Sequence record: MK568540.2
DNA: 64,000 nucleotides
Strand: one strand, 5' to 3'
The position numbers and the translations under genes are program-made. The notes under the pieces are model-generated. The model was given only the letters and a program-made list of their open reading frames with translations, was not told where the DNA came from and made no database searches. Positions 1 to 64,000 of this stretch are shown here, in pieces (the first letter of the stretch is position 1; the number at the start of each line of letters is the position of its first letter).

Positions 1-3000
1 TCGATAGCTGAATACTCATCTAAAGCAATCACACGATCATTAGCCCAGTAGTTGTTGTAGTCGATGATTGTAATACCCTGTGTATTAGTCAATCGATCTT
101 GAATCGCATGATCAAGCGGGTCTTCTAGTGCTAACGGGTGTGGCTTCAATTGAAGTTCACCGAACGAGTTGTAAATTCTATCGTCGTTACCATCAAGCAA
201 TGAAGTTTCTTCAGTGAAGTTATTCCCTATACCGTTGTCATAGCGAATCAATCTGTATGAATCTACAATCGTTTCGTGGTGGTTGACTGAGATACCGTGA
301 TTGATCAATACTGTCAGCAACGTAATACCTAAGAACCCAAACCCAATTGGGTGTACAAATCGAATTACATCATCTTTGTACTGACTAAGCTGAATCTCAG
401 AACGAATCTTCATAACGTAGTATGATTTGCTTCGATCAAGAAATTCATTTGAATCGTAGTCGATTCGTTCACCTTGTACGCGAGTAATCGCAGTTGCAGT
501 GAATTCCAGACCGTCGATTTCTAACGTGTCGCCGATGTTCAACTCACCGATTAAGTTGTTCAAAGTCAATTTCCAGTAACGTTTACCTTCAATGTAATGA
601 CGGTCAACATATGTCACGTCTGCGTTGCCTGTCTCTGAATAAATTCTACGACCTACCACATCATCGGTTACGTCATTTGAGTTAACAACGATTGAATATT
701 CAAACGTGTTAAGCGATTCTATTTCAACTTCAACATCTTCGTTGTACAGTAACTTGAACAAGAACTTGTATGAGTCTAAAATACCTTTAGTGCTGTAAAA
801 ATCTGCACGTCGTGCCAAGAAAAATTTAACAACTGCATCACGTTTCTCTGGCTCTAGAATACGATTTCGCTCGTATACTAATTTGTGTAGATACTCAGTG
901 TAATGGTCGTCAAGTGGGTTTTTGCTGTTAAGCAAGTTATACACGTTATTATAAGCCGTACCATCACCTTTACTGATGAAATCTAAGTAGTGCTTTGCAA
1001 AACTCTTGTAAAACCCGTCTGCATCGAGATAATTCTCTGGCATCATCTTGTAAATCAATGGTGTCAGAGTCGGGTCGAGCATACTTGTTGGGTCTTCTTC
1101 AGGCGGCTCGATAATTACTGGAGAATAATTAGACAAACTAGCCGTGATTACACGACGCTCAGGCGACCAGCGAATTGGCGCTGTGATATCAACGCGGTAT
1201 GGAAACTTGTAGTAACCTATTACCTTGTTGTCGTTCGCGCTGTGAATGATCGCACCTGCTGCATAACCATTAAACCCGAAAATCGATAGATTAGGAGCTT
1301 CCAGTTTGTATTCACCTTCGTCAAATGTCTCTTTCCATTTATATTCGTCTAGATCTTCAAAATCGCTTCTGAAAATTGACTCTTTCTTGTAGTACATGAT
1401 TTCATTTGCCCAAGATTTCCAATCACGTGTTTCAGCACGCTGCATCCAGTTGAAATGCGCGGATCCGTAATAATCTTGCGGCTTGTAGTACCAATCATCA
1501 CCGTCTTTCGTCGCGATAATCTGTGTCATCGGCTTAACGTATGTTGTAAAGAACGGTTTAGTGAACATACGAACAGCTTCGTCAACTTCATCGTTGTCTG
1601 AAACTAGATACGGGTCATCTATTGTACCGTAGTTATCACCCGCAGTTGAGTGGAAATTACCAGGTGCACCGCTAGACTCTTGACGATTGTCGTAAGCTGG
1701 GTTGCCTTCTTCACCGTAGTTCTTTGTTAGATCGTGACCTACAATCAAATGAGTGTTGTCACGTGAAATAACTGAACGTTCGTTTAGAAGTTCGCGTTCT
1801 TCTTCAATGTTTCCGTATACACGTTCCCATGTCAAGCCAGTGTAACCAATAACGATACCATCTCTCAATGTCGCTGTGCGATTTAGTCGATAAACACCGC
1901 GAATCTCATTCGGGTCAGATGTACCGATTCGTTTACCGTTCTCGTCATGCTCCCACTCACCTATGACTAGCGCGAACATATTTCCGTCTTGATAATCGAG
2001 ACCTTGCTCTGGGTCGTCGAAGTACTGAATTTTCTTAACACACACATCTGCTGTGTTTTCATCAAAATTAGGTCGACTCGCGTCGTTTTTCACAATCTTA
2101 TCTTCAAAGTAAACAGGTTCGTTGTTTAATTCGCCCGTTGTTTCGAAAATACGTTCGCCATATAGTTCTGATAATACGTTATCGAAAATTCGCGGGATTC
2201 TGTTGTTATGCCACACGTAGGTGTTTGCGTATGTTACAACGGACATTACATCATCAACGCCGAAAGCGTCTGCTTTGTTACGCACTTGTGGTGGTAATAT
2301 AGCCAAATCTTTGAAACGCTCAACATCGAACCCAAACCCTAAGTCGAAGTCTAGTTTATCGAACGTCAAATCAACCGATGCATGTGAATATTCAAGCCCA
2401 TTATCGTGCGAGTAATCAACGTCATTCGATTGTACGCCTTGAATAAGGTAATCATACCCTAGTAGGTAACTAAATGCGTTAGACTGCTTACAGATGCAAT
2501 CATAGACTGGGTTCCCTAGTCTTGAGTTCGTTGCTTTATATGTCTGCCATGTTCTACCGCCGTCGTTAGACACTTTACAAACTTGTTGCCAGCGTTCGAA
2601 CGCATATATAACATCGTCTATAACAACAGGGATTACGCGATCAACGTTCTGACATACAGTTGGGACTTTGCCATAATTTGCACTAAAACCGGGATTTGTA
2701 ACAAACCAATATGCCGCTGATTCGACGTTAAACATATTAGGGTCAAATTCAAAACCTGGTCGCACTAGGGTAGCTTGTAGGTTGTTGCGACTGTTTAGGT
2801 ATTGGTCGTTGTCGTTATTCAAACGCTCTTCAATGAATGAAGATGCGGGAATGAATTCGTCTTGAGTCGTGATGTCGTAATCGTTTGTGTCCGACGTATA
2901 CCCGATATCAGATGTAACCCACTCACTCGGTTCAAAACCCTTGTAAACAGAACGAATTCTCCATTGATAATAACGAACAGAACTGTTAATATTCGTAAAC

Positions 3001-3203
3001 AACCTCGTTTCGCTAGTAAACGGGTTAGGGTATAACGCTGTGAAACTTTGTGTTAGAAGAATTTCTGCACTAACAGCCGAACGAACATGAATCTCGTAGC
3101 GAAAGTTTTCGCCCACGGTTGACCATGAAAGTTCCGCATAGTTTCGCGTCAATTTGTCAATAGACACCCCCATAATCGGAGGTGCTTGTAATACGTTTGC
3201 CAT
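1..3203 (-). CDS. 7: Baseplate wedge subunit gp7 (partial; runs off the window start, so absent from the ORF track)
   Basis: ATG at 3203 overlaps the gp6 stop. N-terminus MANVLQAPPIMGVSIDKLTRNYAELSWSTVGENFRY resembles T4 gp7; synteny with gp6. Confidence 0.85.
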   Translation of the reverse strand, partial: MANVLQAPPIMGVSIDKLTRNYAELSWSTVGENFRYEIHVRSAVSAEILLTQSFTALYPNPFTSETRLFTNINSSVRYYQWRIRSVYKGFEPSEWVTSDIGYTSDTNDYDITTQDEFIPASSFIEERLNNDNDQYLNSRNNLQATLVRPGFEFDPNMFNVESAAYWFVTNPGFSANYGKVPTVCQNVDRVIPVVIDDVIYAFERWQQVCKVSNDGGRTWQTYKATNSRLGNPVYDCICKQSNAFSYLLGYDYLIQGVQSNDVDYSHDNGLEYSHASVDLTFDKLDFDLGFGFDVERFKDLAILPPQVRNKADAFGVDDVMSVVTYANTYVWHNNRIPRIFDNVLSELYGERIFETTGELNNEPVYFEDKIVKNDASRPNFDENTADVCVKKIQYFDDPEQGLDYQDGNMFALVIGEWEHDENGKRIGTSDPNEIRGVYRLNRTATLRDGIVIGYTGLTWERVYGNIEEERELLNERSVISRDNTHLIVGHDLTKNYGEEGNPAYDNRQESSGAPGNFHSTAGDNYGTIDDPYLVSDNDEVDEAVRMFTKPFFTTYVKPMTQIIATKDGDDWYYKPQDYYGSAHFNWMQRAETRDWKSWANEIMYYKKESIFRSDFEDLDEYKWKETFDEGEYKLEAPNLSIFGFNGYAAGAIIHSANDNKVIGYYKFPYRVDITAPIRWSPERRVITASLSNYSPVIIEPPEEDPTSMLDPTLTPLIYKMMPENYLDADGFYKSFAKHYLDFISKGDGTAYNNVYNLLNSKNPLDDHYTEYLHKLVYERNRILEPEKRDAVVKFFLARRADFYSTKGILDSYKFLFKLLYNEDVEVEIESLNTFEYSIVVNSNDVTDDVVGRRIYSETGNADVTYVDRHYIEGKRYWKLTLNNLIGELNIGDTLEIDGLEFTATAITRVQGERIDYDSNEFLDRSKSYYVMKIRSEIQLSQYKDDVIRFVHPIGFGFLGITLLTVLINHGISVNHHETIVDSYRLIRYDNGIGNNFTEETSLLDGNDDRIYNSFGELQLKPHPLALEDPLDHAIQDRLTNTQGITIIDYNNYWANDRVIALDEYSAI

Positions 3204-5161
3204 TAAGAAATACCCTCAAGAACGATATCCGTGTATTGAGGACGAAGCTCGTTCTCATATACGATCAAGCTACCGTCATCTGTGTATATATTAGATCGTG
3301 TAGGCGAAGCTGATACAATCAAATTACCAGTCACATCCCAATCTGCTGAGTTTATCCCCAAGTTGATGAAATCATAGTCCATCATACCTGATGCGTAGTT
3401 GATAGTACCAATTCGGTAGTATAAGCTGCGCGAGCCGATTACTTCACGATCAAAGTCGTTATCAGTATAAGCACCCGTAGGCAAGCCAGTTTCTGGGTCT
3501 AGCGGGTTTGTAATATCACCGGGTGCAAATGGACCCAATAACATCGTACCGATATCTTCTTCGGTCGGTGCAGTTCGTGCGGCTGTCGTTCTGATCTGCA
3601 CGTCATACCCGCCCGGTGTGAACATGATATCTTCTGATTTTACAGAACGCTCAGTAATCGGGTTTAAGAAACTATAGCCACTCATAGGCGTTTGAGCGAA
3701 ATTCGCTAATTCACGAATTAAGCTAATGTCACATCTAGAACCTAGAATTGACGGGTGAGCTTCATCAACATAGCTCAACATCTTAGAAACATGGAACGAT
3801 GCATTGAAGATCTCAACATCATTGTAGTAATAATCTGAAATCGCATTGATGATTTGAGCTTTCAAATAATCAGCACCTTCAGCCAATGAACCTGTACGGT
3901 AGTTGATTCTCAGATTATGTTTTACATACAAGTAATCTGGGTCAACGACTTTAGGTGTCACTGTAACGATATTGAATTCTTTCAAATATTCTTCGATGTC
4001 TTGTCGCGCTACTTGTGGTAGTGTCAACCCGCTCTTCGGCTTAATCGAGATAAACACATAACCTGGCTTATCTGAGCTTCCGAACGCCTGAACAGACTGA
4101 ACGATGTTACCGAACTTCTGAGAAACAAATGTTTCATAGTCAAGTTTAGTAACACAACGACGCTGCGACTCTCTGAAAATAGGGGCTAGTTCGCGAATAC
4201 GCTCCGTGCCTTCAGCATAACCACCACCAATCGAACCAACAAAGTTTTCATCGTTATTCGGGTTATCGTCGATGTTTTTATCATCTAACTGGAAGTTAGG
4301 AATGTCATCTGCCCATGTGAATCGTTTTGAGCCGTTAGCAACTGGTCCCTGTGTTTTCACATATTGAACACGAATGCGCTGACCTTCGATTGGACGCAGA
4401 CCGCCGATATAACCCGGGTCGTAAGCACCACCACTTTCTACAAAGTCAGTTAGTTCGCCTTCACCGAAGTAAACCTCAGTGTAACCATCTACAGTTTCAC
4501 GCAGATAGAATACGTTTGAACCGCCTGTTACATTGACTATCGATTTGTCTGTCCAGTTAGTCCATTCCGTGTTATCAACGAACACACGCACATAGTTTCG
4601 ATCTAAATCTGGGTCTTTGATCGTAATCGATTCGGTTTCACTAAATAGCGCCTCATATCGACCTAAAGTGCCTTGAACGAGGTCTATCTGGTCTTGATAT
4701 ACAAGCGGGCTTTGTGGGTCTAATGGGTCCTGCTTTGCACCGATTAGAATGTGAGGTTCCCACACGATGTAGCTGTAGTAATCAACCCCATCAACGTCAG
4801 CACTGAAACGAGTACCCGTACCTAGCGTAATTTCAACTGGGTTTTCAGCGTGATACGCTTTGATACCGATTGTATGTGTTGCTGCCGATAAAGAACTAGG
4901 CGCGTAACCCATATCTTGAGCGTGCTGAACTACACTGCTGTGTTTTTGAGCAGTGCGAATAAAACTCTCGAACAATGCTGCATTCGAGTAGTGCTGCATG
5001 TACATTGTGCTGTATGCAAGCAAATCTGTTAGTACGTTCAGACGACTTCCCTTGAAGTCATAATCCTTGAACTCGTCTTGACCTTTCAGATATTGAATAA
5101 GATCTTGCTTGATTGTCTCAAACGAGCCAGAACTAACAGGCAAATTCGAGTTAGTTGTCAT
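3203..5161 (-). CDS. 6: Baseplate wedge subunit gp6
   Basis: 652 aa; FKDYDFKGSRLNVLTDLLAY and RELAPIFRESQRRCVTKLDY motifs typical of gp6. Confidence 0.95.
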   Translation of the reverse strand: MTTNSNLPVSSGSFETIKQDLIQYLKGQDEFKDYDFKGSRLNVLTDLLAYSTMYMQHYSNAALFESFIRTAQKHSSVVQHAQDMGYAPSSLSAATHTIGIKAYHAENPVEITLGTGTRFSADVDGVDYYSYIVWEPHILIGAKQDPLDPQSPLVYQDQIDLVQGTLGRYEALFSETESITIKDPDLDRNYVRVFVDNTEWTNWTDKSIVNVTGGSNVFYLRETVDGYTEVYFGEGELTDFVESGGAYDPGYIGGLRPIEGQRIRVQYVKTQGPVANGSKRFTWADDIPNFQLDDKNIDDNPNNDENFVGSIGGGYAEGTERIRELAPIFRESQRRCVTKLDYETFVSQKFGNIVQSVQAFGSSDKPGYVFISIKPKSGLTLPQVARQDIEEYLKEFNIVTVTPKVVDPDYLYVKHNLRINYRTGSLAEGADYLKAQIINAISDYYYNDVEIFNASFHVSKMLSYVDEAHPSILGSRCDISLIRELANFAQTPMSGYSFLNPITERSVKSEDIMFTPGGYDVQIRTTAARTAPTEEDIGTMLLGPFAPGDITNPLDPETGLPTGAYTDNDFDREVIGSRSLYYRIGTINYASGMMDYDFINLGINSADWDVTGNLIVSASPTRSNIYTDDGSLIVYENELRPQYTDIVLEGIS

Positions 5162-5246
5162 GTTATTCCCCTGTTGGTAAAATTATGTAAATTTCGTTTC
5201 TTATATTTAATATACAAAAAAGCCCACTCAATGAGCGGGCTATCGT

Positions 5247-5666
5247 TTATAGACGATTTACTAGTCTAGTTGACAAGGCAAACAATCTATCGAAGTTAGT
5301 TTTTAAGTGATACTGTATAGACACGTCATACGTGTTTTCATCATATACAGGGATGACATCAATTCGCTGAATAGCAACACGAGGTTCCCATCTTGAAATT
5401 GCGTTTTCAATACTATATTTGATTGAGAACGCGCTTGCTGGAGAAATATTCTCAAACAATTGATTGTTAATGTCACAGCCGAATTCAGGGTTGAACGGTC
5501 GTTCTCCCTTATTCGTACTCACGATACCTACGATAGATTCTTGTATTGCTTTTAAGTCATACGATGCGCTCAAGTCATTGTTTACAACACTTTTATTAAA
5601 GTTTGCAGGGATGTCACTGAAATAGAAACTCCCTGGCTTTAACGTGTTCAACTCTGCAATTGCCAT
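5247..5666 (-). CDS. 25: Baseplate wedge protein gp25
   Basis: 139 aa; KGERPFNPEFGC motif and WEPRV. Confidence 0.92.
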   Translation of the reverse strand: MAIAELNTLKPGSFYFSDIPANFNKSVVNNDLSASYDLKAIQESIVGIVSTNKGERPFNPEFGCDINNQLFENISPASAFSIKYSIENAISRWEPRVAIQRIDVIPVYDENTYDVSIQYHLKTNFDRLFALSTRLVNRL

Positions 5667-5689
5667 AGTTTTTTCTCCGATTTTAAATT

Positions 5690-5697
5690 TATTTATA
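5690..5697 (-). promoter_or_regulatory. T4-type late promoter TATAAATA
   Basis: Exact TATAAATA on the minus strand upstream of gp25. Confidence 0.75.
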
Positions 5698-5705
5698 GAA
5701 AAGTG

Positions 5706-5734
5706 TTGACAGGCATATCTTATTTACCTATTAT
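5706..5734 (+). promoter_or_regulatory. Early (sigma70-like) promoter
   Basis: AAAAGTG-TTGACA-N17-TATTAT. Confidence 0.75.
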
Positions 5735-5808
5735 GTACTCCTCAGCGCAACGAAGCGCACAAACAAAATAGATTGTGATATTAACTTCATTAACTAAGAG
5801 AGCAAAAC

Positions 5809-6684
5809 ATGTTTAAGAAACTTGCAAAACTATTATCAGTATCTGCGCTAGGTCTAGCACTTGTAGGCTGTGGCACACCTGCTGAAATCCCAACGGGTTT
5901 CGTCGGTAAGATTCAAACGCCTAATGGCTTCAATTTAGAAGCAGAGCCGCGACAACCGTCTAAATTTCGTCTCGATTGGGCATGGCGCTACCCAGATCGT
6001 CTAGTACTTCTTGACGTATCTGACAGCTTCTACCAAATGAACTTCAACACGTTCATGCCAAAAGATGAGCTTATGCTTGCTTACTCAGTCGAAATGACAA
6101 TGGCGATTGACCCTGCGAAGTACAACTTCGTATTCGCTAAAGTACCGTTCCGAGCACAGACAGATCAGCTTGGTGTAATTGATCAGAAAGACGTGTTTAA
6201 ACGTTATGCGAAAGCTAAACTGAATACGATTGTACCTAGTATTGTAGCTGAATACAGCATCAAACAGGTTGCGTCTGAACGTCAAAAACTGAACTCGTTC
6301 GTTCTTAATCGCTTGAATCAAGAGCTGAAAGATACGCCGTTCGTTCTTAAAGTCGTAGGTGTTACTAACGTAGATTACCCTAAGACAATCACAGACGCAC
6401 AAATCAAATCTGCTGAACGTCGTCAAGAAGAAGACACAGTTAAAGCACAACGTAAGCTAGACTTGCTACAAATCACAACTCGTGAAGAAGTGTCAAAGCG
6501 TCAGCGTGAAATCGAACTGTACGAAGCTGAAACTAAAAAGCTAGTAGCTGACAAGCTGATGAACTCTAACGTTCGATTCATCGAAGAGCAAAAAACTCTA
6601 CGTGAGCTTGCGAAGTCGAATAACAAAGTGTTCGTACCAACGAAAATGCTTGATGATATCGCAGTACAAACACCAATCAAATAA
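5809..6684 (+). CDS. SPFH/Band-7 (prohibitin-like) lipoprotein
   Basis: Lipobox LALVGC, SPFH-like core (LKVVGVTNVDYPKTITDA), C-terminal coiled coil. Confidence 0.75.
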   Translation: MFKKLAKLLSVSALGLALVGCGTPAEIPTGFVGKIQTPNGFNLEAEPRQPSKFRLDWAWRYPDRLVLLDVSDSFYQMNFNTFMPKDELMLAYSVEMTMAIDPAKYNFVFAKVPFRAQTDQLGVIDQKDVFKRYAKAKLNTIVPSIVAEYSIKQVASERQKLNSFVLNRLNQELKDTPFVLKVVGVTNVDYPKTITDAQIKSAERRQEEDTVKAQRKLDLLQITTREEVSKRQREIELYEAETKKLVADKLMNSNVRFIEEQKTLRELAKSNNKVFVPTKMLDDIAVQTPIK

Positions 6685-6733
6685 TAACCACAAAGGGCAG
6701 TGAAACACTGCCCTCTCTTAAAAAGGAAACGTA

Positions 6734-7093
6734 ATGGAATTTCTTCTACCTGTTTTGCCAATTATTGGCATGTTTGTAATCTTACTTCTAATTCTAGCAG
6801 TGTCTTTCTTCATGGCGAAGATTTTCAAGCTAGACATCAAACTACCTTACGGTAAAATCATCACTGCTGCGCTTCTACTTACAGTTGCTGCGAGTGGTTT
6901 TAAAATTGCAACATCGCCAATTACTCGTCCTACAATGAACGAAGCAGTCAACGACACAGCCAAGTACAAAGTAGACGAATTTACTGAGCTTGAAGCACCT
7001 GTACTTGAAGACAAGTCATTCAAGGCTGAAGATGTTGATGTTACTACGCTAGACAGCGAAGAGCGTATCAAAAATCACACTAAGAACTTGTAA
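6734..7093 (+). CDS. Two-TM membrane protein, unknown function
   Basis: Two hydrophobic N-terminal segments; SD AAGGA. Confidence 0.7.
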   Translation: MEFLLPVLPIIGMFVILLLILAVSFFMAKIFKLDIKLPYGKIITAALLLTVAASGFKIATSPITRPTMNEAVNDTAKYKVDEFTELEAPVLEDKSFKAEDVDVTTLDSEERIKNHTKNL

Positions 7094-7376
7094 CCTTCCC
7101 TGCGCCTCCTGCAACCGTATCGCCGCATGTTAACGTGTCACCGATACGGATTGCATTGCTCCCCTCGATAAACACTTTCGAACTGAACGATGCTGCGCTA
7201 CCTGCGTGGCAATCGTGGTTCGGAACTGTATTACAGTGCGTTACGTGAACTAAATTATCTTTAGACAACGCAGGTTTACCTTGTACTGTTACTTTCCCAC
7301 TCCCACCCGTTACTACTGTTGGCGGGTATGTCCCATGACCTGTTGTTGGTTCATCTGCACCTGCTAAAGCTGGCAT
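7080..7376 (-). CDS. 5.4: PAAR spike-tip protein gp5.4
   Basis: 98 aa; TTGHG..PPT, HC...H and AIRIGD.L.CGD pattern. Confidence 0.9.
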   Translation of the reverse strand: MPALAGADEPTTGHGTYPPTVVTGGSGKVTVQGKPALSKDNLVHVTHCNTVPNHDCHAGSAASFSSKVFIEGSNAIRIGDTLTCGDTVAGGAGKVTSS

Positions 7377-7861
7377 TAGTTACCTCCTGCTGCTATATAA
7401 TCTCTAAGTTGCTGCGCCCATGTATCCCACTTACCTTTAACGTTCTGAGTGAATGATTCAACGAGCTGGCGCTCTTCAATTACTCCCGGTACAAGCGGGT
7501 CTTCGTATTCGTAATCAACTGTAACTGTATATGTGTAGTCAGTTGATAACACGCTCGGCGCTTCGAATCTATACACGTGACCATGTTCAGGGTTGTTCGG
7601 TAGATCGCTAAATCTACTCACTTCATGATAGCTATTGTCTCGTGTATCTCTGTATTTCAGACTACTAGGTCCCAGATCAAACGAATCTTGATACTGACCG
7701 TAATATCTTGCGCCTGAGACATTAATACCCGCATTCGCTCGATGATCAGTTATTGATATCTGAACAAGTGTCTCACCTTCGTCCATAACCGCGGAGAACG
7801 TCACATCGACGTTCTCTCCTTCTGCAATGGTCGGTAAAGTGATTGGTGTAATACTAGCCAT
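7376..7861 (-). CDS. gp5.1-like protein
   Basis: Position between gp5 and gp5.4; ITPITLPTIAEGENVDVTF N-terminus. Confidence 0.6.
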   Translation of the reverse strand: MASITPITLPTIAEGENVDVTFSAVMDEGETLVQISITDHRANAGINVSGARYYGQYQDSFDLGPSSLKYRDTRDNSYHEVSRFSDLPNNPEHGHVYRFEAPSVLSTDYTYTVTVDYEYEDPLVPGVIEERQLVESFTQNVKGKWDTWAQQLRDYIAAGGN

Positions 7862-7865
7862 TCAA

Positions 7866-9083
7866 TTACCCTAGGCTCACTGTTGAACCGTCTAATGCCG
7901 CAGCTCCTGCGAGACTAAGCGTTGCGCCACCACCGTCATCACTAATTGATGACGCCGAACGTGTATAAGACGAACTAACGCTTTCTGACATCGAGCCACC
8001 GACTGTTATTGTGTAATTACCGCTGATATTCTGCGTGTAATCGCCCGTGACGTTACTTTGAACATTCCCGCCCACAGTTTGATTAACATTCCCGTCAACG
8101 TTCTGTGTGACGTTCTGATGCACTGTCTGACTAACATCTTTATCAACTGTTTGAGTAACATTCATTTCAACATGCTGATCAACATTACCCTTAACATGCT
8201 GCTTCAAATCACCATCAACTTGCTGCGTGACATTTTGCTGGCAATAGAACGTCGCGTCACCGACAACGGTTATATTCAAATTCCCTTTGATAAAGACATT
8301 CTGATCTTTTTGAACAATCTCAAAATCATCACCAACAATCTTTGTAACTTTACTACCGTCAGGGTGAATTTCTTCAAATGTTCCAGTTCGATGATACGTA
8401 TGTAAACGCTCTGCACCCTCTGTGTCATCAACCTCTCTGATGTGCCCAGATTCAGACTCGTGTACATGATTAAACGGGTACTGCGCTGCGTACGGCGTCT
8501 CTTTCTCGTTATAAACGGGACCGTTTTGATTATAACCCGCAATCGGAATGTCTTTCTCTTCGGCTGCGCGTTTACTAGAGATTATTTCATGTGGTCTATA
8601 CACATAAGGCGCATCGCCGCTATCAAAATCGCTCTGAGATTGATTTTCATCATACACATCGGGGTCTACATCGTTTCGAGCTAAACGGTTTGTATCGGGC
8701 TCATTAAGTTTATCAGCTAACGGGTATTTTTCGTTTGGGTCATTAAACCCCTTACTGCCGTTAGCTAATTCTTCAGGTATACCAGGCAAAACACCCATCG
8801 CAATTGCATCTTGATGCAACTTATCTCTGAAAAAGCCGAATACCCATGTACCTTCAACTACCCCTATTGGTGTATTACCAATCCCGTTCATCGCAGCGTT
8901 ATCAAGCGACTGCATAGGGTGAACCCAAAGAAGTTCTTCAGTTCGAATACCTTGATTTGAACTTTTCTTCTCGGGGTGAAACCCAATCATTCTGACTTTA
9001 ATTCTACCGAGTTTGAGTGGGTCGTTTGTTCTATCTTCAACAACACCAGTCCACCAATCAAACCCATCTAATCCCATAAACAT
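7866..9083 (-). CDS. 5: Baseplate central spike gp5 (OB fold plus beta-helix; no lysozyme domain apparent)
   Basis: WWTGVVEDRTNDPLKLGRIKVR, YPFNHVHESESGH, VxGxxxxx beta-helix repeats. Confidence 0.92.
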   Translation of the reverse strand: MFMGLDGFDWWTGVVEDRTNDPLKLGRIKVRMIGFHPEKKSSNQGIRTEELLWVHPMQSLDNAAMNGIGNTPIGVVEGTWVFGFFRDKLHQDAIAMGVLPGIPEELANGSKGFNDPNEKYPLADKLNEPDTNRLARNDVDPDVYDENQSQSDFDSGDAPYVYRPHEIISSKRAAEEKDIPIAGYNQNGPVYNEKETPYAAQYPFNHVHESESGHIREVDDTEGAERLHTYHRTGTFEEIHPDGSKVTKIVGDDFEIVQKDQNVFIKGNLNITVVGDATFYCQQNVTQQVDGDLKQHVKGNVDQHVEMNVTQTVDKDVSQTVHQNVTQNVDGNVNQTVGGNVQSNVTGDYTQNISGNYTITVGGSMSESVSSSYTRSASSISDDGGGATLSLAGAAALDGSTVSLG

Positions 9084-10354
9084 TATTTCTTGCTCCCCGC
9101 AACTGCTACATTCATCGACGAATCACTTGATAATTCAAGCGTAGTAATGAATGAATTAGGCTCAACGCGATGCTTCAATTCATGAACAATCCATTTCCCT
9201 GACACATCAAGACTCGAATGGTTGTCACCAGTTACTGCGTGATAGTCAAGAAACACAACATCACCAACTGTAATGTTCGTATTACCTGGTATTTCTACAA
9301 GTATCTGTTTTGCATTCAAGTACGTTTCTTCCATTAATGAAACGCCATGAACAGACCCCAAAGGGTGTTTATTGTCATGCTCGTAAAAGCCGTCGTTTGA
9401 TATCAATTGAATGCTATTCAACGGTTGTTCGGTTACTGGAACTTCACTAGGAAATTCTGATTCGCTCGTGTACATATGAGCTTTGTCATTTAAAATCCCA
9501 ACCTTTTCAATATAATCACCACGACGAACATCTTTAGTCGTCAACTTTTTGCGAATTAAACTATGAGAATATGTTCTAGAACCGAATAAACCACTAGAAA
9601 TCTCATGCATATTAGACTGTTCTTTCACCACAACGCGCAATGCTGTGATTGTTTTACCGCGACCAGATGTCCATTTACCGTCACCTGTATCAGCACCTTT
9701 ACGAATTATATAATCGTAATCTTTGTTTCTGATCGTACCAAGAGACGTGAATTTAACCGAGTCCCGATCTTCGTAAAACATGAACTTACAACTGTTATTC
9801 ACGTCAGTACTTGCATGGTCTACAAGACTGCTGATGATGTCGTAAGGTTTACCGATCTGCGTCACGTAATCACGTTGATAAAGAGAAGATTCAATTTCAT
9901 ACACGGGCTTCTCATCACCCAAATTGTCTAAAATCGTTTTGATTATGTTCGATATACTAGTTTTCTTGAACACATACGGGCGTTTAACGTAATCATTCAA
10001 TGTCAATAGATTATTAGTAAAACGAACAATTATAGTTTCGAAACCACCAGTCGTTGACGGCATTCTTGATATGCCAGTAGCACGAAACGTTTTTCGATAT
10101 ACCTTATTTGCTTGCTCCCCGACATATGAAGCAAAATCAACATCGATAGCTTCAAACCCCGTCATTCGAACAGTGTCTACGATTCCGACTGAATCTGTGA
10201 ACATGAACATGCCCGAAACTAACCCGTCAAGCGACTCATAAATTTCCATGTGTGTGATTTCATTTTCAACAGCCGAGGCGAAATCAACACCACGAATGTG
10301 AATTTTGCTAACCACAAAGTTCTCAATTGGGTTAGCGGAGCGCATTTCAAACAT
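9083..10354 (-). CDS. Baseplate hub protein (gp27-like)
   Basis: 423 aa; hub-type motifs (IYESL, FMFYEDR, PGNTNITVGDVV, SGKWIV); adjacent to gp5. Confidence 0.6.
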   Translation of the reverse strand: MFEMRSANPIENFVVSKIHIRGVDFASAVENEITHMEIYESLDGLVSGMFMFTDSVGIVDTVRMTGFEAIDVDFASYVGEQANKVYRKTFRATGISRMPSTTGGFETIIVRFTNNLLTLNDYVKRPYVFKKTSISNIIKTILDNLGDEKPVYEIESSLYQRDYVTQIGKPYDIISSLVDHASTDVNNSCKFMFYEDRDSVKFTSLGTIRNKDYDYIIRKGADTGDGKWTSGRGKTITALRVVVKEQSNMHEISSGLFGSRTYSHSLIRKKLTTKDVRRGDYIEKVGILNDKAHMYTSESEFPSEVPVTEQPLNSIQLISNDGFYEHDNKHPLGSVHGVSLMEETYLNAKQILVEIPGNTNITVGDVVFLDYHAVTGDNHSSLDVSGKWIVHELKHRVEPNSFITTLELSSDSSMNVAVAGSKK

Positions 10355-10355
10355 G

Positions 10356-10934
10356 TTATACCCCTGCTAATTTCATAAACGTGCTGATGTATGTACTAAT
10401 ATCGTCACGCGAAAGAATGTTAATCACGCGATTCGTTTCATTCTTATTGAACTCAAACTCATCAACTGATACTGGAATCATAACGCCGTGATACAACAGT
10501 TCTCGAAAATCTTCCTGACCTTCTTCAGGTACATTATTTTCCCAGTCGAACTTGTTATACCAATTACGCGGGTTTTCAGGGTCTTCAATCATATCAAACC
10601 ACCAACGACCTTGTTCATCGACGTGATGATGAACTTGCTCATTCCCACCAATATACTGATAACGATAAATAGCATTCTCAGCTACAGATTCATTGGGCTG
10701 AACCCAATCATAAAACGGGTCAACGCGCTGATTGAGAAGTAATATCAACCAATACAACGACGTGTCACCGTACAATTCATATGCAATTTGTTCAGGGCGA
10801 TAATCACCCCTGATTTTATACTGAATCGTCGTAAACGACGGGATGATCTGCTTATGATAATAATTCAAATTCTTGAATATGTCCGCAGTTTCAACCCCTT
10901 GATAATCAGTCTTTTCAAATATCGAAAAAATCAT
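10356..10934 (-). CDS. 53: Baseplate wedge gp53
   Basis: RPEQIAYELYGDTSLYWLILLLN LysM-like motif. Confidence 0.9.
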   Translation of the reverse strand: MIFSIFEKTDYQGVETADIFKNLNYYHKQIIPSFTTIQYKIRGDYRPEQIAYELYGDTSLYWLILLLNQRVDPFYDWVQPNESVAENAIYRYQYIGGNEQVHHHVDEQGRWWFDMIEDPENPRNWYNKFDWENNVPEEGQEDFRELLYHGVMIPVSVDEFEFNKNETNRVINILSRDDISTYISTFMKLAGV

Positions 10935-12067
10935 TTAATCAATCCCTCAATATCACCAAAGAACGAACCAGAGTTTGTATTACTACCACTAGCCGTTTTC
11001 GTTCCACTGTCATAACCTCGAACATTACTGTTAAGGTCGCGTTGATACATAGCACGATCAAGTGGGATAAGTTCGCTAAATGTAATCTCAAGCTCAATAC
11101 CCGCTGGGTCACCAGCCGTACCTCTAAATGTGCGCCAGTACTGATCAGGTGTACGATTCAACTTCACAGATGTGATACCAGCTGGACCGAAAATAAAGCG
11201 AGGTGTGTATCGCGTCGCGTCTGTGTCTGACACTTCTTCAATCATCCATACAGGCGGAGTTTTCAATAAAGTCGCGTATTTCGCAAAACCTGCTGCAAAA
11301 CCTGAACCTAAATTTGCTGTACCTGTATCTAATAACTGCGAATCAATCTGACCTTTCACTGGCAACGATAGCCCATAGAACGTCTTTATAATCTCTGCAA
11401 CTACTTTCAATTCATCTAACGACTTAGGATGGAATTGATATACCATTGTTTGTGTACGCTGCGCTGTACCTTTATACGCAGTTACAGTCACGTTGTCTGT
11501 TACGACACTGCTGTTCTTCTCCAACTGTCCTGCTGCATTCGATTGAATGAATGAACGTTTAATCTGAGCCAGTGTTGCGCCTGCTGCTGTCGCGACTGCT
11601 CGTTTACCGCGATCAACACCTTCAGACACTGTATCTGAGCCTGCTGCTGAAGCTGCACTAGCAAGAAAGTCATTTAACACTGAAGTCGGTGTTTTATCAT
11701 ATTCGTGAGACACTTCTTCAACGATATTAGGCGCGTAAAGTGCAAGTGTAGCCTTCAGTTCGCTAGGAACTTCACCAGATTGTTCATTTTCAGTTTGCGC
11801 GGCAGTAAACGAACTACGCATGTCCGTATAGTGTTGTTTTGTTGTGTGTGCCAAGTCATACGCTCTAAAAATAAAGAAATTCGGGTGTCCAGACTCAGCC
11901 CCTAAATTAAGCGGGTATGTCAATGCTACATTATTCGAGTCACGACCGAGTTTAGTAACATCTTCACCTGTCGAAAGCTCTTGTGTAGTACTTTGAACTC
12001 CTCCTGATATTGTTTCTACTAGAGTGCTACTTTTTGCAGCGATTGTACTAGTAAGATTCATTTTCAT
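10931..12067 (-). CDS. 48: Baseplate-tail tube cap gp48
   Basis: 378 aa; PAGITSVKLN and LEITFSE motifs; synteny. Confidence 0.75.
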   Translation of the reverse strand: MKMNLTSTIAAKSSTLVETISGGVQSTTQELSTGEDVTKLGRDSNNVALTYPLNLGAESGHPNFFIFRAYDLAHTTKQHYTDMRSSFTAAQTENEQSGEVPSELKATLALYAPNIVEEVSHEYDKTPTSVLNDFLASAASAAGSDTVSEGVDRGKRAVATAAGATLAQIKRSFIQSNAAGQLEKNSSVVTDNVTVTAYKGTAQRTQTMVYQFHPKSLDELKVVAEIIKTFYGLSLPVKGQIDSQLLDTGTANLGSGFAAGFAKYATLLKTPPVWMIEEVSDTDATRYTPRFIFGPAGITSVKLNRTPDQYWRTFRGTAGDPAGIELEITFSELIPLDRAMYQRDLNSNVRGYDSGTKTASGSNTNSGSFFGDIEGLIK

Positions 12068-12134
12068 GATCTCCTTTTTAAAAATATATATCTGTATTTA
12101 GATGCGATACTAAATATATGAAAGGAGGCGCTAC

Positions 12135-12590
12135 ATGGCATATTCTGGAAAATTTGTTCCGTCGAACAAGTCAAAATACAAAGGCAATTATCAAAAGATT
12201 GAGTATAGAAGCTCATGGGAATTGTCGTTTATGCGTTGGTGTGACAACAACCCACACGTAGTTCGCTGGAATTCTGAAGAGATTGTAATCCCATATGTTA
12301 GTTCGGCTGACGGCGGGAAAAAACGTAGATATTTTATGGACTTTTACGTGAAGTTCAGTGATGGGCGCGAATTCATATTTGAAATTAAACCGCACAAAGA
12401 AACGATGCCGCCTGAGAAGCCACAGAGGCTTACTGAAAAGGCTAAGAAACGTCTTTTAAAAGAAGTATATACGTTTCAAGTGAATCAAGATAAATGGGCT
12501 GCTGCGATTAAATTCGCAAAGCAGAAAGGTTGGCAATTCAAAGTCTTGACTGAACACGGACTGAGAAAATTGATAGGACTGAGAGTGTAA
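12135..12590 (+). CDS. 4: Head completion protein gp4 (TnsA-like nuclease fold)
   Basis: YSGKFVPSNKSKYKG..IEYRSSWE, YFMDF, EIKP motifs. Confidence 0.93.
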   Translation: MAYSGKFVPSNKSKYKGNYQKIEYRSSWELSFMRWCDNNPHVVRWNSEEIVIPYVSSADGGKKRRYFMDFYVKFSDGREFIFEIKPHKETMPPEKPQRLTEKAKKRLLKEVYTFQVNQDKWAAAIKFAKQKGWQFKVLTEHGLRKLIGLRV

Positions 12591-12591
12591 T

Positions 12592-13188
12592 ATGGCTAGA
12601 CCAGAACGAGCAAAGAAGAAAAAGGAAAGTTTGCTTGATAGCTTCAAAGCTCAAACGCACGAGCTTGGTCGTCAACCAATCGCGAAGAATCAACGCAAAT
12701 CATTAGCATGGTTCAAAAAGCGTGTTCATGATGCAATACGTAGTCGAAAAGTACAGCGACCACACAAAGGCAACATGTATGTATTCGCATATGATGCTAA
12801 ACACAAAGACAAACTTCCGTATTGGGATAAATTCCCGTGTATTATCTGTCTCGGGGTCGAAAAGGGATATATGTTAGGCTTGAACTTGCACTACATCCCA
12901 CCGAAAGATCGCGAGAAGTTTTTAACAATTTTACTACGATACGCAACTACAAAAACAGTAAGTAACACAACTCGACTATCGGTTGATTGGGGTCGAGTGA
13001 AAAACATCAAGTTCAGTAAACATATGGTTAAATTGTACATTCTAAAGCGAATTAAAGGTTCACTTGAAGAAGTCAAACCACATGATTGGTACAATGTTAT
13101 TCACATGCCACTACAGCAATTCGTTGCTAAAAATGGTCGTAACATTTCTGCTGTTCGTGCGTACGATGATCGTTATAGAAGGAGATAA
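12592..13188 (+). CDS. 2: DNA end protector gp2
   Basis: YDAKHKDKLPYWDKFP and GLNLHYIPP motifs. Confidence 0.93.
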   Translation: MARPERAKKKKESLLDSFKAQTHELGRQPIAKNQRKSLAWFKKRVHDAIRSRKVQRPHKGNMYVFAYDAKHKDKLPYWDKFPCIICLGVEKGYMLGLNLHYIPPKDREKFLTILLRYATTKTVSNTTRLSVDWGRVKNIKFSKHMVKLYILKRIKGSLEEVKPHDWYNVIHMPLQQFVAKNGRNISAVRAYDDRYRRR

Positions 13189-13191
13189 CGA

Positions 13192-13938
13192 ATGGCAATC
13201 GGTATTGACGTTAAAAAGTTCTTATCTCAGATCAATAAGAACGATTTAGCAAGACAAAACTTGTATGCGGTGCGTTTTGCATCGCTGCAAGATACAGCAA
13301 AGCAGTTAATGAACACTGGTGAAACGTTCTCGAATGCTGCATCGACTAGAGTAAACGGTATCGGGGTTAAAGATGCATTAGCCTCGACTGCTGCGTTATT
13401 CGGTAGTGGGTTTGAATTCGAGCGAAACATCGGGATGATGGTTAAATCAGTAAATATACCTGGGTCATCATACGAAACAGATATTGATAGATCGAGAAGA
13501 CGTCCGCATCATGTAATCAAAACGAAAACTGATGAAACGGTAACGATGTCGCTGTATCTTTCACCCTCACACCCTGAGCGTAAAATGCTATTAGGTTGGT
13601 TCAAACAGATTTATTCAAACGATTCTGCGCAAGTCGGGTTCTTCTCGAATTACGCACGCACTATCGAGATTTACACGTACGACCGCAACGCGAACATGGT
13701 TACTATGACCAGTTTAAAAAATGCGTTTCCTATTCGAGTCGGTGGAGTTCAGTTGGGCTATGAAAATAGCAATGCAGTTGCCGAATTCGAGGTTGAATTT
13801 GTTTACGAAAGTGCAACGTACATGACTGAAGATTTATCTAGCACAATTGCAGACACGTTAGATATAACACAGAATTTCGAAAAAACATATAACAGCATTT
13901 ACAATACTGCGGCAGAAACATTCCCAAACTTATTTTAA
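13192..13938 (+). CDS. 54: Baseplate tail tube initiator gp54-like
   Basis: ARQNLYAV, VKSVNIPG, NAFPI tube-fold motifs. Confidence 0.7.
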   Translation: MAIGIDVKKFLSQINKNDLARQNLYAVRFASLQDTAKQLMNTGETFSNAASTRVNGIGVKDALASTAALFGSGFEFERNIGMMVKSVNIPGSSYETDIDRSRRRPHHVIKTKTDETVTMSLYLSPSHPERKMLLGWFKQIYSNDSAQVGFFSNYARTIEIYTYDRNANMVTMTSLKNAFPIRVGGVQLGYENSNAVAEFEVEFVYESATYMTEDLSSTIADTLDITQNFEKTYNSIYNTAAETFPNLF

Positions 13939-13950
13939 GGCAAAAATATC

Positions 13951-14799
13951 ATGACAAAACCATTTGATTTGAGCGTACTTGCTGCGCCTCAATATACTGT
14001 AAAACTACCATCTACTGGCGAAGAGATCAAGTTACGTGCCATGCTCGCAAAAGAGCATAAAACACTGTTGATCGCTAACGAATCAGATGAAAAGGTTGAT
14101 GCAATCGAGCAATGTCTTGAAAACTGTATTGTTTCAGACATCAAGATGGAAGACCTAACGGTTGGTGATGCTGAATACTTGTTCATGCACATGTATATGA
14201 ACAGCAATGGCGTAACTGAAATTCAAGCGGAATACAACTGCTGTGCAGATAAGCCAGAAGAAGAACTCAAACAGCTAGACGCACAAGAAGAAGCTGAACT
14301 TGAGAAATCTGCCGATGACTTGTTCGCAGAGATTGTTAATCAATCAAACGAAGAGGCAATCGAAGCAGTATTCGCACCTGACAAGCGTCTATGCGGTGAA
14401 CGAATCACGGCAAATATAGACCTAAACGCTGCGTTTGTGCCTGCATTCACTGGTGAAGATACAGTTCGTGTTAACAAACAAGTATTAATCAAACTCCAAC
14501 ACCCGAATATTCGCGTGTATGAGAACAACGACCCTAACACTCCTGAAGGTCTGTTCAATATTGCTGTTGAATCGATCAAAGAAGTTCACGTTGGTGATAC
14601 TGTGTACAGCAAAGAAGAGCTTGCCGCACAAGGTCAGTTGATCAATATCATGGGTGAACTAGACACTGCTGCATTCAAGAAAGTTCAAACTTTCGTCGAT
14701 GCAGTACCGCGAATCACCACTTATGTTGACGTTAAATGTCCTAAGTGTGGTAACGCAGAGAAAGTAACTCTACGAGGCATCGAAGATTTTTTCGTATAA
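13951..14799 (+). CDS. 26: Baseplate hub subunit gp26
   Basis: YTVKLPSTGEEIKLRAMLAKEHK; C-terminal KCPKCG..LRGIEDFF. Confidence 0.88.
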   Translation: MTKPFDLSVLAAPQYTVKLPSTGEEIKLRAMLAKEHKTLLIANESDEKVDAIEQCLENCIVSDIKMEDLTVGDAEYLFMHMYMNSNGVTEIQAEYNCCADKPEEELKQLDAQEEAELEKSADDLFAEIVNQSNEEAIEAVFAPDKRLCGERITANIDLNAAFVPAFTGEDTVRVNKQVLIKLQHPNIRVYENNDPNTPEGLFNIAVESIKEVHVGDTVYSKEELAAQGQLINIMGELDTAAFKKVQTFVDAVPRITTYVDVKCPKCGNAEKVTLRGIEDFFV

Positions 14800-14966
14800 T
14801 GCTCGGTAGATACTCACTCGAAGAGTATTACAAAGAAAACTTTGCCATGATCACTCATGGCAATTTTTCGCTATACGATTTAGAGACAATGGTTCTATTC
14901 GAGCGCGAAATCTATGCCGCACAGCTTATACATCACATCAAAGAAAAGAATAAGGAACAACAATAA
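14799..14966 (+). CDS. 51: Baseplate hub assembly protein gp51-like (55 aa; not in the ORF track)
   Basis: MLGRYSLEEYYKENFAMITHGNFSLYDLETMVLFEREIY matches the short gp51 pattern; overlaps both neighbours by a base. Confidence 0.7.
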   Translation: MLGRYSLEEYYKENFAMITHGNFSLYDLETMVLFEREIYAAQLIHHIKEKNKEQQ

Positions 14967-16939
14967 TGGCGGCTGATGAAAAAAAGATGAATGAGATAAT
15001 CGGAAGATTAGATCATTTGATTCTCCAACAAGAAGACCGACCTGAAGTTTACACGATGCAGCGTGTGGCTCGTCATATCAACAACATTGATATAACAACG
15101 TCAACGATGCTCGAAACAATGCAATCGGTCTTCAAAACTAACGAAAAGGCAGTTGCACAACAGAAAAATCTATTTCAGCGCGTCATTGAAAACTTCGAAC
15201 AGACATCAAACAGAGTCCGCGCTTCGATTATATCACTAACTGATATCATCAAAACTACTTTAGATTTCAAAGGTCACTTGTCTAGAATTGATCGCGGTAT
15301 TCAAGAGATGCGATTGACTGCAAAAATGCAGTTTGCTCGTATGCAGGAGGGGTTTACTCGATGGTTTGAACGACTGATCTTCAGAGTCAATGACATGAAG
15401 CGAATAATCGGGCTTCAGAAGACGACTGCCGACGATTTAAATAGTTTCTTGACGAACGGTGCGGGTAACAACTCTCCGCTTACTGTGGGCTTTATAAGCG
15501 CGTTATACAAGAAGATATTTGCATATCAAGTCGTTACTGATACTCGTGCTCGTAAAACTGAGCAATTTCGTTACAAAGAAAACATGAAAGTACAACGCAA
15601 CCAAGCGAGTGATCTACGTCGAATCGCGAATCACTTAACAGGTGAAAAGCTAGGGTGGATTGCCAAGTTGTTCAGACTAGTTGGTGTAGGTCTAATAATG
15701 CTAGGCGGTCAATTAGTAAAGTTTTCAACATCTATGGCAGATGCTGCATCAACGGCTAGTAAATTCGGTAGACTAGGTCGTATTGCTTCAAGCATTCTAT
15801 TAGGGTTTGGTAAGTTTAGTCAAGGGACGGGTGGAATCATCAAAGACCTTGCAACTGACATGAGAGGTACGGTCAAAAAATGGATGTGGGCAGTTGTTCG
15901 TCAAACATTCTTAGGACTAGGTCGTATGATTTCAATCATGCTAAACCCACTCGCACTAGCAGGTATGCTTGCAGGTTATGGTATTTACAAGCTATTCGAA
16001 GAAGAAATCGACCGAATCTTCGTTGCATTGAAAAGTATTTTCAGCGACCCCGAAAAACGGGAAATGTTGTTTAATATAGTGTCGAATTGGTTTAGCGATA
16101 TGGTTCGAGGTATCGGAGAATGGTTCGGTATTGTCAGTGAAAATATTCAAGAAGCAGTACCAGAAGGTGCAGTTGATGGAATTGTATCTGGCTTCAATGC
16201 AGTGGTATCTTTCGTTAAGAAAGCTTTCCGAATGTACGTTAATGCAATTAACAAAATCATAGCTGGTTGGTTATCAATTCCTGATTCGTTTAGATTGCTT
16301 ATGTTAGCAATAGATGACTTGATGTTAAACGTTAAATCATTTGTAGTTGATGCATTAAATGCATTACCAGACTGGATGCGTTCAGAAGGCATGGACAAGT
16401 TCATAGCAGATGCTGATATTGAAGGTAAAAGAGCGAAACTAGATGCTGACAAAGCTGAAGTTCGTGAAAGACTCAATGCGCGTTATCAAACAGACTATCT
16501 AGGCAAAGCTGGGGATATGATCGTTGATGGGGCTAAGAATACAGCACAAGCGGTTATAGACGGTGCTAAGAACGCTGCTGATGCTATCAAAGACCCTGCT
16601 AAGAATTTAGCAACGTCTGCCGAATCTCTTGACAAGTTCTTGCAAGCTGAAGTCGAGAAGAAGCAAATAGCAGAAGACGCAATTGTAGCGGCTGAACGTC
16701 AACGTATGATCAACGAGGGGATCATTAAGCCAATGCAAGAAGTTAAGCGTTCAATCATCTTAGAAGCTGTCGCAGCGCGAGAAGCAGCATTTCGAGCAGC
16801 ACAGCAAACGAAAGAGGTTGGAACTAACTTCGTGAACAATGCGGTCAATTCAGTTCAGAATACAACGAACTTCAATAGACCGTTAAGCGTAAACAGTGAA
16901 GCGAAAGTGCCTTCACCAAATAGAAGAACGGTGAATTAA
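14966..16939 (+). CDS. 29: Tape measure / baseplate hub gp29
   Basis: 657 aa, helical and amphipathic; synteny. Confidence 0.7.
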   Translation: MAADEKKMNEIIGRLDHLILQQEDRPEVYTMQRVARHINNIDITTSTMLETMQSVFKTNEKAVAQQKNLFQRVIENFEQTSNRVRASIISLTDIIKTTLDFKGHLSRIDRGIQEMRLTAKMQFARMQEGFTRWFERLIFRVNDMKRIIGLQKTTADDLNSFLTNGAGNNSPLTVGFISALYKKIFAYQVVTDTRARKTEQFRYKENMKVQRNQASDLRRIANHLTGEKLGWIAKLFRLVGVGLIMLGGQLVKFSTSMADAASTASKFGRLGRIASSILLGFGKFSQGTGGIIKDLATDMRGTVKKWMWAVVRQTFLGLGRMISIMLNPLALAGMLAGYGIYKLFEEEIDRIFVALKSIFSDPEKREMLFNIVSNWFSDMVRGIGEWFGIVSENIQEAVPEGAVDGIVSGFNAVVSFVKKAFRMYVNAINKIIAGWLSIPDSFRLLMLAIDDLMLNVKSFVVDALNALPDWMRSEGMDKFIADADIEGKRAKLDADKAEVRERLNARYQTDYLGKAGDMIVDGAKNTAQAVIDGAKNAADAIKDPAKNLATSAESLDKFLQAEVEKKQIAEDAIVAAERQRMINEGIIKPMQEVKRSIILEAVAAREAAFRAAQQTKEVGTNFVNNAVNSVQNTTNFNRPLSVNSEAKVPSPNRRTVN

Positions 16940-17475
16940 TGAAAAACTTAACGATGAAGAATAATTTCCGAATCGACATCCCTGATAATAACGCAACTCA
17001 AACGTTTCAGTGGCAGATACAAACTGCCACTATCCCGGGTGTTACGATGGAAATTGCAAGCATTACTCGTGGTCCGAAGTATGCCAAACTAGCAAATAAC
17101 CATGTTGCAGGTTCTGGTACATCATATGACGATCTTTCGATTCAATTTCTAGTCGATGAAGAAATGCGTACGTATGCAGAGCTGTATAGATGGTTGATCA
17201 CAATGAACAACCCAACAGGTGCTAGTACAAGTGACGGGATTGTTCCAGTTACTATGCTTCTACATGTTCTAGACAACAACAAAGATAAAATTGTAGCAAC
17301 ATATCGTTTTGTCAATGCATTCCCAAAGTCACTCAGTGCTGTAGAATGGAACTATACTGAATCTGGTGATGTTGAAGTCGTAACTTGTGATGTCGAGTTT
17401 GAATATTCATATTTTGAAATGATTCATAAAGTCGATGGCAAAGAAGAAGTAATAACACCCTATATGGGTTCATAG
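16939..17475 (+). CDS. 3: Tail completion / sheath stabiliser gp3
   Basis: IQTATIPGV, YDDLSIQFLVDEEMRTYAELYRW. Confidence 0.88.
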   Translation: MKNLTMKNNFRIDIPDNNATQTFQWQIQTATIPGVTMEIASITRGPKYAKLANNHVAGSGTSYDDLSIQFLVDEEMRTYAELYRWLITMNNPTGASTSDGIVPVTMLLHVLDNNKDKIVATYRFVNAFPKSLSAVEWNYTESGDVEVVTCDVEFEYSYFEMIHKVDGKEEVITPYMGS

Positions 17476-17484
17476 AAAGCAATT

Positions 17485-17506
17485 AAGCCCCGTAAGGGGC
17501 TTTTTT
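17485..17506 (+). terminator. Rho-independent terminator
   Basis: AAGCCCC-GTAA-GGGGCTT followed by a T-run. Confidence 0.85.
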
Positions 17507-17704
17507 GTATCTGAATCTAGAGCGAAGCGGCAGAATTTGGTGTGAGGCCCAAAAATTGGGCATCATCTTAGTAGTATTAGTAGTTTTAGTGAAGTTAGAG
17601 GTATTAGTAATATTAGAGAATAGGCACCTTGTCGCATTGTTTAGAAACCACCAGATCTGTCGTATAATCGTGAGACGAAACACACTATTAATAGGTAACT
17701 CATT

Positions 17705-18349
17705 ATGATTATAGGAATCAATGGACAAAAGCGTTCAGGGAAAGATACCCTTGCTGCTGCCATTAAAAAATCTCATAGTGATAGCACTTACATTTACAAA
17801 TTTGCCGACCCGATTAAAGAAGGGTTGTTCATTGGGTTAAAAGAATATGGCTATGATTATGCAGACATAGACGGTCAAACAGATTGTGACCGCGAAGTTC
17901 CAGTATTTACGTTAGACGAAGCAATTGAACTTGTATTGAAGTGCTGTGACTACGCAAACGTAGATGCTGATTATGATTACGTATACTTTACTCTACTTCC
18001 ACACACTGGTCTTTTTAGTATTCGAGATCTCTTACAAATGACAGGTACTGATGTTGCACGTTCTCTTAACGATCAGCATTGGATCAATTATGCACGTGAT
18101 AAATACAATCAGTTAGTGTTTAACAACCCCGACTTGCTCTTTATAATTACTGATGTTCGTTTTGAAAACGAAATGAATTTAGTATATGAGCTTGGTGGCA
18201 CGATGTTACAAGTTAACCGAGAAGGTTCTCTGGCATCTAATCACATTAGCGATACCGAATTGGGTTTTATTGAAGACGCTATTCAAATAGACAATAACGG
18301 TTCTCTTGAAGAACTGTATGAACAAATTGATAATTTAAATTTAAGGTGA
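17705..18349 (+). CDS. 1: Deoxynucleoside monophosphate kinase gp1
   Basis: IGINGQKRSGKDT P-loop; RDLLQMTGTDV; ITDVRFENE. Confidence 0.93.
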   Translation: MIIGINGQKRSGKDTLAAAIKKSHSDSTYIYKFADPIKEGLFIGLKEYGYDYADIDGQTDCDREVPVFTLDEAIELVLKCCDYANVDADYDYVYFTLLPHTGLFSIRDLLQMTGTDVARSLNDQHWINYARDKYNQLVFNNPDLLFIITDVRFENEMNLVYELGGTMLQVNREGSLASNHISDTELGFIEDAIQIDNNGSLEELYEQIDNLNLR

Positions 18350-18353
18350 AAAC

Positions 18354-18620
18354 ATGTCACAACAAACTGCTGAACAAGTAATCGAACAGAAAGACGCACA
18401 AATCAAAGATCTTAAAGTGCGTACCTTTGACCTACAAGAGACTCTTCAAGAAGAGCGCAATTCTTTTGGTCAGTTCGTGGGTGTACTAGCTCAACTACTC
18501 GATTTCGATCAGACGCAAGCAAGTTCTCTACAGAACTACGTTGACGAAATCGCAATTCTAACCGGTAAAGCTGAACGTCCTGCTGAAGGCGACGGCGAAC
18601 AAGAAAAAGACGCTGAATAA
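18354..18620 (+). CDS. 57A: Tail fibre chaperone gp57A
   Basis: Coiled coil with LKVRTFD motif; position after gene 1. Confidence 0.8.
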   Translation: MSQQTAEQVIEQKDAQIKDLKVRTFDLQETLQEERNSFGQFVGVLAQLLDFDQTQASSLQNYVDEIAILTGKAERPAEGDGEQEKDAE

Positions 18621-19075
18621 TGAAACTATCTAAGTTCCTTGAAAGTCAGGGAACTTACGTTGGTATCAGATTAGACGAGGCGAGTAAGCAAGAGTTAGTT
18701 CGATTGCAGAAAACGCTTCGTCTAAAAAATCCGTTAGAACCAGATAAATTTCACGTGACTGTGCTTTATAGTCGTAAGCAAATTGATGTACCTGTTGTCG
18801 ATACCACTTTCGTTGCTACTGTTGAACATATCGACTGTTGGAAAACGCAAGACGGCAAATATGCAGTTGTTGCTAAGATGGTATGTCCAGAACTTGTAGA
18901 ACGTCACGATGATCTTATCTCTATCGGTGGTACTCACGACTACCCTGACTATACCCCTCACGTTACGTTGTCTTATGACGACGCGATCACACCTATGCCC
19001 GTCAACGCTGAAGTTCGGCTTGTTGATGAATATCTTGAACCACTTGATTTAAATTGGGTTAATAGTAATGACTGA
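18620..19075 (+). CDS. 57B: gp57B / Acb1, 2H phosphodiesterase (anti-CBASS)
   Basis: Two HxT motifs (HVTV, HVTL); WKTQDG, THDYPDYTPH and EYLEPLDLNW are shared with T4 57B. Confidence 0.9.
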   Translation: MKLSKFLESQGTYVGIRLDEASKQELVRLQKTLRLKNPLEPDKFHVTVLYSRKQIDVPVVDTTFVATVEHIDCWKTQDGKYAVVAKMVCPELVERHDDLISIGGTHDYPDYTPHVTLSYDDAITPMPVNAEVRLVDEYLEPLDLNWVNSND

Positions 19076-19322
19076 TTTATCTACTGAAGCAGTATTAAAG
19101 AAGTACAATGAAGCTCCCGAAACTCTAACTACTGAAGAGAACGTTGTATTATTGACGTATATCATCGGTATGCAGACCGATCAGATTGCTTTACTTAAAG
19201 AGAACAACAAACTTTACGATAAAGCTATCACTGAGCTTCAGCAAGCTGTATCTCAGCTTCAAATCAAGCACGCTGCGCTTGAACGAGGTGAGACAGAAAG
19301 CGGTATCATTCTTTCAGTATAA
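19068..19322 (+). CDS. Hypothetical coiled-coil protein
   Basis: 84 aa ORF coupled to 57B. Confidence 0.7.
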   Translation: MTDLSTEAVLKKYNEAPETLTTEENVVLLTYIIGMQTDQIALLKENNKLYDKAITELQQAVSQLQIKHAALERGETESGIILSV

Positions 19323-19339
19323 AAACTTTCAAAAAGTTG

Positions 19340-19367
19340 TTGACTTATTCTGAAAAGCATGTAGAAT
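19340..19367 (+). promoter_or_regulatory. Early promoter
   Basis: AAAAAGTTG-TTGACT..TAGAAT. Confidence 0.7.
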
Positions 19368-19431
19368 GTATTTCATCGAGTCGAGAGACAGAACACAAAC
19401 TTTCAACTCGATGAAATATTTGAAAAAGTTG

Positions 19432-19459
19432 TTGACTTACACTGAAATGATGTTAAGAT
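19432..19459 (+). promoter_or_regulatory. Early promoter driving the RNA island
   Basis: AAAAAGTTG-TTGACT..TG-T-TAAGAT. Confidence 0.7.
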
Positions 19460-19467
19460 TAACACAG

Positions 19468-19576
19468 TTGATTAAGCGAGCTAAGTTCATCGTTCTCGCC
19501 TCTTATTGAAGATGAACAATATTGATTAAGCAGACTAAACTCATCGTTTCTGCCTCTTCTCTGAAGATGAGTAATA
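19468..19576 (+). repeat. Two tandem 54/55-nt repeats, each an H-type pseudoknot
   Basis: Copy 1: GCGAG/CTCGC plus GTTCATC/GATGAAC. Copy 2: GCAGA/TCTGC plus ACTCATC/GATGAGT. Both stems show compensatory changes. Confidence 0.85.
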
Positions 19577-19721
19577 TTTTAAATGTGCGTTAGCCGCAAT
19601 GAATACATGGAGCCAGTATACGTTCTGGCGTGCAGGGATACTCTTAGCGGACGAATTCTCAATCAAAAACTAGCTGAGTTAAAATTCGCTCAGTCGGCGT
19701 GCAAGTAGCGCACATTTAAAA
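19577..19721 (+). ncRNA. Orphan structured RNA
   Basis: 13-bp terminal stem TTTTAAATGTGCG/CGCACATTTAAAA with inner stems GCCG/CGGC and GCCAG/CTGGC. Confidence 0.55.
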
Positions 19722-19739
19722 TATCGAGAGTACATTGGT

Positions 19740-19862
19740 CGAGTGTTGGTGTAGTGGCAGCACACGTAGCATACTGTAATCAGACATGATTATATTCAGC
19801 AACCAATTTACGCATATCATAGGGAGATCGTGGGAACGGTTCGATTCCGTTACACTCGACCA
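19740..19862 (+). ncRNA. tRNA-like RNA E1 with CAGCAA module inserted in the anticodon stem (loop ATAGGGA)
   Basis: Acceptor CGAGTGT/ACACTCG, D-arm, T-arm AACGG-TTCGATT-CCGTT, ACCA end; 49-nt insert after position 28; 21-bp leader/trailer duplex 19726-19872. Confidence 0.8.
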
Positions 19863-20121
19863 ATGTACTCTCACTAACAAAGCGAGGTGGACAATTTGAT
19901 TGTATATCTTCTCGCACTAGTATTCATCGTCCTTTTTGCCTTGGACATTGAAGAAGAAAAGGTGCGCATTCATACTTTTGCGCTAATCACATGCGAACGG
20001 GTCATTCATCCCGTAATTAAAGCGCACGATTCCAGATTGTGTTTTGATTAGCTAAGGCAAATATAACTAGAGGATTTTTGGTGCTTGTGGTTAATCACAA
20101 GCACTCTCAAGAACATATTGA

Positions 20122-20243
20122 GCAGGGTTGGTGTAGTGGCTAGCACACGTAGCATAAACGCAAGCTGTTAAGTTTGTATTCTGCAATCAATTTAGCATAT
20201 CATTTCCAAGATCGTGACGCAGGTTCGAATCCTGCACCCTGCT
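20122..20243 (+). ncRNA. tRNA-like RNA E2 with CTGCAA module (loop ATTTCCAA)
   Basis: Cloverleaf with insert after position 28; 17-bp extended acceptor duplex 20112-20252; no encoded CCA. Confidence 0.8.
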
Positions 20244-20260
20244 CAATATGTTTTTACATT

Positions 20261-20373
20261 GGTGAAGTTAGTTCAGTAGGTTAGAACGCCGGCCAAAAAA
20301 CGAAGTCTGATAAGATTTCATTCTGCATTCACATGCACGCCGGAGGTCGCAGGTTCGAGTCCTGCACTTCACC
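20261..20373 (+). ncRNA. tRNA-like RNA E3 with CTGCAT module in the anticodon loop
   Basis: GGTGAAGT/ACTTCACC acceptor, CCGGC/GCCGG anticodon stem, canonical T-arm. Confidence 0.8.
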
Positions 20374-20383
20374 TTCAAATTCT

Positions 20384-20508
20384 GGAGAGTTAGCTCAGTC
20401 TGGTAGAGCAAAAGAATGTTAAAGAATACTGACAAGCATTCATGCTGCAAACCTTAATAACTAGGTAAATCTTTTTGTCACGTGGTTCAAATCCCGTACT
20501 CTCCACCA
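20384..20508 (+). ncRNA. tRNA-like RNA E4 with CTGCAA module in the anticodon loop
   Basis: GGAGAGT/ACTCTCC-A-CCA, GCTC/GAGC D-stem, AAAGA/TCTTT anticodon stem. Confidence 0.8.
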
Positions 20509-20522
20509 ATTTTCGAGGGTTT

Positions 20523-20891
20523 ATGAATAAGTTTAATGACATAAATGACGAACTTGATTGTATATTGCATCGTTGTGAGATTGTAAAGCGCAATCTTCGA
20601 AAATATTGTACATTTGCTGTTGAAATGCAGTATAGACTTATGATAAACTTCATTGGCATGGGTTGCTATCAACAAGTTCTGCCGATATTAGACAATCTAA
20701 ATTATCACCCTGATACAAGTCAGTTTGATAATATTGAGATTATGCAAACTATAAAAGAATTGATGAAATGTGCAGATAAGCTCGATTTGCTGCATCAACA
20801 AGACGCATTTCATCAAATTAAATCGACTGCTCGTATTACAGAAGAAGCAAACATCTTCGCTGCGAAAGTTGGTCGATTTCTAGAGAAATGA
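20523..20891 (+). CDS. Hypothetical protein
   Basis: ATG 20523 after SD GAGG (the track's GTG start overlaps E4). Confidence 0.65.
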   Translation: MNKFNDINDELDCILHRCEIVKRNLRKYCTFAVEMQYRLMINFIGMGCYQQVLPILDNLNYHPDTSQFDNIEIMQTIKELMKCADKLDLLHQQDAFHQIKSTARITEEANIFAAKVGRFLEK

Positions 20892-20892
20892 T

Positions 20893-20970
20893 GGCCCTAT
20901 AGCTCAACACGGTTAGAGCAACCGACTCATAATCGGTAGGTTACAGGTTCGAGTCCTGTTGGGGTCACCA
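20893..20970 (+). tRNA. tRNA-Ile2/Met (CAT)
   Basis: Canonical cloverleaf, loop CTCATAA, CCA; GGCCC start like ileX. Confidence 0.92.
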
Positions 20971-20990
20971 AAATAAATTGAAAAAAGTTG

Positions 20991-21019
20991 TTGACAGACG
21001 TTTCATCAACGTGTAGTAT
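20991..21019 (+). promoter_or_regulatory. Early promoter
   Basis: AAAAAAGTTG-TTGACA-N17-TAGTAT. Confidence 0.8.
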
Positions 21020-21049
21020 ACACATTATCAACTACACGAGGAAAACATT

Positions 21050-21280
21050 ATGTCACATAAATTGCTAGTTATCACATCAATGCACGGTTGCTACGTCGAT
21101 TACGATTTCAGAACTGAAATGTTTGACAGATACATGTGTGATGTTGTGATTCCGAACGACTCTGTTGTTTTGTACTCGGGTACAGTTTCAATAGATGAAA
21201 TTCGAGCAGTTGCGAACGAATGTTACGCTGACATCAAGATTGAAGAAGTCAGTGATGATGTTTTTGACAGCTATCTTTAA
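21050..21280 (+). CDS. Hypothetical protein
   Basis: SD GAGGA; 76 aa. Confidence 0.7.
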   Translation: MSHKLLVITSMHGCYVDYDFRTEMFDRYMCDVVIPNDSVVLYSGTVSIDEIRAVANECYADIKIEEVSDDVFDSYL

Positions 21281-21284
21281 AAAT

Positions 21285-21524
21285 GCCGCTAACTGGCGTA
21301 CAATACACAGTGTATTCCCAACATTAGTGCAGACGTAGGCTCGCAACCTACGTTGGTACCGAATCACTGGGACCGAGTAGAAAGTGCATGTGAGATGTCG
21401 AAGTCTTGTATGTAGAAATAACGCTCGGCTGCTCTGAAATGCTGATTAGCTCTTACTTCGAAACTCTAATTGGGTGGAAGAGGTGTTGTGTTTGACGTGT
21501 GTTCGATTCACACGAGCGGCGCCA
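21285..21524 (+). ncRNA. tmRNA-shaped RNA (tRNA-like ends, ~190-nt internal domain)
   Basis: GCCGCT/AGCGGC-G-CCA acceptor; T-arm CGTGTG-TTCGATT-CACACG; long H2-like helix (ACAATAC/GTGTTGT, TTCC/GGAA, ATTAG/CTAAT). Confidence 0.65.
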
Positions 21525-21537
21525 AGAGGAAATTATA

Positions 21538-22059
21538 ATGAAACCATTGAAGTTCGTTGAGGCGTTCTCTAAAGAAGAACGTGCTGCTATGACGATTGAA
21601 GAACGTAGCAGACTTCGTAAAATATATAACGAACGCTATCAAGAGTATGTTGATAAGTACATCAATGTATTCACTCGAAAAGACTTTCGAAGAGAGCGTT
21701 GCTGGGTTATTCTTGCACGATGTAAAAAGACTGGTGAAATCATCGGTCGAATTGAAAATAGTTTTAGTATGGGATGGTCTAAAGAGCGTGTTCGTGTTAT
21801 TCGACCGTATCTAAACGGTAATTTCACGGGCGATGACCGCTTCTCTAAAGCTGAGTACAACAAAGCGTGTGCTGAGTACATAACTCATCATGAGAAACAA
21901 GTAAAGTCTCTCAGAGAAGCTTACAAAGACACTCACGACGTTTTCTTATCTCGTGTGGGTAGTAAGAACTGTCCTGTTTCTATTGATTGGGATACGTATT
22001 ACAGTAAAAAAGACAAACGAAACTTTGAATATCGAAATTTGAAATTCAAAGTTAAATAA
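21538..22059 (+). CDS. Hypothetical basic protein
   Basis: ATG 21538 after SD GAGGA. Confidence 0.7.
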   Translation: MKPLKFVEAFSKEERAAMTIEERSRLRKIYNERYQEYVDKYINVFTRKDFRRERCWVILARCKKTGEIIGRIENSFSMGWSKERVRVIRPYLNGNFTGDDRFSKAEYNKACAEYITHHEKQVKSLREAYKDTHDVFLSRVGSKNCPVSIDWDTYYSKKDKRNFEYRNLKFKVK

Positions 22060-22064
22060 TTCAT

Positions 22065-22180
22065 AGTCGGGTAGCTCAGTGGTAGAGCACGAAGAATGAT
22101 ACTGACAAGTATCGCTCCAGCACTCCTTCAATTGCCTGTTAAGCACGTGGTCGCTGGTTCGAATCCAGCCCCGACTACCA
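22065..22180 (+). ncRNA. tRNA-Asn(GTT)-like RNA E5 with a 41-nt CAGCAC module inserted between positions 28 and 29
   Basis: Removing the insert restores CGTGC-CTGTTAA-GCACG; acceptor AGTCGGG/CCCGACT-A-CCA. Confidence 0.85.
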
Positions 22181-22206
22181 TTTTTGATAAACTAGTGAGG
22201 TATAAC

Positions 22207-22443
22207 ATGAGCGGAACATTTAATATCAACAAAACGTTACTGACTCCGAAACAATTGCGCAATCTAACAGATGAGCGTCTGAATGAATATCGCAAGTCGT
22301 TTCGTAAGCCTCTTGGGTTTTTGAAGCATCTGAACGATACAAACGAATTGACTTCAGATCAGCACAAGAAATTCGTTGAGCTTAATAAGCACTACAACGA
22401 CGAAATTCTTGCTGAAATGAACAAGCGAAAACACTTAGGTTAA
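22207..22443 (+). CDS. Hypothetical protein
   Basis: ATG 22207 after SD GAGG; reads on the plus strand. Confidence 0.6.
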   Translation: MSGTFNINKTLLTPKQLRNLTDERLNEYRKSFRKPLGFLKHLNDTNELTSDQHKKFVELNKHYNDEILAEMNKRKHLG

Positions 22444-22556
22444 TAAAATCGCAGAAAATTGATAATTTTTTTCAATTTTCTGCGAAAATACCGCAAATCG
22501 TCAGATTTAGTGTTATAAGTACTATAAAGAAACAAAACAAATTTTAATTTTTATTT

Positions 22557-22681
22557 CAAGAGAGCATTCAATGACGCATTCGTTTACACATTCATCTGAG
22601 ACATTACGCAGCGATTTTCTGCGCTCAGAATTCGTGTATCTAGCGAATCCGATTGCGAACCAGAAGTGGGATACCCTCTTG
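22557..22681 (+). ncRNA. Orphan structured RNA
   Basis: Nested stems CAAGAG/CTCTTG, TACAC/GTGTA, CTGAG/CTCAG, CGCAG/CTGCG; followed by a terminator. Confidence 0.5.
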
Positions 22682-22713
22682 TAGTCCGATAGTATAACAT
22701 AGAAGTATACTTG

Positions 22714-22738
22714 AGGACGCAAATAGCGTCCTTTTTTT
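22714..22738 (+). terminator. Rho-independent terminator
   Basis: AGGACGC-AAATA-GCGTCCT followed by a T-run. Confidence 0.85.
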
Positions 22739-22815
22739 ATGGGCGTAAGAAAGTTAAGAAATTTTGTTTAACGTACTTTGATTACAGAGTATGATAAACA
22801 AAGTTAAAGAACAAA

Positions 22816-22889
22816 CGGGACGTGGCGTAAAGGTAGCGTTCATGCTTTGGGAGCATGTGGTAAGAGTTCGAGTCTCTTCGTCCCGACCA
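22816..22889 (+). tRNA. tRNA-Pro (TGG)
   Basis: Cloverleaf, loop TTTGGGA, CCA. Confidence 0.92.
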
Positions 22890-22898
22890 ATTTAAAAT

Positions 22899-22975
22899 CC
22901 GTGACTAGCTCAATCTGGTAGAGTACTCCGTTTGGGGCGGAGAAGTTAAGCGTTCGAATCGCTTGTCACGGACCA
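22899..22975 (+). tRNA. tRNA-Pro (TGG)
   Basis: Cloverleaf, loop TTTGGGG, CCA. Confidence 0.9.
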
Positions 22976-22982
22976 GTTTAAT

Positions 22983-23058
22983 GCCCGATTAGCTCAATTG
23001 GAAGAGCAGCGCCCTACGAAGGCGAAGGTTACAAGTTCGAATCTTGTATTGGGTGCCA
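22983..23058 (+). tRNA. tRNA-Arg (ACG)
   Basis: Cloverleaf, loop CTACGAA, CCA. Confidence 0.92.
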
Positions 23059-23261
23059 GTTAGTGTTGTTTGATTGAAGCTCGCTTTCGCACATTCCCGA
23101 AACTGCTTCTACGAATTGATACGCTTAGGACCGTATCTCGTTAAGTACTGTCGAGATGATAGAATTTAACGAACTTTTCATAAATTAGTGTTTATGATGT
23201 CTTGAGCGAGTGTTAATATTAACACATAGAAAATGAAAACGTTAAGTTCTTCAAAATAAAT

Positions 23262-23392
23262 TCAAAAAGATGTTTACAACGATATAAACATCGTGTACAA
23301 TGAAGAAAAGCGAAACATCATTCAAAATCGAATGAAAAGTTTTTCAAAAAAGATGTTTACAACGATAAAAACATCATGTACAATGAAGAAAA
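23262..23392 (+). promoter_or_regulatory. Duplicated strong early promoters
   Basis: Two near-identical ~48-bp copies: AAAAAGATG-TTTACA-N17-TACAAT-GAAGAAAAG (-35 boxes at 23273 and 23356). Confidence 0.85.
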
Positions 23393-23411
23393 GAAGTTTA
23401 CAAAATTTAAT

Positions 23412-23488
23412 GCGCAAGTAGCCCAATTGGCAGAGGCACTGGTCTTAGAAACCAGAAGTTAAGAGTTCGAATCTCTTCTTGCGTACCA
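23412..23488 (+). tRNA. tRNA-Leu (TAG), short variable loop
   Basis: Loop CTTAGAA; 5-nt variable region. Confidence 0.9.
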
Positions 23489-23489
23489 A

Positions 23490-23564
23490 GCACCCTTAGC
23501 TTATCAGGAAAAGCGGCGGATTGAAGTCCCGCAGTGCTCGGTTCGATTCCGAGGGGGTGCACCA
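23490..23564 (+). tRNA. tRNA-Phe (GAA)
   Basis: Loop TTGAAGT with an A31-C39 mismatch. Confidence 0.85.
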
Positions 23565-23653
23565 TATTATAGCTTGTTTGTAAGAGTTAAATCAAGCAAG
23601 GGGTTTTAGTTTTGGGTTATTTAGCAAACGCTCTTAACGTGAAAATCAAATCT

Positions 23654-23728
23654 GGGTCGTTCGTATAACGGTAGTACATCTGGCTTTTAACCAGACCGGT
23701 GAGAGTTCGAATCTCTTGCGACCCACCA
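23654..23728 (+). tRNA. tRNA-Lys (TTT)
   Basis: Loop CTTTTAA, CCA. Confidence 0.92.
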
Positions 23729-23739
23729 TATTTTATAAT

Positions 23740-23816
23740 GCGTCGGTAGCTCATCATGGAAGAGCAGGGAGCTTTTAACTCTCAGGTGTCTGGTTCGAGT
23801 CCAGGGCGGCGTACCA
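23740..23816 (+). tRNA. tRNA-Lys (TTT)
   Basis: Loop CTTTTAA, CCA. Confidence 0.9.
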
Positions 23817-23879
23817 AATTAGATACATTGTGTATCGCTTTGCAAGTTAGATAGCTTGCAAAGCAATATACAATTTAAT

Positions 23880-23954
23880 TCTCCCGTGGACTAACGGTAG
23901 GTCATCACCCTTTCAAGGTGAAGTGCGCGAGTTCGAATCTCGTCGGGAGAACCA
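23880..23954 (+). tRNA. tRNA-Glu (TTC)
   Basis: Loop CTTTCAA, CCA. Confidence 0.9.
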
Positions 23955-23960
23955 AATTAC

Positions 23961-24046
23961 GGAGCGTACGTCTCAAGGTGAGACAGGGGACTGTAAATCC
24001 CTGACCCTTAACGGGTAGAGAGGTTCGATTCCTCTACGCTCCACCA
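23961..24046 (+). tRNA. tRNA-Tyr (GTA)
   Basis: Loop CTGTAAA, long variable arm, CCA. Confidence 0.92.
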
Positions 24047-24051
24047 GTTTT

Positions 24052-24139
24052 AGCTTGCATACTGCAATTTAACTTAATCTATTGATCGCTCGGCGAACTC
24101 AGTTCAGACAGCGATAAACAGACCAAAGAACGCAAGCTG
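24052..24139 (+). ncRNA. Free-standing CTGCAA-motif RNA
   Basis: GCTTGC-ATA-CTGCAA ... GCAAGC-TG with inner ATCGCT/AGCGAT stem. Confidence 0.75.
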
Positions 24140-24148
24140 TTGAATAAT

Positions 24149-24225
24149 TGCGGGGTAGAGAAGTGGTCATCTCGTCGGTCTCATAAGCCGGAGAACGCTG
24201 GTTCGAATCCAGCCCCACGCAACCA
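24149..24225 (+). tRNA. tRNA-fMet-like (CAT)
   Basis: GCGGGG..TCGGT-CTCATAA; extra A in the acceptor 3' strand. Confidence 0.85.
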
Positions 24226-24271
24226 AATTTATTTCGACTAAATATTGTTTTACGCAATAAGGAAAATTACA

Positions 24272-24514
24272 ATGAAAACATTTGATGAATTCATTACCGA
24301 GTCGAAAGATGTTACTTTCGGAGTTTCTGGCTCACTTTTTAGTGGTGCAATGGATAGAGAGAGACATCGAAACATGATGCAAAAACTTGGCGCTGTTAGA
24401 GACACCAAATCAAAATCACAAGATAATGTTTGGGTTGTCAGTCAAGCGAATGCTGATGCAGTTGAAGAATATCTTAGTCAGTTTGATAAGCTGATGTGGG
24501 GTAGACACAAATAA
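24272..24514 (+). CDS. Putative internal head protein with capsid-targeting sequence
   Basis: Starts MKTFDEFITE (T4 CTS MKTYQEFIAE); CTAAATA late-like promoter at ~24238. Confidence 0.7.
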   Translation: MKTFDEFITESKDVTFGVSGSLFSGAMDRERHRNMMQKLGAVRDTKSKSQDNVWVVSQANADAVEEYLSQFDKLMWGRHK

Positions 24515-24520
24515 TTAATT

Positions 24521-24619
24521 GGAAGGCTTAGCCGAGAGATTCTGGGTAGCGGCAACGGTCTTGAAAACCGTCGGTCACCGGGAGGTGATGTTAGGGTTCG
24601 AATCCCTAGTCTTCCGCCA
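24521..24619 (+). tRNA. tRNA-Ser (TGA)
   Basis: Loop CTTGAAA, long variable arm, large D-loop, G73-CCA. Confidence 0.9.
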
Positions 24620-24683
24620 ATTAGTTAACCGGGAAGTTTAGTCACTTAACCGATTAACACGAGCACTGAAATGTGCTCACTTT

Positions 24684-24757
24684 AGTCCCTTAGCTCAACG
24701 GTAGAGCGTGCGACCGATAATCGCTTGGTAAGAGTTCGATTCTCTTAGGGACTACCA
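24684..24757 (+). tRNA. tRNA-Ile (GAT), C33
   Basis: Loop CCGATAA, CCA. Confidence 0.88.
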
Positions 24758-24763
24758 GATTTT

Positions 24764-24837
24764 AGGGGCATGATGTAAAGGCAGCATGACGGATTCCAAA
24801 CCCGTTCGTTAGAGTTCGAATCTCTATGCCCCTGCCA
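24764..24837 (+). tRNA. tRNA-Trp (CCA)
   Basis: Loop TTCCAAA, G73-CCA. Confidence 0.88.
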
Positions 24838-24842
24838 GTTTA

Positions 24843-24901
24843 AGTAATCTTACAGCAAACAATACAAAACTTTTATTTGGAAAAAGCAAAAAGGATTACT
24901 G
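24843..24901 (+). ncRNA. Minimal CAGCAA-motif RNA carrying an anticodon-like stem-loop
   Basis: GTAATC-TTA-CAGCAA ... CTTTT-ATTTGGA-AAAAG ... GATTAC-TG. Confidence 0.8.
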
Positions 24902-24912
24902 TTTAAATTCAA

Positions 24913-24987
24913 GGGTGTGTAACTCAGAGGCAGAGTAGTCGGCTGTTAACCGACAAGTCGAGATTTCGAAATTCTCCACGCCCGCCA
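24913..24987 (+). tRNA. tRNA-Asn (GTT)
   Basis: Loop CTGTTAA, CCA. Confidence 0.88.
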
Positions 24988-24988
24988 T

Positions 24989-25064
24989 GCTTCATTAACT
25001 CAGTTGGTAGAGTGTCTGACTGTTAATCAGAGAGTCGTTGGTTCGAGTCCAACATGAAGCGCCA
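24989..25064 (+). tRNA. tRNA-Asn (GTT)
   Basis: Loop CTGTTAA, CCA. Confidence 0.92.
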
Positions 25065-25132
25065 AATTCGGAGAGTCACTACCGTTAAGTGTGAACTTGA
25101 AAAACAAAGCAACTACTTTAAGTTGTCTTTGG

Positions 25133-25208
25133 GGAGCCGAGGTGTAAGTGGTTGCATGTCTCCCTGTCACGGAGAAGGTAGCGGGTTCGAAACCCGTCGG
25201 TTCCGCCA
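25133..25208 (+). tRNA. tRNA-Asp (GTC)
   Basis: Loop CTGTCAC, CCA. Confidence 0.92.
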
Positions 25209-25227
25209 AAGATAATTTAAGAACAAT

Positions 25228-25301
25228 TGGGGATTGGTGTAAAGGCAGCATAACGTACTTTGAATGCGTTGGTATCAGTTCGAATCTGTTATCCCCAGCC
25301 A
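25228..25301 (+). tRNA. tRNA-Gln (TTG)
   Basis: TGGGGAT start, loop CTTTGAA, CCA. Confidence 0.9.
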
Positions 25302-25310
25302 AATACCGAA

Positions 25311-25424
25311 GAGTGTTTTCAGCAAACAATTTACTAATATTCTTATCGGAAAGAAATGTTTAGGGTTCGATTCCCTTTCAGTGTTGGTATCACTGGTCTG
25401 GACGACGCTAGTAATAACACTCAG
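25311..25424 (+). ncRNA. Circularly permuted tRNA-like RNA closed by the CAGCAA motif (YrlA-like topology)
   Basis: Order: GAGTGT-TTT-CAGCAA, anticodon-like hairpin, T-arm AGGG-TTCGATT-CCCT, closed acceptor CAGTG/CACTG, D-like hairpin, ACACTC-AG. Confidence 0.8.
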
Positions 25425-25428
25425 TAAC

Positions 25429-25504
25429 GCCCTGATAGCACAACTGGCAGTGCAGCTCACTTGTAATGAGCAGGTTCGCGGTTCGAATCCGTGTCAGGGC
25501 ACCA
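25429..25504 (+). tRNA. tRNA-Thr (TGT)
   Basis: Loop CTTGTAA, CCA. Confidence 0.92.
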
Positions 25505-25528
25505 TTTTCAAACAACTGCGAGAATAAC

Positions 25529-25738
25529 ATGAACTATATTTCTGTATGGTGTGAATATGACATTGGTGGGGATTTCGGTGGCAACAATAACGAAGATGTT
25601 TTTTCCGTTAGTGAAGAATTATCTAATGAAGAAGTTGAAGCAAAAGTTGCTGAATATATTTCTGACATTGTTAGTGAGCCGATTGAAGAACTTGAAGGTT
25701 TATACGGTTGGGAATATATTTCAATCACACAGTTGTAA
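25529..25738 (+). CDS. Hypothetical acidic protein
   Basis: ATG 25529, MNYISVWCEY. Confidence 0.6.
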   Translation: MNYISVWCEYDIGGDFGGNNNEDVFSVSEELSNEEVEAKVAEYISDIVSEPIEELEGLYGWEYISITQL

Positions 25739-25745
25739 AAAATAT

Positions 25746-25820
25746 GGGCCGTTAGCTTAATTGGGAAAGCGCCTCACTTGCAATGAGGAAGATAGGGTTC
25801 GACTCCCTGCGTGTCCACCA
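25746..25820 (+). tRNA. tRNA-Ala (TGC)
   Basis: Loop CTTGCAA; irregular acceptor/T stems; CCA. Confidence 0.8.
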
Positions 25821-25894
25821 AATTTCGAACACATGAGCGTAGACTCTCTTTACTACCATCGTCTACACTAGTTCATGGTTCGAATCTTTTCAAT

Positions 25895-25970
25895 GCGCTG
25901 TTAGCTCAATTGGAAGAGCACGTCCCTTCTAAGGATGGGGTTATGAGTTCGAATCTCATACGGCGTGCCA
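25895..25970 (+). tRNA. tRNA-Arg (TCT)
   Basis: Loop CTTCTAA, CCA. Confidence 0.92.
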
Positions 25971-26033
25971 TATTAAGCTCTTATCATGCGACGAATGATA
26001 CTTTGCTTCGGCATATCACGAGCATGGTGAGAG

Positions 26034-26262
26034 AGACAATATACAGCAAACAATTGAAATTACTTAAAAGAAGTGATGATCTTAACCTGGGCTGATTTTA
26101 ACCTGAGCTTGCTTAGGCGCAGCTTGAAAGGAAAGATTCTCTCTGTCTAGAAATAGTCAGATAGGCGCGTCGCTGAAACAGACGATATTTGCTTGTTGAG
26201 AATCAATAAGCTAGTCAACTCCGATTTATGCAAAAGACGAAAAAACACTTCGGTATTGTCTG
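26034..26262 (+). ncRNA. Large CAGCAA-motif RNA L1
   Basis: GACAAT-ATA-CAGCAA ... ATTGTC-TG; several hairpins; 3' block shared with L2. Confidence 0.8.
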
Positions 26263-26266
26263 TACT

Positions 26267-26485
26267 TAATTCGTCGGAAACGACACTGTAGCCGAAAGGC
26301 AAGATACGCTAACTTAGATGTTAGCAGCGATATAGGATGTATCGCGTGGCATTATTATGAACGTTTCTAGTCATCGTCATGTAAAACAATCAAAACTAAG
26401 CAGAGGTAACAGTACCCACTATGTGGTTCCTCACTCAGACCATGAATATATGGTGTCAGCCAGTGTGCGATTAAATGAGTTAATT
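26267..26485 (+). ncRNA. Orphan multi-hairpin RNA with GNRA loops
   Basis: GTCG-GAAA-CGAC, GCC-GAAA-GGC, GCTAAC/GTTAGC, GCGATA/TATCGC, ACCAT/ATGGT. Confidence 0.55.
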
Positions 26486-26494
26486 ACTGCAATT

Positions 26495-26570
26495 GGTGAT
26501 GTAGCTCAAGTGGCAGAGCAACGCTTTCATACGGCGTAAGATCCGATTTCGAGTATCGGTGTCACCTCCA
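26495..26570 (+). tRNA. tRNA-Met (CAT)
   Basis: Loop TTCATAC, T73-CCA. Confidence 0.85.
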
Positions 26571-26759
26571 AATTCAAAAACAAAGAGGTTACGAAGCATG
26601 ACTACTTTACACTAAGCAAGGGCAACATACGCGATAAAATTCGATATGTTGAAAAATGTCTCGCGAATGAGACCAACCCGTTCTTTATAAGAACACTTAC
26701 TGTAGAGCTTACGAATCTACGTGCAATACGTGATTTGTTTGACGCTTCAGATTAACAAT

Positions 26760-26833
26760 GCGGGTATGATGTAATGGTAGCATGACGTCCTTCCAAGTCG
26801 TTCGTCTCGGTTCGAGTCCGTGTACCCGCTCCA
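26760..26833 (+). tRNA. tRNA-Gly (TCC)
   Basis: GCGGGTA start, loop CTTCCAA, T73-CCA. Confidence 0.9.
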
Positions 26834-26839
26834 AATTTT

Positions 26840-26913
26840 GGTCCCTTAGTATAATGGCAGTACGTCTCTTTTACACAGAGAAAGAAGTGGCTCGATTCCA
26901 CTAGGGACTACCA
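26840..26913 (+). tRNA. tRNA-Val (TAC)
   Basis: Loop TTTACAC, CCA. Confidence 0.88.
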
Positions 26914-26936
26914 TTCTTTATTATGAGAAATAAATT

Positions 26937-27176
26937 ATGACTCCTGTATTACTTGAAACTCACGAATACGTAAACCCGAATCAAATTGAAAAGCTTCAAC
27001 GCATGGACAGACTTATGTTTGACTGTTGGCGCGCTGGGTTTAAGCGTAACAAGATTCTTGAGCGTGCTCTTGAAATTGAGTCTTCAACGACTGAAGCAGA
27101 TATCGAAATTTATTTCAAAAACATGTTTACAAGAGAACTATCGCCTGATAGAATCTACTTAAAGAAAACTGATTAA
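26937..27176 (+). CDS. Hypothetical protein
   Basis: 79 aa ORF with SD-like GAGA. Confidence 0.65.
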   Translation: MTPVLLETHEYVNPNQIEKLQRMDRLMFDCWRAGFKRNKILERALEIESSTTEADIEIYFKNMFTRELSPDRIYLKKTD

Positions 27177-27302
27177 TGCACAGGAAGCGCATTCGTTTGA
27201 TGTCGTAAACATCCCAAAGTATTGCAGGTAGCGACGGCGGTGTTGCTAGTAGATTTATCTATTTCTCCAAGACATAATGCAAACTTTTAAGTGTACTTTG
27301 GT

Positions 27303-27379
27303 GTGGCAGTGGGTGAAGTGGAAATACCCCCGGGTTGTGATTCCGGAAGATGCGGGTTCGATCCCCGTCTGTCACCCCA
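27303..27379 (+). tRNA. tRNA-His (GTG)
   Basis: Loop TTGTGAT, C73-CCA. Confidence 0.88.
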
Positions 27380-27391
27380 AAGTACATTTAT

Positions 27392-27465
27392 GCTCGAATC
27401 GTATAATGGAAGTATGACGGATTGCAAATCCGCAGGTCAGGGTTCGATTCCCTGTTCGAGCTCCA
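27392..27465 (+). tRNA. tRNA-Cys (GCA)
   Basis: Loop TTGCAAA, T73-CCA. Confidence 0.9.
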
Positions 27466-27467
27466 AT

Positions 27468-27544
27468 GCGCACGTGGTCCAATTGGCAGAGGCATGAGGC
27501 TTAAAATCTCAGGGATGGCGGTTCGAATCCGCCCGTGCGTACCA
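27468..27544 (+). tRNA. tRNA-Leu (TAA), short variable loop
   Basis: Loop CTTAAAA; 5-nt variable region. Confidence 0.9.
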
Positions 27545-27548
27545 AATT

Positions 27549-27649
27549 CTAGCATAAGCCGCGTTCTATACGAAGCTAGACTACCGCCGTTGAAAAACGG
27601 TCTCAGCCGAGCGAAAGCTGACAGGTGTTAGGGATTAAAGAGTCGCGGC
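27549..27649 (+). ncRNA. Pseudoknotted orphan RNA
   Basis: TCTAGC/GCTAGA crossed by GCCGCG/CGCGGC; inner GCCGTT-GAAA-AACGGT and TCAGC/GCTGA. Confidence 0.55.
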
Positions 27650-27660
27650 AGTTTATTCAA

Positions 27661-27737
27661 GCCCAACTAGTCCAATTGGCAGAGGCACTAGTTTCAAACA
27701 CTAGGAGTTCCGAGTTCGAATCTCGGGTTGGGCACCA
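27661..27737 (+). tRNA. tRNA-Leu (CAA), short variable loop
   Basis: Loop TTCAAAC; 5-nt variable region. Confidence 0.9.
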
Positions 27738-27743
27738 AATTCA

Positions 27744-27868
27744 CTTAGCAACGCGAATCGAAAGAGAGTGGATAGACCTGCTAAGAGTCCCGCTAGGTCT
27801 TTAAATTATCTAAAGTGGATCTGCGAAGCGCGTGGCACACGTCAGCAATAAGAGCAAATATGTGTCTG
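27744..27868 (+). ncRNA. Pseudoknot followed by a minimal CAGCAA-motif hairpin
   Basis: CTTAGC/GCTAAG crossed by AGACCT/AGGTCT; then GGCACA-CGT-CAGCAA...TGTGTC-TG (27834-27868). Confidence 0.65.
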
Positions 27869-27905
27869 AGCATGAGAGCAGCATGCCATTAATTGATGAG
27901 ACGTT

Positions 27906-27994
27906 GGAAGCATGGTCTAAAGGTATGACAGCACCCTGCTAAGGTGTCGGACGTTAATAGCGTTCTCTGGGTTCGATTCCCAGTGCTTCCGCCA
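27906..27994 (+). tRNA. tRNA-Ser (GCT)
   Basis: Loop CTGCTAA, long variable arm, G73-CCA. Confidence 0.92.
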
Positions 27995-27999
27995 AATTC

Positions 28000-28260
28000 G
28001 CAATAAGACATTGTACAGCAATCATTACAAAATCAAAGCAAACTTTAATAGTAATGAGGCGCACTAGCTGCTTTCTCAGTGATGACGTGAGCCTGTCGCA
28101 TTCTCATGGTAGGAAATGACCATTAAGACGGTGTTCGTACTGTCAAACGAAATAGGACTCATGCCGAATCATGAGTATTTTTCCGATGAGAAACATCGTT
28201 ATAGTCAATTGAGATTTAAGGAAAGACGATAAAACATTTCTCGAATGTCTGTGTATTGCA
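28000..28260 (+). ncRNA. Large CAGCAA-motif RNA L2
   Basis: GACATT-GTA-CAGCAA ... AATGTC-TG, outer GCAATA/TATTGC stem, many hairpins, 3' block shared with L1. Confidence 0.8.
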
Positions 28261-28266
28261 CATTAG

Positions 28267-28290
28267 AACCTGCCTTGAGCAGGTTTTTTT
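28267..28290 (+). terminator. Terminator ending the RNA island
   Basis: AACCTGC-CTTGA-GCAGGTT followed by a T-run. Confidence 0.85.
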
Positions 28291-28380
28291 GTTTATGGCG
28301 TTTGATAATTGATATAGTCTAAAGAAACAGTTAGATATGATTCTAAATACAGATGAACTCAAATCAATTGGAGAAATGTC

Positions 28381-28587
28381 ATGAGTGATAAAACATTCGA
28401 TAAGTTCATGTTAGAACTAGAAGAACAAAAGCCAGAAGATAAAAAGAAAAAGAAACGTTCAGTAAAAGATCGTGTCAAGTCTGGTGCAAAGAAAGCTGGT
28501 AAAGCTGCGAAAACTGGTGCTAAAGTAGCCGCTGGTGCTGCTGCGGTAGGTCTTGCAACTCAAGTAACAAAGAAATCTAACGAATAA
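28381..28587 (+). CDS. Lys/Ala-rich small protein, putative internal head protein
   Basis: MSDKTFDKFMLELEE CTS-like start; late-like CTAAATA at 28344. Confidence 0.65.
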   Translation: MSDKTFDKFMLELEEQKPEDKKKKKRSVKDRVKSGAKKAGKAAKTGAKVAAGAAAVGLATQVTKKSNE

Positions 28588-28814
28588 TGAAGAACATTCA
28601 TCAAAAGTCTCATGCTCGTGAAGGGCGTGGTTCTGGTAATGGGCACAATGAAAATTGGCGCAATGCACCTCTTTGGAAGAACATTGGTCCCAATGCTGAA
28701 AAGATTAAAAAGGAAGCAGAAGCCGCAGAGAAAGACGAAGAGATTGATAAACCCAATCTCGATGAGTTATCGCAGCGTGAGCGTATGCGCCGTTTACAAA
28801 GCATAGCGCATTAA
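28587..28814 (+). CDS. Hypothetical protein
   Basis: Translationally coupled (TAATG) 75 aa ORF. Confidence 0.6.
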   Translation: MKNIHQKSHAREGRGSGNGHNENWRNAPLWKNIGPNAEKIKKEAEAAEKDEEIDKPNLDELSQRERMRRLQSIAH

Positions 28815-28838
28815 TCTGAATTGGCGTAACTTCTCAGT

Positions 28839-28884
28839 GGGAGATATGTGGTCAAGGCAATAGGTTCGATTCCTGTGTCTCCCG
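28839..28884 (+). ncRNA. Armless mini-tRNA (acceptor plus T-arm only)
   Basis: GGGAGAT/GTCTCCC, ATAGG-TTCGATT-CCTGT; no D or anticodon arm; no CCA. Confidence 0.55.
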
Positions 28885-28912
28885 TATTCTATTAACTAAG
28901 AGGTGAGCAATC

Positions 28913-29125
28913 ATGGAAATACTTTCTGAAGAAACACTAAAAAGCATGGAATTGTCTGAAGTTTGCAAAGTACGCAAAACGCTTAATAAATTTATTGCAC
29001 GTCTGCGCAAAGATTTTCGAGACTTTCAATGTAACCGAGTTGATGAGAAATATTATAAAGAACATCTTATGTACTCCACGATTGTAGATCGAATGATCGA
29101 AAAAAAGTTACGCCATTCACACTAA
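28913..29125 (+). CDS. Hypothetical protein
   Basis: SD GAGGT; 70 aa. Confidence 0.65.
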   Translation: MEILSEETLKSMELSEVCKVRKTLNKFIARLRKDFRDFQCNRVDEKYYKEHLMYSTIVDRMIEKKLRHSH

Positions 29126-29126
29126 C

Positions 29127-29152
29127 AAAAAAGCCCCAATTAAGGGGCTTTT
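29127..29152. terminator. Bidirectional terminator (same core at 49360 and 60428)
   Basis: AAAAAAGCCCC-AATTAA-GGGGCTTTT between convergent genes. Confidence 0.85.
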
Positions 29153-29156
29153 ATTT

Positions 29157-29528
29157 TTATAGCTTATGTTGAATCATTAGCTCATGTAAACCTTCAACTG
29201 CAAAATCATTCAGCCTATCTAGCTCGACATCTAACTTGTCCATTGCCATTCTTAGTTCATCACTAATACCTTTCTTATAGCGTAGCTTATTGATCAGCCT
29301 CTTCGCGTCTAACACGTTCATCTTGATGTGTTCGTAATTATATCGCACTGCTTCATATCGATATTTGTTTTGCTTGGCTTTCTGTTCGATATGCAACAAT
29401 TTAGTGTGCATCTTGGCTAGTTTCTTAATGCTGCGCGAGTCAGCCCCTGCTTTGTATCTAGACCATTGTCTTTCAAACCAACCTTCGTTTAGGTACTCTT
29501 CAAAAGATTTTATTTTTTCGTCATTCAT
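29157..29528 (-). CDS. Putative internal head protein
   Basis: KIKSFEEYLNE CTS-like start; GATAAATA late-like promoter at 29562-29569 (minus). Confidence 0.65.
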   Translation of the reverse strand: MNDEKIKSFEEYLNEGWFERQWSRYKAGADSRSIKKLAKMHTKLLHIEQKAKQNKYRYEAVRYNYEHIKMNVLDAKRLINKLRYKKGISDELRMAMDKLDVELDRLNDFAVEGLHELMIQHKL

Positions 29529-29593
29529 GTGTTGACTTCCTGTTGTTAAACCTGTATCATGTATTTATCGGAAATAACTAACGAGAATTTACT

Positions 29594-29941
29594 ATGTTTG
29601 TAATGATTGATGATATGCGTGATATCGATAAGTTCACTGCGCCTGAAATTTCCGCAGATCAGAAGCTTGTTTTGCGTACGTATGAAGACGGTATGAAATT
29701 CGTCAAACATACGAATCTTACAGATATTACTTTATTCATGGACAATGATCTAGGCGGTGCTCTTGGTCATGAGGGATATGATATTCTCTCTCATGCAATT
29801 GATCATCGTAACTTCCCACGCACAGTTGTTCTAGTAACGAGTAACCCTGTTGCTCACTCTAAGATGACTATGATGTTGATGAGTACACTTCAATATAAAC
29901 GTGTGGGTTCTATCTTTATGAGGCAAGATACATGCACTTAA
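29594..29941 (+). CDS. Cyclic-phosphate-processing receiver-like domain protein
   Basis: VMIDDMR and FMDNDLG...EGYDIL, V..SNPVA pattern; early promoter TTGACT-N17-TATCAT at 29532. Confidence 0.65.
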   Translation: MFVMIDDMRDIDKFTAPEISADQKLVLRTYEDGMKFVKHTNLTDITLFMDNDLGGALGHEGYDILSHAIDHRNFPRTVVLVTSNPVAHSKMTMMLMSTLQYKRVGSIFMRQDTCT

Positions 29942-30297
29942 ACGTAATTTCTGCTGCTGCAAATGCAATTAGAGTCACTTTACCAAATGGCGAAGAGAGG
30001 GATATTGTTGTTGCAGATAGCTGCCATTTTGGTCGAAACATGCAAGGCGTGTTTAAGCTATTGAAAGAACTTGGCTGTACATATGAACATCGAAGCGAAC
30101 TTGGTGATCGTGGGCAGGGATTCATCAATTATTGTGGTGAATACTTCAATCGCGCTGATGCTTATGAACTCGCGAAAGAAAGCGGTCAACCATTCAATGA
30201 TGGGTACACGCTACCAGATATTGACGGTGATGGTCGTCCTCGTCTCGATAGTTCATGCATTCGACATTTTTCAAAACCAATTAAGGAATATCTATGA
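29932..30297 (+). CDS. Hypothetical protein
   Basis: QGFINYCGEYFNRADAYELA motif, seen in small phage proteins. Confidence 0.7.
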   Translation: MHLNVISAAANAIRVTLPNGEERDIVVADSCHFGRNMQGVFKLLKELGCTYEHRSELGDRGQGFINYCGEYFNRADAYELAKESGQPFNDGYTLPDIDGDGRPRLDSSCIRHFSKPIKEYL

Positions 30298-30629
30298 GCA
30301 ATCTATATGATATTTTAACTCAACGAGTCAAGCAGAATCGTTCAAAACGCGAAGAATTGTTCGTCGTTGAAATGCGTAAATCAATTGAGCGTAAGATCGG
30401 TGGTGTTTCGGGATTTCAGTTCCCGATTACGATTCAAGTTAATCTTGAACGAAATGAATGTTGTGATGAAATGATGACTCTCATCAAGAGTGTCATGCGA
30501 CGTGAGGGATTTCACAATTTCGATGCACAGTTCGGTCATTATTCTGGCGACCCTCGTGATGTGAGAGACTATTCATATTCTTTTGTGAAATTGACAATTC
30601 GAGAAAATAAACAAGCGGGGTTTCAATGA
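30294..30629 (+). CDS. Hypothetical protein
   Basis: Coupled ORF; weakly similar to the next ORF. Confidence 0.65.
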   Translation: MSNLYDILTQRVKQNRSKREELFVVEMRKSIERKIGGVSGFQFPITIQVNLERNECCDEMMTLIKSVMRREGFHNFDAQFGHYSGDPRDVRDYSYSFVKLTIRENKQAGFQ

Positions 30630-30940
30630 TGCTTAGTCATGACGAACTTTCAAAACAAATTAATCAACGAGAGCAAATAGCTCGTAAAGTTCTTAGCGAA
30701 CATTATAATGCCGAGTGTGAAAAAGAATTCACACATGCAGTTGAAAACGGGGCTTTTTTCCCGATTAAAATCAAAGTACCAATTCACATTAGTGATTGTG
30801 ATAAGAAAGGTTCTGGTTTCATTCGTGCATTCTTCGAACAGCATGGCTACCGAAATTTACGCACTTGCTATGAATCTGGTGGTTATGTATCTGTTGAAAT
30901 ATTCAAAAATGGTACGAATATCAGTCGTCATTATCGATAA
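30626..30940 (+). CDS. Hypothetical protein
   Basis: Coupled ORF. Confidence 0.65.
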   Translation: MMLSHDELSKQINQREQIARKVLSEHYNAECEKEFTHAVENGAFFPIKIKVPIHISDCDKKGSGFIRAFFEQHGYRNLRTCYESGGYVSVEIFKNGTNISRHYR

Positions 30941-30951
30941 ATTAAAAAAGT

Positions 30952-30980
30952 GTTTACATGCATTAAAATTCGCGTATAAT
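30952..30980 (+). promoter_or_regulatory. T4-type early promoter of the DUF2828 gene
   Basis: AAAAAAGT-GTTTAC-N17-TATAAT. Confidence 0.8.
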
Positions 30981-30992
30981 CACTTCATCAAA

Positions 30993-31035
30993 GACATTTT
31001 ACAGCAATTAATTATGAGGAAATGAACAATGTCAG
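30993..31035 (+). promoter_or_regulatory. CAGCAA motif enclosing the SD and pairing with the start codon of the DUF2828 gene
   Basis: GACATT-TTA-CAGCAA-...GAGG...-AATGTC-AG; the ATG at 31029 lies in the 3' strand. Confidence 0.85.
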
Positions 31036-32465
31036 TATTTATGAACGCAATGCAAACAAACGATTCACGCACAGCAAACGGTGCAGTTACTCACAGCACT
31101 TCAGGTAACGAGTGTCTAAACTTGTTCTTCGGTATTGCTGCTATGCGTGGCAACGATCAGTCTAAAACACTGTTCGGTCGTGCGTTTGCAGAAAACCCAG
31201 AACTAGCGACTCGCATTCTTTTGTGGTCTCGTGATGTTCGAGGTGGTGCGGGTGAACGTGGTACTTTCCGTACTCTATTCACTAAACTTTGTAATGAACA
31301 GCCTGACGTAGCTCGTGCTGTAATGTCGAAAATTCCAGAACTAGGTCGTTACGATGACTTGATTTCTGCTTTCGGTACACGTCTTGAAAAAGATGCGATT
31401 ACAATGTGGTCGAACGCAATTGTCAATGACAAGAATGGTCTTGCTGCGAAGTGGTTCCCACGTGAAAACAGCAAAAACGGTCATGTGTTCAAGCGCACAA
31501 TCAAGTCTCTTGGCGTAACTGCGAAGCAGTGGCGTAAGATTCTGTCGCTTCTGTCTGACACTGTTGAGCAGAAGATGTGTGCGCAAAAATGGGATGCAAT
31601 CGACTTCGGTAAGTTGCCTTCTGTAGCGTCTGCTCGTTATCAACAAGCATTCGGTCGTAACGCTTCAACACGTTACACAAACTACATCGAGTCACTTCAA
31701 AAAGGTGAAGCGAAGATCAACGCTGGCGCATTGTTCCCATACGATGTCGTTAAGAGCGTTAGTCACGGTAATGCGTCTGTAGCGAACGAGCAATGGAAAG
31801 CTCTGCCAAACTACATGGAAGGTTCTGATGAACGCATCATCCCTGTTGTTGACGTGTCTGGCTCTATGAGCACGCCAATTAACGCAGGTACAGACCGTTC
31901 AGGTGTGACTTGTAAGCAAGTTGCAATGTCTCTTGGGATTTATGTTGCTGAACGCAATGAAGGCATCTTCAAAGATCAGTTCATTTCGTTCTCAAGCGAC
32001 CCGCACTTCCACCAGTTGCGCGGCTCTTCATTGAAAGAGCGTCTTGATAACATGAATCGTTCAGGCGAAGACATGAGTACGAACATCGGTAAGTGCTTTG
32101 ATGTTCTGCTAGAGCGTGCGAAGCGTGCAAATCTTTCACAAGAAGATATGCCAACCAAGTTGCTTATCATGAGTGACATGGAATTCGATCAAGCAAACAC
32201 TGGTGGTGGTTGGTACGGTCGCGGTGAACCTGCGAACTTCGATGCAATCAAAGCCAAGTACGCACGTGCTGGTTATGAAATGCCACAACTGGTCTTCTGG
32301 AACATTCGTGGTCGTCTTGGCAACGTTCCGGTTAAAGCTGGTGAAGCGGGTACTGCACTGGTATCTGGTTGTAGCCCATCTATCTTGACTTCACTGTTGG
32401 GTGGTGAGCTTGAGCCAATCAAGATCATGATGAAAACTGTAGGCGTCGAACGCTACAGCTTTTAA
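31029..32465 (+). CDS. DUF2828-type TROVE/Ro60-like protein with C-terminal vWA domain
   Basis: T.NGA..HSTSG..CL.LF, RDVRGGAGER, IPELGRYDDL, AKWFPR; vWA MIDAS DVSGSM, ST, LIMSDMEFD, VFWN. Confidence 0.8.
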   Translation: MSVFMNAMQTNDSRTANGAVTHSTSGNECLNLFFGIAAMRGNDQSKTLFGRAFAENPELATRILLWSRDVRGGAGERGTFRTLFTKLCNEQPDVARAVMSKIPELGRYDDLISAFGTRLEKDAITMWSNAIVNDKNGLAAKWFPRENSKNGHVFKRTIKSLGVTAKQWRKILSLLSDTVEQKMCAQKWDAIDFGKLPSVASARYQQAFGRNASTRYTNYIESLQKGEAKINAGALFPYDVVKSVSHGNASVANEQWKALPNYMEGSDERIIPVVDVSGSMSTPINAGTDRSGVTCKQVAMSLGIYVAERNEGIFKDQFISFSSDPHFHQLRGSSLKERLDNMNRSGEDMSTNIGKCFDVLLERAKRANLSQEDMPTKLLIMSDMEFDQANTGGGWYGRGEPANFDAIKAKYARAGYEMPQLVFWNIRGRLGNVPVKAGEAGTALVSGCSPSILTSLLGGELEPIKIMMKTVGVERYSF

Positions 32466-32474
32466 ATAAGTGAT

Positions 32475-32501
32475 AAGGGCGGCATTGTGCTGCCCTTTTT
32501 T
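32475..32501 (+). terminator. Terminator after the DUF2828 gene
   Basis: AAGGGCGGCA/TGCTGCCCTT followed by a T-run. Confidence 0.75.
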
Positions 32502-32514
32502 GTAAGAGGTGAAA

Positions 32515-33039
32515 ATGTTCGATTGGGAAGCGATAGAAACAGCTATCAATAACAGTCATCCAAATAGCACAATATACGTTGGGTGTGATAGTAAGCGTAA
32601 AAGTGACATGATTAGTTACGCGACTGTGATCATAATTCATCTTGAAGGTAGTAAAGGTGCTCAAGTGTTTAAAGCAGTTGAGACTGAACCTGCATACTTA
32701 TCATGTAAAGATGGTATCAGAAGTCGATTGATGAATGAAGTATACAAAGCGGGTGAAACTGCACTAATGGTTAAGCCAATGTGCGGTACTAGAGGCTTTG
32801 AAGTTCACGTTGACATCAACCCTGACCCCACACACAAATCTCACGTTGCTTATAACGAAGCTAAAGGCACGATCTTGGGATATGTTGGTCAAGAGCCCGT
32901 GTTCAAACCTGATGCGTTTGCTGCGTCTTGTGCTGCTGATTATGACGCAGTTCGAAGAGCAGATAAAATCGCTAAACGAAAAGAACTTAGACGGGCTAAA
33001 CGAAAAGCAAAGAAACAAAAAACAAAAGGGCGCAAATAG
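32515..33039 (+). CDS. RNase H-like YkuK (DUF458)-family protein
   Basis: IYVGCDS, RLMNEV, EVHVDINPD..HKS, KPDAFAAS.AAD. Confidence 0.8.
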   Translation: MFDWEAIETAINNSHPNSTIYVGCDSKRKSDMISYATVIIIHLEGSKGAQVFKAVETEPAYLSCKDGIRSRLMNEVYKAGETALMVKPMCGTRGFEVHVDINPDPTHKSHVAYNEAKGTILGYVGQEPVFKPDAFAASCAADYDAVRRADKIAKRKELRRAKRKAKKQKTKGRK

Positions 33040-33106
33040 CGCCCTTTTTTACGGCTATACTAAATACTGTCATATATTCTAATTTCAAACACATGGAATA
33101 ACGCTA

Positions 33107-34645
33107 ATGGCAGAATTAAGATCAACTACCGCAATTGGCGGTAAACTAGTATGGCACGGAGGTAATTTACGATTTGACCCACAAGGTGAAACTGTTCTTT
33201 ACAACGGCTACAAAATTTATACAGAACACGACAAGCCAGACCCGCATACCGATTTAACCGAATCTGTTGTTAAGCGTGCTGGTGATTCAATGTCAGGTGT
33301 ATTGAAAGTTAATGCGCTTGGCGAAGTGATGAGATTTGATGGCGGTTACTCAGATGGTCAAGGTGACAATCTTGGGGGCGCCGACGCATGGATTTATCTA
33401 GGTAATAATGCATATGCGTGGAACTTGAAATATCGCGGGACATCATCTGGTGCTGACGGTAACGAGTTTATGATTGAATCTAAACAATCTGGTCGATACT
33501 GGTCATTTGATCACTTAGGGAACATGCAGTATTACGACGGTTCAACACATCGAACTATGTTGCATACTGGAAATCAGTCTTTACTTGATGGTCGCTATTT
33601 GAATGTATCGGGTGACTCGATGACGGGTATTTTCAATACATTGACTGCGCCTGAGACTAACGAGGGGTCGAGACAACTTCGTTTCCCTTCATCTAGACCG
33701 TGGAACTTTCAGACTCGCGGTGTCGGTGCTGGGGCGGTGTTATATCTTTCAAGTGAAAGTACCGACAAAGCATTCAAAATCGAAGATAGTAGTCAGATAA
33801 CTGCATTGACTGTTGGCGTTGGTGCAAATTCGTATGTAGACGCTGAACGTGAATTGAGAGAGCGAGGTAATCGCGTATTCAGCCCGAATAACAGAAACAT
33901 CACCGACTCGGTTAGTACAGCAAGCTCGACTGTATATGCATCTGCGACTGCTGCTAAAACTGCAAATGATAACGCGAATACTCGTGTACTTAAATCAGGT
34001 GATACGATGTCTGGGCATTTATTGTTTGATGTGGGATTTGGTATTCGCCGAACTAATGAATATTTCTTAGATTTCAATAGTACTGACATACACATGTCAT
34101 CAATTGGTGATCTTACTATCGAAGCAGACGCGAACGACAACGAAACAACTCGTCATTTGAACTTGATTGCAGGGTTAAACTCGTTGACTATTGATGGTGG
34201 TTCTCAGAACAGTGCAAGCGCATTGAAATTCAACGATAACGTTGTACTACACACTGGAAACTACACGACGAATCTAGACGGTCGTTACGTAAACGCCGCA
34301 GGTGATTCGATGACGGGTAACTTGACGATGAATGGTAATCTCATCTACGGTTCATCTACAAGTCGCTATCTGAAGTTAAGTAGTGACACTGAACTTGTTA
34401 CCCCTGCAAGCGTGTTTATTTCAGCGGATACCGACTCTAATAGCACTGTAGAAGCGGTTAATCTAGAAGCGGGTGTTAACATATTAAAAATCAAGTCAAA
34501 CGCTGCTGCGACGCATACAGACAATATAACGTATAACGGTAGCGTAGTTCAGCACGATGGTCGAAGTGAAATGAAATTCGACGACGGTGCAGCGTCGATT
34601 GTGTATAACTCAACGAGTGAATCAATCGACTTTATTTTCTCATAA
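33107..34645 (+). CDS. Tail fibre protein
   Basis: Repeated V...GDSM.G fibre motifs; late-like ACTAAATA at ~33058. Confidence 0.75.
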   Translation: MAELRSTTAIGGKLVWHGGNLRFDPQGETVLYNGYKIYTEHDKPDPHTDLTESVVKRAGDSMSGVLKVNALGEVMRFDGGYSDGQGDNLGGADAWIYLGNNAYAWNLKYRGTSSGADGNEFMIESKQSGRYWSFDHLGNMQYYDGSTHRTMLHTGNQSLLDGRYLNVSGDSMTGIFNTLTAPETNEGSRQLRFPSSRPWNFQTRGVGAGAVLYLSSESTDKAFKIEDSSQITALTVGVGANSYVDAERELRERGNRVFSPNNRNITDSVSTASSTVYASATAAKTANDNANTRVLKSGDTMSGHLLFDVGFGIRRTNEYFLDFNSTDIHMSSIGDLTIEADANDNETTRHLNLIAGLNSLTIDGGSQNSASALKFNDNVVLHTGNYTTNLDGRYVNAAGDSMTGNLTMNGNLIYGSSTSRYLKLSSDTELVTPASVFISADTDSNSTVEAVNLEAGVNILKIKSNAAATHTDNITYNGSVVQHDGRSEMKFDDGAASIVYNSTSESIDFIFS

Positions 34646-34656
34646 GGTGAATTCAT

Positions 34657-37600
34657 ATGGCATTAATTGCATGGTACCCTTTACATAAAGATCTTAAAGA
34701 CTGGAGTGGTAATGAAAACCACTTGAGTCTTTATAACGATAGCGGTGCAATCGTAGATAGTCAAGGTAAATTGGGTATGTGTCAAGAGCGCACAGTTTAC
34801 AATACTACTGACCATCTACGAAGTGAGCGCAAAGTTAATCTAAACAAAGATTTCACGTTGGCTGCGTGGATCAGACCAATGGGGAATTATCATCTTTCAA
34901 CTGCGAATGGTGTAGTTACTCTGCATAGTCACTCAGATGATACGGGACCTGGGTTGACGCTTAAATGTGATAGTGTCACTTCTGCTTTATTGAGTTGTAA
35001 CACAGGCAATGGTACGTCTCGTACATATCACACGTACTACGGTACGACTAATATGCACTTGAAATGGCATCACTGTGTTATGAGATATAATGACGGTGTT
35101 GTGACGCTGTGGGTTGATGGGGTAGTTGAGAGAACTTTCTCTTATGACATGGCATATCAAGAAGACTATATCGCACTGTTTGCATGGTCTACTACATACC
35201 TAGGCGCGAGTAATTATCGCCCGACGTGTAAGTTGAATGACGTGCGTGTGTACGATCACGCGCTTTCAACTGCTGAAATCAAAGAACTTGCTCGTGGTCT
35301 TCAGGTGCATTATACATTTGACGACCTAGAACCGGGATTTGAAAACCGTATTGTGAATAGCTCATTGTTAGGTGCAGTTCCGTTTGACCCGTTAGTGCAT
35401 ACAAACATCGGCTGGGATCCCGATCTGCATAAAGACGCGCTAATCGTACCGGGATGGTCTAGTGGTTGGAATGGTGGTTCAGACCCTGATAATGATCGAA
35501 TTCATGCACACTTTAAAGAATTTCAAGGTGAAACTGTCGGGTATGCGAATAACATAGATGGTGGCTGGCTTGGGTTAACACACACGACCCTTAATAATGA
35601 ATTACTAGACCCTGGTTTAGAAACTGACCCAAATGGTTCGCCTAATGATCGTCGTATCGGTCGTAAGATGATTTTATCACTTGACGTTTATACTGAAGAC
35701 GTTGGTAGTGGTATTCCGTATTGGGATATCGGGTTATATAGACCTGTGATCGGCGGCAATCGTTCGTTTGCGAAGCGTATGTACGTAAGACCAACTCGCT
35801 CAAAAGCATGGGAACGAATTCAAGTTGAATTTGAGATTGACGATCAATGGGATTGGGATTCGACATCAAGTGCAACAATCTACTTTTACGGGCATTACGG
35901 GCCGACGGGACCAAAATACTTCAAGAATGTTCAGCTTGAATTGATGACTGACCGTGCAAATGATTACAAGGTATCAAATACTACGGGTCGTTTCGTCAAC
36001 CCTGCCCAGTATGAACTACATGATGCATCTGGGTTCAAACATGATGCTGAATATCTGATTAACGGTGATGTCGAAGCTAGAAACTACAATTCGGTTTATT
36101 ACTCTCATATGTCGATTAATAACACGAAACAATCAGTAGTTTATAACGTTTTTGATGAAAGAGATATCAAACCATCTCCCGTAGGTCATACTGTATACTG
36201 GGCACCGGGTAGTGATGCTATTTGGTATAATGCTAGTGGTTACGATATGACTCAAGGCTCACCGGGTGCTTGGGTTGTTGATGGGTACGTTCCGCCAGAA
36301 GATAGCTTCACATGGATGGCATGGATCAATAAACGCAATCAACGCGCACGAGATTCAGTTCTAGTGTCATGTGGCGATGGTTGGGATACAGCTAGTGGGT
36401 TTGAAATCGGCTATGGTTGGCGTGATTCGAACTATGCAGGTGTTGCGGGTGAGCGTGTTGCATCTGGCGGTGCTGCTGGATTTCCTGGGTCTGTTAATGA
36501 ATGGAGTCATTGTGCTCTAGTGTTCGATGGTGAAACTGGTATCACTAAATGGTACGTAAATGGCGTTGTGACTAAAACTCATAGCGGAACGCCTCGTGAC
36601 ATCGGTTTAGGTGTTGGGTATCTTAAAGTTCTCAATACGGGAGTTTCACGAAACACCACGGGTGATGCTTATTACGGTGGCGTTGCTGATTATAAGATTT
36701 ACGCGAAAGCACTTGAACAATCCGAAATTCAAGAGTTAATGAACATCAAAACAAGCATCGACAATAAAGGACAGCTTAATAGCTCGCGTTTAGTCGAGGG
36801 TTGGGATGACTCTGCGGAAACGGAAATTCAAATTCGTTCGAGTTCTGAGTCATTTGATGATGGTACAGCTACGTTCATTGATGGCGTTAAACAAGGGACT
36901 CCTTTATCGAGACGTGGGCTAAATTTCTGTATCTTTGATCATGGGATGAACTTGCGTGCATTTGGTAACCTCGACACATACGCAGGGACTGTAGTCTCTC
37001 AGTACTACGAGTTTGACGGTGACGTGTACATTTCTACGGGTTCTGAAGTTACTGACGCACAAGACGCGCATAACTGGGTTAAGCACGCTATTGATAAGAT
37101 GGAAGATGGTTGGTTATTGAGTATTGCTCGTTGTGATGCATCTTCAGCGCAAGATGGTACACTCGATGAGTATTTCAAAACGTACTTCAGTGCTGATTAT
37201 GGTCCTAGTGAAATTATCACTCGCGGTACGTGGGCGTTGATTGGGTTTAAAAACGGTCAAAAGCTTCTCGAAGAAAAAGAAGGTCGTCGTTACAACGAAC
37301 AAGGTGAACGTATTAACTACACTCGTACATCTTTCTTGCGCGGTAGTTTCAATAAACCAAATGTTAATAAAGATGGTACAACGTATGCAGGTGTGTTTGA
37401 TGAAGTCGGTAATACCGATTCACTATATGCATATCTTGATTTTACTGATGTTGAGCCGTTTACAGACAAATCGATGTCAAGAACGTCAATCACTCAATTC
37501 AATAACCCGTTGATTGATAAAGGTGGGTTATACACTGACGGTACATTAGCTGCTAATGGCGGTGTACTGATTGACAATTCACTAGATGTTACCTTTAGTG

Positions 37601-38115
37601 ATGCAGATTGGGATACGAGTGAGTTTACGATGACTGTTCTGTGTACTGCACTATCTGAGACTCAAGATACCGAAGCGTTGATAATGGCGAGTAGAGGTTT
37701 TCATACTGGTATCGTTGCAAATAACGGTCGATATGACGCTCGAATTTCAGTATCTGAGACATCGGGTGGTCGATGGTATACTCTTTCGGGTATCCCGCAT
37801 ACAGTGAACGAGATAACTGCTATATCACTCGTTAAAAAAGCGAAACAGTTTAGATTGTATGTGAATGGTTCATTACTAGATACCGCGACACTAGATGATG
37901 ATTTCATCGAGTTTAAATCTGATCATGATATTACATTTGGGTATAACTCATCAACGAGTGAAGATTTTCGCTTTAATGGTGTGACGCATAAAGGCAAATT
38001 ACATACAAAAGCACTGAGTGATATTGAAATCGAGCGCGAACACAAGTTGTTGCTTGAGTCTGCGAGTTTCAATAAAAATGGTTCAGTGTCTGTTGTGTCA
38101 CTGAGTGAATCATAA
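34657..38115 (+). CDS. Large multi-LamG/concanavalin-like adhesin
   Basis: Three LamG-like blocks (WHHCVMRY..VYDHALS; WSHCALVF..KIYAKAL; FRLYVNG..KALS) separated by carbohydrate-binding-like domains. Confidence 0.7.
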   Translation: MALIAWYPLHKDLKDWSGNENHLSLYNDSGAIVDSQGKLGMCQERTVYNTTDHLRSERKVNLNKDFTLAAWIRPMGNYHLSTANGVVTLHSHSDDTGPGLTLKCDSVTSALLSCNTGNGTSRTYHTYYGTTNMHLKWHHCVMRYNDGVVTLWVDGVVERTFSYDMAYQEDYIALFAWSTTYLGASNYRPTCKLNDVRVYDHALSTAEIKELARGLQVHYTFDDLEPGFENRIVNSSLLGAVPFDPLVHTNIGWDPDLHKDALIVPGWSSGWNGGSDPDNDRIHAHFKEFQGETVGYANNIDGGWLGLTHTTLNNELLDPGLETDPNGSPNDRRIGRKMILSLDVYTEDVGSGIPYWDIGLYRPVIGGNRSFAKRMYVRPTRSKAWERIQVEFEIDDQWDWDSTSSATIYFYGHYGPTGPKYFKNVQLELMTDRANDYKVSNTTGRFVNPAQYELHDASGFKHDAEYLINGDVEARNYNSVYYSHMSINNTKQSVVYNVFDERDIKPSPVGHTVYWAPGSDAIWYNASGYDMTQGSPGAWVVDGYVPPEDSFTWMAWINKRNQRARDSVLVSCGDGWDTASGFEIGYGWRDSNYAGVAGERVASGGAAGFPGSVNEWSHCALVFDGETGITKWYVNGVVTKTHSGTPRDIGLGVGYLKVLNTGVSRNTTGDAYYGGVADYKIYAKALEQSEIQELMNIKTSIDNKGQLNSSRLVEGWDDSAETEIQIRSSSESFDDGTATFIDGVKQGTPLSRRGLNFCIFDHGMNLRAFGNLDTYAGTVVSQYYEFDGDVYISTGSEVTDAQDAHNWVKHAIDKMEDGWLLSIARCDASSAQDGTLDEYFKTYFSADYGPSEIITRGTWALIGFKNGQKLLEEKEGRRYNEQGERINYTRTSFLRGSFNKPNVNKDGTTYAGVFDEVGNTDSLYAYLDFTDVEPFTDKSMSRTSITQFNNPLIDKGGLYTDGTLAANGGVLIDNSLDVTFSDADWDTSEFTMTVLCTALSETQDTEALIMASRGFHTGIVANNGRYDARISVSETSGGRWYTLSGIPHTVNEITAISLVKKAKQFRLYVNGSLLDTATLDDDFIEFKSDHDITFGYNSSTSEDFRFNGVTHKGKLHTKALSDIEIEREHKLLLESASFNKNGSVSVVSLSES

Positions 38116-38145
38116 ATATTATAAAACAACTAATAGGAATATGAA

Positions 38146-39804
38146 ATGGCAAAATTAGGTCCTACTAACATTTTCGGTACGTTGAACGTATCGTCAATGA
38201 CACATGTCGGGAGTCTAGTTGTTGATACTGAGCTTTTTGCGCAAAATACGCAAAAGGTGTTTCATGATGCCTATCACCCAAATGCAGATAAATGGACTAC
38301 CGCTCGTACGTTGAATTTAAGCGGCGACGCGAGTGGTAGCGTCTCTTGGGATGGTAGCTCAGATGTTACATTAAACGTCACAGTAGCAGACGACTCACAT
38401 ACTCACGAAACGCAATATATTAGTAAAACACAACCGTATAACGATAATATTCTAAGCGGGTCAATTGGCGGCTCAGATGGCAAACCGTTACTACAAGTTA
38501 ATGGGGCTTCTGCGTATCTAGGCTCGACTGGGCGTGCAGGGTTACAATTAGCAACAAGCACCAACCCTGAGTGGGTTGGTGGTGGTGGGGCATATAAACT
38601 TTTTAATGATGCCTATCACCCAAATGCTGATAAATGGACTAATGCACGAACATTGACATTGAGTGGTGATTTAAGTGGCTCAGTATCTATTGATGGTAGT
38701 TCTAACGTAACGTTATCAGCTTCGGTTGCTAATGACTCACACACGCATACGTGGATTGTTGTTGACGATACTCGCGATACACCGATTACACCTAATACGC
38801 TTGTGGCTCGATCAGTATCTGCACAGTTTACAAACTTAGACAGACCGGGCGGTTTTTCAGCTTGGTATTCTGCGTTATCTGTGAACGGCTGGGATTCTGG
38901 TTATCAAGCATGGCAATTACTTGGTGGTAGTAACAATTTTTCTGATAACGAGCTGTATTTCCGTCGTGGCTTGACAACTTCTTGGAGTAGTACACAGCGC
39001 ATTTTCATGGACGATTATCACCCAAATGCAGACCGATGGACAACTTCTCGTACGTTGACGCTGAACGGTGATGCAAGTGGTTCAGTTTCAATTAACGGTA
39101 GTTCGAACGTGACTTTAACCGTTACTGTTGCTAATGACTCACACACTCACGACGGGCGATATTACACAGAATCCGAATCGAATTCAAGATATGTGTATAA
39201 GTCTGGTGATACGATGACTGGCAATCTGACATTCAAGGCTGGTTCACATGCGGGTGCTGTTATTAAGGCATTAGATGGTGGAGCTAACGGGACGAACTTG
39301 ATTTTTTCACCGGGTGGTAATCTAGTAATCGGTTCGGGTGAGTCAACTGCGGCAAATGCAGTCTTATCGGGAAATACGGGAGAAGATTTGCACGCTGGGT
39401 CTGATGGTACAATATTCATGTATACTAATGCTCAAACATGGGGCAGCCGTAAAACGTATACACTATCAACTACTGGTGATTTTACAGCACCGGGTAATAT
39501 CACTGCGTATTCTGATATAAGAATCAAAACTGATATTAAGCGCATTGTTAACCCACTTGAAAAAATTGACAGTCTGAATGGTTATACGTATGAGCGTACT
39601 GACATTGACGGGCCTCGTCAAACTGGTGTGATTGCTCAAGAAGTTATTGAAGTTCTACCAGAAGCAGTTGTCGAGCAAAACAACATGTATTCTGTTTCAT
39701 ACGGGAACATGGTTGGGTTGTTGATCGAAGGTATTAAAGAAGAGAAACGAAAACGCGAAGAACTTGAAAAACGTCTAGAAAGTCTAGAAAAACTACTTAA
39801 ATAA
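38146..39804 (+). CDS. Tail fibre with C-terminal S74-like intramolecular chaperone
   Basis: YHPNADKWT repeats; AYSDIRIKTDIKRI..LNGYTY..TGVIAQEV. Confidence 0.85.
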   Translation: MAKLGPTNIFGTLNVSSMTHVGSLVVDTELFAQNTQKVFHDAYHPNADKWTTARTLNLSGDASGSVSWDGSSDVTLNVTVADDSHTHETQYISKTQPYNDNILSGSIGGSDGKPLLQVNGASAYLGSTGRAGLQLATSTNPEWVGGGGAYKLFNDAYHPNADKWTNARTLTLSGDLSGSVSIDGSSNVTLSASVANDSHTHTWIVVDDTRDTPITPNTLVARSVSAQFTNLDRPGGFSAWYSALSVNGWDSGYQAWQLLGGSNNFSDNELYFRRGLTTSWSSTQRIFMDDYHPNADRWTTSRTLTLNGDASGSVSINGSSNVTLTVTVANDSHTHDGRYYTESESNSRYVYKSGDTMTGNLTFKAGSHAGAVIKALDGGANGTNLIFSPGGNLVIGSGESTAANAVLSGNTGEDLHAGSDGTIFMYTNAQTWGSRKTYTLSTTGDFTAPGNITAYSDIRIKTDIKRIVNPLEKIDSLNGYTYERTDIDGPRQTGVIAQEVIEVLPEAVVEQNNMYSVSYGNMVGLLIEGIKEEKRKREELEKRLESLEKLLK

Positions 39805-39829
39805 AAAAGCTCCTACGGGAGCTTTTTTT
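39803..39829 (+). terminator. Terminator
   Basis: AAAAAAGCTCC/GGAGCTTTTTT. Confidence 0.8.
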
Positions 39830-39874
39830 ATACATGATAAATAAATGATAAAACGTACTCAATGAGAGAATAAC

Positions 39875-42800
39875 ATGGCAGAACTAAGATCAACTACCGC
39901 AATTGGTGGTAACATAGTTTGGCACGGAGGGAATCTTCGCTTTGACCCGCAAGGCGAGACAATTCGCTACCAAGGCCACAAAATTTATACAGAACATGAT
40001 ACACCACTACCAGGCGAATTAGGTAACGGTGGGACGACTTCTGCATTCACGAAAGCTGAATCTGATGGTCGTTTTGCTCCGATTGTTGCTGGCGGCTACG
40101 TGAAGAAAACCGGCGATACAATGTCAGGTAAATTGACAAACACGGCAAACGAAATTGAGATCAACGGGGCATCGCCACGTCTGTTGTTGCGCGACAACGA
40201 CAACTCGAAAAACTGGTACATTATGAACTCGACTGATAGTTTCAGTATTCGAGAAAATGATGTAGTCACTACTCGCTTCAGAATTGATGCTACTGCTGCC
40301 GACTTTTCTGTTGATAGTATTGATATCAACATGAAAACAGCATTGCGTGGGTTTGATGATTGGTTGAGAATCAATGATCAGAATGAGTTTACGTCTGGGG
40401 TTTATTACGGAAGCTCTCTATTACGTACAGACGGAACGTTGCAAATCGGCAACAATGGTTCAACTCTGAGTGTAAACGGCTCTGCGTTCACGTATGAAGG
40501 TAATAACGTCTTCACTGAAGCATATCACCCAAATGCGGACAAATGGACATCTGCACGCACTCTTACAACGACTCTAACGGGCGATGTAAGCGGTTCTGCG
40601 TCTATGACTATTGATGGATCGGCTAATGCGACCGTGACTGTTACAGCGACTGTAGCGAACGATTCACACACACATGACGGTAGGTACTACACTGAAGCTG
40701 AATCTGATGCGAGATTTGCAAATGTTACAGGTGATACATTTACTGGAAACGTTGCGATCAGCAAAGCAGGTGCGCGTTTAAGCTTCAACGAGACTCTATA
40801 TGCAACCGAAAACTCAGGTATTAACTGGATTACGGGTGCGAATCAGAATCTGGAATTGATTCATGAGATTAGTGATGTTGACATCAACACTGATGGTGGT
40901 AACGGTCAAGCATTGATCATTCGTGAGAATGGTTCAACTGCATCGGTCGCAGGACTTGAAGTACAAGGTGAGATCTTCGCGAAAGTAAACCAACGTGTAT
41001 TCCACGATGCTTATCACCCAAATGCTGATAGGTGGACATCTGCACGCACTCTTACAACGACTCTAACGGGCGATGTAAGCGGTTCTGCGTCTATGACTAT
41101 TGATGGATCGGCTAATGCGACCGTGACTGTTACAGCGACTGTAGCGAACGATTCACACACACATGACGGTAGGTACTACACTGAAGCTGAATCTGATGCG
41201 AGATTTGCAAATGTTACAGGTGATACATTTACTGGAAACGTTGCGATCAGCAAAGCAGGTGCGCGTTTAAGCTTCAACGAGACTCTATATGCAACCGAAA
41301 ACTCAGGTATTAACTGGATTACGGGTGCGAATCAGAATCTGGAATTGATTCATGAGATTAGTGATGTTGACATCAACACTGATGGTGGTAACGGTCAAGC
41401 ATTGATCATTCGTGAGAATGGTTCAACTGCATCGGTCGCAGGACTTGAAGTACAAGGTGAGATCTTCGCGAAAGTAAACCAACGTGTATTCCACGATGCT
41501 TATCACCCAAATGCTGATAGGTGGACTACTGCTCGTACAATCACACTAGGTGGTGATCTAACAGGTTCAGTATCTATCGATGGTACTTCAAACGTTACGT
41601 TGAATGCATCTGTTCCGTCACTATCAAACTACCCGACATTTGCTGAAGTTGGTATACGCGCAGATCAGCCGAATTACTTAGCAACTGGTCGAACGATGGC
41701 AGGTGTTGATACTACAGTTGATTGGGATACGCTAACACAAGGTGGTTTCTACTACAAGTTATCACAAGGTACAAATAGACCAAGCGGATTTACTGGCTAC
41801 TGGTATGTTCAGAACATGACATATGGTTCAACTTCGAATACTACTCAAGTTGCATACCCTTACGGTCTAGCTGGAAATGTTGGTACAATGGCGATGCGTA
41901 CTCGTTATAGTGAAGTATGGGAAGACTGGGTGTACATGTACCACACAGATTATCACCCATATGCAGACAAATGGACAACTGCACGTTCACTATCACTAGG
42001 TGGTGAGTTAAGCGGTTCAGTATCTATCGATGGTAGTTCAAACGTTACGCTAGATGCCTCAGTTGATTTCATCACGAACGTGTTGAATATCAATCGCGTT
42101 GGCGAATCAAACCCGTCGATTTGGTTTAACAACGACACGGGTGAAACTCGCGGTAACATCTACTGGAATCGAGTTGATGATTCATTGCAGTTTCGTTTGA
42201 ATGCCTCTGATGGAACTACTGCTGAAAACATAATGTCAATGTACTCAGACCGTACAGTGTTTACAGATGCAGTTCATACAAGCGCGCTGTTGAATGATGC
42301 AAACACAGAACAAGGTTTGTTGATGTATAGCGGTGGTACGACTCGACTAGGTGGCGGCGGCGCGGGGGCAATTTACTTATGCCCGCAGGGTGTTAATTAT
42401 AATGCATCAAGTAATTTCGCAGCATCGCTTAACACGTTCGGGGTGATGTCATTGAATTCATCATCTTCAACCCCACTTTCTGTACATCGAGTTGAGGAGT
42501 CTTCAGTACCTAACGTTAATATTCGATTCCAAGGAAAGAGTACTAACGGAAATGCACTAGGTGAATCGTGGTATGCAGGTTCGTTCACGAACGGTGCAGG
42601 GTTTGGTATTGGTACAAATGCAGACTTATCCACAGCATCAAATCGATTGTTCGAAGTTGGTGGTGCAGGTGCAGTTGTGCGTCGAGAAGGAACTGGTGCT
42701 ACGAGTCTTACTATTCAAGGTACTGACCCGTTCTTGTTGTTTGATCAAACAGATATTGGTAAATCTGGTTATATCGGAATGGACGGTTCGGGTGTTGATT

Positions 42801-44377
42801 CACTTTATGTTCGTACCCCAGACGATTCGACAAGACGCAGCATTTACCATGAAGCGAATAAACCAACTGCGAATGATGTAGTCAATAACGTAATCAGTCT
42901 AAATGGTTTAGATTCGACTAAATTCTATCCAGTCGTATTTGATGCAAACAATACTGCTGGTTATACGTGTGAATTCACATTGTCTGTAGGTTCGGGTCAA
43001 GGCAGCTCACCATATAACAATAACACATTAACAGGGGTTGCTCGTGGCGGCGGTTGGTCAGACCACAATGCATATTATGACTTGATGTTACAGAAATACT
43101 CAGACAGTGAAACAAACATTCACTCGATCTGGGAAGGTTCACAGGGATTTGTTGGTCTTGTTATCTACGTTCGTGGTGGTCAGAGTATAAATCTGCGTAG
43201 TAACTCTCGCGCTCAAGTGTATACTTCAGACTACTCATTCGGTGGGTCGGTGTTCCCTGCGGGAATCTCAAACCCACTGGGTGCTGCAACTAATGCTAAT
43301 ATGCTCGCATACTTCGATAGATCAGGACGATACACATCGTGGTCGGCGACTAATTTCAAACTAAATGGTGGTAAGTATAGCATCTACACGGGTACGAGTA
43401 ATGCTGAATTGACATTAGACACCGACGCTAACGTTAATTCGATCTTTCGTATGACTGAAGATGCTGGGCATCATGGCGCTTATATTCAATATGAAGGCGG
43501 GGCAAACGAGTTTCGTTTAGGTACTCGTCAGTCAGATGTTGACACTATTGCATTACGTGTATATCGCGGTTCTGCAAGTGTACATATCGGAAATGAGCTA
43601 CTTTCCAAGGCTGTGGATATTGCGTTAGGTGGTCGTATTAAGTTCAATGGTAAACATGCGATTAGAGCTTATGATGCTCAGTGGCTGAGAATAAATGACG
43701 AAAGTGCATTTACTTCTGGAATTTATTGTGGTAATTCATTGCTACGCACAGACGGTCAAATCACTTCAGGTTCTTGGTCTGGTTCAAATAAATCAGCTAG
43801 AGTTGCATCTAACTTTTACGATTCGACGTGGGCAGGTAACGGAACTGCTGCATTTAGCGTAAACAACCCAGATACTGTGGGTGCTCACTGGGCATTTGCT
43901 TCTTATTACAACGGTAGTAATATTCGCTCGGGTATTCAGATTCTATCAAATTCTGAAGGTCGTATGCGTTTCTACACTAACCGTAGAAGTAAGTATGTTG
44001 AGATAAATGGTGGTAGTGTAGTTGCAACAGGTAACGTTACAGCTTACTCAGATGCACGTTTGAAAGAGAATGTCAAGGTTATTGACAATGCACTCAATAA
44101 AGTAGGTGAATTAAGCGGGTATACATATGATAAGCGCACATCATTAGACTCAGATGAGTTTACTCGTGAAACTGGTGTAATCGCGCAAGAAGTGCAAAAA
44201 GTGCTACCAGAAGCTGTGATGGAAAGTGACGAAGATCATATTCTATCAGTGGCGTACGGTAATATGAACGGTCTTTTGATTGAAGCTATTAAAGAGCTTA
44301 ATGAGAAAGTCGATTCACTTCAGAACGAAGTACAAGAACTTAAACGCCCATGGTGGAAGAAGTTGCTTCGTTTATAA
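39875..44377 (+). CDS. Long tail fibre distal subunit (gp37-like) with S74-like chaperone
   Basis: 1500 aa; fibre repeats; AYSDARLKENV C-terminal chaperone. Confidence 0.85.
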   Translation: MAELRSTTAIGGNIVWHGGNLRFDPQGETIRYQGHKIYTEHDTPLPGELGNGGTTSAFTKAESDGRFAPIVAGGYVKKTGDTMSGKLTNTANEIEINGASPRLLLRDNDNSKNWYIMNSTDSFSIRENDVVTTRFRIDATAADFSVDSIDINMKTALRGFDDWLRINDQNEFTSGVYYGSSLLRTDGTLQIGNNGSTLSVNGSAFTYEGNNVFTEAYHPNADKWTSARTLTTTLTGDVSGSASMTIDGSANATVTVTATVANDSHTHDGRYYTEAESDARFANVTGDTFTGNVAISKAGARLSFNETLYATENSGINWITGANQNLELIHEISDVDINTDGGNGQALIIRENGSTASVAGLEVQGEIFAKVNQRVFHDAYHPNADRWTSARTLTTTLTGDVSGSASMTIDGSANATVTVTATVANDSHTHDGRYYTEAESDARFANVTGDTFTGNVAISKAGARLSFNETLYATENSGINWITGANQNLELIHEISDVDINTDGGNGQALIIRENGSTASVAGLEVQGEIFAKVNQRVFHDAYHPNADRWTTARTITLGGDLTGSVSIDGTSNVTLNASVPSLSNYPTFAEVGIRADQPNYLATGRTMAGVDTTVDWDTLTQGGFYYKLSQGTNRPSGFTGYWYVQNMTYGSTSNTTQVAYPYGLAGNVGTMAMRTRYSEVWEDWVYMYHTDYHPYADKWTTARSLSLGGELSGSVSIDGSSNVTLDASVDFITNVLNINRVGESNPSIWFNNDTGETRGNIYWNRVDDSLQFRLNASDGTTAENIMSMYSDRTVFTDAVHTSALLNDANTEQGLLMYSGGTTRLGGGGAGAIYLCPQGVNYNASSNFAASLNTFGVMSLNSSSSTPLSVHRVEESSVPNVNIRFQGKSTNGNALGESWYAGSFTNGAGFGIGTNADLSTASNRLFEVGGAGAVVRREGTGATSLTIQGTDPFLLFDQTDIGKSGYIGMDGSGVDSLYVRTPDDSTRRSIYHEANKPTANDVVNNVISLNGLDSTKFYPVVFDANNTAGYTCEFTLSVGSGQGSSPYNNNTLTGVARGGGWSDHNAYYDLMLQKYSDSETNIHSIWEGSQGFVGLVIYVRGGQSINLRSNSRAQVYTSDYSFGGSVFPAGISNPLGAATNANMLAYFDRSGRYTSWSATNFKLNGGKYSIYTGTSNAELTLDTDANVNSIFRMTEDAGHHGAYIQYEGGANEFRLGTRQSDVDTIALRVYRGSASVHIGNELLSKAVDIALGGRIKFNGKHAIRAYDAQWLRINDESAFTSGIYCGNSLLRTDGQITSGSWSGSNKSARVASNFYDSTWAGNGTAAFSVNNPDTVGAHWAFASYYNGSNIRSGIQILSNSEGRMRFYTNRRSKYVEINGGSVVATGNVTAYSDARLKENVKVIDNALNKVGELSGYTYDKRTSLDSDEFTRETGVIAQEVQKVLPEAVMESDEDHILSVAYGNMNGLLIEAIKELNEKVDSLQNEVQELKRPWWKKLLRL
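40544..41526 (+). repeat. In-frame 489-bp tandem duplication (163 aa)
   Basis: Copy starting at 40544 repeats at 41033; no differences seen by eye. Confidence 0.9.
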
Positions 44378-44380
44378 ATA
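44373..44380 (+). promoter_or_regulatory. Late promoter TATAAATA
   Basis: Exact match upstream of 44427. Confidence 0.75.
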
Positions 44381-44426
44381 CACCTGACAGTCAGAGAATA
44401 AGACAACCAACATAGGAACCAATACT

Positions 44427-45002
44427 ATGAGCAAGATAGCACAAGTGTTATTAGCTATTATCGGTACTATTCTTATACCTCTGGCTATCACCTCAATGAG
44501 CGTGGCGACAAACTACGGCGGAATGCAGGAAGCATTACAAGTTGTACAAGAGCAAGGAAAAACCGCTGTAGCTCAAAACGCGATGATCATGCAAGAAATA
44601 ACTGACATCAAACTAACAAACGCGACACAAGCGCAACAGTTGATTAGCTTAGAAGGGTCACAAGCTCTTTTGGTTAAGAAACAAGATGAAGTGCTTGTGA
44701 ACTATGGTAGGCTTGAGAGCGAAGTAAGAGCATTGAGGAATACGTCCGAATTGGGCGACAAAAATCTAGTGAATTCAGTTAACAGTTTAAAAAACTCACA
44801 AACTGATATTTTATCTAAGATAGAAGGTACCCATTCACGTTATTCCAAGATTGAGACTGATTTAGCCAGAGTCGAGACATTAATAAACATTGATTCGTCT
44901 GACCGCTTTACTGGTAAAGACGGTGATATGCTTAACACTCGTATTGATAATCTTGAAACTAAAGTTGACGAGATTGATAAACGAACTAAGAAAGTACAGT
45001 GA
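44427..45002 (+). CDS. Membrane-anchored coiled-coil protein at the T4 holin (t) position
   Basis: N-terminal TM segment; lies between the fibre gene and asiA. Confidence 0.5.
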   Translation: MSKIAQVLLAIIGTILIPLAITSMSVATNYGGMQEALQVVQEQGKTAVAQNAMIMQEITDIKLTNATQAQQLISLEGSQALLVKKQDEVLVNYGRLESEVRALRNTSELGDKNLVNSVNSLKNSQTDILSKIEGTHSRYSKIETDLARVETLINIDSSDRFTGKDGDMLNTRIDNLETKVDEIDKRTKKVQ

Positions 45003-45035
45003 CCAAAAAAAGGAGAGCAAATGCTCTCCTTTTGT

Positions 45036-45332
45036 TTATTCGTCGTGAACGACCCAATCTTCAGCTAGTATGTCTGCTTGAGACGCTACCCAACCTGGTT
45101 GCCATTTCTGTTCAGCCGTAAACATTGCGATATACGGTTGACTATCTAATGGTGTATCTTCACCGATATGCTTCGCAGTGCGATCATTGACTTTTCGCAT
45201 TGTATCTTGAGTGTTAAACGGCGGTAAGTAAAGTGCTGGCATTAACACAATAAACATACCTTGACCATTCCAACCTTCGCGAGAAATCTTGCGACCTGCT
45301 TTTAAAGAAATTAGTGCATTTCCGAAATCCAT
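45036..45332 (-). CDS. Tad2-like (DUF2829) anti-Thoeris sponge protein
   Basis: MDFGNAL..LKAG.KI.REGWNGQGMF..PYI..W.ASQ.DILAEDW. Confidence 0.8.
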   Translation of the reverse strand: MDFGNALISLKAGRKISREGWNGQGMFIVLMPALYLPPFNTQDTMRKVNDRTAKHIGEDTPLDSQPYIAMFTAEQKWQPGWVASQADILAEDWVVHDE

Positions 45333-45341
45333 ATTTTTACC

Positions 45342-45641
45342 TTATACGTAGATACTTTCTAAAATTGATTCACCTTGAGGGATATTCCCCCATGAAAATG
45401 TTTCGCGAACTTCGCGTTTAGTACCGTGCGGTAATCGAGCAAACATCTGTCTGAATGACATCTGTGTGAATTCTTTACCAGTTGTAGTTCTAAACCCAGC
45501 TTCGTTACACATTTCTACAAAGAGTTTTTGATTTGTGACGCACTCATCAAATCCCATCTTAACTAACAGTGATGCATATGCTGCAATGTCAAGAGCTAGT
45601 TGTGTTGTGCTTTTGTAAGTTGTTGTTGATACTTCATTCAT
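45342..45641 (-). CDS. asiA: Anti-sigma70 factor AsiA
   Basis: ASLLVKM..NE.GF..G..SFRQ aligns with T4 AsiA; synteny. Confidence 0.75.
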   Translation of the reverse strand: MNEVSTTTYKSTTQLALDIAAYASLLVKMGFDECVTNQKLFVEMCNEAGFRTTTGKEFTQMSFRQMFARLPHGTKREVRETFSWGNIPQGESILESIYV

Positions 45642-45646
45642 AATAA

Positions 45647-46378
45647 TTAAAACTCTTCTTCGTCTAGCGACATTAATACTTTGTCTAAATCAGATACATC
45701 TGGAATGACACATTTTTTATGAACTTCTTCGAGTTCATTTTCGTCATTCCAATCGTCTTCATCATTATAGTCTAAACACTCAATAACGTCAACCGTTTTC
45801 TTCCCGATCTGAGCAGGACAGTTGATGTTTTGAGTTTTGTCATAGGCATCTACTACATACCGTAACTTACCGATTGCAAATGCGTACAGCTTGGGTTTTT
45901 GATTCTCGTCGAGAACTAGCATTGCACATGCTCTATCGGCTGAACGTCGAACATTAGAAAGACGCAAACCGCACGTGTAAAACGTCGGTAATTTATCACG
46001 TGTATCTCCGTTCGGGTACTTTACTTTGATTTTGTTCTGTCGCAATATTGATTTAAACCAATCTTCTTGCTGTTGATAATAATGATGATGCTCGTATCTT
46101 GCTGATTTGATACGTTTCATGCCGTTATTGGCTCTGTTTGATTCAGTGAAATTAGCATATAGATTCATCGAGTTTAAAAAGATGAGTGATTCAGCGTCCA
46201 TTAATGTTATCTCTGCGCGAAACCCGTCTAATTTCGACCCTTTGATTCTATTGTCGTACAATGTGTTTGTTACACAGCGTACGTGATAGTGATCAAGTTT
46301 GCTAGTGTCGATCACTTCGAACTCATACCCCGCATTCCTAACGTTCTTCGTAGGAATGATGATTTCTGTTCTTTCCAT
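45647..46378 (-). CDS. Hypothetical protein
   Basis: Likely start MERTEIII at 46378. Confidence 0.65.
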   Translation of the reverse strand: MERTEIIIPTKNVRNAGYEFEVIDTSKLDHYHVRCVTNTLYDNRIKGSKLDGFRAEITLMDAESLIFLNSMNLYANFTESNRANNGMKRIKSARYEHHHYYQQQEDWFKSILRQNKIKVKYPNGDTRDKLPTFYTCGLRLSNVRRSADRACAMLVLDENQKPKLYAFAIGKLRYVVDAYDKTQNINCPAQIGKKTVDVIECLDYNDEDDWNDENELEEVHKKCVIPDVSDLDKVLMSLDEEEF

Positions 46379-46544
46379 TAATCGCCCCGATGTGCTGAAA
46401 CGCACTCTTGTTGAGATAATTTGTAGATAGTGTGTGGAAAATTTTCGTAACTGACATGTCACGAAATTCGGGCAACTGTTGTAACTGCTCTGCGATTTGA
46501 ATTGAACATCGAACTTTCAATTGTTGATTTTCTTTCATCGTCAC
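46338..46544 (-). CDS. Small hypothetical protein
   Basis: SD GGAGG upstream of ATG ~46538. Confidence 0.5.
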   Translation of the reverse strand: MTMKENQQLKVRCSIQIAEQLQQLPEFRDMSVTKIFHTLSTNYLNKSAFQHIGAINGKNRNHHSYEER

Positions 46545-46611
46545 CTCCGTCTAACTATTTTATGTCAAAACCTCTGAGTTCTAAACAAAAAAAGCGCCCG
46601 AAGGCGCTTTG

Positions 46612-46920
46612 TTAATTGAGTTTCGATGTAATCTGAACTCTATGTCGGTCTTTCTTCATATCATAGTCAGGCGAGTTGCGGTCATGAATGATAGAACCCA
46701 AAGCAGTTGTGTAATGCTTTGAGGTCTTAGTGACTAATGAATACACGCCACCAGGTACTGTTGCGTCATCATAGATCTTGATGTTCACAATCTCACCTTC
46801 TTCGAGCTGAAGACTTTCGGTTATTTCTTTAGTCTCAAGTTCATACCATTGCTTGACTAGAATGTTGAAGTTACCGACATCGATTATTTTAACCGTTTGG
46901 TTGTCGATAAGTTTTGCCAT
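46612..46920 (-). CDS. Hypothetical protein
   Basis: Coupled to phoH. Confidence 0.65.
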   Translation of the reverse strand: MAKLIDNQTVKIIDVGNFNILVKQWYELETKEITESLQLEEGEIVNIKIYDDATVPGGVYSLVTKTSKHYTTALGSIIHDRNSPDYDMKKDRHRVQITSKLN

Positions 46921-47624
46921 TACTGAGCCTTGTCGATAATATCTAGTGCCATTTTACAAGCGCCAGAACGTACTACGTCTTTATTAGTAAATTCGATGAT
47001 TTCAATGCCTGAACGTTGTTGGTTACGAATTTCATTAACCATCCACGCTAGACCACTGAGTTCTTTCTGACCGGTGCGATAAATCATCTTGTGATCGTCT
47101 TGTTTCAAGTCGCCACAGAAAATCATTTTCGTATTCTCACCGATACGAGTCATAATAGTCTGAATTTCAGTCTTTGTTAAGTTCTGAGCTTCATCAACGA
47201 TGATAAAACAATTGTCAAATGTCTTACCGCGCACGAATTGAATCGGCTCTGCGTGAATGCGTTTACCCCAATCACACTTGAACTTATCATCACCTAGGCG
47301 GTCTTTCAAAGGCTGTGTTACTGTTTGAATCCATGGTTCCATTTTCTCTTCGAGCGTACCCGGGAGGTAACCAAGTTCTTCACCGCATGAGAGTGTCGGT
47401 TTCAAGATAACGAATTGAGCGTATTCGAATGCTGAATACATGTCTGCGCCTAATGTAGTAGCAAGCCATGTCTTACCGGTACCCGCAGACCCAATCGCAA
47501 ATACAAACGCACCCGAACCGTCTTCACCGACTTCTTCCCAAATCGCATCTGCATATTGCTCTTGATTGAAAGATTTCAGTGTAACACGTTCTTGAATGCG
47601 CTCTTCTTTTTTCTTTTTGCCCAT
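46920..47624 (-). CDS. phoH: PhoH-family ATPase
   Basis: GSAGTGKT, LGYLPG, RGKTF, IVDEAQN, RIGENTK, GD..Q. Confidence 0.95.
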   Translation of the reverse strand: MGKKKKEERIQERVTLKSFNQEQYADAIWEEVGEDGSGAFVFAIGSAGTGKTWLATTLGADMYSAFEYAQFVILKPTLSCGEELGYLPGTLEEKMEPWIQTVTQPLKDRLGDDKFKCDWGKRIHAEPIQFVRGKTFDNCFIIVDEAQNLTKTEIQTIMTRIGENTKMIFCGDLKQDDHKMIYRTGQKELSGLAWMVNEIRNQQRSGIEIIEFTNKDVVRSGACKMALDIIDKAQ

Positions 47625-47686
47625 GTAGTAGACCTTTTGTTGTGTGTTGACAATTTTATAGTAACTTCAATAACCTAGATGTTAAA

Positions 47687-48172
47687 CTAAAGTTGACGGC
47701 GAATGACTTCGCTGTGACTAATCACACCTTCTTTCGGTGACCAACAATATACATCTGTGCCGTTTCGAACGTCGATGTGAACCCACGTCATCGCATTACC
47801 ACTCTTCAACGGCCCACATTCAATGAATTTCACGTATGGGAATTCATCTGGGTTCTCTAAGATGTATTTACGCACTTCATGAGCAGCAATATCTCTGAAT
47901 TTACAATCAGCCGCACGACCGTATTTGTGCTGAGAACGACTAGCAAGATATTTTTGAGCAGAACCATAGAAGTTCTCGTCTCTCATACCGCTGTCATCAA
48001 ACGAACCGCCCCAACTCCAATCGTTTATGGTGCAGGGACCGAATCGTTCTCTGAGAGCGTCTAGCGTGCGTAATAGACGGTCATCAAAAAGTGTCCAACA
48101 TTTTTCACCCCAATTTCTATACATTTGAGGTGTCACGAGTTCTTGAATTTTAAAGTGTTTACATTTATACAT
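47687..48172 (-). CDS. Peptidase M15-type endolysin
   Basis: HF...E, SQHKYGRAAD, WVHID. Confidence 0.85.
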   Translation of the reverse strand: MYKCKHFKIQELVTPQMYRNWGEKCWTLFDDRLLRTLDALRERFGPCTINDWSWGGSFDDSGMRDENFYGSAQKYLASRSQHKYGRAADCKFRDIAAHEVRKYILENPDEFPYVKFIECGPLKSGNAMTWVHIDVRNGTDVYCWSPKEGVISHSEVIRRQL

Positions 48173-48213
48173 GATTCAGTCCTAAAAAAGGGAGCGTTAT
48201 TGCTCCCTAGTAT

Positions 48214-49323
48214 TTAGTAGTCGTCATCGTCGTCTTCGAATTCATCTGCGAGGTCATCCCACAGTTCTTCAAAGTGAGCAATGAATTTCTCTGGCTTGTA
48301 CTGGTCCCAGTAATCGAACGAACGATGGTTTACCGTTTCAGTGCGCATTTCTGCCATATCAAATTCGCCGTCCATTTCCCAATACATTTCTGGCATTGAT
48401 TCTTCAATTACGTCACCGTCAGCGTAGATGAAATTGAAATGACTTGCAGGAATTCGACCTTTGTACCCGAATACACCTATGCGAGTACTCAACCCACCCA
48501 GACGTTTGCCGAATCGACTTTCAATATCATCTTTGTGATACTTCGTCCCGTCTCCGCGTTGATGTGGTAATTGATAGAATATGTCAGCATAACCGAGTTC
48601 GCTTGCTTCTTCTGAATTTGCACCTAGTACATCAATTACAACGTCATAATCAGACACAAGCTTGCTTTCGTCTGGTATACGAATCTCGATTATCACAGGG
48701 AACGAGTTGTTTCGGTTCGCTGAGTGTGTCGCATGAAACATTGCTTTATCAAGTTCAGTCGTAATGAATACTTTATCAGCATGTTCAATATTATCAAATT
48801 GAGTTTCGCCTGGGTTCGGCTTCAGACCAAACTTCAACATTGATTCGATGTATGCTGTCGATGTGCCATGATAAAACGTCTTTTGTGACAGTTTCTTGTT
48901 GAATTCATATCGATCTGTTTCGAAATCGTGCTCAACTTCATCGTAATCAGGGTTAAATGATTGCGTGCGACGAGTTACACCGTTTAGATTAAGTGCTTTG
49001 ATCGTCTTACGAAGCGTGTCAGACGTTACAGACGGTCGGTAAGCAGAATCCCCGAACATATCTAGTCTGCCGTTCTCAATCGTCGCGTATACCGCTTGTG
49101 CGCCTTCTCTATACCAATCGTCTAGATCGTATTCTTCCTCGAAGTCAGTTCCCAACTCGCGATTGATGAATGGCACTAGACGTTCAAACTCTCTATCGTT
49201 ATTCCATACCCAAATATTCTTACCGTTAGCAAGTACTTTTGAGCCGTTTCGTGGTCGCCCGCCGCGAATAAAAACCTCAGTGACTAACTGAAGTTCTTCC
49301 ATAAAAGATTTTAGATTTTTCAT
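48214..49323 (-). CDS. ADP-ribosyltransferase-fold protein with CTS-like N-terminus
   Basis: FYHGTS..I...GL.P and VFITT..A..A motif; start MKNLKSFMEELQLVTE; CATAAATA late promoter at 49344-49351. Confidence 0.65.
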   Translation of the reverse strand: MKNLKSFMEELQLVTEVFIRGGRPRNGSKVLANGKNIWVWNNDREFERLVPFINRELGTDFEEEYDLDDWYREGAQAVYATIENGRLDMFGDSAYRPSVTSDTLRKTIKALNLNGVTRRTQSFNPDYDEVEHDFETDRYEFNKKLSQKTFYHGTSTAYIESMLKFGLKPNPGETQFDNIEHADKVFITTELDKAMFHATHSANRNNSFPVIIEIRIPDESKLVSDYDVVIDVLGANSEEASELGYADIFYQLPHQRGDGTKYHKDDIESRFGKRLGGLSTRIGVFGYKGRIPASHFNFIYADGDVIEESMPEMYWEMDGEFDMAEMRTETVNHRSFDYWDQYKPEKFIAHFEELWDDLADEFEDDDDDY

Positions 49324-49400
49324 ACAATACCTCATTTTACTTGTATTTATGTCAGACACAAAAAAGCCCCAATTAAGGGGCTTTATGAAACTGTCATCGT

Positions 49401-49673
49401 TTACGAGGTGAATTCTTCAACTCGCTTCGCAACTCGTTCGGCGCGTTCTTTAGACTGTGCATGTACGTTGTTCTGTGCTGCAAGCTCTTGTGCGCGGCGC
49501 TCAACTTCTTCACGGGCACGACGCTCTTCCGCTTCGTTTGCTTCAATCTGTTCTTGATCGAACTGAGCACGTGCGCGAAGCTCATTTGCTTTTTGATTCA
49601 TGTCGTCAAGAATGTCTTCAGTTGGACGTGGAGTATTTGTAAAGATTGCTACTAGTTTTTGAAAGAATGTCAT
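49401..49673 (-). CDS. Coiled-coil hypothetical protein
   Basis: Likely start MTFFQKL. Confidence 0.65.
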   Translation of the reverse strand: MTFFQKLVAIFTNTPRPTEDILDDMNQKANELRARAQFDQEQIEANEAEERRAREEVERRAQELAAQNNVHAQSKERAERVAKRVEEFTS

Positions 49674-49680
49674 GTTTTTC

Positions 49681-49950
49681 TCACTTCTGTTGTAGGCGTT
49701 TATAGCCTTTGATAATGTATTCACGATATTTGTATTCGAGCGTGTTTGACCACAAGTCGATACCGTTATTTTGAATCTGTTCAGTCACAACAACGACGCG
49801 ATTTGGGTCGCATTGTAGACCATCATTTAACAGCACTTTGTACTGCGTAAAACCCGTGACTATGCATGGCTCGACGCACAATCGTTCTTTTGAAAGACGA
49901 AACACAATATCTTTCATTTCAATAACGTTGCCGAGCACATCTTTATGCAT
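49681..49950 (-). CDS. Hypothetical protein
   Basis: Likely start overlapping the upstream stop. Confidence 0.5.
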   Translation of the reverse strand: MHKDVLGNVIEMKDIVFRLSKERLCVEPCIVTGFTQYKVLLNDGLQCDPNRVVVVTEQIQNNGIDLWSNTLEYKYREYIIKGYKRLQQK

Positions 49951-50242
49951 CTTTAAAGTCATCCCAAGTTGGTCGAGGTAGTTGCTCAGTACCGAAATTC
50001 GGTCCACTGAACATGTACTTACACCACGCATCAAAGATTTCATTACGACGTTCATTGCAAATTCTAGATTTCAATATTCGCAAATTCTTTCGTCCCTGTT
50101 CCCACTTCGAGTGAGAATCACTGAATTCATGATACCAATCGAACCCTTCACAATCATGAAAGAATTGATGATCGTCGGACTCGGGTATGAACTTGGGCTT
50201 TTGGGGTGGCATGGGTATACCAGCTAAAACATTATTCATCAT
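49943..50242 (-). CDS. Hypothetical protein
   Basis: 99 aa ORF. Confidence 0.6.
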   Translation of the reverse strand: MMNNVLAGIPMPPQKPKFIPESDDHQFFHDCEGFDWYHEFSDSHSKWEQGRKNLRILKSRICNERRNEIFDAWCKYMFSGPNFGTEQLPRPTWDDFKDA

Positions 50243-50387
50243 AGGCTTTCCCTTTATGTTTCATCTTGCGCTTAGTCAAACGTTTCGATTTTTTCTTTCG
50301 ATCTTCTTCAACAGAAGCGTGATTGAAAGTGTTCATGTGCTTCGCAACAAAGTTTTGAGGTTTGTTGTTCTCTTTATTTTTAGACAT
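50232..50387 (-). CDS. Small basic protein (51 aa; not in the ORF track)
   Basis: MSKNKENNKPQNFVAKHMNTFNHASVEEDRKKKSKR; the N.VAK..FN pattern is common in T4-like phages; SD GGAG. Confidence 0.6.
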   Translation of the reverse strand: MSKNKENNKPQNFVAKHMNTFNHASVEEDRKKKSKRLTKRKMKHKGKAYDE

Positions 50388-50452
50388 TAGATTCTCCATT
50401 TTATATGTCGATTCGCAATTAATTATACACGAATCGACATTTTTATCAACTA

Positions 50453-50707
50453 CTATTTAGCTGTTTTCGTCTTTTTGTAGTTCTTATACAGTGCGGTACC
50501 ACTGATGTAAATCCAGAATAGCTCAATCATGAAGCTACCTAGGTTGAAGTTGATTAGTAAACTAATCGTAAGTAGTATAGCACCCGACATATTAGTCCAC
50601 AAGTACTTATTATCAGTAGGCTTATATTTCTCACTCGTCACCATCCAGAATGCCAGACAGATTAGAATCATACCGATAGTACCAACTACGTGACCAAAAA
50701 GAATCAT
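50453..50707 (-). CDS. Small three-TM membrane protein
   Basis: Hydrophobic; VGTIG..L.A..Y..N..GA..L..S..F pattern. Confidence 0.7.
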   Translation of the reverse strand: MILFGHVVGTIGMILICLAFWMVTSEKYKPTDNKYLWTNMSGAILLTISLLINFNLGSFMIELFWIYISGTALYKNYKKTKTAK

Positions 50708-50742
50708 ATTATTTTCTCACTTTAAAGGGAATGAAAGGGCAC

Positions 50743-51627
50743 TTATGTGCCCACCGCGTTACCCCAAATCCATACGTGTACACGAACAGAAACGTTGTAA
50801 CCACGCTCCAATGCTTTCCCTGCAATTGAAGCCATATAACCATCTTGCTCTTGCTCTTCTTGAGTAGCACCACATGGCATGATATACACTGGAACATTGT
50901 GTAAGTTGTTTTCTACTTTATACAACGCAATTGTTGTATCAAGCTCGTCCCAACACGCTTCCTTGTCTACGACAACTGGTTTCAACCAAACGTCTGCGAT
51001 GCGTGCATATTTGTTAACAACTTTAGGCTTAATTGCTTTCTCTGCAACTTCACCTGTTACGTTGAATAACTTAAACGATACACTGAAGCTCAACTGTGGT
51101 TTCTCAGAACGAGCTTTCCATTGAATCAATGCCCAACGTTCTGAAAATTCGGGCTTGAGATCTCGCGTACCGTTTGTTTCAATCGTGATATGTTTTGGGT
51201 AATTGTCGATTTCGATGAAGTAATTCATCATTTCGATGATCTGTGATTGGTTCATCATAGGCTCACCGCCCGTAATTACCCAATGAATTTCTCCCCATTC
51301 TCGATTAGGCAGTTTGTCAAGCATTGCTTCGCAAACGTCTGGTACTTCAGACTTAGAAGCAAGATGAGCATACTTTTTAGCCCACGTGTATGAAGAGTCA
51401 CAACCACGAGTCCATACAGGTAGATCTTCAACTGAAGTCACGTTGTTTGCTTTCGGGTCGTAATCTTTGAAATCTAAAACCCATGTGTCTTTGTTCGTCG
51501 GGTCTTCTTGACCGAAGCCGTGACATTCTAAATTACAACCCCAGAAGCGAAAGAATAAACTAGCTTGACCAGTGTATTTGCCTTCACCTTGAACGCTGTA
51601 AAACATTTCTGTCCATCGTACCTGCAT
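50743..51627 (-). CDS. queE: QueE-like radical SAM (7-carboxy-7-deazaguanine synthase)
   Basis: EMFYSVQGEG..G..F.RF.GCNL.C, CDS, VITGGEP, ETNG, RVH..IWG. Confidence 0.85.
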   Translation of the reverse strand: MQVRWTEMFYSVQGEGKYTGQASLFFRFWGCNLECHGFGQEDPTNKDTWVLDFKDYDPKANNVTSVEDLPVWTRGCDSSYTWAKKYAHLASKSEVPDVCEAMLDKLPNREWGEIHWVITGGEPMMNQSQIIEMMNYFIEIDNYPKHITIETNGTRDLKPEFSERWALIQWKARSEKPQLSFSVSFKLFNVTGEVAEKAIKPKVVNKYARIADVWLKPVVVDKEACWDELDTTIALYKVENNLHNVPVYIMPCGATQEEQEQDGYMASIAGKALERGYNVSVRVHVWIWGNAVGT

Positions 51628-51635
51628 ATATTACC

Positions 51636-51878
51636 TTACTCTGTTGGGTTCCAGACGTACAAAGGCGTTTTCTTATTGCCTTTGAATTCATTGTAACCGT
51701 GAGGGATTTCACCAACACGTTTCGCTTGTCTGGCTTGTGATTTTGATTTGTATAGACCAAGATGACAAACTAAGTCAGTAAGTGTGAAAGTGCTAGGCAC
51801 TCTCACAACTTCTTCGTCCGCAAATAATGTCGCTTGGTCGTTCGGCTGAATGTTGCCGTTTTCGACTATAATGTTCAT
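51636..51878 (-). CDS. Stand-alone S4-like RNA-binding domain protein
   Basis: LTDLVCHLGLYKSKSQARQA resembles the TyrRS C-terminal S4 motif. Confidence 0.5.
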   Translation of the reverse strand: MNIIVENGNIQPNDQATLFADEEVVRVPSTFTLTDLVCHLGLYKSKSQARQAKRVGEIPHGYNEFKGNKKTPLYVWNPTE

Positions 51879-53164
51879 TATATTGCCTTTAAGTCTTTGA
51901 TAAACTCTTTATGTGGAGTTGTTTTCTTCCAATATAAGAGTTCTTTTTGTGCTGCTGCTGCATCTTTTTCAAGACGTGCAATCTCGTCGTCGGTCATTTT
52001 ATCAACCGACATATTTAGAAGATCGTTGACATGATCTTTAAATGCGTCTTCTGCTTTAAGCTCTGCTGCTACTTCAGCACGCTTCTTACCGAATAGAACA
52101 ATTTTACCAGACACAACACGCTTGATGAACTCAACTTTAGCAATCGCTAGTGATGAACGCTTCTCTGTGCGCTCTGAAGAGTCTTTAATTCGTTTAGGTA
52201 AGAATGATAGACGAAAGTCAACGAACCACTTCACAAGTTCTCGTGCGTCGTCAAAATGACGAATCTGATAATTCTCGTCGATGACGTTGATGTTCTGTGT
52301 AAATGTGCTTTGCAGTTTTAGAGTTTTGATTACGAAGTCTTCGGTCATTTTTGCACCGCGCTTGAATCGAACACGAAACTGAAATGTTTCACCTGTTTCA
52401 TCAACGTAGCTACTGATTTTACCTTGTTCTACGAGCTTGTCAAGTTCTTTGATATATTTCGTGTGGTCGAAACCAGTCGGGATTTCAGTAACAACTACCG
52501 TCAAACCGCTAACTTCAAAGTTGCCGATCTGAGCGTATTTGTTGTGTTCGAGTTTAACGATCTTGCCGTGAAATTCAGGGAACTTCAGAACGGGTTCGCT
52601 AATCTCTTTACCCGAAAGATATTCAACAACTGCTTTCTTAACCCATTCTGGGTCATGCGGTAGAATGTTACACGCAAAACCAGTTGCAATACCCTCAATA
52701 CCATTTAGTAGAACCATCGGGACAACAGGCACATAGAACTGAGGTGGTACATGCTCAACGTCTTTATGTTCAGGTGATAGATGAATATCTTTGAAATATT
52801 TGTCAAAGTTTTCATGTAGCTTTGCATAAACGTAACGAGCAGACGCAGACACTTTAACCATGCGAGAACCAAAGTTACCGCGACCTTGAACAATCGGTAC
52901 GTTGTTTGTCCACTCTGCTGCCATACGCGCTAGAGCGTCTTGTGCTGCTGTCTCGCCGTGATTGTAACCAATCTTTGACACTGAGCTTCCCAACGCTGCG
53001 ACCTTGTCAAAAGACGTACTAGCGTCTTTGATGACGTTATACAATACAAAACGATGCACTGGCTTGAGACCATCAATCCCATTAGCCAGTGCTCGATTCT
53101 CGATTGTATACATTGCGTATTCTAACGCTTCATCATTTGTAATACTTGATAATGTACGTTGCAT
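51878..53164 (-). CDS. 52: DNA topoisomerase II subunit gp52
   Basis: IDGLKPVHR, YNHGE, GNFGSR, SARYV. Confidence 0.95.
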   Translation of the reverse strand: MQRTLSSITNDEALEYAMYTIENRALANGIDGLKPVHRFVLYNVIKDASTSFDKVAALGSSVSKIGYNHGETAAQDALARMAAEWTNNVPIVQGRGNFGSRMVKVSASARYVYAKLHENFDKYFKDIHLSPEHKDVEHVPPQFYVPVVPMVLLNGIEGIATGFACNILPHDPEWVKKAVVEYLSGKEISEPVLKFPEFHGKIVKLEHNKYAQIGNFEVSGLTVVVTEIPTGFDHTKYIKELDKLVEQGKISSYVDETGETFQFRVRFKRGAKMTEDFVIKTLKLQSTFTQNINVIDENYQIRHFDDARELVKWFVDFRLSFLPKRIKDSSERTEKRSSLAIAKVEFIKRVVSGKIVLFGKKRAEVAAELKAEDAFKDHVNDLLNMSVDKMTDDEIARLEKDAAAAQKELLYWKKTTPHKEFIKDLKAI

Positions 53165-53209
53165 TTTTCCCTCGTATGAAAAACGGGGCTTTACAGCCCC
53201 TCAAAGAGT

Positions 53210-54214
53210 TTATTTACGCTTCTTAGATAGCATAGTCATCTTAGCAAGCATTTCCCATTTAGTCGGTGATGTTAGCATCATATCAGCAATGTGTAAACAT
53301 GTACGAAGCGATAGAGCACGTAGTTCAAGCATGTGTTTCTCAATCCAAGCTATCATGTCAGCGATTTGTGCTGCGTTTAGACCTAGATCTTCTAGCATTG
53401 TAGTTGCTGCTACAACTTGCTTGATGCGAACCATGATTTCTTCTTTTGTATGTACACCTAAGTCAAGGTAGATGCTACGTGAAATCAGTGCGCTGAAGTG
53501 CGGTGAAAGTTTAGTATTCGCTTCAAGTTCACGGTCAAAGTCTTTGTTTGAGATAAAGATTACTGTACCTTCAAACAAGAATTCTTGATCGATGCCTTGC
53601 TCTTCTAAGTAAGAACTTGCTTTCGCCCATGAAACCCAACGCTCTTCACCAGTGTCTAGTGCTGCTTTTAGAACGTTCATTTGATCTTCATCTTTGAAAA
53701 CGTCTACGTCATCTAGAAGAAGAACTGAATCAGGGTGACGGCATTCCCATAGTTTTGTGAACAGACCGATACCAGAACATGTACCTGCAACTTTCTTGAA
53801 TGTGATATCACCGCGTTCTTGAGCTTGATTTAACTCGCGTTCAAGCGTGAACGTCTTACCCACACCCGCTGCACCTGAGATAAGTAGCGATTTAACGTGA
53901 CCAGCGATTGCACCGACAGTAAAGATGTCCATCGCTTCGAACGCTTCAGTGATACGCTCTGCAATTTGTTCTTCAGTTTCAGCTTCAACGACTGGTGCAA
54001 GTGCAGGTACTGCTGTTTGTGATGCGTCAGCTTCGTCTACGTACTGTACGTCTTCTTTGTTTACGCGAATAGTACGTACTGCACCATCAAGCATAATCTT
54101 CATACGACCGTTTTTCTCACCGGCATCTGAACTATTCCAAACTCGTTCGATAAGAGTGTAAGTGCCGTTGATTTCAGTTTTACGAAAAAGACCGTTTGTG
54201 ATGATAGCTTGCAT
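53210..54214 (-). CDS. AAA-type ATPase
   Basis: GAAGVGKT Walker A; LLLDDVD Walker B. Confidence 0.8.
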   Translation of the reverse strand: MQAIITNGLFRKTEINGTYTLIERVWNSSDAGEKNGRMKIMLDGAVRTIRVNKEDVQYVDEADASQTAVPALAPVVEAETEEQIAERITEAFEAMDIFTVGAIAGHVKSLLISGAAGVGKTFTLERELNQAQERGDITFKKVAGTCSGIGLFTKLWECRHPDSVLLLDDVDVFKDEDQMNVLKAALDTGEERWVSWAKASSYLEEQGIDQEFLFEGTVIFISNKDFDRELEANTKLSPHFSALISRSIYLDLGVHTKEEIMVRIKQVVAATTMLEDLGLNAAQIADMIAWIEKHMLELRALSLRTCLHIADMMLTSPTKWEMLAKMTMLSKKRK

Positions 54215-54315
54215 ATAATGTTCTCTCTTTTAGTTAGTTGCGTTGTTCTCTTCAACACCGTCTATATTAATGATTTTTGAGACCAACGCAACCACTTTTT
54301 GCATTTTTTTAAAAT

Positions 54316-54534
54316 TTATTTCCAATCAGTGTCATTACCGACGCGAATTAAACTTTGGCGCTTGTTGCAATGTGTACACACTCGCTTGCTACCTTTCTTG
54401 TATTCCCATGTATGCCAACCAAACATACAAAAGATTTTCTTCAGCCATGGGTTTTGCAGTACAAAAAATAGAACTGCTGCCAGAAATATAATCATGTTCA
54501 TTAGTATAGACCTCTCATTAATTGTGGTTTGCAA
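54316..54534 (-). CDS. Small membrane protein with C/H motif
   Basis: C.FG.H.W...C.HC. Confidence 0.55.
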   Translation of the reverse strand: MQTTINERSILMNMIIFLAAVLFFVLQNPWLKKIFCMFGWHTWEYKKGSKRVCTHCNKRQSLIRVGNDTDWK

Positions 54535-55073
54535 GCTTTTAACTTGCGCATTGTGTTGATTATCTTACTTGCATACTTCTCAGCACGAGGTTCCCAACGT
54601 TTACCTTTGTAGAAACCACCGTTGTAGCTTGCATACACTTCACGCCAATTGTGATGACCTCGAATCTTTTTCCAATATTCAAGTTCTTCTATTGCAAGCT
54701 GCACTGATACGGTACGATCAGTAAGCAAGATTGTTTTCACGTCTTCAGGGTTATTGAGGTCATACGGACCGAAATCTCGACCTGCTTTCTCCCATCGCTT
54801 CAAGCGCGTTGTTGCTGTTTTGATGTTGTTTTGCATCAAACCATAGTCTTTCGTTCTATGGTTTATCATCTGCTCACCCGCACTTGATTCGACAATTGCG
54901 ATTGCTGCTAGAGACCAGCTCAAATCATTAAACCAACCGTTCACAAACACTGCACGTACATTATGCCATTGCTTTTCAGACAGTTCTTGACCTTTAAATT
55001 TCACGTGACACTGATTGCTTGCAGTTGCATTAAATGCACACACTGCTAAAAGCAGCGTAAATAACTTCTTCAT
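54501..55073 (-). CDS. SLT/lysozyme-like transglycosylase with signal peptide
   Basis: AIAIVESS, YGLMQ, ASYNGG; start MKKLFTLLL. Confidence 0.8.
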   Translation of the reverse strand: MKKLFTLLLAVCAFNATASNQCHVKFKGQELSEKQWHNVRAVFVNGWFNDLSWSLAAIAIVESSAGEQMINHRTKDYGLMQNNIKTATTRLKRWEKAGRDFGPYDLNNPEDVKTILLTDRTVSVQLAIEELEYWKKIRGHHNWREVYASYNGGFYKGKRWEPRAEKYASKIINTMRKLKACKPQLMRGLY

Positions 55074-55145
55074 ATTTGATCTCTTTGTCGATTTAGCACA
55101 CGAATGATACAAAAAAGGGCTGACATCTGTCAACCCTTTTTTTAA

Positions 55146-55445
55146 TTATTTTGCACGCGCTTCCCATCGCGCTTCTTCAAGTGCATGAATTTTTGCCTTG
55201 AAGTCATCAAACCCACCAACATGAACACCATCAAAGAACACTTGAGGTAGAGTCTTTAACTCTTGACCAAGTTCGTGCATTCGTCTTTCAAGTTCTTCAC
55301 GGTTATGTTTATGTGCGTCTGTAACCTTTTCTTTTGCAAGCGGAATGAAATCGAAAATCAAACCACGTGTTTCAGCTAGTCGTTTTGCTTTCAAGCAAGG
55401 AACGCAGCGAAAATCGCTTTCGTCCCAACCAAATATTTCTAACAA
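55146..55445 (-). CDS. nrdC: Glutaredoxin
   Basis: CVPC and TLPQVF..G..VGGFD. Confidence 0.9.
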   Translation of the reverse strand: MLEIFGWDESDFRCVPCLKAKRLAETRGLIFDFIPLAKEKVTDAHKHNREELERRMHELGQELKTLPQVFFDGVHVGGFDDFKAKIHALEEARWEARAK

Positions 55446-55446
55446 T

Positions 55447-56571
55447 TTACACCTCTAACGTTTTCAGGAATTCAGCGCGTACAGTTGAATCAATCTGACC
55501 AACAAGATACGAACTCAGTTCAGCTTCTTGTGCTGCTACTTGTACTGAATCACTATTTAGCCATTTGCGAATCCACGGTAATGGGTGCTTACGGCGAGGG
55601 TATGGGCTGTTTAAACCAACTGAACGCATACGACTATCAGCAAGATATTCAACGTATTCACATAGAATCTGAGCATTCAGACCAGGAACTGTGCCTTTAG
55701 AGAACAAAGAATGTGCCCATTCTTTCTCTTGCTCAACAACTTGCATGAAGATTTTTTCAGCTTCAGGTTGAAGACGACGAGCAATCTCAAGCATTTCAGG
55801 GTCATCTTTACCTGCATGCCAGATGTTGAGTAATGCTTGTGTACCTTTCAAGTGAAGTTGTTCATCACGAGCAATGAGTTTCATCACTTTCGCGTTGCCT
55901 TCCATGATACCTTGCTCTGCAAAGTTGAAAGTACATGCGAATGATACATAGAAACGAATTGCTTCAAGTGCGTTTACTGCGTGCATACACAGATATAGTG
56001 CTTCTTTTACTGCGGTTTCTTGAATACTCAAGATGTACGAAGTACAATTCATTGCTTTGAGCTGTTGCAATTTCTGTGTTTCAGCGATGAGTTTATCATA
56101 ATGCTCTGTAACTGCACTAGCACGAGCCATGATAGATTCGTCGAGAACAATCTCGTCAAACACCGCGCTTGGGTTTGCATACAAGTTACGCATAATATGC
56201 GTGTAAGAGCGACTATGAATCGTTTCACTGAAATCCCATGTCGTTACCCAGTTTTCAAAAGCATTGTCGCTACAGATAGGCAAGAACGCGATATTGGGCG
56301 CACGACCTTGAACTGAGTCAAGCAGAGATTGGTATTTTAGATTTTGAGTGAAGACAAACTTCCAATGCTCAGGCATACGGTCAAAATCTTGTGAGTCACG
56401 AGTCAAGTCAACTTCTTCTGGTCGCCAAAAGAAACTAAGTTGTTTTTCAGTGAGTTGATCGAATACTGCATGTTTTACAGTTTCGAAACGAGAAATATTC
56501 GGGTCATCGCCCAAGAAAAGAGGTTGCTCAAGATGAGCAACCTGGTTTTTATTAAAAATCGTTTTAGACAT
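55447..56571 (-). CDS. nrdB: Ribonucleotide reductase class Ia beta subunit
   Basis: FFWRPEE, ETIHSRSY, EAIRFYVSF, RDEQLH. Confidence 0.97.
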   Translation of the reverse strand: MSKTIFNKNQVAHLEQPLFLGDDPNISRFETVKHAVFDQLTEKQLSFFWRPEEVDLTRDSQDFDRMPEHWKFVFTQNLKYQSLLDSVQGRAPNIAFLPICSDNAFENWVTTWDFSETIHSRSYTHIMRNLYANPSAVFDEIVLDESIMARASAVTEHYDKLIAETQKLQQLKAMNCTSYILSIQETAVKEALYLCMHAVNALEAIRFYVSFACTFNFAEQGIMEGNAKVMKLIARDEQLHLKGTQALLNIWHAGKDDPEMLEIARRLQPEAEKIFMQVVEQEKEWAHSLFSKGTVPGLNAQILCEYVEYLADSRMRSVGLNSPYPRRKHPLPWIRKWLNSDSVQVAAQEAELSSYLVGQIDSTVRAEFLKTLEV

Positions 56572-56580
56572 TATCTACCT

Positions 56581-58806
56581 TTAAACTTTACAACCATCAC
56601 AGTCTTCATCGCCTTCGTTGCCGTCAGCACCGTCGCGAGTGTTAGAATAATAAAGCGTTTTGATACCGTAGTGGCTACAGAACGCAAGCTCTTCGAAGAT
56701 TCGTTCCATTGCGATCTTACCGTTAGCAACTTGGGACGGGTCGTAGTATTCATTCGCTGAAATACTCTGGTCTACAAACTTCTGCATGATTGCTACAAGA
56801 GTCAAATAACCGAAGTTGTCTTTACCACATGCTTTCCATGCTAGACCGTATTCATCTTTCAGTAAATCAACTTCAGGTACAACTTGGTTGAATACACCGT
56901 CTTTTGATTGCTTAGTCGAGACTAGAGCACGCGGCGGTTCAATCCCGTTTGTGCTGTTGCTAATCTGAGAGCTACTTTCACAAGGCATGAAAGCTGAAGT
57001 GGTGTCATTTCGCATACCGTAACGAATTACGTCAGCGCGAAGTGCTTCCCAATCTAAATTATAATTCGGCTTGACAAGCTTATCAACATTTTTATTGTAC
57101 CAGTCAATCGGTAATTTACCTTGAGCCCATCGAGTCTTACGATGCCACTTGTTCGGCCCTCGTTCTTTCGCTAACATCATCGATGCTTGAATGTTGTAGT
57201 AAGACATTGCTTCCATCCACTCATGCACGAGATACTTAGCTGAATCATCGTAACCAACAAAGTTCTTCGCTAAGAAATAAGCAAAGTTAGTTATACCAAC
57301 ACCTAGAGCACGACGATATTTCGCCTTTTCCGCTGCTTTCACAGGGTAATCTTGGTAATCTAGTAGATTATCAAGCGCACGAATGATGATCGGTGCAAGA
57401 TGAGCAAACTCACTAGGCGATTCGATAGCACCTAAGTTGTATGCAGCAAGCGTACACAGTGCAATCTCTTCATCTGCTGAGCCTAACGGGTACGTAGGAA
57501 GAGCGATTTCCATACACAAGTTTGATTGCTTGATTGCTTCGATGTACGGTGATTGAGCATTCAAGTTATCAACAAAGATCGGGTAGATACGACCAGTGCC
57601 GTTACGCTCTTGACCAAACATACTGAATAGCTCAGTTGCTTTGATGCGCTTTTTACGCACATTCGGGTCAGCTTCAAGTTCTAGGTAAAGTTTTTCGAAT
57701 TGCTCTGGGTTTGTGTGATATTCACCATATAGAGCACCATGACGTTCGTCAGGACTGAATAGCGTGATGTAATCGTTATTCACAAGACGCTCAAGCATCA
57801 ATCGACTGATTGATACACTGTAGTCAAGATGACGAATACGGTTTTCTTCAACACCTTTGTTGTTCTTCAGAACTAACAGTTTTTCAACTTCTAAGTGCCA
57901 AATCGGGTAAGTTAGAGTCGCAGCACCACCACGTACACCACCTTGAGAACACGATTTAACCGCAGTTTGAAAGTGTTTCCAGAATGGAATTACACCAGTG
58001 TGACGAATCTCACCTGAACGAACGACTGCCCCTTCAGCACGAATCGCACCGCCGTTAACACCGATACCTGCACGCTTACTAATGTAACTTACAATTGATT
58101 TAGCCACTTCATTGATTGAATGCAAAGAGTCGCCTGATTCAATCTTAACACACGAACTAAACTGGCGTGTCGGGGTACGAACGCCAGCCATAATCGGTGT
58201 CGGTAATGAAAGTTTGTGAGTCGAAACTGCATTGTAGAAGTCAACGACGTGCTTAATGCGGTCATATTTCTCTTCTTGATGAAGACACATTGCAATGAGC
58301 ATGTAAGCATACTGAGGTGTTTCATAGATTGCGCCAGTACCGCGGTTTTTACATAGGTACTTTTCTTTCAACTGCATTACGCCAGCGTATGCAAATTCAA
58401 AGTCGCGCTCGTGTTTCACTTGCGATTCTAGATATTCAAGTTCATCATCTGACCATTTCTGAAGAATCTCAGAGTCGTAAACTTCAATCGCAGTGTTTCG
58501 TTCGATTAATTGTTTGAATGGGATAGGGTCGAACTGACCATATACATCTTTGCGAAGACCATACATAGCAAGACGAGCCGCGACATATTGATAGTCTGGC
58601 TCGTCTACTGAAATGCTATCGGCAGCGATCTTAATCGCTGCCTTTTGAATGTCTTTGCTCGTCATACCGTCGCTAAGTTGAGCTATAACGCGGTCAAGTA
58701 ATTGATGTGGATTTATTTTGGTGTTTTCACATGCATCTGATAAAACACGCATCAATTTACTTTCTTCAAATTCTTCTGTAATGCCAGAAGACTTCACTAC
58801 AAGCAT
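56581..58806 (-). CDS. nrdA: Ribonucleotide reductase class Ia alpha subunit
   Basis: ATP cone, PTPIMAG, SNLCMEI, C-terminal CDGCKV. Confidence 0.97.
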   Translation of the reverse strand: MLVVKSSGITEEFEESKLMRVLSDACENTKINPHQLLDRVIAQLSDGMTSKDIQKAAIKIAADSISVDEPDYQYVAARLAMYGLRKDVYGQFDPIPFKQLIERNTAIEVYDSEILQKWSDDELEYLESQVKHERDFEFAYAGVMQLKEKYLCKNRGTGAIYETPQYAYMLIAMCLHQEEKYDRIKHVVDFYNAVSTHKLSLPTPIMAGVRTPTRQFSSCVKIESGDSLHSINEVAKSIVSYISKRAGIGVNGGAIRAEGAVVRSGEIRHTGVIPFWKHFQTAVKSCSQGGVRGGAATLTYPIWHLEVEKLLVLKNNKGVEENRIRHLDYSVSISRLMLERLVNNDYITLFSPDERHGALYGEYHTNPEQFEKLYLELEADPNVRKKRIKATELFSMFGQERNGTGRIYPIFVDNLNAQSPYIEAIKQSNLCMEIALPTYPLGSADEEIALCTLAAYNLGAIESPSEFAHLAPIIIRALDNLLDYQDYPVKAAEKAKYRRALGVGITNFAYFLAKNFVGYDDSAKYLVHEWMEAMSYYNIQASMMLAKERGPNKWHRKTRWAQGKLPIDWYNKNVDKLVKPNYNLDWEALRADVIRYGMRNDTTSAFMPCESSSQISNSTNGIEPPRALVSTKQSKDGVFNQVVPEVDLLKDEYGLAWKACGKDNFGYLTLVAIMQKFVDQSISANEYYDPSQVANGKIAMERIFEELAFCSHYGIKTLYYSNTRDGADGNEGDEDCDGCKV

Positions 58807-58838
58807 CAAAATTCCCTCGTTTGTTAATTGTTTTCTAT

Positions 58839-59315
58839 TTATTGATCTGAATCAACCTCACTTTCAGCTTGTTCAAGATCTTCAGATGATTTCACTCGAA
58901 TCTTGTATGCTTCGATGATTCGTTGACGGTATTTGCTGTTACGTTCTTTATAACACGTTCTCAAGTTTACATAAACTTTACCTGTCTGAGCTTTATTGAT
59001 TGTAATGCCAACCATGTACGGTGAATCAGGCTTATTACCGTATACGTTGATATGCTTCGGTCTTTCGCTTGCAGGCATGTTAGCAATTTTTAAGATTTCA
59101 TCTTGGTGATTTTTAATCAATCGACCTACGATAATTTCAAACACACGTGCAGGGAAAGAGTGATCCATGATTCGGTCAATCACATGATAGTCCATCGTGA
59201 CGTAAATACCTTTGTCTACTGCACCATGTCGATGAGCAACTTTGTTGATGTATTCACGACCTTCACGTAGAACTTTGTAACGATTCGTACCGTTAAAAAC
59301 TGATTCATATGGCAT
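58839..59315 (-). CDS. Hypothetical protein
   Basis: 158 aa ORF. Confidence 0.65.
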   Translation of the reverse strand: MPYESVFNGTNRYKVLREGREYINKVAHRHGAVDKGIYVTMDYHVIDRIMDHSFPARVFEIIVGRLIKNHQDEILKIANMPASERPKHINVYGNKPDSPYMVGITINKAQTGKVYVNLRTCYKERNSKYRQRIIEAYKIRVKSSEDLEQAESEVDSDQ

Positions 59316-59318
59316 AAT

Positions 59319-59522
59319 TTAATCTCCAATTTTCTTTAAAAGAAATTTTAATAGTTTACGAGCACCTGCTGATGTTTCAGTGTGCTTCTCTAAAGTATAG
59401 ATAGTCTCGTCATCGAGCGTGTTGAGATAATCGCATATTTTAATCTGCTGTTCAACACTTAATTTAACAAAGGGAAGTTCTTCAACACGCAAGCGCACTA
59501 AGTCTTGTGAAAGTAGACGCAT
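59319..59522 (-). CDS. Hypothetical protein
   Basis: 67 aa ORF. Confidence 0.55.
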   Translation of the reverse strand: MRLLSQDLVRLRVEELPFVKLSVEQQIKICDYLNTLDDETIYTLEKHTETSAGARKLLKFLLKKIGD

Positions 59523-59590
59523 TGTTTAATACCTTTCTTACTTGCGATAAAATACATTTTACACAATAACACAATGAGAGTCAACATTTT

Positions 59591-59821
59591 ATGAAAGCAA
59601 ATTTCAATATTCTCGCAATTGATAAATGGGAACAGGTTGTTGTCATTGATTGGGGTGATGATTGCGTGTATAAGCACGTATTACCGCGTGAAATAGTCGA
59701 ACACGAATTACCACTTGAGTCAGTTATTCATATTCTTGAAGACTTACGACCTCAAGCACCTGAAATCAAATCATTAAAATCACTGAATGCTTTAATGCAA
59801 AAGAACGAAAAGGGGAGCTAA
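59591..59821 (+). CDS. Hypothetical protein
   Basis: 76 aa; ends at a bidirectional terminator. Confidence 0.5.
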   Translation: MKANFNILAIDKWEQVVVIDWGDDCVYKHVLPREIVEHELPLESVIHILEDLRPQAPEIKSLKSLNALMQKNEKGS

Positions 59822-59834
59822 TCGCTCCCTTTTT

Positions 59835-60341
59835 TTATTCATACGTTACTTCAAATTCAAATTCAAAACCGCTTGGCATATGATCTGGTTCGATTTCATA
59901 TACATCTTCATCTTCAGATTCAAAATCAATGATTACCAGCTTTCGATCTGACGCATACAGAACTTGCACATCAACGTATTCATCATTAACCCATGCTTTG
60001 ATAAATTCACCTGATTGAAAGGGAACTTTAACTCGCGTGTTTTTAGTAGTTTCGTATTCGAACGTAAGCGTGTTTTTATCAACAATGCACTCACGACCAC
60101 CCCACTCAGTTAGATAATGTGAGACTTCTGCTCCTGTAGTAGTAAGACCGTCAACTACAGACAATGCATGACCTGTATCTGTCGAGACAAACGTGGCTGA
60201 ATTTAAAGTTGAGTCACTATGAACTTTAATCATATTTTCGTCTACACGACCTGATTCAAAAACGATTGAAACTTTATCATTTACACGTAGTGGGCGAGTT
60301 TTAGTGACTACTTTCTTTTCGTTAGTAAATTTGTAAAACAT
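59835..60341 (-). CDS. Hypothetical protein
   Basis: SD GGAGA; early-like promoter upstream. Confidence 0.65.
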   Translation of the reverse strand: MFYKFTNEKKVVTKTRPLRVNDKVSIVFESGRVDENMIKVHSDSTLNSATFVSTDTGHALSVVDGLTTTGAEVSHYLTEWGGRECIVDKNTLTFEYETTKNTRVKVPFQSGEFIKAWVNDEYVDVQVLYASDRKLVIIDFESEDEDVYEIEPDHMPSGFEFEFEVTYE

Positions 60342-60469
60342 AATATAATCTCCAATTATTAAAATGTAATCTCGTTTCGATGTAGTAATAATAGGGTTTT
60401 ATTGATTATCATGCAACCACTAAAACGAAAAAAGCCCCAATTAAGGGGCTTTTTGTGATTCAAGTCACA

Positions 60470-61189
60470 TTATTTGTTGATTTCAACTTCTAACTTGAGC
60501 ATTTCACACTGTAGAACTAGACCTTTGACTTCATCATAATGCTTGGTTGTTAGTGGTTCACCAGCATCGACTACGCTCATTAGTTTCACCTTAGCTCGAT
60601 TACAGTCTTTAACTGAACCACGTAGGTCACGAACAAGCTCAGGTGATAGAAGCACATCGTCATTAATCACTACAGACTCTTCAATTACTTTTTCAGCTTT
60701 GATTTCTTTCTTGCTGAATTCTTGTTCTTCGATTACGACGCGATCTTTGATTTCTTCGGCTTCTTCTTTCGCAAGTTTGATTTGCATTGCAATTCGAGCG
60801 CGGTCAGATTTATTACATTGCTCAACCAACGGGATGCCGTACTTCAGTTTCCATTGATTGCTCAACGTGTAGTCTCGTTCGAGCATACCATGCTCACGCT
60901 CTGCTGCAATTACAGAGTCAATGACATCACAGAACGGTACTTCAGCATCTGAACGAGGCGTTGGATCTTGACCGAAATGTACTCGATTCTTAACGATTTC
61001 AACGTACACGTTATCATAACGACTTAGAAAACTCGGCGCAGCAAACACGTTCAGCATGTCTTTTTCAGTTTGAGATAGCACGGGTTTTGCCGCGTCTAAA
61101 CGATCTGTTGATGCAGTGTCAATAGTGTCAGTACAACCAGTCATTACCACTGATGCTGCTAGTGCTGCGATTGCGATTAGTTTTTTCAT
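60470..61189 (-). CDS. Lipoprotein
   Basis: MKKLIAIAALAASVVMTGC lipobox. Confidence 0.75.
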   Translation of the reverse strand: MKKLIAIAALAASVVMTGCTDTIDTASTDRLDAAKPVLSQTEKDMLNVFAAPSFLSRYDNVYVEIVKNRVHFGQDPTPRSDAEVPFCDVIDSVIAAEREHGMLERDYTLSNQWKLKYGIPLVEQCNKSDRARIAMQIKLAKEEAEEIKDRVVIEEQEFSKKEIKAEKVIEESVVINDDVLLSPELVRDLRGSVKDCNRAKVKLMSVVDAGEPLTTKHYDEVKGLVLQCEMLKLEVEINK

Positions 61190-61200
61190 GATGTTCTCTC

Positions 61201-61461
61201 TTATTTGTCAAATTTGATGTAGAAGTATTGTGTGTTATTGTTCCCTGTTGGTACGCAAGTCAAGTACGGTTGCATGCCTTCGGGGCACTGAGCAAAAAAT
61301 TCAGGGTTAAGACGTTGAATAACGTACCAGAATTCACTGCGTTTTTCTTCCCACTCTGCTAATGCTTTCTTTCTGAATTTCATTGGCTTTTGGTGAAGCA
61401 CTACATATGCGCGGCGATGTAGCCAATGATTTTTAATGTGAAGAGTTACTTCATCTTTCAT
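61201..61461 (-). CDS. Hypothetical protein
   Basis: 86 aa ORF. Confidence 0.6.
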   Translation of the reverse strand: MKDEVTLHIKNHWLHRRAYVVLHQKPMKFRKKALAEWEEKRSEFWYVIQRLNPEFFAQCPEGMQPYLTCVPTGNNNTQYFYIKFDK

Positions 61462-61525
61462 GATATTGTTCTCTCGTTAGTTGTTGAGTGACATATTACA
61501 GCCACTCAACGTTGTTGTCAACTAT

Positions 61526-62755
61526 TTAGTTGAAATTAATTACTTGACCGTCGTCTACATCACGTAGCACATCGTATTCTTCGATGAATTGAGCCATTTT
61601 ACAGTTCTTATCACCGACTGTGAAACTGCTTTGTTCATTCATATATTCAACGGCAGCAAGATAATCTTGATATTCTTGGTCATCTTCGTCATACCAATCG
61701 CTGAACTTCTCGTGCAGATCTTCGCGGCGTAGAGTCAGGCGAGTTGTACGCTCGACTTTGAGTTGAACTGATTCTTCAAAATACCAATCTGGTTGTAGAT
61801 CTTCGATGATGTCTGCCATTTTACGAAGACGTTCAGCGTCTGCACACATGTCGTGACATTGACCAGAAGTCATAGCAGGCATAAATTCAAGGTTATTCGC
61901 CAAGAAGAAGCGAGACGTCCATTTACCACCGATATATGCTTCAGCAATCTTTTGACCGAAATCGTTTTCTTTCATGTCAACAATCGGGTGAGTTTCAGTC
62001 AACCATTCCGAGCGTTCGAACTGCGTATCAAATTTAACCATGTCAACTTGCAGTTCGATTAAACTATCAATGATTTCTTTCTTCTCTTCTTCTGTTTTCG
62101 TATCGTCTTTTTCAAGTTCAATACGCGCACGTTCGATTTGAAGTCTACCACGAGCTGAAATCATTTCAAGATTAGATGTAGATTTTGAATATTTCGCTAC
62201 AAATTCGTCAACTTCTTCTGTAAACGTGTATGTCTTCGCGTCTTCACCCCAACCCGTAGTATACGTACCATCGAGAATCATTTGCTGATAAATCTCTTCG
62301 TGAATTGCCATTTTCGCAATCAGACTAACGCCGTGACACGTTTTCACACGCAACGCACCGCTATGTTCCATGTCTTGAAGTTGATTCATATCTTCGATTT
62401 CATCAATTTCCATGTAATCGTGATATTCGTTGTAGTCGTCAAGCGACTTCCCTTCTGGAACACGATTCGGCATATAAATGTTGTTAATCGCCTTGAGCGT
62501 CAACGATTCCATATCAGCGTCTTCGAATTCGTAATTGTTGTAATCAGCATACTTAGCTAGAAGCGGGTAACCAATGACTTTAAACGTATCCCACGGGTAA
62601 CACTTACTTCCCATTAGAACATTGCTGTAGAGCGATTTCGAGCGCAAGTTGTAATGTTGATCAAACGTGTCCATGACTAAGAAGAACACACGCGCTTTCT
62701 GACCTTCTAGAATAGGTGTACGTGAGATTGCGCAAGTTGTGTTGAATGAACCCAT
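61526..62755 (-). CDS. Hypothetical protein
   Basis: 409 aa; MGSFNTTCAISRTPI N-terminus. Confidence 0.7.
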   Translation of the reverse strand: MGSFNTTCAISRTPILEGQKARVFFLVMDTFDQHYNLRSKSLYSNVLMGSKCYPWDTFKVIGYPLLAKYADYNNYEFEDADMESLTLKAINNIYMPNRVPEGKSLDDYNEYHDYMEIDEIEDMNQLQDMEHSGALRVKTCHGVSLIAKMAIHEEIYQQMILDGTYTTGWGEDAKTYTFTEEVDEFVAKYSKSTSNLEMISARGRLQIERARIELEKDDTKTEEEKKEIIDSLIELQVDMVKFDTQFERSEWLTETHPIVDMKENDFGQKIAEAYIGGKWTSRFFLANNLEFMPAMTSGQCHDMCADAERLRKMADIIEDLQPDWYFEESVQLKVERTTRLTLRREDLHEKFSDWYDEDDQEYQDYLAAVEYMNEQSSFTVGDKNCKMAQFIEEYDVLRDVDDGQVINFN

Positions 62756-62807
62756 TATTTTGTCTCCATTTGAGCGATTTTAAGTTGATGTAAGTATTCT
62801 AATTGAA

Positions 62808-63134
62808 TTAAGCGAAGTGTGCAAGCACCTTTTTACCAAATTCGTTAGATTCTTCAAGAGAAGCAGCACCTGCACTCATTGTTAAGAATTGATCTGTCAT
62901 TGTTTGCATAAGAATAATGCGGTCGAAATCAGCAACTGTCGCTTCAGCGATAATAGCTGGCTTACCAGTCACGATAGTTGAAATTAGATTGAATCGACGA
63001 GCGACATCTGAACCTTCCATAGCATAAGAACCGTTACGAAACTTATATTGACCTTGATTTGTTTCGCGCTCGAAGTTGAAACCTTCAACAACTTTAGTTT
63101 TTTGAGCTTTAGTCATGTTAGTAGTTAGTTGCAT
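62808..63134 (-). CDS. Hypothetical protein
   Basis: 108 aa ORF. Confidence 0.65.
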   Translation of the reverse strand: MQLTTNMTKAQKTKVVEGFNFERETNQGQYKFRNGSYAMEGSDVARRFNLISTIVTGKPAIIAEATVADFDRIILMQTMTDQFLTMSAGAASLEESNEFGKKVLAHFA

Positions 63135-63241
63135 AATGTTCTCTCTTTGTTTTCGTATCTCGTTTCGATGTAGATATAATACAAAAAAAGGGTTGCCGAA
63201 GCAACCCTAAATTTACGATTTTTAGTGATCAATGTCACGTT

Positions 63242-64000
63242 TTACGCTGTTCGAATCTTCTTGGCGATTTTCCATTCACCTTCGTTGATAAAATCAGCTT
63301 GCACGTCAGACAGTTTACGAGCTTCTTCAAGTGAGAAGTCAGCAACTGTTACACCGTTTTCGAAGATTGTCTGCATCACGCTCTGAGGGTGTACGCGATT
63401 GTCGTAATCTTCAGTAGAGAACGTCACGTAACCACGAGCTGCTGGGTTCGGATTTTCTGCATCGACTGCAATCAAATCTAAGAAACCTGCTTTTGATGCT
63501 TTTGTTGGGTCAGTCTTCGGCATTTTGAACACACTAACGTATTCGCCGTTGATGATCGCCGCTGACATTTTCATTGCAAAACGTTGAGTATCACGGTCAA
63601 GTTGCTGAAGCAAACCACCACCCATACCGAATGCAATGTTTTCTGCCGACCAACCTTTACTTTCCATGTAAGATAGAATTCGACGAATTTCTTCGATGTT
63701 CACGCCGTCGCCTTGAATGATACGGTAACTAGGGTGTAGAACTTTGTAACCCTTGCTGTTGATTGTGTAACCAACGTTCTTAGCAAGAATTTCAAGACCT
63801 TTCATTACTACATCTACAGGTACACCAGAGTCAGGACGAGCAACAAACGTACCGCCTTTACTGATGATTAACTCTTTGAAACGACCAGTCGAGACACGAT
63901 TCATTGCTGCTTCGTAGTCGTAGCTGTCCATTACACAAGCGTATAGAGCTGCGCCCCATTGCTCGATAGAGTTCAAGAATGCTTGATCTTCGCCAAATTC
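63242..64000 (-). CDS. nadV: Nicotinamide phosphoribosyltransferase (partial; continues beyond the window)
   Basis: VMDSYD, ARPDSG, RIIQGDGV, FGMGGGLLQ, RDTQRFAMK. Confidence 0.92.
   Translation of the reverse strand, partial: EFGEDQAFLNSIEQWGAALYACVMDSYDYEAAMNRVSTGRFKELIISKGGTFVARPDSGVPVDVVMKGLEILAKNVGYTINSKGYKVLHPSYRIIQGDGVNIEEIRRILSYMESKGWSAENIAFGMGGGLLQQLDRDTQRFAMKMSAAIINGEYVSVFKMPKTDPTKASKAGFLDLIAVDAENPNPAARGYVTFSTEDYDNRVHPQSVMQTIFENGVTVADFSLEEARKLSDVQADFINEGEWKIAKKIRTA

What the first reader, a model, noticed from the sequence alone, without database searches (positions are those of the whole stretch)
25311..25424. Circularly permuted tRNA mimic: the E1/E5 architecture opened at the module loop
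Seen, 5' to 3': GAGTGT-TTT-CAGCAA; TTACTA stem; anticodon-like hairpin TTCTT-ATCGGA-AAGAA; T-arm AGGG-TTCGATT-CCCT; hairpin CAGTG-TTGGTAT-CACTG (a closed acceptor); D-like hairpin; TAGTAA; ACACTC-AG. This order is what results if E1/E5 is cut in the 6-nt module loop and its acceptor ends are joined. Established: YrlA Y RNAs have a T-arm, closed acceptor and D-arm on a Ro-binding stem. Inference: a YrlA-like RNA with a new Ro-binding motif that keeps an anticodon hairpin.
Basis: partly seen in the sequence, partly recalled or inferred. Interest (0 to 1): 0.86.

Follow-up and report, generated by a model that had tools for sequence, protein, structure and literature searches.

The report
Phage Y-RNA-like permuted tRNA mimic
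A conserved 112-base RNA in the tRNA gene cluster of a KVP40-type Vibrio phage folds like a tRNA whose ends have been moved, and carries a short tag found next to Ro60-like protein genes in many phages, so it is probably that protein's partner RNA.

Summary
It is conserved in 30 KVP40-type records and in the more distant phages D480 and 1.081.O. Ten of 29 base pairs show compensatory changes.

It is not a decayed tRNA. It is a circularly permuted tRNA mimic: terminal stem P1, inner stem P3, then a variable-arm hairpin, T arm, closed acceptor and a weak D arm.

The new point is the module: P1, 1-3 bases, then CAGCAA. It lies on the same strand beside the DUF2828 gene in 54-58 of 78 unrelated phage contigs. 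My model of the window's DUF2828 protein matches Ro60 over its full length. A mycobacteriophage relative of the RNA, next to a "Ro-like" gene, gives a sub-threshold Rfam YrlA hit. The Va3 element gives none.

So this is a new variant of the phage Y-RNA/YrlA kind. Binding to the protein and any recruited enzyme are inferred, not shown.

The module also matches the Rfam consensus of the Dictyostelium Class I RNA motif (CUUACAGCAA). That link is untested.

The parts
25302..25310 (+). 5' leader AAUACCGAA, directly after the encoded CCA of tRNA-Gln. AAUACC is invariant. AUACC is complementary to the acceptor-loop GGUAU (unexplained).
25311..25316 (+). P1 5' strand GAGUGU, one half of the terminal stem. 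It pairs with 25417-25422.
   Evidence: Invariant within the KVP40/D480/1.081.O group. The equivalent stem covaries in distant family members: GAAUGU/ACAUUC, GGAUGC/GCAUCC, GGAUUC/GAAUCC.
25317..25330 (+). 5' side of the internal loop: UUU plus CAGCAAACAA (25320-25329). This is the conserved single-stranded module motif.
   Evidence: Invariant in 9 of 9 sequences. The same 10-mer occurs at 24853 and 26044. TACAGCAA occurs 112 times on the + strand and 16 on the - strand of the DUF2828 loci.
25331..25336 (+). P3 5' strand UUACUA, the anticodon-stem equivalent. It pairs with 25409-25414.
   Evidence: 4-5 bp are kept in all sequences, and D480 has two compensatory pairs. UUACU/AGUAA also occurs in distant L061 elements.
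25340..25355 (+).
   Evidence: The stem is kept, with one U-A to G-C compensatory change in 1.081.O. The loop is 6-8 nt and variable.
25362..25376 (+). T arm AGGG-UUCGAUU-CCCU with a canonical T loop.
   Evidence: 3 of 4 pairs show compensatory changes. The outermost pair has five pair types.
25379..25395 (+). Closed acceptor-like hairpin CAGUG-UUGGUAU-CACUG.
   Evidence: 3 of 5 pairs show compensatory changes.
25396..25406 (+). Weak D-like hairpin GUC-UGGAC-GAC, with GG invariant in the loop.
   Evidence: Distant members carry a canonical UAGCUCAGUUGGUAGAGC at this position.
25409..25414 (+). P3 3' strand UAGUAA.
25417..25422 (+). P1 3' strand ACACUC.
25423..25428 (+). 3' tail AGUAAC, ending at the RNase P site of tRNA-Thr (which starts at 25429). 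AGU is invariant.
   Evidence: The same C-AGU tail occurs in the mycobacteriophage Snenia RNAs.
31029..32465 (+). Gene for the 478-aa DUF2828/DUF7788 protein, a Ro60-like ring plus vWA domain. It is the inferred protein partner.
   Evidence: Pfam matches at 1.7e-46 and 2.3e-29. AF2 model with pLDDT 84 and pTM 0.86. The top 10 Foldseek PDB hits are all Ro60/TROVE, E 7e-9 to 3.5e-6, TM 0.46-0.64.
24843..24900 (+). Sibling RNA, short form (58 nt): stem plus UUA-CAGCAAACAA, with no tRNA-like domain.
   Evidence: Rfam Dicty_Class_I_RNA 31.8 bits, below the gathering score of 41.5. Script results. Fold.
24052..24138 (+). Sibling RNA (87 nt): AGCUUGC-AUA-CUGCAAUU...GCAAGCU-GU.
26034..26261 (+). Sibling RNA, long form (228 nt): AGACAAU-AUA-CAGCAAACAA...AUUGUCU-GU.
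   Evidence: Its ends are shared with 227-228-nt elements in L028 and L029.
28006..28250 (+). Sibling RNA, long form (245 nt): AGACAUU-GUA-CAGCAAUC...AAUGUCU-GU, followed by a terminator at 28265-28287.
30992..31011 (+). Half-module AGACAUU-UUA-CAGCAAUUAA in the leader of the DUF2828 mRNA, after a TTTACA-17-TATAAT promoter-like site read from the sequence at about 30955-30983.
   Evidence: Similar motifs occur in the leaders of 1.081.O and D480, but in only 5 of 53 distinct upstream regions overall.
19739..19853 (+). Non-permuted relative (E type): a tRNA-like body with a hairpin plus CAGCAACCAAUUUAC in place of the anticodon loop.
20121..20245 (+). E type, with CUGCAAUCAAUUUAG.
20262..20373 (+). 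E type. The syntenic KVP40 element is annotated tRNA-Pseudo-5.
   Evidence: Rfam tRNA 56.3 bits with an insert. Cloverleaf fold, z = -3.26. KVP40 annotation.
20384..20505 (+). E type. Loop UGACAA, then AUG-CUGCAAAC.
22065..22177 (+). E type. Loop UGACAA, then GCU-CCAGCAC.

Best explanation
The element is a functional small RNA of the phage Y-RNA/YrlA kind.

1. Production (inferred). It is co-transcribed with the tRNA array. It would be released by the same enzymes that mature its neighbours: 3' trimming of tRNA-Gln 9 nt upstream and RNase P cleavage of tRNA-Thr 6 nt downstream.

2. Structure (shown by covariation). Its two ends pair as stem P1. An asymmetric internal loop carrying UUU-CAGCAAACAA separates P1 from a second stem, P3, which stands in for the anticodon stem. 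On P3 sits a tRNA-like body with a closed acceptor: variable-arm hairpin, canonical T arm, a 5-bp acceptor hairpin capped by a 7-nt loop, and a reduced D arm that keeps the GG needed for the elbow.

3. Protein partner (inferred from co-occurrence). The P1/CAGCAA/P3 module is the docking site for the phage's Ro60-like DUF2828 protein.

4. Effector (inferred by analogy). The tRNA-like body is the effector end. It presents a tRNA elbow to a tRNA-recognising enzyme, most likely the host 3'-5' exonuclease PNPase as in the Ro60-Y RNA-PNPase (RYPER) complexes. The ring would thus be tethered to, or would modulate, an RNA-processing activity during infection.

The window holds a whole set of RNAs with the same tag: short, long, permuted tRNA-like and non-permuted tRNA-like. 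This suggests one protein with several interchangeable RNA adaptors.
For: Structure and selection:
- Conserved at 81-100% identity in 30 records.
- About as well conserved as the flanking tRNA genes.
- Compensatory changes in P3, V, T, acceptor and D helices: 10 of 29 pairs, with 0 of 500 shuffles reaching the observed values.
- Indels of 1-3 nt rule out a coding region.

Family:
- Distant phages carry the same layout with textbook D arms. L075 9286-9398 reads P1, UA-CAGCAAC, V, AGAGG-UUCGAGU-CCUCU, a 7-bp acceptor closed by GAAA, UA, then GCUC-AGUUGGUA-GAGC. L039, L054 and L061 hold further examples.
- The Felix O1-like phage VpaE1 has one inside its tRNA array, just after its DUF2828 gene.

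Link to the protein:
- A stem of at least 7 bp, plus 1-3 nt, plus CAGCAA lies within -2.5/+1 kb of the DUF2828 gene on the same strand in 54 of 78 IMG/VR loci. The opposite strand gives 7 and shuffled sequence gives 3.
- No protein-coding neighbour is conserved across these loci.
- The protein model matches Ro60 over its full length, including the Thermus phage phiLo Ro60.
- Mycobacteriophage homologues (32-34% identity) are annotated "Ro-like RNA binding protein".
- In phage Snenia, three RNAs with the same module follow that gene. The middle, tRNA-like one hits Rfam YrlA at 39.3 bits, E 1.4e-5.

Precedent:
- YrlA RNAs sit next to Ro60 genes in bacteria and 22 phages (PMC4201824).
- phiLo Ro60 binds two phage Y-like RNAs and the host PNPase in vitro (PMC12135203).

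Transcription context: promoter-like sites at 23273 and 23356 and a terminator at 28265 bracket the array. None flanks the element itself.
Against: - No experiment shows the RNA, its ends, or any binding.
- The predicted fold is no more stable than shuffles (z = -0.48).
- The Rfam YrlA model does not detect the element, and the published Ro-binding motif GNCGAA(N)G is absent. An ACCGAAG just upstream is not conserved.
- The element is 5.6 kb from the protein gene, outside the 4-kb criterion of Chen 2014.
- P1 and the CAGCAA motif never vary within the orthologue set, so they have no covariation of their own there.
- The D arm has only 3 bp, and the acceptor hairpin 5 bp.
- The 11-sequence alignment was fitted to the model.
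- The co-occurrence statistic uses my own simple descriptor, not a calibrated model.
- PNPase as the recruited partner is pure analogy.
Confidence: 0.6

Rival explanations
1. It is a decayed or rearranged tRNA gene remnant with no function of its own, left in a fast-evolving tRNA array.
For: It lies in a 28-gene tRNA array that also holds several degenerate tRNA-like stretches. Its T loop is tRNA-like. ARAGORN and Rfam tRNA reject it. Its fold energy is ordinary.
Against: It is kept at the same Gln/Thr position from Va3 to nt-1, D480 and 1.081.O. There are compensatory changes in five helices. Its 19-nt 5' module is invariant. The same architecture recurs in unrelated phages next to the DUF2828 gene.
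Confidence: 0.03
2. It is a cis-acting structured spacer. A tRNA-like punctuation mark would guide RNase P, RNase E or RNase Z processing of the polycistronic tRNA precursor and would have no role after cleavage.
For: It sits 9 nt after one tRNA and 6 nt before the next. No promoter or terminator of its own was found. tRNA-like structures are known processing signals (general knowledge).
Against: Most neighbouring tRNAs in the array are separated by only a few bases and need no such spacer. This reading does not explain the invariant CAGCAA module. It does not explain the module's presence on short non-tRNA-like RNAs, nor its linkage to the DUF2828 gene in phages where no tRNA flanks it.
Confidence: 0.1
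3. It is a tRNA decoy or sponge that works without the Ro-like protein. It would soak up a host factor that recognises the tRNA elbow, such as a defence nuclease, a modification enzyme or a tRNA-binding toxin.
For: The T arm, the elbow GG and a closed acceptor that cannot be charged are conserved. The phage invests heavily in tRNA supply. It has five further tRNA-bodied RNAs without anticodon loops.
Against: There is no anticodon loop, so it cannot decoy anticodon nucleases. The most conserved part is not the tRNA-like body but the P1/CAGCAA module, which also occurs on RNAs with no tRNA-like part.
Confidence: 0.15
4. The P1/CAGCAA module is recognised by another protein, for example an RRM-type protein, as reported for Dictyostelium Class I RNAs. 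Its linkage to the DUF2828 gene would then reflect co-regulation or a shared operon rather than direct binding.
For: In Dictyostelium the only Class I RNA binder shown to be direct is the RRM protein Rnp1A/CIBP. The motif differs from the CGAA motif of known Ro60 ligands.
Against: No other protein gene is conserved beside the RNAs in phages. The partner gene has a Ro60 fold, and Ro60 has known Y-RNA partners. The mycobacteriophage member of the family matches YrlA.
Confidence: 0.1

Closest known systems
YrlA (Rfam RF02553), the bacterial and phage Y RNA-like tRNA mimics of Chen et al. 2014 (PMC4201824)
   Same: Same order of parts on a terminal stem: variable region, T arm, closed acceptor-like hairpin, D arm. 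Encoded on the same strand as a Ro60-type gene. A mycobacteriophage member of the present family gives a full-length YrlA match at 39.3 bits.
   Different: The Rfam model gives no hit on this element, even at E<=10. It has no GNCGAA(N)G motif. The conserved motif is (U)UA/UUU-CAGCAA in a 5'-side internal loop. The D arm is reduced to 3 bp. The element lies 5.6 kb from the protein gene and inside a tRNA array. The partner protein is of the DUF2828/DUF7788 type, not a Pfam TROVE hit.
Yrl1/Yrl2 RNAs and Ro60 of Thermus phage phiLo (PMC12135203; PDB 9KOP, 9L5Y)
   Same: A phage-encoded Ro60-like ring with phage-encoded partner RNAs. The phiLo protein is the best structural match to the window's protein model. 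The complex with host PNPase gives a tested precedent for the proposed mechanism.
   Different: The phiLo RNAs are described as stem-bulge-stem RNAs with a CGAA motif, directly upstream of the gene. The paper contains no mention of "tRNA-like" or "YrlA".
Dictyostelium Class I RNAs (Rfam RF01414; Kjellin et al. 2021, PMC7919456)
   Same: A 6-bp stem joins the 5' and 3' ends. An 11-nt motif sits directly after the 5' strand, with Rfam consensus C-CUUACAGCAAU. The element has GU-UUUCAGCAA, which keeps all five positions reported as near-invariant: T3, C6, C9, A10, A11. In Va3 it starts AAG and ends C-AGU, against AAG and C-UGU. The short sibling at 24844-24901 scores 31.8 bits.
   Different: The element is 112 nt, not 42-65 nt, because a tRNA-like body is inserted. 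Neither it nor the sibling RNAs reach the gathering score of 41.5. Class I RNAs were reported as unique to Dictyostelia and bind an RRM protein. Whether dictyostelids have a DUF2828 protein was not testable here.
The E-type elements of this window, whose syntenic KVP40 counterparts are annotated tRNA-Pseudo-3, -4 and -5
   Same: The same phage clade, the same tRNA-derived body and the same stem-N3-C(A/U)GCA module.
   Different: In those elements the acceptor ends are open, some with an encoded CCA, and the module stem is closed by a 4-6-nt loop inside the anticodon arm. In this element the module stem is open and the acceptor is closed, which is a circular permutation.
Permuted tRNA genes (Cyanidioschyzon type) and permuted tmRNA
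   Same: The 3' half (T arm, acceptor 3' strand) precedes the 5' half (acceptor 5' strand, D arm). Some distant family members even keep a discriminator plus CCA before the spacer (L061 9422-9554).
   Different: This element has no anticodon loop, only a 5-bp acceptor and no CCA, so it cannot mature into a decoding tRNA. There is no tag reading frame.

Membership tests
YrlA (RF02553 / Chen 2014) | Covariance-model score at or above the Rfam gathering score (69 bits) | tested here: not met
   No YrlA match on 25300-25430 at E<=10, nor in the 8.5-kb search.
YrlA (RF02553 / Chen 2014) | T arm with a tRNA-type T loop | tested here: met
   AGGG-UUCGAUU-CCCU. Three of 4 pairs covary.
YrlA (RF02553 / Chen 2014) | [quoted passage not shown] | tested here: met
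   CAGUG-UUGGUAU-CACUG. Three of 5 pairs covary.
YrlA (RF02553 / Chen 2014) | D arm with conserved D-loop nucleotides (consensus AGCUCA..GGUAGAGC) | tested here: inconclusive
   Only GUC-UGGAC-GAC: a 3-bp stem with one compensatory change and GG invariant. Distant family members do have the canonical arm.
YrlA (RF02553 / Chen 2014) | GNCGAA(N0-1)G motif near the 5' end, the presumed Rsr-binding site | tested here: not met
   ACCGAAG at 25305-25311 is replaced by ACCAUAG or ACCAUUG in relatives. The conserved motif is CAGCAA.
YrlA (RF02553 / Chen 2014) | Encoded within 4 kb of, and on the same strand as, a Ro60 orthologue | tested here: inconclusive
   Same strand, but 5,605 nt upstream of the gene at 31029. 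The partner has a Ro60 fold but matches Pfam DUF2828/DUF7788, not TROVE.
YrlA (RF02553 / Chen 2014) | Bound by Ro60/Rsr; carries tRNA modifications (psi55, D) | not testable with these tools
   Needs immunoprecipitation and modification mapping.
Dictyostelium Class I RNA (RF01414) | Covariance-model score at or above the gathering score (41.5 bits) | tested here: not met
   No hit on the element. The sibling at 24844-24901 scores 31.8 bits and L016 3839-3899 scores 28.2 bits.
Dictyostelium Class I RNA (RF01414) | Short stem joining the 5' and 3' ends, with the conserved 11-nt motif directly after the 5' strand | tested here: met
   GAGUGU/ACACUC with UUU-CAGCAA. It matches the reported near-invariant positions.
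Dictyostelium Class I RNA (RF01414) | Length 42-65 nt with a variable, unstructured interior | tested here: not met
   112 nt with a conserved tRNA-like interior.
Dictyostelium Class I RNA (RF01414) | Dictyostelid origin, with the upstream DUSE promoter element | tested here: not met
   The element lies in a phage genome, inside a bacterial-type tRNA operon.
Canonical tRNA | Open 7-bp acceptor stem and a 7-nt anticodon loop; recognised by tRNA finders | tested here: not met
   ARAGORN finds none. Rfam tRNA scores 12.7 bits against a gathering score of 29. The acceptor is closed. The only candidate loop is 6-8 nt and variable.
Ro60/TROVE proteins (for the partner gene) | HEAT-repeat ring plus a C-terminal vWA domain | tested here: met
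   AF2 model with pTM 0.86. Full-length Foldseek matches to 2NVO, 1YVR, 2I91, 9KOP and human Ro60. By sequence against the PDB there is no Ro60 hit.

The most novel reading that the evidence does not exclude
The terminal stem plus (C)UUACAGCAA module would be the signature of an old and widespread ribonucleoprotein: a DUF2828-type Ro60 paralogue with its own class of Y-like RNAs.

Under this reading, phages use the module as a portable tag. It can be fused to nothing (60-nt RNAs), to long domains, or to a tRNA body in either circular permutation.

The abundant Dictyostelium Class I RNAs, whose function is unknown and which were thought unique to social amoebae, would be the eukaryotic members of the same RNA class and would partner a DUF2828 protein there.
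Probability: 0.35. Interest if true: 0.9.

Novelty: new variant of a known kind. Interest (0 to 1): 0.74.

Why it matters
- Three things become one testable system: a much-studied model phage group (KVP40; also Felix O1-like and mycobacteriophages), a very large uncharacterised protein family, and a set of unannotated small RNAs. The DUF2828 family has at least 7,470 relatives in the protein search and occurs in 711 phage records.
- The result gives a concrete, mutable RNA motif for the Ro-like protein.
- It explains the odd "pseudo-tRNAs" annotated in KVP40.
- It shows that a tRNA body can be attached to the same tag in two permutations. This says something about which part of the RNA carries the tag and which part does the work.
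- If the resemblance to Dictyostelium Class I RNAs is homology, a 20-year-old question about their function becomes directly approachable through the Ro60 paradigm.

Tried and rejected
- Rfam at gathering score and at E<=10 gave no family for the element.
- MFE folding gave a z-score of -0.48, which is not informative.
- An exact-pattern scan of IMG/VR for the T-loop-to-acceptor stretch found only VH7D and KVP40 themselves.
- A MAFFT alignment of ten distant tRNA-like members aligned only the module and the T arm. I therefore did not build an independent covariance model from it, and used a simple descriptor script instead.
- A sequence search of the DUF2828 protein against the PDB gave only spurious armadillo-repeat designs. 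The Ro60 relation appeared only by fold.
- I looked for a conserved protein neighbour, such as a nuclease partner. The RNaseH-like PF04308 gene is adjacent only in the KVP40 clade. Ten distant loci have unrelated neighbours.
- I tested whether the module in the DUF2828 mRNA leader is general. It occurs in 5 of 53 distinct upstream regions, so it is clade-specific.
- Coding potential was rejected. There are only short overlapping ORFs, and the indels are not multiples of three.
- The supplement of Chen 2014, the 2020 Annual Review and Avesson 2011 are not held. I could not check which phages were already listed, nor what DDB_G0281243 is.
- Literature searches found no paper linking DUF2828 or Class I RNAs to Ro60 or Y RNAs.
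Full report
**Where the element is.** The window is Vibrio phage Va3 (MK568540.2, bases 124001-188000), a KVP40-type T4-like phage. The finding lies in a + strand array of 28 ARAGORN-called tRNA genes. It fills the gap between tRNA-Gln (25228-25301, with encoded CCA) and tRNA-Thr (25429-25504). In KVP40 and 29 other records the homologous 128-nt gap is unannotated or covered by a spurious "hypothetical protein".

**Check of the observation.**
- No tool calls it: ARAGORN, Rfam at gathering score and Rfam at E<=10 on the 131-nt stretch, which gives only a 12.7-bit partial tRNA match and no YrlA.
- The minimum-energy fold contains the outer stem, T arm, acceptor hairpin and D hairpin. It is no more stable than shuffled sequence (z = -0.48). 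The AU-rich helices prove nothing on their own.

**Comparative evidence.**
- The element is kept at 81-100% identity in 30 phage records.
- A 9-sequence MAFFT alignment shows a mean column identity of 93%. The 19-nt stretch GAGUGUUUUCAGCAAACAA is invariant. Indels of 1-3 nt are incompatible with coding. Compensatory changes occur in the T stem (A-U, G-U, G-C and C-G at one pair; G-C and A-U at the next) and in the acceptor hairpin (C-G/U-A and U-A/A-U).
- A covariance model built from that alignment recovers orthologues at the same Gln/Thr position in Vibrio phages D480 (77.7 bits) and 1.081.O (54.8 bits). Their DUF2828 proteins are only 75-80% identical to Va3's.
- With these two added, 10 of 29 pairs have changes on both sides and 97.7% of cells pair. 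No shuffle of 500 reaches any measure, and partners slid by 1-3 columns give 0-2 such pairs. Every helix except P1 has at least one compensatory pair. This alignment is model-fitted, so the counts lean towards the structure. The MAFFT alignment points the same way.
- The element is about as conserved as the true tRNA genes beside it.

A decayed remnant is therefore excluded for practical purposes.

**Anatomy.**
- P1 (25311-16 with 25417-22) closes the molecule.
- A 14-nt 5'-side internal loop, UUU-CAGCAAACAA-U, faces UA on the 3' side.
- P3 (25331-36 with 25409-14) carries a multi-helix junction. It holds a hairpin UUCUU/AAGAA, the spacer AUGUU, a T arm with a canonical UUCGAUU loop, a 5-bp hairpin with the loop UUGGUAU, and a 3-bp hairpin whose loop keeps GG.
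- Read as a tRNA, P3 is the anticodon stem opened at its loop. The first hairpin therefore occupies the variable-arm position, not the anticodon position. Its loop is 6, 7 or 8 nt long and differs in sequence between relatives.
- This is the order of the Rfam YrlA consensus and of Chen et al.'s description, in which V, T, AS and D arms sit on a stem.

**The family.** Scanning 78 IMG/VR contigs chosen only because they encode a relative of the window's DUF2828 protein (40-54% identity) gave weak model hits. These share a covarying P1, 2-3 nt, CAGCAA and a T arm.
- Reading one locus (L061) shows an array of six such RNAs directly upstream of the DUF2828 gene. Four have permuted tRNA bodies. One has a 7-bp closed acceptor that still carries a discriminator and CCA before the spacer.
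- Folding and a descriptor script show textbook versions elsewhere. L075 9286-9398 has a 7-bp acceptor closed by GAAA, then UA, then GCUC-AGUUGGUA-GAGC.
- The Felix O1-like coliphage VpaE1 has short and tRNA-like forms within the tRNA array that follows its DUF2828 gene.
- Mycobacteriophage Snenia has three module-bearing RNAs right after its "Ro-like RNA binding protein" gene. The middle, tRNA-like one is a full-length but sub-threshold Rfam YrlA match (39.3 bits, E 1.4e-5; gathering score 69).

The Va3 element is thus a diverged member of a phage RNA family that overlaps what Chen et al. 2014 called phage YrlA RNAs. Later work lists those phages as mycobacteriophages, CcrColossus and Bacillus phage G.

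**Link to the protein.**
- The 478-aa product of 31029-32465 matches Pfam DUF7788 and DUF2828.
- Its AlphaFold model (pLDDT 84, pTM 0.86) matches only Ro60/TROVE structures in its ten best PDB hits. These are the D. radiodurans Rsr, Xenopus and human Ro60, and the Thermus phage phiLo Ro60, over about 520-570 aligned columns.
- A stem of at least 7 bp followed by 1-3 nt and CAGCAA lies within 2.5 kb upstream or 1 kb downstream of the gene on the same strand in 54 of 78 loci. The opposite strand gives 7 and shuffled sequence gives 3. Several of the remaining loci have one 7-9 kb away.
- CTTACAGCAA occurs 23 times on the gene strand and never on the other strand.
- No protein-coding neighbour is conserved.

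Partnership is the simplest reading, but it is an inference from co-occurrence.

**Inside the window.** The same module marks:
- a 58-nt RNA (24843-24900);
- an 87-nt RNA (24052-24138);
- two long RNAs (26034-26261 and 28006-28250, the latter followed by the array's terminator);
- the leader of the DUF2828 mRNA itself (30992-31011).

Five further RNAs (19739-19853, 20121-20245, 20262-20373, 20384-20505, 22065-22177) are ordinary-topology tRNA bodies. In them the anticodon loop is replaced by a closed version of the module stem plus C(A/U)GCA. The syntenic KVP40 copies of three of them are annotated tRNA-Pseudo-3, -4 and -5.

**Mechanism.**
- Shown: a conserved, structurally constrained, permuted tRNA-like RNA; a shared module; linkage of that module to a gene whose product has a Ro60 fold.
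- Inferred: release from the polycistronic precursor by tRNA-processing enzymes (no promoter or terminator flanks it); docking of the Ro-like ring on P1/CAGCAA/P3; use of the tRNA-like elbow to engage a tRNA-recognising enzyme.

The best precedents are the Ro60-Y RNA-PNPase complexes. One is the phage phiLo case, where the phage protein and RNAs bind the host PNPase and dampen it.

**Unexpected resemblance.** The short sibling at 24844-24901 is the best Rfam match in its region to Dictyostelium Class I RNA (31.8 bits; E 6e-5 on 81 nt and 0.006 on 8.5 kb; gathering score 41.5). The Rfam consensus reads GaUcuC-CUUACAGCAAU...GagAuC-UG.
- Class I RNAs are about 60 nt, with a 6-bp terminal stem, an 11-nt motif after the 5' strand, an AAG start and a CUGU end. 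Their function is unknown and they were reported as unique to Dictyostelia.
- The phage RNAs share all of these features.
- One of four proteins pulled down with a Class I RNA, DDB_G0281243, is uncharacterised.
- I found no paper connecting these RNAs with Ro60 or DUF2828. I could not test whether dictyostelids encode the protein.

This is a lead, not a result.

**Verdict.** It is a new variant of the YrlA/Y-RNA kind rather than a member of Rfam YrlA. Its value lies less in the single locus than in the module it exposes.

Noticed in passing
window 24843-24900; L016 3839-3899; 78 IMG/VR loci: RNAs of about 57-60 nt (terminal stem, UUA, CAGCAA..., C-UGU) sit directly beside DUF2828 genes in most loci. 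They match the Rfam consensus of Dictyostelium Class I RNA at sub-threshold scores (31.8 and 28.2 bits against 41.5). That family was published as unique to social amoebae.
   Followed up: partly
window 19739-19853, 20121-20245, 20262-20373, 20384-20505, 22065-22177: Five tRNA-bodied RNAs have the anticodon loop replaced by a hairpin plus a C(A/U)GCA module of about 45 nt. Some end in an encoded CCA. Three syntenic KVP40 elements are annotated as pseudo-tRNAs.
   Followed up: partly
window 26034-26261 and 28006-28250; L028 11492-11718; L029 2601-2828: Long (about 228-245 nt) module-bearing RNAs with no tRNA-like part. Va3 and unrelated marine phage contigs share similar lengths, both ends, and an ACGAA stretch before the 3' stem strand.
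   Followed up: partly
window 30955-31028: The DUF2828 gene is preceded by a TTTACA-17-TATAAT promoter-like site. Its leader carries AGACAUU-UUA-CAGCAAU. A similar leader motif occurs in 1.081.O and D480 but in only 5 of 53 distinct upstream regions overall. This may be clade-specific autoregulation.
   Followed up: partly
window 25303-25307 and 25386-25390: The invariant leader AUACC is perfectly complementary to the invariant GGUAU in the closed-acceptor loop. In D480 and 1.081.O a C-to-U change keeps a G-U pair. There is no covariation to test it.
   Followed up: no
L093 4484-4750 (Mycobacterium phage Snenia): Three consecutive RNAs follow the Ro-like gene: short, tRNA-like (sub-threshold YrlA hit) and short. 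All have a stem, 2-3 nt, CAGCAA and a C-AGU tail, the same tail as the Va3 element.
   Followed up: partly
L094 4740-5540 (Escherichia phage vB_EcoM-VpaE1, Felix O1-like): Several module-bearing RNAs (GACC..-UUA-CAGCAAA...GGUCUGG) are interleaved with tRNA genes just downstream of the DUF2828 gene. One at 5399-5536 has a T arm and a closed acceptor.
   Followed up: partly
L095 1507-2058 (Listeria phage A511): A ROOL RNA match (87.5 bits; gathering score 99.1) lies about 1 kb upstream of the phage's DUF2828 gene.
   Followed up: no
L039 8605-9054; L091 1044-1378: Phage contigs carry tmRNA genes, one of the permuted alpha type, within a few kb of their DUF2828 genes.
   Followed up: no
window 32515-33039: An RNaseH_like (PF04308) gene directly follows the DUF2828 gene in Va3. 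D480 has a same-sized, unannotated CDS at that position, and 1.081.O has one annotated "ribonuclease H-like domain protein". Ten distant loci lack it; one of them (L066) has a poly(A) polymerase/CCA-adding head domain gene instead.
   Followed up: partly
window 25746-25817 and 25821-25894: The first stretch is a 44.9-bit Rfam tRNA match that ARAGORN does not call (the syntenic KVP40 feature is tRNA-Pseudo-1). It is followed by a stretch with a T-arm-like GGTTCGAATC and no recognisable tRNA around it.
   Followed up: no
window 48214-49302 (- strand): A 362-aa protein with a weak PARP catalytic-domain match (E 1e-4, below the Pfam cut-off). The 1.081.O homologue is annotated as a poly(ADP-ribose) polymerase catalytic domain protein.
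   Followed up: no

What the first reader, a model, noticed from the sequence alone, without database searches (positions are those of the whole stretch)
26034..28260. Two large paralogous RNAs (L1 26034-26262, L2 28000-28260) closed by the motif and sharing a second conserved 3' block
Seen: both begin AGACA..-CAGCAA and end TGTCTG. Just before the 3' strand they share TAGTCAA-N4-GATTTA-N3/4-AAAGACGA(A/T)AAAACA(C/T)TTC (26212-26251 and 28202-28240), with GTC/GAC able to pair. The interiors differ in sequence but are rich in hairpins (L1: GCTTGTTGA/TCAATAAGC, CTGTCT/AGATAG; L2: ACTCATG/CATGAGT, CGATG/CATCG, GACGGT/ACTGTC). Inference: a family of ~250-nt structured ncRNAs with a conserved second site that binds a protein or has catalytic function. 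They are too short for the GOLLD/ROOL RNAs I recall from phage tRNA arrays.
Basis: partly seen in the sequence, partly recalled or inferred. Interest (0 to 1): 0.82.

Follow-up and report, generated by a model that had tools for sequence, protein, structure and literature searches.

The report
Two large phage Y-RNA-like RNAs
Two structured non-coding RNAs of about 230-250 nt in a vibriophage tRNA operon are oversized members of a widespread, uncatalogued RNA family that sits beside phage genes for a Ro60-like RNA-binding protein, so they are most likely that protein's Y-RNA-like partners.

Summary
The window is Vibrio phage Va3, a KVP40-like phage. L1 (26034-26262) and L2 (28006-28251) lie on the + strand of its tRNA operon. 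They share a 7-8 bp closing stem, the motif UACAGCAA just after the 5' strand, and an almost invariant 3' block.

Across 11 related phages both RNAs are non-coding, and compensatory base changes support their folds. No Rfam family matches them.

The decisive clue lies outside the given coordinates. The stem-plus-UACAGCAA module also opens the mRNA leader of ORF 31029-32465, whose predicted fold matches Ro60/TROVE proteins. The module (7-nt strand, one base, U[A/U]CAGCAA, then the complement and a G) occurs 74 times on the gene strand in 78 distant Ro-like loci. It occurs 3 times on the other strand, about 2 times in shuffles and never in controls, often within 30-250 nt of the gene. It is also present in cultured Felix-O1-like, Listeria, mycobacterial and Campylobacter phages.

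Longer members of this family carry tRNA-like arms and hit the Rfam YrlA model below threshold. L1 and L2 are therefore best read as enlarged Y-RNA-like partners of the phage Ro-like protein. Binding itself is untested.

The parts
26034..26262 (+). L1 RNA (about 229 nt), lying between tRNA-Arg(tct) and tRNA-Met
   Evidence: Orthologues from 11 phages are aligned in A2. The RNAalifold consensus has 8 helices. Pair counts: 95.3% paired, and 14 pairs with double-sided change against 4.2 +/- 1.5 in shuffles and 0-4 in slid controls. No conserved ORF.
26034..26041 (+). L1 closing stem P1, 5' strand (AGACAATA). It pairs with 26254-26261 (TATTGTCT), and the conserved G at 26262 follows.
   Evidence: Compensatory variants occur in orthologues: AGATAAT/ATTATCT in phage 1.081.O and AGGCAAT/ATTGCCT in F86.
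26042..26049 (+). Family motif UACAGCAA in L1, predicted single-stranded
   Evidence: The motif is invariant in the family alignment A6.
26191..26211 (+). L1 hairpin P5 (GCTTGTTGA-GAA-TCAATAAGC), directly before TAGTCAA
   Evidence: Four pairs show double-sided changes (helix 7).
26212..26253 (+). L1 3' module: UAGUCAA, then helix P6 (CCGA 26221-26224 with UCGG 26250-26253) enclosing the 25-nt loop UUUAUGCAAAAGACGAAAAAACACU
   Evidence: Nearly invariant across 11 phages. P6 covaries: pair 42-74 is GC9/CG4/GU2 and pair 43-73 is CG7/AU6/UA2. Model R1 finds only L1 and L2 in the window, at 98.4 and 88.8 bits.
28006..28251 (+). L2 RNA (about 246 nt), the last gene of the tRNA operon, after tRNA-Ser(gct). 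P1 is 28006-28012 with 28244-28250; the motif is at 28014-28021; the G is at 28251.
   Evidence: Alignment A3; 98.3% paired, 5 pairs with double-sided change; no conserved ORF.
28202..28242 (+). L2 3' module: UAGUCAA, then P6 (GAGA 28211-28214 with UCUC 28239-28242) enclosing the loop UUUAAGGAAAGACGAUAAAACAUU
28265..28293 (+). Intrinsic terminator closing the tRNA operon, just after L2
   Evidence: It is conserved in D482, F86 and 1.081.O.
30953..30980 (+). Sigma-70-type promoter (TTTACA-16-TATAAT) of the Ro-like gene
   Evidence: Best promoter match in 18.5-33.2 kb, 11 of 12 positions.
30992..31035 (+). Family module at the 5' end of the Ro-like mRNA: AGACAUU-U-UACAGCAA, with GACAUU (30993-30998) able to pair with AAUGUC (31028-31033), which contains the start codon
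   Evidence: Third exact copy of the 16-nt motif. It is conserved in KVP40, nt-1, 1.081.O and F86. Model R2 scores it 17.6 bits. The hairpin is weak on its own, -3 to -4 kcal/mol.
31029..32465 (+). Ro60-like protein gene (478 aa; Pfam DUF2828 + DUF7788; TROVE-like ring plus vWA domain)
   Evidence: Pfam. AlphaFold model with pLDDT 79.8. Top Foldseek hits are Thermus phage phiLo Ro60 (9kop, 9l5y; E 3e-9), D. radiodurans Rsr (2nvo) and Xenopus Ro60.
24843..24901 (+). Short family member (58 nt): AGTAATC-T-TACAGCAA...GATTACT-G
   Evidence: KVP40 has the compensatory AGCAATC/GATTGCT. R2 scores it 48.7 bits, but it was in the training set.
24052..24139 (+). Family member with a variant motif (87 nt): AGCTTGC-A-TACTGCAA...GCAAGCT-G
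   Evidence: R2 scores it 17.8 bits.

Best explanation
L1 and L2 are two paralogous non-coding RNAs. They are transcribed as part of the phage tRNA operon and presumably cut out of it.

They are enlarged members of an RNA family built from four parts:
- a 7-bp closing stem formed by the 5' and 3' ends;
- one unpaired base followed by single-stranded U(A/U)CAGCAA on the 5' side;
- an A-rich 3' side;
- an invariant G after the stem.

This family is the Y-RNA-like partner of phage Ro60-like (DUF2828/TROVE+vWA) proteins. In this phage that protein is the product of ORF 31029-32465, which lies 2.8 kb downstream of L2 and 4.8 kb downstream of L1 on the same strand.

Proposed mechanism:
- The closing helix, together with the flanking conserved single strands, is the protein's docking site. 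In L1 and L2 the 3' side is elaborated into helix P6 with a 24-25 nt loop containing GACGA(A/U)AAAAC.
- The variable interior of about 170 nt stands where other members carry a tRNA-like domain. It probably tethers or gates a second factor, as Y RNA tethers PNPase to Rsr.
- The copy of the module at the 5' end of the Ro-like mRNA, whose 3' strand is the start codon, would allow the protein to repress its own translation when free of RNA.

Shown here: the RNA structure, membership of the family, the genomic coupling of the family to Ro-like genes, and the Ro60-like fold.

Inferred: binding, tethering, autoregulation, and any role in quality control or repair of tRNA.
For: 1. Structure. L1: 43 pairs, 95.3% paired, 14 pairs with double-sided change against 4.2 in shuffles. 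L2: 98.3% paired. P6 covaries between the paralogues. Neither holds a conserved ORF.

2. The same 16-nt module heads the mRNA of ORF 31029-32465, directly after the best promoter in the region.

3. That ORF is Ro60-like by fold: phiLo Ro60, Rsr and Xenopus Ro60 are the top 10 PDB hits.

4. Coupling to the gene. In 78 loci chosen only for holding a distant homologue of that protein (42-54% identity), the closed module occurs 74 times on the gene strand, 3 times on the other strand and 2.0 times per shuffle. 45 of the 74 lie within 1.5 kb of the gene and none lies inside it. 38 control loci hold none. The G after the stem was not part of the search, yet is present in 32 of 32 members.

5. Not a tRNA-array effect. 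Loci L011 and L021 have the module 27-30 nt after the gene but no tRNA within 10 kb.

6. Cultured phages of four other lineages show the same arrangement: VpaE1, A511, Snenia and PC14.

7. Longer members carry a T arm followed by a D arm. They match Rfam YrlA over its full length at 38-39 bits.

8. Model R2, built mostly from members in distant phages, picks out the 5' ends of L2 and L1 and the leader in the window. All hits are on the + strand, and there are none in the T4 tRNA region.

9. Precedents:
- phiLo Ro60 binds two Y-like RNAs encoded upstream of its gene, through a 5'-3' stem next to a bulge holding CGAA (PMC12135203).
- YrlA RNAs lie within 4 kb of rsr on the same strand (PMC4201824).
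- In Listeria phage CKA15, three very highly transcribed regions lie within 2 kb upstream of the Rsr-like gene (PMC12282133).
Against: - No binding, expression or processing data exist for L1 or L2.
- They are 191-274 nt long, about twice the size of any described Y RNA.
- They have no tRNA-like module.
- The Rfam Y_RNA and YrlA models do not match them even at E <= 10.
- The R2 scores for their 5' ends are marginal (E 0.06-0.12).
- The GNCGAA-like element lies on the 3' side, and is GACGAU or GACUUU in some orthologues.
- L1 is 4.8 kb from the gene.
- The 3' module is confined to KVP40-like vibriophages, so its function need not be the function of the family.
- The leader hairpin folds no better than shuffled sequence. 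It also cannot covary, because its 3' strand is coding.
- Genomic linkage would equally fit a motif that binds some other factor of the same pathway.
Confidence: 0.58

Rival explanations
1. L1 and L2 are cis-acting processing or stability elements of the tRNA polycistron, or stable by-products of its processing like T4 species 1 and 2 RNAs (rnaC, rnaD). On this reading the closing stems mark cleavage sites for RNase P, E or III, and the Ro-like protein plays no specific part.
For: - They sit inside a tRNA operon. L2 is the last element before the terminator, where T4 has rnaD and rnaC in the syntenic block gene 1 - 57A - 57B - tRNAs.
- The 7-bp stem followed by a single conserved base resembles an acceptor stem with its discriminator base.
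Against: - The same module lies next to Ro-like genes in loci that have no tRNA genes at all (L011, L021).
- It also stands in the mRNA leader of the Ro-like gene.
- The T4 tRNA region has no such module and no match to R1 or R2.
- The near-invariance of a 25-nt loop and an 8-nt single strand exceeds what a cleavage hairpin would need.
Confidence: 0.17
2. The conserved module binds a factor other than the Ro-like protein, and the Ro-like gene is merely co-inherited as part of one pathway. Candidates are host PNPase or another exoribonuclease, or a phage RNA-repair enzyme such as the neighbouring cREC, RNaseH-like or 2H-phosphoesterase proteins. L1 and L2 could then be decoys or sponges, for example against host tRNA-directed nucleases.
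For: - The neighbourhood holds RNA-repair-type genes: cREC_REC at 29594-29941, RNaseH_like at 32509-33039, and a gp57B-like 2H phosphoesterase at 18620-19075.
- Y RNAs are known to contact PNPase directly (PMC12135203).
Against: - Across very different phages the only gene that recurs next to the module is the Ro-like gene.
- cREC and the RNaseH-like gene are not annotated next to it in the A511, PC14, Snenia or VpaE1 stretches. Those neighbours were not scanned with domain models.
Confidence: 0.15
3. L1 and L2 are ribozymes, self-cleaving elements or relics of mobile introns, with the closing stem formed by the element's termini.
For: - Their size is close to that of small group I introns.
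- The 3' end is a conserved G.
- Homing endonuclease genes occur nearby in some relatives.
Against: - No Rfam intron or ribozyme family matches, even at E <= 10.
- There are no split exon halves around them.
- Both elements are fixed at syntenic sites in all 11 phages.
- Family members of only 52-63 nt share the same termini.
Confidence: 0.04
4. They are riboswitch or attenuator leaders, or they encode small peptides.
For: - L2 is followed directly by a terminator.
- A 38-aa ORF lies inside L2 in the Va3/KVP40 clade.
Against: - L1 has the same core but no terminator, and lies between two tRNAs.
- The ORF is truncated or absent in VH1, nt-1, CZ01, D482, F86 and 1.081.O.
Confidence: 0.03

Closest known systems
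Bacterial and phage Y RNAs: YrlA/YrlB (Rfam RF02553), D. radiodurans Yrn1, and Thermus phage phiLo Yrl1/Yrl2
   Same: - Encoded near a Ro60-family gene and on its strand.
- Usually two or more per genome.
- The 5' and 3' ends form a stem next to a loop of conserved, presumably protein-contacting nucleotides, with an A-rich 3' side.
- Tied to tRNA biology.
- Sister members of the L1/L2 family carry the YrlA-type order of T arm, hairpin and D arm, and hit the YrlA model at 38-39 bits.
   Different: - L1 and L2 are 2-3 times longer and have no tRNA-like domain.
- Their conserved 5' motif is UACAGCAA, not GNCGAA or GGUCCGA.
- They fail the Rfam models.
- The partner protein belongs to the DUF2828 branch, not canonical TROVE (Pfam PF05731).
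- They carry an extra conserved hairpin module, P6.
T4 stable RNAs species 1 and 2 (rnaC, rnaD)
   Same: Non-tRNA stable RNAs encoded at the distal end of the tRNA cluster, in the same syntenic block (gene 1, 57A, 57B, tRNAs) of a related Straboviridae phage. From my own knowledge, their function has been unknown for about 50 years.
   Different: - No detectable sequence or motif similarity.
- T4 rnaC ends in a T-arm-like element.
- No T4 record appears among the 60 listed rows of the tblastn for Ro-like homologues. The T4 genome was not searched directly for one.
ROOL and GOLLD RNAs of phage tRNA arrays
   Same: Large structured RNAs found in phage tRNA arrays. A sub-threshold ROOL-like RNA lies between the tRNA array and the Ro-like gene of Listeria phage A511.
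   Different: ROOL and GOLLD are 500-800 nt. Neither model matches the window. Their architecture is unrelated.

Membership tests
Y RNA / YrlA (Rfam RF00019, RF02553) | Encoded close to a Ro60/TROVE-family gene and on its strand (within about 4 kb in Chen et al. 2014) | tested here: met
   L2 ends 2.8 kb upstream of ORF 31029-32465 and L1 ends 4.8 kb upstream, both on the same strand. The ORF has a Ro60-like fold. L1 lies slightly beyond 4 kb.
Y RNA / YrlA (Rfam RF00019, RF02553) | The 5' and 3' ends pair into a stem that adjoins a loop or bulge of conserved nucleotides | tested here: met
   P1 shows compensatory changes. UACAGCAA lies 5' of it and a conserved A-rich module lies 3' of it.
Y RNA / YrlA (Rfam RF00019, RF02553) | Ro-binding motif GNCGAA(N0-1)G, GGUCCGA or CGAA in the 5' strand or bulge of that stem | tested here: inconclusive
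   GACGAA is present in the P6 loop of most L1 copies and some L2 copies. But it is on the 3' side, and it is GACGAU or GACUUU in other orthologues. The conserved 5' motif is UACAGCAA.
Y RNA / YrlA (Rfam RF00019, RF02553) | tRNA-like module (T arm and D arm) | tested here: not met
   No tRNA, YrlA or T-loop match inside L1 or L2. The feature is met in other members of the same module family: L054 9797-9925, Snenia 9545-9672 and VpaE1 10407-10531.
Y RNA / YrlA (Rfam RF00019, RF02553) | Match to the covariance model at its gathering score, and a length of 80-130 nt | tested here: not met
   No hit on L1 or L2 even at E <= 10. Their lengths are 191-274 nt.
Y RNA / YrlA (Rfam RF00019, RF02553) | Physical association with the Ro60 orthologue | not testable with these tools
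   Needs RIP/CLIP or EMSA.
Stem-closed UWCAGCAA RNAs beside DUF2828 Ro-like genes (family defined here) | 7-bp closing stem (G at position 2 paired with C at -3), one unpaired base, U-W-C-A-G-C-A-A, an A-rich 3' side, and an invariant G after the 3' strand | tested here: met
   L1 is AGACAAT-A-TACAGCAA...GAAAAAAC...ATTGTCT-G. L2 is AGACATT-G-TACAGCAA...ATAAAAC...AATGTCT-G. Family consensus.
Stem-closed UWCAGCAA RNAs beside DUF2828 Ro-like genes (family defined here) | Same strand as a DUF2828 Ro-like gene and near it | tested here: met
   Strand bias in the distant loci is 74:3.
T4 rnaC / rnaD stable RNAs | Sequence or structure homology to T4 species 1 or 2 RNA | tested here: not met
   The T4 sequences were read. 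Models R1 and R2 find nothing in the T4 tRNA region, and it holds no module. Only the position is shared.
GOLLD / ROOL | Match to RF01998 or RF03087; length of 500-800 nt | tested here: not met
   No hit in the window at the gathering score, and none in 19.5-29 kb at E <= 10. The size is 229-246 nt.
Group I intron | Conserved catalytic core (Rfam models) and interrupted exon halves | tested here: not met
   No Rfam hit. The flanks are intact tRNA genes and spacers.

The most novel reading that the evidence does not exclude
L1 and L2 are RNA scaffolds that assemble the phage Ro-like ring with a nuclease or RNA-repair enzymes on the phage's own tRNA transcripts. The tRNA-shaped RNAs at 19.7-22.2 kb, which carry the same module in place of the anticodon arm, would belong to the same system. 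Together they would form a phage-encoded surveillance and repair machine for tRNAs, or a decoy against host anticodon nucleases. The stem-closed UWCAGCAA RNAs would then be a previously uncatalogued, pan-phage class of Y RNA specific to DUF2828 Ro-like proteins.
Probability: 0.2. Interest if true: 0.88.

Novelty: new variant of a known kind. Interest (0 to 1): 0.72.

Why it matters
Ro60 and Y RNA are best known from human autoimmunity and bacterial stress responses. What they do for viruses is almost unexplored: I found one structural paper, on a Thermus phage, and one transcriptomic hint in a Listeria phage.

- **A testable RNA signature.** This analysis gives a simple signature, a closing stem plus UWCAGCAA plus a trailing G. 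It marks the likely RNA partners of the DUF2828 branch of Ro-like proteins, which tblastn found in 711 phage records. The signature was checked in 78 uncultivated loci and in single Felix-O1-like, A511-like Listeria, mycobacterial and Campylobacter phages, and it is absent from Rfam 15.
- **Unusual members of the family.** L1 and L2 show that the family can carry a large domain that is not tRNA-like, plus a second invariant module. That makes the KVP40-type phages a good system for asking what a Y RNA tethers.
- **A link to tRNA arrays.** The recurrent placement next to tRNA arrays links the system to phage tRNA biology and to the arms race over tRNA cleavage.
- **A possible explanation for the 'pseudo-tRNAs'.** The 'pseudo-tRNAs' annotated in KVP40 may be tRNA-shaped Y RNAs.

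Tried and rejected
- **Rfam.** Neither the gathering scan nor the E <= 10 scan gives any family for L1 or L2. The YrlA hits at 20345-20409 and similar places are the known tandem-tRNA artefact, formed by the T arm of one tRNA and the D arm of the next.
- **Coding potential.** No ORF is conserved across the orthologues.
- **T4 rnaC/rnaD homology.** None found.
- **Promoter reading.** The reverse complement TTGCTGTA resembles a T4 MotA box. I rejected this reading because it lies on the wrong strand, has no -10 element, and the flanking stems covary as RNA.
It is invariant and so untestable. Covariation supports P6 instead.
- **Wider search for the 3' module.** Model R1 finds nothing below E = 1 in the 78 distant Ro-like loci. 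A 16-base pattern in IMG/VR gave mostly chance hits. A 23-base pattern in metagenomes hit only a ferredoxin-like ORF. The module is therefore specific to this phage lineage.
- **An early false negative.** My first look at the 110 nt upstream of distant Ro-like genes found no motif. This was misleading, because the modules lie mostly just downstream or further upstream.
- **Single-sequence folding.** The z-scores are only -2.5 for L1 and -1.6 for L2. In a 524-nt context the minimum-energy fold loses P1. The comparative evidence was decisive, not thermodynamics.
- **Leader hairpin.** It is predicted in 4 of 5 phages but is no more stable than shuffles. Autoregulation therefore remains an inference.
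- **Literature.** The Burroughs and Aravind 2016 paper and the KVP40 genome paper are not held in the library. What I say about them rests on my own knowledge.
Full report
**1. Where the finding lies**

The window is identical to Vibrio phage Va3 (MK568540.2). It is 92-99% identical to KVP40-group phages (Schizotequatrovirus) across 25980-28300.

Positions 20.2-28.0 kb hold a + strand array of 28-31 tRNA genes. L1 lies between tRNA-Arg(tct) and tRNA-Met. L2 follows the last tRNA, Ser(gct), and is itself followed by an intrinsic terminator at 28265-28293.

The block is syntenic with T4: gene 1, 57A, 57B, the tRNAs, then rnaD and rnaC.

**2.

Both elements start AGACA(A/T)T-N-TACAGCAA and end (A/T)TTGTCTG. 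The 16-nt 5' pattern has three exact copies in the window. The 19-nt core of the 3' block has exactly two, against 0.14 expected.

The precise limits are 26034-26262 for L1 and 28006-28251 for L2.

**3. They are structured non-coding RNAs**

Orthologues were collected from 11 distinct phages: Va3, KVP40, VH1_2019, VS1, QD01, nt-1, CZ01, D482, D484, 1.081.O and F86.

*L1*
- The consensus fold has 43 pairs in 8 helices.
- 95.3% of cells are paired.
- 14 pairs show changes on both sides, against 4.2 +/- 1.5 in shuffles (0 of 500) and 0-4 when partners are slid.
- The closing stem itself changes in a compensatory way: AGATAAT/ATTATCT in 1.081.O and AGGCAAT/ATTGCCT in F86.

*L2*
- 98.3% of cells are paired, and 5 pairs covary.

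*The 3' block*
- In both RNAs it folds as a 4-5 bp helix, P6, stacked on the closing stem. P6 is CCGA/UCGG in L1, GAGA/UCUC in L2 and GUGA/UCAC in D482 L2. The pair types are GC9/CG4/GU2 and CG7/AU6/UA2.
- P6 encloses a nearly invariant loop of 24-25 nt.

*Other checks*
- No ORF is conserved.
- Rfam 15 gives no hit on L1 or L2 at the gathering score or at E <= 10.
- A covariance model of the 3' module (R1) finds only L1 and L2 in the window, and only KVP40-type copies elsewhere.
- A metagenome pattern scan gave only chance hits.

**4. The clue outside the coordinates**

The third copy of the 16-nt motif is at 30992-31007. It lies a few bases downstream of the best sigma-70-type promoter in the region (30953-30980), at the start of the leader of ORF 31029-32465. 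Its stem strand GACAUU can pair with AAUGUC, which contains the start codon.

The ORF carries Pfam DUF2828 and DUF7788. Its AlphaFold model (pLDDT 79.8) matches Ro60/TROVE structures in all ten of its best PDB hits: Thermus phage phiLo Ro60, D. radiodurans Rsr and Xenopus Ro60.

The neighbouring genes are a cREC receiver-type domain and an RNaseH-like protein. A gp57B-like 2H phosphoesterase opens the block.

**5. L1 and L2 belong to a larger family within the window**

A scan for [7 nt]-N-T(A/T/G)C(A/C/T)GCA(A/T) followed within 420 nt by the exact complement found further members:
- 24052-24139 (87 nt);
- 24843-24901 (58 nt; KVP40 has the compensatory AGCAATC/GATTGCT);
- an element of about 110 nt near 25311 in nt-1, CZ01, 1.081.O and F86.

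All begin AG, end CU, and are followed by G.

**6. The family is coupled to Ro-like genes across phages**

*Distant uncultivated loci.* I fetched 80 IMG/VR loci solely because they encode a homologue of the window's Ro-like protein. Two of them are KVP40-type. The other 78 are 42-54% identical to the window's protein.

| Where the closed module T[AT]CAGCAA was counted | Count |
|---|---|
| Gene strand of the 78 loci (1.26 Mb) | 74 |
| Opposite strand of the same loci | 3 |
| Per composition shuffle | 2.0 |
| 38 unrelated loci, both strands (314 kb) | 0 |

- 51 of the 78 loci have at least one module.
- 45 of the 74 modules lie within 1.5 kb of the gene, and none lies inside it.
- Many start 27-32 nt after the stop codon or end 33-92 nt before the start codon.
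- There are 53 distinct sequences, mostly 52-63 nt long.
- The G after the 3' strand was not required by the search, yet it is present in 32 of 32 aligned members. G2 and C-3 are also invariant.
- L011 and L021 have the module next to the gene but no tRNA within 10 kb. The coupling is therefore to the Ro-like gene and not to tRNA arrays.

*Cultured phages of other lineages*
- Felix-O1-like VpaE1 has four modules just after the gene.
- Listeria A511 has one, with CACAGCAA, 36 nt before gp57.
- Mycobacteriophage Snenia has one, with CACAGCAA, 105 nt after its 'Ro-like RNA binding protein' gene.
- Campylobacter PC14 has one 22 nt before the gene.
- Aeromonas phiWae14 has two in its tRNA array.

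*Model-based check.* A model built mainly from the distant short members (R2) finds, in the window, the 5' ends of L2 and L1, the element at 24052 and the leader of the Ro-like gene. All hits are on the + strand, and none falls in the T4 tRNA region. The scores are marginal: 16.7-17.9 bits, E 0.06-0.12.

**7. The family is Y-RNA-like**

Members of 106-139 nt contain a T arm, a hairpin and a D arm in the permuted order that is typical of YrlA. The Rfam YrlA model aligns over its full length to two of them:
- L054 9815-9925, at 38.2 bits;
- Snenia 9570-9678, at 39.3 bits.

Both scores are below the gathering score of 69.

Published work shows the following:
- phiLo Ro60 binds two upstream-encoded Y-like RNAs through a 5'-3' stem next to a bulge holding CGAA, and forms a complex with host PNPase (PMC12135203).
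- In Listeria phage CKA15, three very highly transcribed regions lie within 2 kb upstream of the Rsr-like gene, and the authors suggested they are Y RNAs (PMC12282133).

**8. Interpretation**

L1 and L2 are best explained as enlarged, lineage-specific members of this Y-like family.
- The closing helix, the 5' UACAGCAA and the A-rich 3' side (elaborated into P6) would form the docking platform for the Ro-like protein.
- The covarying interior of about 170 nt stands where relatives carry a tRNA-like domain, and would contact a second factor.
- The module in the protein's own mRNA leader matches, in position, the small Y-like RNA that sits just upstream of the gene in A511, PC14, L071 and L075. 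It suggests translational feedback.

Binding, tethering and feedback are inferences. The folds, the family membership, the genomic coupling and the Ro60-like fold of the protein are shown.

The main rivals are pure processing elements or by-products of the T4 rnaC/rnaD type, and binding of the module by a different factor of the same pathway. Ribozyme, intron, riboswitch and coding readings are disfavoured.

**9. Novelty**

No annotation, Rfam family or paper that I could find describes L1, L2 or the UWCAGCAA module.

Y RNAs of phage Ro60 proteins are a known kind. This would be a new variant in four respects: a different signature motif, the DUF2828 branch of the protein family, very large members without a tRNA-like domain, and an extra conserved module.

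I could not see the supplementary tables of Chen et al. 2014. Some tRNA-like members in mycobacteriophages may therefore already be listed there as YrlA.

Noticed in passing
window 20262-20373, 20384-20505, 22065-22177: Three tRNA genes match the Rfam tRNA model end to end but carry 40-50-nt inserts; the two whose alignments were read (20262, 20384) have 44 and 49 nt in the anticodon loop. They are annotated as pseudo-tRNAs in KVP40. Each insert holds a miniature of the family module: [7 nt]-GAYA-[AG + 5 nt]-N-T(N)C(W)GCA(N). They may be tRNA-shaped Y RNAs in which the Ro-docking module replaces the anticodon arm, rather than intron-bearing or dead tRNAs.
   Followed up: partly
window 19742-19858 and 20126-20246: Two tRNA-like elements that both ARAGORN and the Rfam tRNA model miss. 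Each has a 9-10 bp acceptor-type stem, a D arm, a T arm (GGTTCGATTCC / GGTTCGAATCC) and a large central insert containing TTC(A/T)GCAA(C/T)CAATTTA.
   Followed up: partly
window 25311-25428: TTCAGCAA is followed by a T-arm-like TAGGGTTCGATTCCCTT and a second hairpin. In nt-1, CZ01, 1.081.O and F86 the orthologue is closed by TGAGTGT/ACACTCA (105-113 nt). In Va3 I found no exact closing strand.
   Followed up: partly
window 18620-19075, 29594-29941, 32509-33039: RNA-repair-type genes frame the tRNA/Ro block: a gp57B-like 2H phosphoesterase ('RNA ligase', phrog_755), a cREC_REC cyclic-phosphate-processing receiver domain, and an RNaseH_like (PF04308) protein directly after the Ro-like gene.
   Followed up: partly
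L131, L132, L133, L134, L135, L031, L036, L044, L068: In unrelated phages the Ro-like gene repeatedly adjoins tRNA genes on the same strand: Aeromonas phiWae14, Felix-O1-like VpaE1, Listeria A511, mycobacteriophage Snenia, Campylobacter PC14 and several uncultivated phages. One of these loci also holds a tmRNA (L044 16119-16481).
   Followed up: partly
L133 6507-7058 (Listeria phage A511): A ROOL-like RNA (RF03087; 87.5 bits against a gathering score of 99.1; full model length) lies between the tRNA array and the Y-like module and Ro-like gene gp57.
   Followed up: no
window 26263-26356; also 27545-27660 and 27738-27905: The spacers after L1 and between the Leu and Ser tRNAs hold runs of short hairpins, several with GAAA loops, for example GTCG-GAAA-CGAC, GCC-GAAA-GGC and GCTAAC-TTAGAT-GTTAGC. 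A degenerate copy of the motif (CACACG-TCAGCAA...GTGTCTG) lies at 27836-27868.
   Followed up: no
L003 14549-15175 (phage D482); also D484: A homing-endonuclease gene on the opposite strand sits immediately upstream of the Ro-like gene. The leader there has lost the AGACATT stem strand but keeps TACAGCAA fused to the start codon (TACAGCAATG). In the same phages the L2 copy has GACUUU instead of GACGA(A/U).
   Followed up: no
L004 11799-11947 (phage 1.081.O): The L2 orthologue is shortened to about 150 nt. It has lost the UAGUCAA / AAAGACGA module but keeps the closing stem, the 5' motif (UUCAGCAA) and the terminator.
   Followed up: no

What the first reader, a model, noticed from the sequence alone, without database searches (positions are those of the whole stretch)
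30952..31035. The motif sequesters the start codon of the DUF2828 gene itself (predicted autoregulation)
Seen: an early promoter (GTTTAC-N17-TATAAT) starts transcription a few nt before GACATT-TTA-CAGCAA-TTAATTATGAGGAAATGAAC-AATGTC-AG. The SD (GAGG) lies in the loop. The 3' strand AATGTC contains the ATG at 31029, so codons Met-Ser-Val supply the partner strand and the conserved AG. This is the only copy outside the RNA island. Established: many RNA-binding proteins (ribosomal proteins, T4 gp32) repress their own mRNA through a mimic of their target. Inference: this is the strongest internal evidence that the protein is the motif's ligand, and that the ncRNAs titrate its synthesis.
Basis: partly seen in the sequence, partly recalled or inferred. 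Interest (0 to 1): 0.92.

Follow-up and report, generated by a model that had tools for sequence, protein, structure and literature searches.

The report
Ro-like protein's RNA target in own leader
A Vibrio phage gene for a Ro60-like RNA-binding protein carries, wrapped around its own start codon, a miniature copy of the small-RNA motif that sits next to this gene family in many different phages, so the protein probably limits its own synthesis; this has not been tested.

Summary
Window 30993-31036 reads GACAUU-UUA-CAGCAA-(20-nt loop with the GAGG Shine-Dalgarno)-AAUGUC-AGU. The start codon (31029) lies in the 3' strand, and a GTTTAC-N17-TATAAT promoter lies just upstream.

It is not chance. 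A covariance model built only from 43 RNAs of unrelated phage contigs ranks this leader second in the 64-kb window (23.3 bits, E about 5e-4).

The motif is a 5' G, a 6-bp covarying stem, NU(A/U)CAGCAA, then C-(U/A)G. It marks a small-RNA family tightly linked to DUF2828/DUF7788 genes: 93 of 93 model hits in 1.19 Mb lie on the gene's strand. The protein's predicted fold best matches a phage Ro60.

Motif RNAs ending at or on the ribosome-binding site recur in several distant lineages, with different, compensating stems. The leader copies are unusually short (33-44 nt).

Autoregulation is therefore plausible, but it is inferred:
- The hairpin alone is weak.
- Most orthologues carry the RNA elsewhere.
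- Three homing-endonuclease variants have lost the stem.

The free RNAs resemble bacterial Y RNAs and, below Rfam's threshold, Dictyostelium Class I RNAs.

The parts
30952..30980 (+). T4-type early / sigma-70-like promoter: -35 GTTTAC, 17-nt spacer, -10 TATAAT. The expected transcription start is near 30987, about 6 nt before the motif's 5' G.
   Evidence: Sequence. The consensus scan scores it 11/12. It is conserved in VH7D, KVP40, nt-1 and 1.081.O. Promoters sit at the same distance from the motif in L042/L090, L053/L085, L096 and L091. The start site is inferred, not mapped.
30993..30998 (+). 5' strand of the closing stem, GACAUU, beginning with the family's invariant G.
   Evidence: Invariant in five KVP40-group phages although it is non-coding.
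30999..31007 (+). Single-stranded core UUA-CAGCAA, the conserved sequence of the RNA family.
   Evidence: In the family alignment C, G, C and A of CAGCAA are invariant in 93 of 93 hits, and U two bases before the core occurs in 90 of 93. ACAGCAA is invariant in the KVP40 group.
31008..31027 (+). 20-nt variable loop carrying the Shine-Dalgarno GAGG (31016-31019), 9 nt before the AUG.
   Evidence: The loop is where the KVP40-group leaders differ.
31028..31036 (+). 3' strand AAUGUC, which contains the start codon AUG (31029-31031), plus the family's terminal (U/A)G-N, here AGU. Codons Met-Ser-Val supply these bases.
   Evidence: In the family the pair G1-C is invariant, and the next two bases are U in 71 or A in 16 of 93, then G in 92 of 93.
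31029..32465 (+). Gene for the 478-aa DUF2828 + DUF7788 (vWA) protein, Ro60-like by predicted fold. It is the presumed ligand of the motif.
   Evidence: Pfam. PHROG 850 'RNA-binding protein'. AlphaFold model with pLDDT 70.6. Best PDB match is Ro60 of Thermus phage phiLo, E=1.4e-7, TM 0.57-0.59. An invariant D-x-S-x-S occupies residues 275-279; reading it as a MIDAS (metal-ion-dependent adhesion site) motif is my own, from general knowledge of vWA domains.
32475..32497 (+). Terminator-like hairpin followed by a T-run, just after the gene.
24844..24902 (+). Free 59-nt family member between tRNA-Trp and tRNA-Asn (GUAAUC-UUA-CAGCAA...GAUUAC-UGU).
   Evidence: Model R1 gives 42.2 bits, E=2e-9. Rfam Dicty_Class_I_RNA gives 31.8 bits, full length, below the gathering score of 41.5.
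25311..25425 (+). Longer family member (GAGUGU-UUU-CAGCAA...ACACUC-AGU) with a T-arm-like GGGUUCGAUUCCC inside.
   Evidence: The model finds only its core.
26035..26263 (+). Long family member (GACAAU-AUA-CAGCAA...AUUGUC-UGU).
28007..28252 (+). Long family member whose stem letters, GACAUU / AAUGUC, are the same as the leader's. It is followed by a terminator-like hairpin read by eye at about 28262-28290.

Best explanation
The 5' untranslated region of the DUF2828 gene is a miniature, cis-encoded copy of the module that defines this phage's Y-RNA-like small RNAs. That module is a 5' G, a 6-bp stem, single-stranded UUACAGCAA, and a 3' C-(U/A)G.

Shown by tool results:
- The element fits a family model built from unrelated phages.
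- The RNA family is tightly linked to DUF2828 genes across very different phages.
- The protein's predicted fold is Ro60-like.

Inferred: when the protein exceeds its free RNA partners it binds its own leader. This clamps a marginally stable stem whose 3' strand is the start codon and whose loop holds the Shine-Dalgarno sequence, and so blocks 30S binding. Abundant free RNAs from the tRNA island compete for the protein and relieve repression. Protein output would then track the RNA pool, as in ribosomal-protein, thrS or T4 gp32 feedback.
For: 1. Model R1, built from 43 RNAs of contigs whose proteins are only about 46-54% identical to this one and none of them KVP40-like, ranks the leader second in the window on both strands (23.3 bits, E=4.8e-4).

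2. All 93 hits at E<=0.01 in 1.19 Mb of DUF2828 loci lie on the gene's strand, as do all 15 hits in metagenome-assembled contigs. The stem is 99.3% paired, 5 of 6 pairs show changes on both sides, and the covariation score is 0.873 against 0.186 in shuffles.

3. Leader copies recur. Twelve of 93 hits end within 48 nt of the start codon, against 0.41 expected. A descriptor scan finds 34 of 157 loci, about 24 distinct sequences. Their stems differ and compensate: GACAUU/AAUGUC, GAUUAA/UUAAUC, GAAUUA/UAAUUC, GAUUUA/UAAAUC, GAAUCG/CGAUUC, GGUUG/CAACC and others. The 3' C(U/A)G sits mostly 14-17 nt before the AUG, directly against the Shine-Dalgarno sequence.

4. Leader copies are minimal: 33-44 nt against a median of 58 nt for the rest (Mann-Whitney p=3.5e-4), and 7 of the 8 shortest hits are leaders. 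They occur in loci that also encode full-size RNAs.

5. Across five KVP40-group phages the stem strands and ACAGCAA never change, while the spacer and loop do. This includes 1.081.O, whose protein is 75.5% identical by tblastn.

6. A promoter ends 12-19 nt before the 5' G in four separate lineages, so the motif forms the 5' end of the mRNA.

7. The best structural match is a phage Ro60. That protein binds Y-like RNAs encoded next to its gene (PMC12135203).
Against: - No binding or expression data exist.
- The stem is weak: -2.9 kcal/mol alone, absent from the minimum-energy fold in context, z = +0.68.
- Within the KVP40 group the stem is invariant, and its 3' strand is also constrained by the Met-Ser codons, so that group shows no covariation.
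- Most orthologous loci have no leader copy. The largest clade places one RNA 8-21 nt after the stop codon.
- Several 'leader' RNAs in other lineages are full-size, tRNA-like RNAs of 103-124 nt. These could simply be co-transcribed partner genes.
- D480, VH1_2019 and CZ01 have lost the stem, so the hairpin is dispensable.
- Rfam's Class I model does not hit the leader at E<=10.
Confidence: 0.55

Rival explanations
1. The leader element is a cis-encoded partner RNA rather than a repressor site. It would be co-transcribed with the gene so that new protein loads onto RNA in cis, or so that a mini RNA is cut from the transcript. Any effect on translation would be incidental, or would come from cleavage of the mRNA.
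For: In many lineages full-size family RNAs, some with tRNA-like modules, lie directly upstream or 8-21 nt downstream of the gene on the same strand. Tight packing and co-transcription are therefore the general rule. Bacterial Y RNAs are likewise encoded next to Ro60 genes (PMC4201824).
Against: In the KVP40 group, releasing the element at its 3' end would cut the mRNA inside codon 3. The leader copies are stripped to the bare module and are shorter than any free member. Full-size RNAs are encoded elsewhere in the same genomes.
Confidence: 0.2
2. The motif is read by a different factor, such as a host or phage ribonuclease or another RNA-binding protein. It would mark a shared processing or decay signal for the island RNAs and for this mRNA. 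The DUF2828 protein would not be the ligand.
For: The invariant 5' G and 3' C(U/A)G look like defined RNA ends. In Dictyostelium the only protein shown to bind the look-alike Class I RNAs directly is an RRM protein, Rnp1A (PMC7919456).
Against: The motif follows DUF2828 genes across phages of Proteobacteria, Firmicutes, Actinobacteria and Campylobacter, always on the gene's strand. No other neighbouring gene was seen to be shared; the RNase H-like neighbour is essentially confined to the Vibrio phage group. The protein is Ro60-like by fold.
Confidence: 0.1
3. The element is a functionless remnant, for example a collapsed duplicate of RNA 28007-28252, which has the same stem letters. It would be retained because the promoter, the ribosome-binding site and the first codons constrain the region.
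For: The stem letters are identical to those of copy 28007-28252. Three natural variants lack the stem. The 3' strand is under coding constraint.
Against: The non-coding 5' strand and ACAGCAA are invariant while the loop between them drifts, out to 75% protein identity. Equivalent leader elements with different stems occur in unrelated lineages far more often than chance placement allows.
Confidence: 0.08

Closest known systems
Autogenous translational control by RNA mimicry (E. coli ribosomal proteins such as L1, S8 and S15; thrS operator; T4 gp32, gp43, RegA; MS2 coat protein-replicase operator; U1A on its own pre-mRNA)
   Same: A protein's own mRNA carries a small copy of its primary RNA target at or next to the ribosome-binding site. 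The primary target competes with it, which couples protein level to RNA level. As in the MS2 operator, the start codon lies inside the hairpin. As in thrS, the mimic abuts the Shine-Dalgarno sequence in the distant orthologues. These comparisons rest on established knowledge.
   Different: No binding, repression or competition has been measured here. The protein is Ro60-like, a family for which I know of no autoregulation, and none surfaced in the papers read (PMC4201824, PMC12135203).
Ro60 (TROVE) - Y RNA / YrlA ribonucleoproteins, including phage Ro60 of Thermus phage phiLo (PDB 9L5Y/9KOP)
   Same: The predicted fold is a helical-repeat ring plus a vWA domain. The partner RNAs are encoded beside the gene on the same strand, and their 5' and 3' ends pair in a terminal stem. 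Some partners carry a permuted tRNA-like module that matches Rfam YrlA at 34.8-39.3 bits.
   Different: There is no Pfam TROVE match and no sequence-level match to any solved Ro60. The conserved RNA element is single-stranded UUACAGCAA next to a short stem, not the bulged helix with the GNCGAAN0-1G / CGAA motif (PMC4201824, PMC12135203). The YrlA matches are all below the gathering score of 69.
Dictyostelium Class I RNAs (Rfam RF01414)
   Same: Size is about 50-60 nt. A 6-bp terminal stem varies in sequence with compensating changes. The 5' G is invariant and pairs with the C of a 3' CUG(U). The core ...UUACAGCAA lies beside the 5' strand, and the remainder is A/U-rich and variable (PMC7919456). 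Three independent phage RNAs match the Rfam model over its full length at 31.8-32.4 bits.
   Different: All matches are below the gathering score of 41.5, and none of 14 loci reached it. The leader itself gives no hit. The spacer between stem and CAGCAA is usually 3 nt in phages and 4 nt in the Rfam consensus. There is no DUSE promoter. Class I RNAs are reported as unique to dictyostelids, with an RRM protein as the known binder. Whether dictyostelids encode a DUF2828 protein could not be tested here.

Membership tests
Autogenous translational operator (RNA mimicry) | The cis element resembles the protein's primary RNA target. | tested here: met
   A family model built without any leader or KVP40-like sequence scores the leader 23.3 bits, E=4.8e-4, aligned over its full length. 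The stem letters are the same as in RNA 28007-28252.
Autogenous translational operator (RNA mimicry) | The element overlaps or abuts the ribosome-binding site. | tested here: met
   The AUG lies in the 3' strand and GAGG in the loop. In distant orthologues the 3' end lies mostly 14-17 nt before the AUG, against the Shine-Dalgarno sequence.
Autogenous translational operator (RNA mimicry) | The protein binds the element and represses translation, and the primary target relieves repression. | not testable with these tools
   This needs gel-shift assays, toeprinting and reporter fusions.
Ro60 / TROVE - Y RNA RNP | Helical-repeat ring plus a vWA domain with a MIDAS (metal-ion-dependent adhesion site) motif. 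| tested here: inconclusive
   The model has pLDDT 70.6 and pTM 0.64. The top PDB hit is phage Ro60 9l5y, E=1.4e-7, TM 0.57-0.59; the remaining hits are vWA domains only. An invariant D275-x-S277-x-S279 is present. Ring closure was not inspected.
Ro60 / TROVE - Y RNA RNP | Pfam TROVE domain, or sequence similarity to solved Ro60 proteins. | tested here: not met
   Only DUF7788 and DUF2828 match at E<=10. A profile search of PDB sequences finds no Ro60.
Ro60 / TROVE - Y RNA RNP | The partner RNA carries the conserved bulged helix with the GNCGAAN0-1G (CGAA) motif. | tested here: not met
   The conserved element is NU(A/U)CAGCAA beside a 6-bp stem. The definition of the Y RNA motif is taken from PMC4201824 and PMC12135203.
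Ro60 / TROVE - Y RNA RNP | Partner RNAs are encoded next to the gene, and at least one has a tRNA-like module (YrlA). | tested here: inconclusive
   Adjacency and shared strand are met. The YrlA model matches at 34.8-39.3 bits in L060, L038 and Snenia, below the gathering score of 69.
Dictyostelium Class I RNA (RF01414) | 42-65 nt, a 6-bp terminal stem with compensating changes, and an invariant 5' G pairing with the C of a 3' CUGU. | tested here: met
   Free RNAs are mostly 47-67 nt. G1-C is found in 92 of 92 sequences, the stem is 99.3% paired, and the tail is (U/A)G-N. The leader is 44 nt and ends in CAGU.
Dictyostelium Class I RNA (RF01414) | The 11-nt motif CCUUACAGCAA beside the 5' strand. 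| tested here: inconclusive
   CAGCAA and the preceding U(A/U) match. The spacer is typically one base shorter than in the Rfam consensus, and its first positions vary.
Dictyostelium Class I RNA (RF01414) | Score at or above Rfam's gathering threshold (41.5 bits). | tested here: not met
   Three phage RNAs score 31.8, 32.4 and 31.9 bits. None was reported in 135 kb at the gathering threshold. The leader gives no hit at E<=10.
Dictyostelium Class I RNA (RF01414) | Dictyostelid origin with an upstream DUSE promoter. | tested here: not met
   The window is Vibrio phage Va3. The promoters here are bacterial or T4-early in type.

The most novel reading that the evidence does not exclude
DUF2828/DUF7788 proteins and stem-UUACAGCAA RNAs form an ancient ribonucleoprotein, parallel to Ro60-Y RNA, that extends beyond phages. 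On this reading the orphan Class I RNAs of dictyostelid amoebae, thought unique to that group and linked to multicellular development, are its eukaryotic members. They would be either homologous or shaped by binding a homologous protein.

That would predict a DUF2828-type protein as the missing Class I partner. The phage leader would be the first example of this protein family regulating its own mRNA.

Two facts make transfer conceivable but prove nothing: DUF2828 is reported in plants and in mimivirus-like sequences (bioRxiv 10.1101/033464).
Probability: 0.25. Interest if true: 0.92.

Novelty: new variant of a known kind. Interest (0 to 1): 0.76.

Why it matters
Homologues of this protein occur in 711 sequenced phage records by tblastn. 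They include Felix O1-like, KVP40-like, Listeria A511-like, Campylobacter, Staphylococcus and Enterococcus phages and mycobacteriophages. They are annotated only as 'RNA-binding', 'Ro-like' or 'hypothetical'.

Identifying a simple, searchable RNA partner, and a cis copy of it on the gene's own ribosome-binding site, turns the family into a testable ribonucleoprotein with a built-in feedback loop. It gives an exact minimal binding site of 33-44 nt for biochemistry and structural work. It also helps explain the unannotated gaps in phage tRNA islands.

If the likeness to Dictyostelium Class I RNAs is more than coincidence, it points to a candidate protein partner for an RNA class whose function is still unknown more than 20 years after its 2004 description.

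I found no paper describing this motif in phages.

Tried and rejected
- Rfam on the leader alone gave no meaningful hit.
- Rfam at gathering thresholds on the window and on 14 loci found only tRNA, tmRNA and a group I intron.
- MAFFT alignment of the leader hairpins (A4) split the 3' strands, so I did not use it for pair counts. I used the model-fitted alignment A5 instead and note that it is biased towards the model's structure.
- A profile search of PDB sequences found no Ro60, only designed armadillo repeats.
- I searched for a stem partner in the homing-endonuclease variants and found none.
- I tested whether the RNase H-like gene at 32509-33039 is a conserved partner. It is essentially limited to the Vibrio phage group.
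- I could not establish whether dictyostelids encode DUF2828. The protein tools list only the best hits, all phage-like. Avesson et al. 2011 is not held, the supplements of Chen et al. 2014 are not held, and literature searches for the family's identifiers returned only plant papers.
- A simple GACATT...AATGTC pattern is not significant by itself: 26 of 100 shuffles matched. Only the full grammar is.

Full report
WHAT THE WINDOW IS

The window is 100% identical to Vibrio phage Va3 (MK568540.2), a KVP40-like T4-type phage. It holds a large tRNA island with 28 tRNA genes. The gene at 31029-32465 encodes a 478-aa protein with Pfam DUF7788 and DUF2828. RefSeq calls the KVP40 and nt-1 orthologues 'RNA-binding protein', and PHROGs places the protein in family 850, 'RNA-binding protein'.

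THE OBSERVATION

- GTTTAC (30952-30957), a 17-nt spacer, TATAAT (30975-30980). The consensus scan scores this site 11 of 12.
- GACATT (30993-30998), TTA, CAGCAA (31002-31007).
- A 20-nt loop with GAGG (31016-31019).
- AATGTC (31028-31033), which contains the ATG at 31029, then AG.

A bare GACATT...AATGTC inverted repeat is not significant; 26 of 100 shuffles match it. The full grammar is significant. That grammar is a stem, then (N)T(A/T)CAGCAA, then the partner strand, then (A/T)GT. It occurs five times, all on the + strand (24844, 25311, 26035, 28007, 30993), against a mean of 0.04 in shuffles. The leader is the only copy outside 24.8-28.3 kb.

AN INDEPENDENT TEST

I collected DUF2828 loci from viral contigs whose proteins are 46-54% identical to the window's. 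From these, and from none of the KVP40-like phages, I took 43 short RNAs that fit the grammar and built covariance model R1.

Across the whole window, both strands, the best hit is 24844-24902 (42.2 bits, E=2e-9). The second is the leader, 30993-31036 (23.3 bits, E=4.8e-4), aligned end to end. The E-values are rough because calibration was shortened. The leader is therefore a genuine instance of the family.

THE RNA FAMILY AND ITS LINK TO THE PROTEIN

- In 89 loci (1.19 Mb, both strands) all 93 hits at E<=0.01 are on the strand of the DUF2828 gene. A simpler descriptor gave 119 hits on that strand against 6 on the other.
- In 24 contigs from bacterial and archaeal genome bins, all 15 hits are again on the gene's strand.
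- The stem is 99.3% paired. Its outer G-C pair is invariant, and the other five pairs all show changes on both sides. The covariation score is 0.873 against 0.186 in shuffles, and pairing collapses when the partner columns are slid. That alignment was fitted to the model, which favours the structure.
- The consensus is G-(G/A)-(A/U)-U-N-N, then N-U-(A/U)-CAGCAA, an A/U-rich variable stretch, the partner strand ending in C, then (U/A)-G-N.
- By tblastn the protein has homologues in 711 phage records.
- The RNAs turn up in the tRNA array of Felixounavirus skuden, directly upstream of gp57 of Listeria phage A511, downstream of the 'Ro-like RNA binding protein' of mycobacteriophage Snenia, and in the leader of the Campylobacter phage F355 gene.
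- Some members carry a permuted tRNA-like module and match Rfam YrlA below threshold, at 34.8-39.3 bits against a gathering score of 69.

THE PROTEIN

An AlphaFold model of moderate confidence (pLDDT 70.6) has Ro60 of Thermus phage phiLo as its best PDB match (E=1.4e-7, TM 0.57-0.59). Every other hit is a vWA domain. An invariant D-x-S-x-S occupies residues 275-279; by general knowledge of vWA domains this is the MIDAS metal-site pattern.

There is no TROVE match and no sequence-level match to a solved Ro60. The phiLo protein binds Y-like RNAs encoded next to its gene through a CGAA-containing bulged helix (PMC12135203). The element here is different.

I read the system as a divergent parallel of Ro60-Y RNA, not as a member of that family.

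THE LEADER IN ORTHOLOGUES

VH7D, KVP40, nt-1 and the more distant 1.081.O (75% protein identity) all have the same arrangement around the start codon. GACATT, ACAGCAA and AATGTCAG are invariant, while the two spacer bases and the loop vary. Because the 3' strand is also Met-Ser coding sequence, this group offers conservation but no covariation.

Covariation comes from other lineages. A motif RNA ends just before the gene in 34 of 157 loci, about 24 distinct sequences. Its 3' C(U/A)G sits mostly 14-17 nt before the AUG, directly against the Shine-Dalgarno sequence, and the stems differ and compensate.

Among model hits, 12 of 93 are leaders against 0.41 expected from uniform placement. They are shorter than the rest: 33-44 nt for seven of them, against a median of 58 nt (p=3.5e-4). 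Seven of the eight shortest hits are leaders. The loci with mini-leaders also encode full-size RNAs.

In four lineages a sigma-70-like promoter ends 12-19 nt before the 5' G, so the motif forms the 5' end of the mRNA.

WHAT ARGUES FOR CAUTION

- The stem is marginal. It is -2.9 kcal/mol on its own and present when the 44 nt are folded alone. It is absent from the minimum-energy fold of a 76-nt context, which is no more stable than shuffles. It can sequester the start codon only if a protein clamps it.
- Most loci have no leader copy. The largest clade puts one RNA of about 57 nt 8-21 nt after the stop codon.
- Several upstream RNAs in other lineages are full-size, tRNA-like RNAs that may simply be co-transcribed partner genes.
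- In D480, VH1_2019 and CZ01 a GIY-YIG homing endonuclease gene sits upstream, and the leader reads GGAGC-UUACAGCA-AUG. The core is directly on the start codon and no stem partner could be found. The hairpin is therefore dispensable, although the core is retained.

MECHANISM

Shown:
- The motif is real.
- The leader is a member of the family.
- The RNA-gene linkage is very strong.
- The protein's predicted fold is Ro60-like.
- The element covers or abuts the ribosome-binding site in several lineages.

Inferred:
- The protein binds the motif.
- Binding blocks initiation.
- Free RNAs compete with the leader for the protein.

I put the autoregulation model at about 0.55. The main rival, at about 0.2, is a cis-encoded partner or processing element with no regulatory role. 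A different ligand is at about 0.1, and a remnant at about 0.08.

COMPARISON WITH KNOWN SYSTEMS

It would work like ribosomal-protein, thrS, T4 gp32/gp43/RegA or MS2 coat-operator feedback (established knowledge). No autoregulation of a Ro60-type protein is described in the papers I read.

One unexpected likeness needs flagging. The free 59-nt RNA at 24844-24902 and two unrelated phage RNAs match Rfam's Dictyostelium Class I RNA model over its full length at 31.8-32.4 bits, below the gathering score of 41.5. The published hallmarks of Class I RNAs are a length of 42-65 nt, a 6-bp terminal stem of variable sequence, an invariant 5' G pairing with the C of a 3' CUGU, and a core ...UUACAGCAA beside the 5' strand (PMC7919456). 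The phage RNAs show almost all of these.

The differences are:
- The spacer is one base shorter.
- There is no DUSE promoter.
- No hit reaches the gathering threshold in 135 kb.
- The leader itself gives no hit.

Class I RNAs are reported as unique to dictyostelids. I could not test whether dictyostelids encode a DUF2828 protein. The family is reported in plants and in mimivirus-like sequences.

NOVELTY

Literature searches for the family name, for Ro/TROVE in phages and for the motif string found no description of this RNA family or of the leader element. Y-like RNAs next to phage Ro60 genes are known (PMC4201824, PMC12135203).

I therefore rate this a new variant of a known kind. It has a clear experimental path and a less likely but much larger implication.

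Noticed in passing
window 24844-24902; L139 4556-4613; L092 4377-4429: Three independent phage small RNAs match Rfam RF01414 (Dictyostelium Class I RNA) over its full length at 31.8-32.4 bits, below the gathering score of 41.5. They share its hallmarks: 5' G, 6-bp stem, UUACAGCAA, 3' CUG. Class I RNAs are published as unique to dictyostelids.
   Followed up: partly
window 20130-20245, 20262-20373, 20384-20505, 22065-22177: Four tRNA-like RNAs have normal acceptor, D and T arms but about 40 extra bases in place of the anticodon arm. Rfam's tRNA model hits three of them, at 112-122 nt. The inserts hold CAGCAA-like strings (UUCUGCAAUCA, GCUGCAAAC, CCAGCAC). They may be a second, non-permuted class of partner RNA.
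   Followed up: no
L003 255-857, L004 275-868, L164 868-1458 (minus strand, upstream of the DUF2828 gene): A homing endonuclease gene (annotated GIY-YIG in CZ01) is inserted upstream of the gene in VH1_2019, CZ01 and D480. All three share a replaced leader (GGAGC-TTACAGCA-ATG) and a changed N-terminus (MTS...). The first 14 bases of the VH1_2019 and CZ01 ORFs match those of the distant locus L042, which suggests co-conversion of flanking DNA during homing.
   Followed up: partly
L060 9798-9926; L036 3263-3392; L064, L073, L092, L094, L138 leaders; L168 about 5549-5680: These family members carry a permuted tRNA-like module (T arm, closed acceptor stem, D arm) on the G-stem/CAGCAA base. They match Rfam YrlA at 34.8-39.3 bits, below the gathering score of 69.
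   Followed up: partly
window 32509-33039: An RNase H-like (PF04308, YkuK-type) gene follows the DUF2828 gene in all Vibrio phages examined. It is found in only two of the other loci, so it is not a general partner.
   Followed up: yes
L068 16534-16891; L038 8605-9054: Phage-encoded tmRNA genes above Rfam's gathering score, and large tRNA arrays, lie within a few kb of the DUF2828 gene in unrelated contigs. L033 also has a group I intron at 19404-19595.
   Followed up: no
window 31066-31080: The string CACAGCAAACGG inside the gene encodes the invariant N-terminal T-x-N-G motif of the protein. It resembles the RNA core but has no flanking stem, and is probably coincidence.
   Followed up: no
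L001 about 962-979; L002 about 920-936: In KVP40 and nt-1 the promoter spacer is an inverted repeat (CACGGGTTCAAATCCGTG). Va3 and VH7D lack it. Its meaning is unknown.
   Followed up: no
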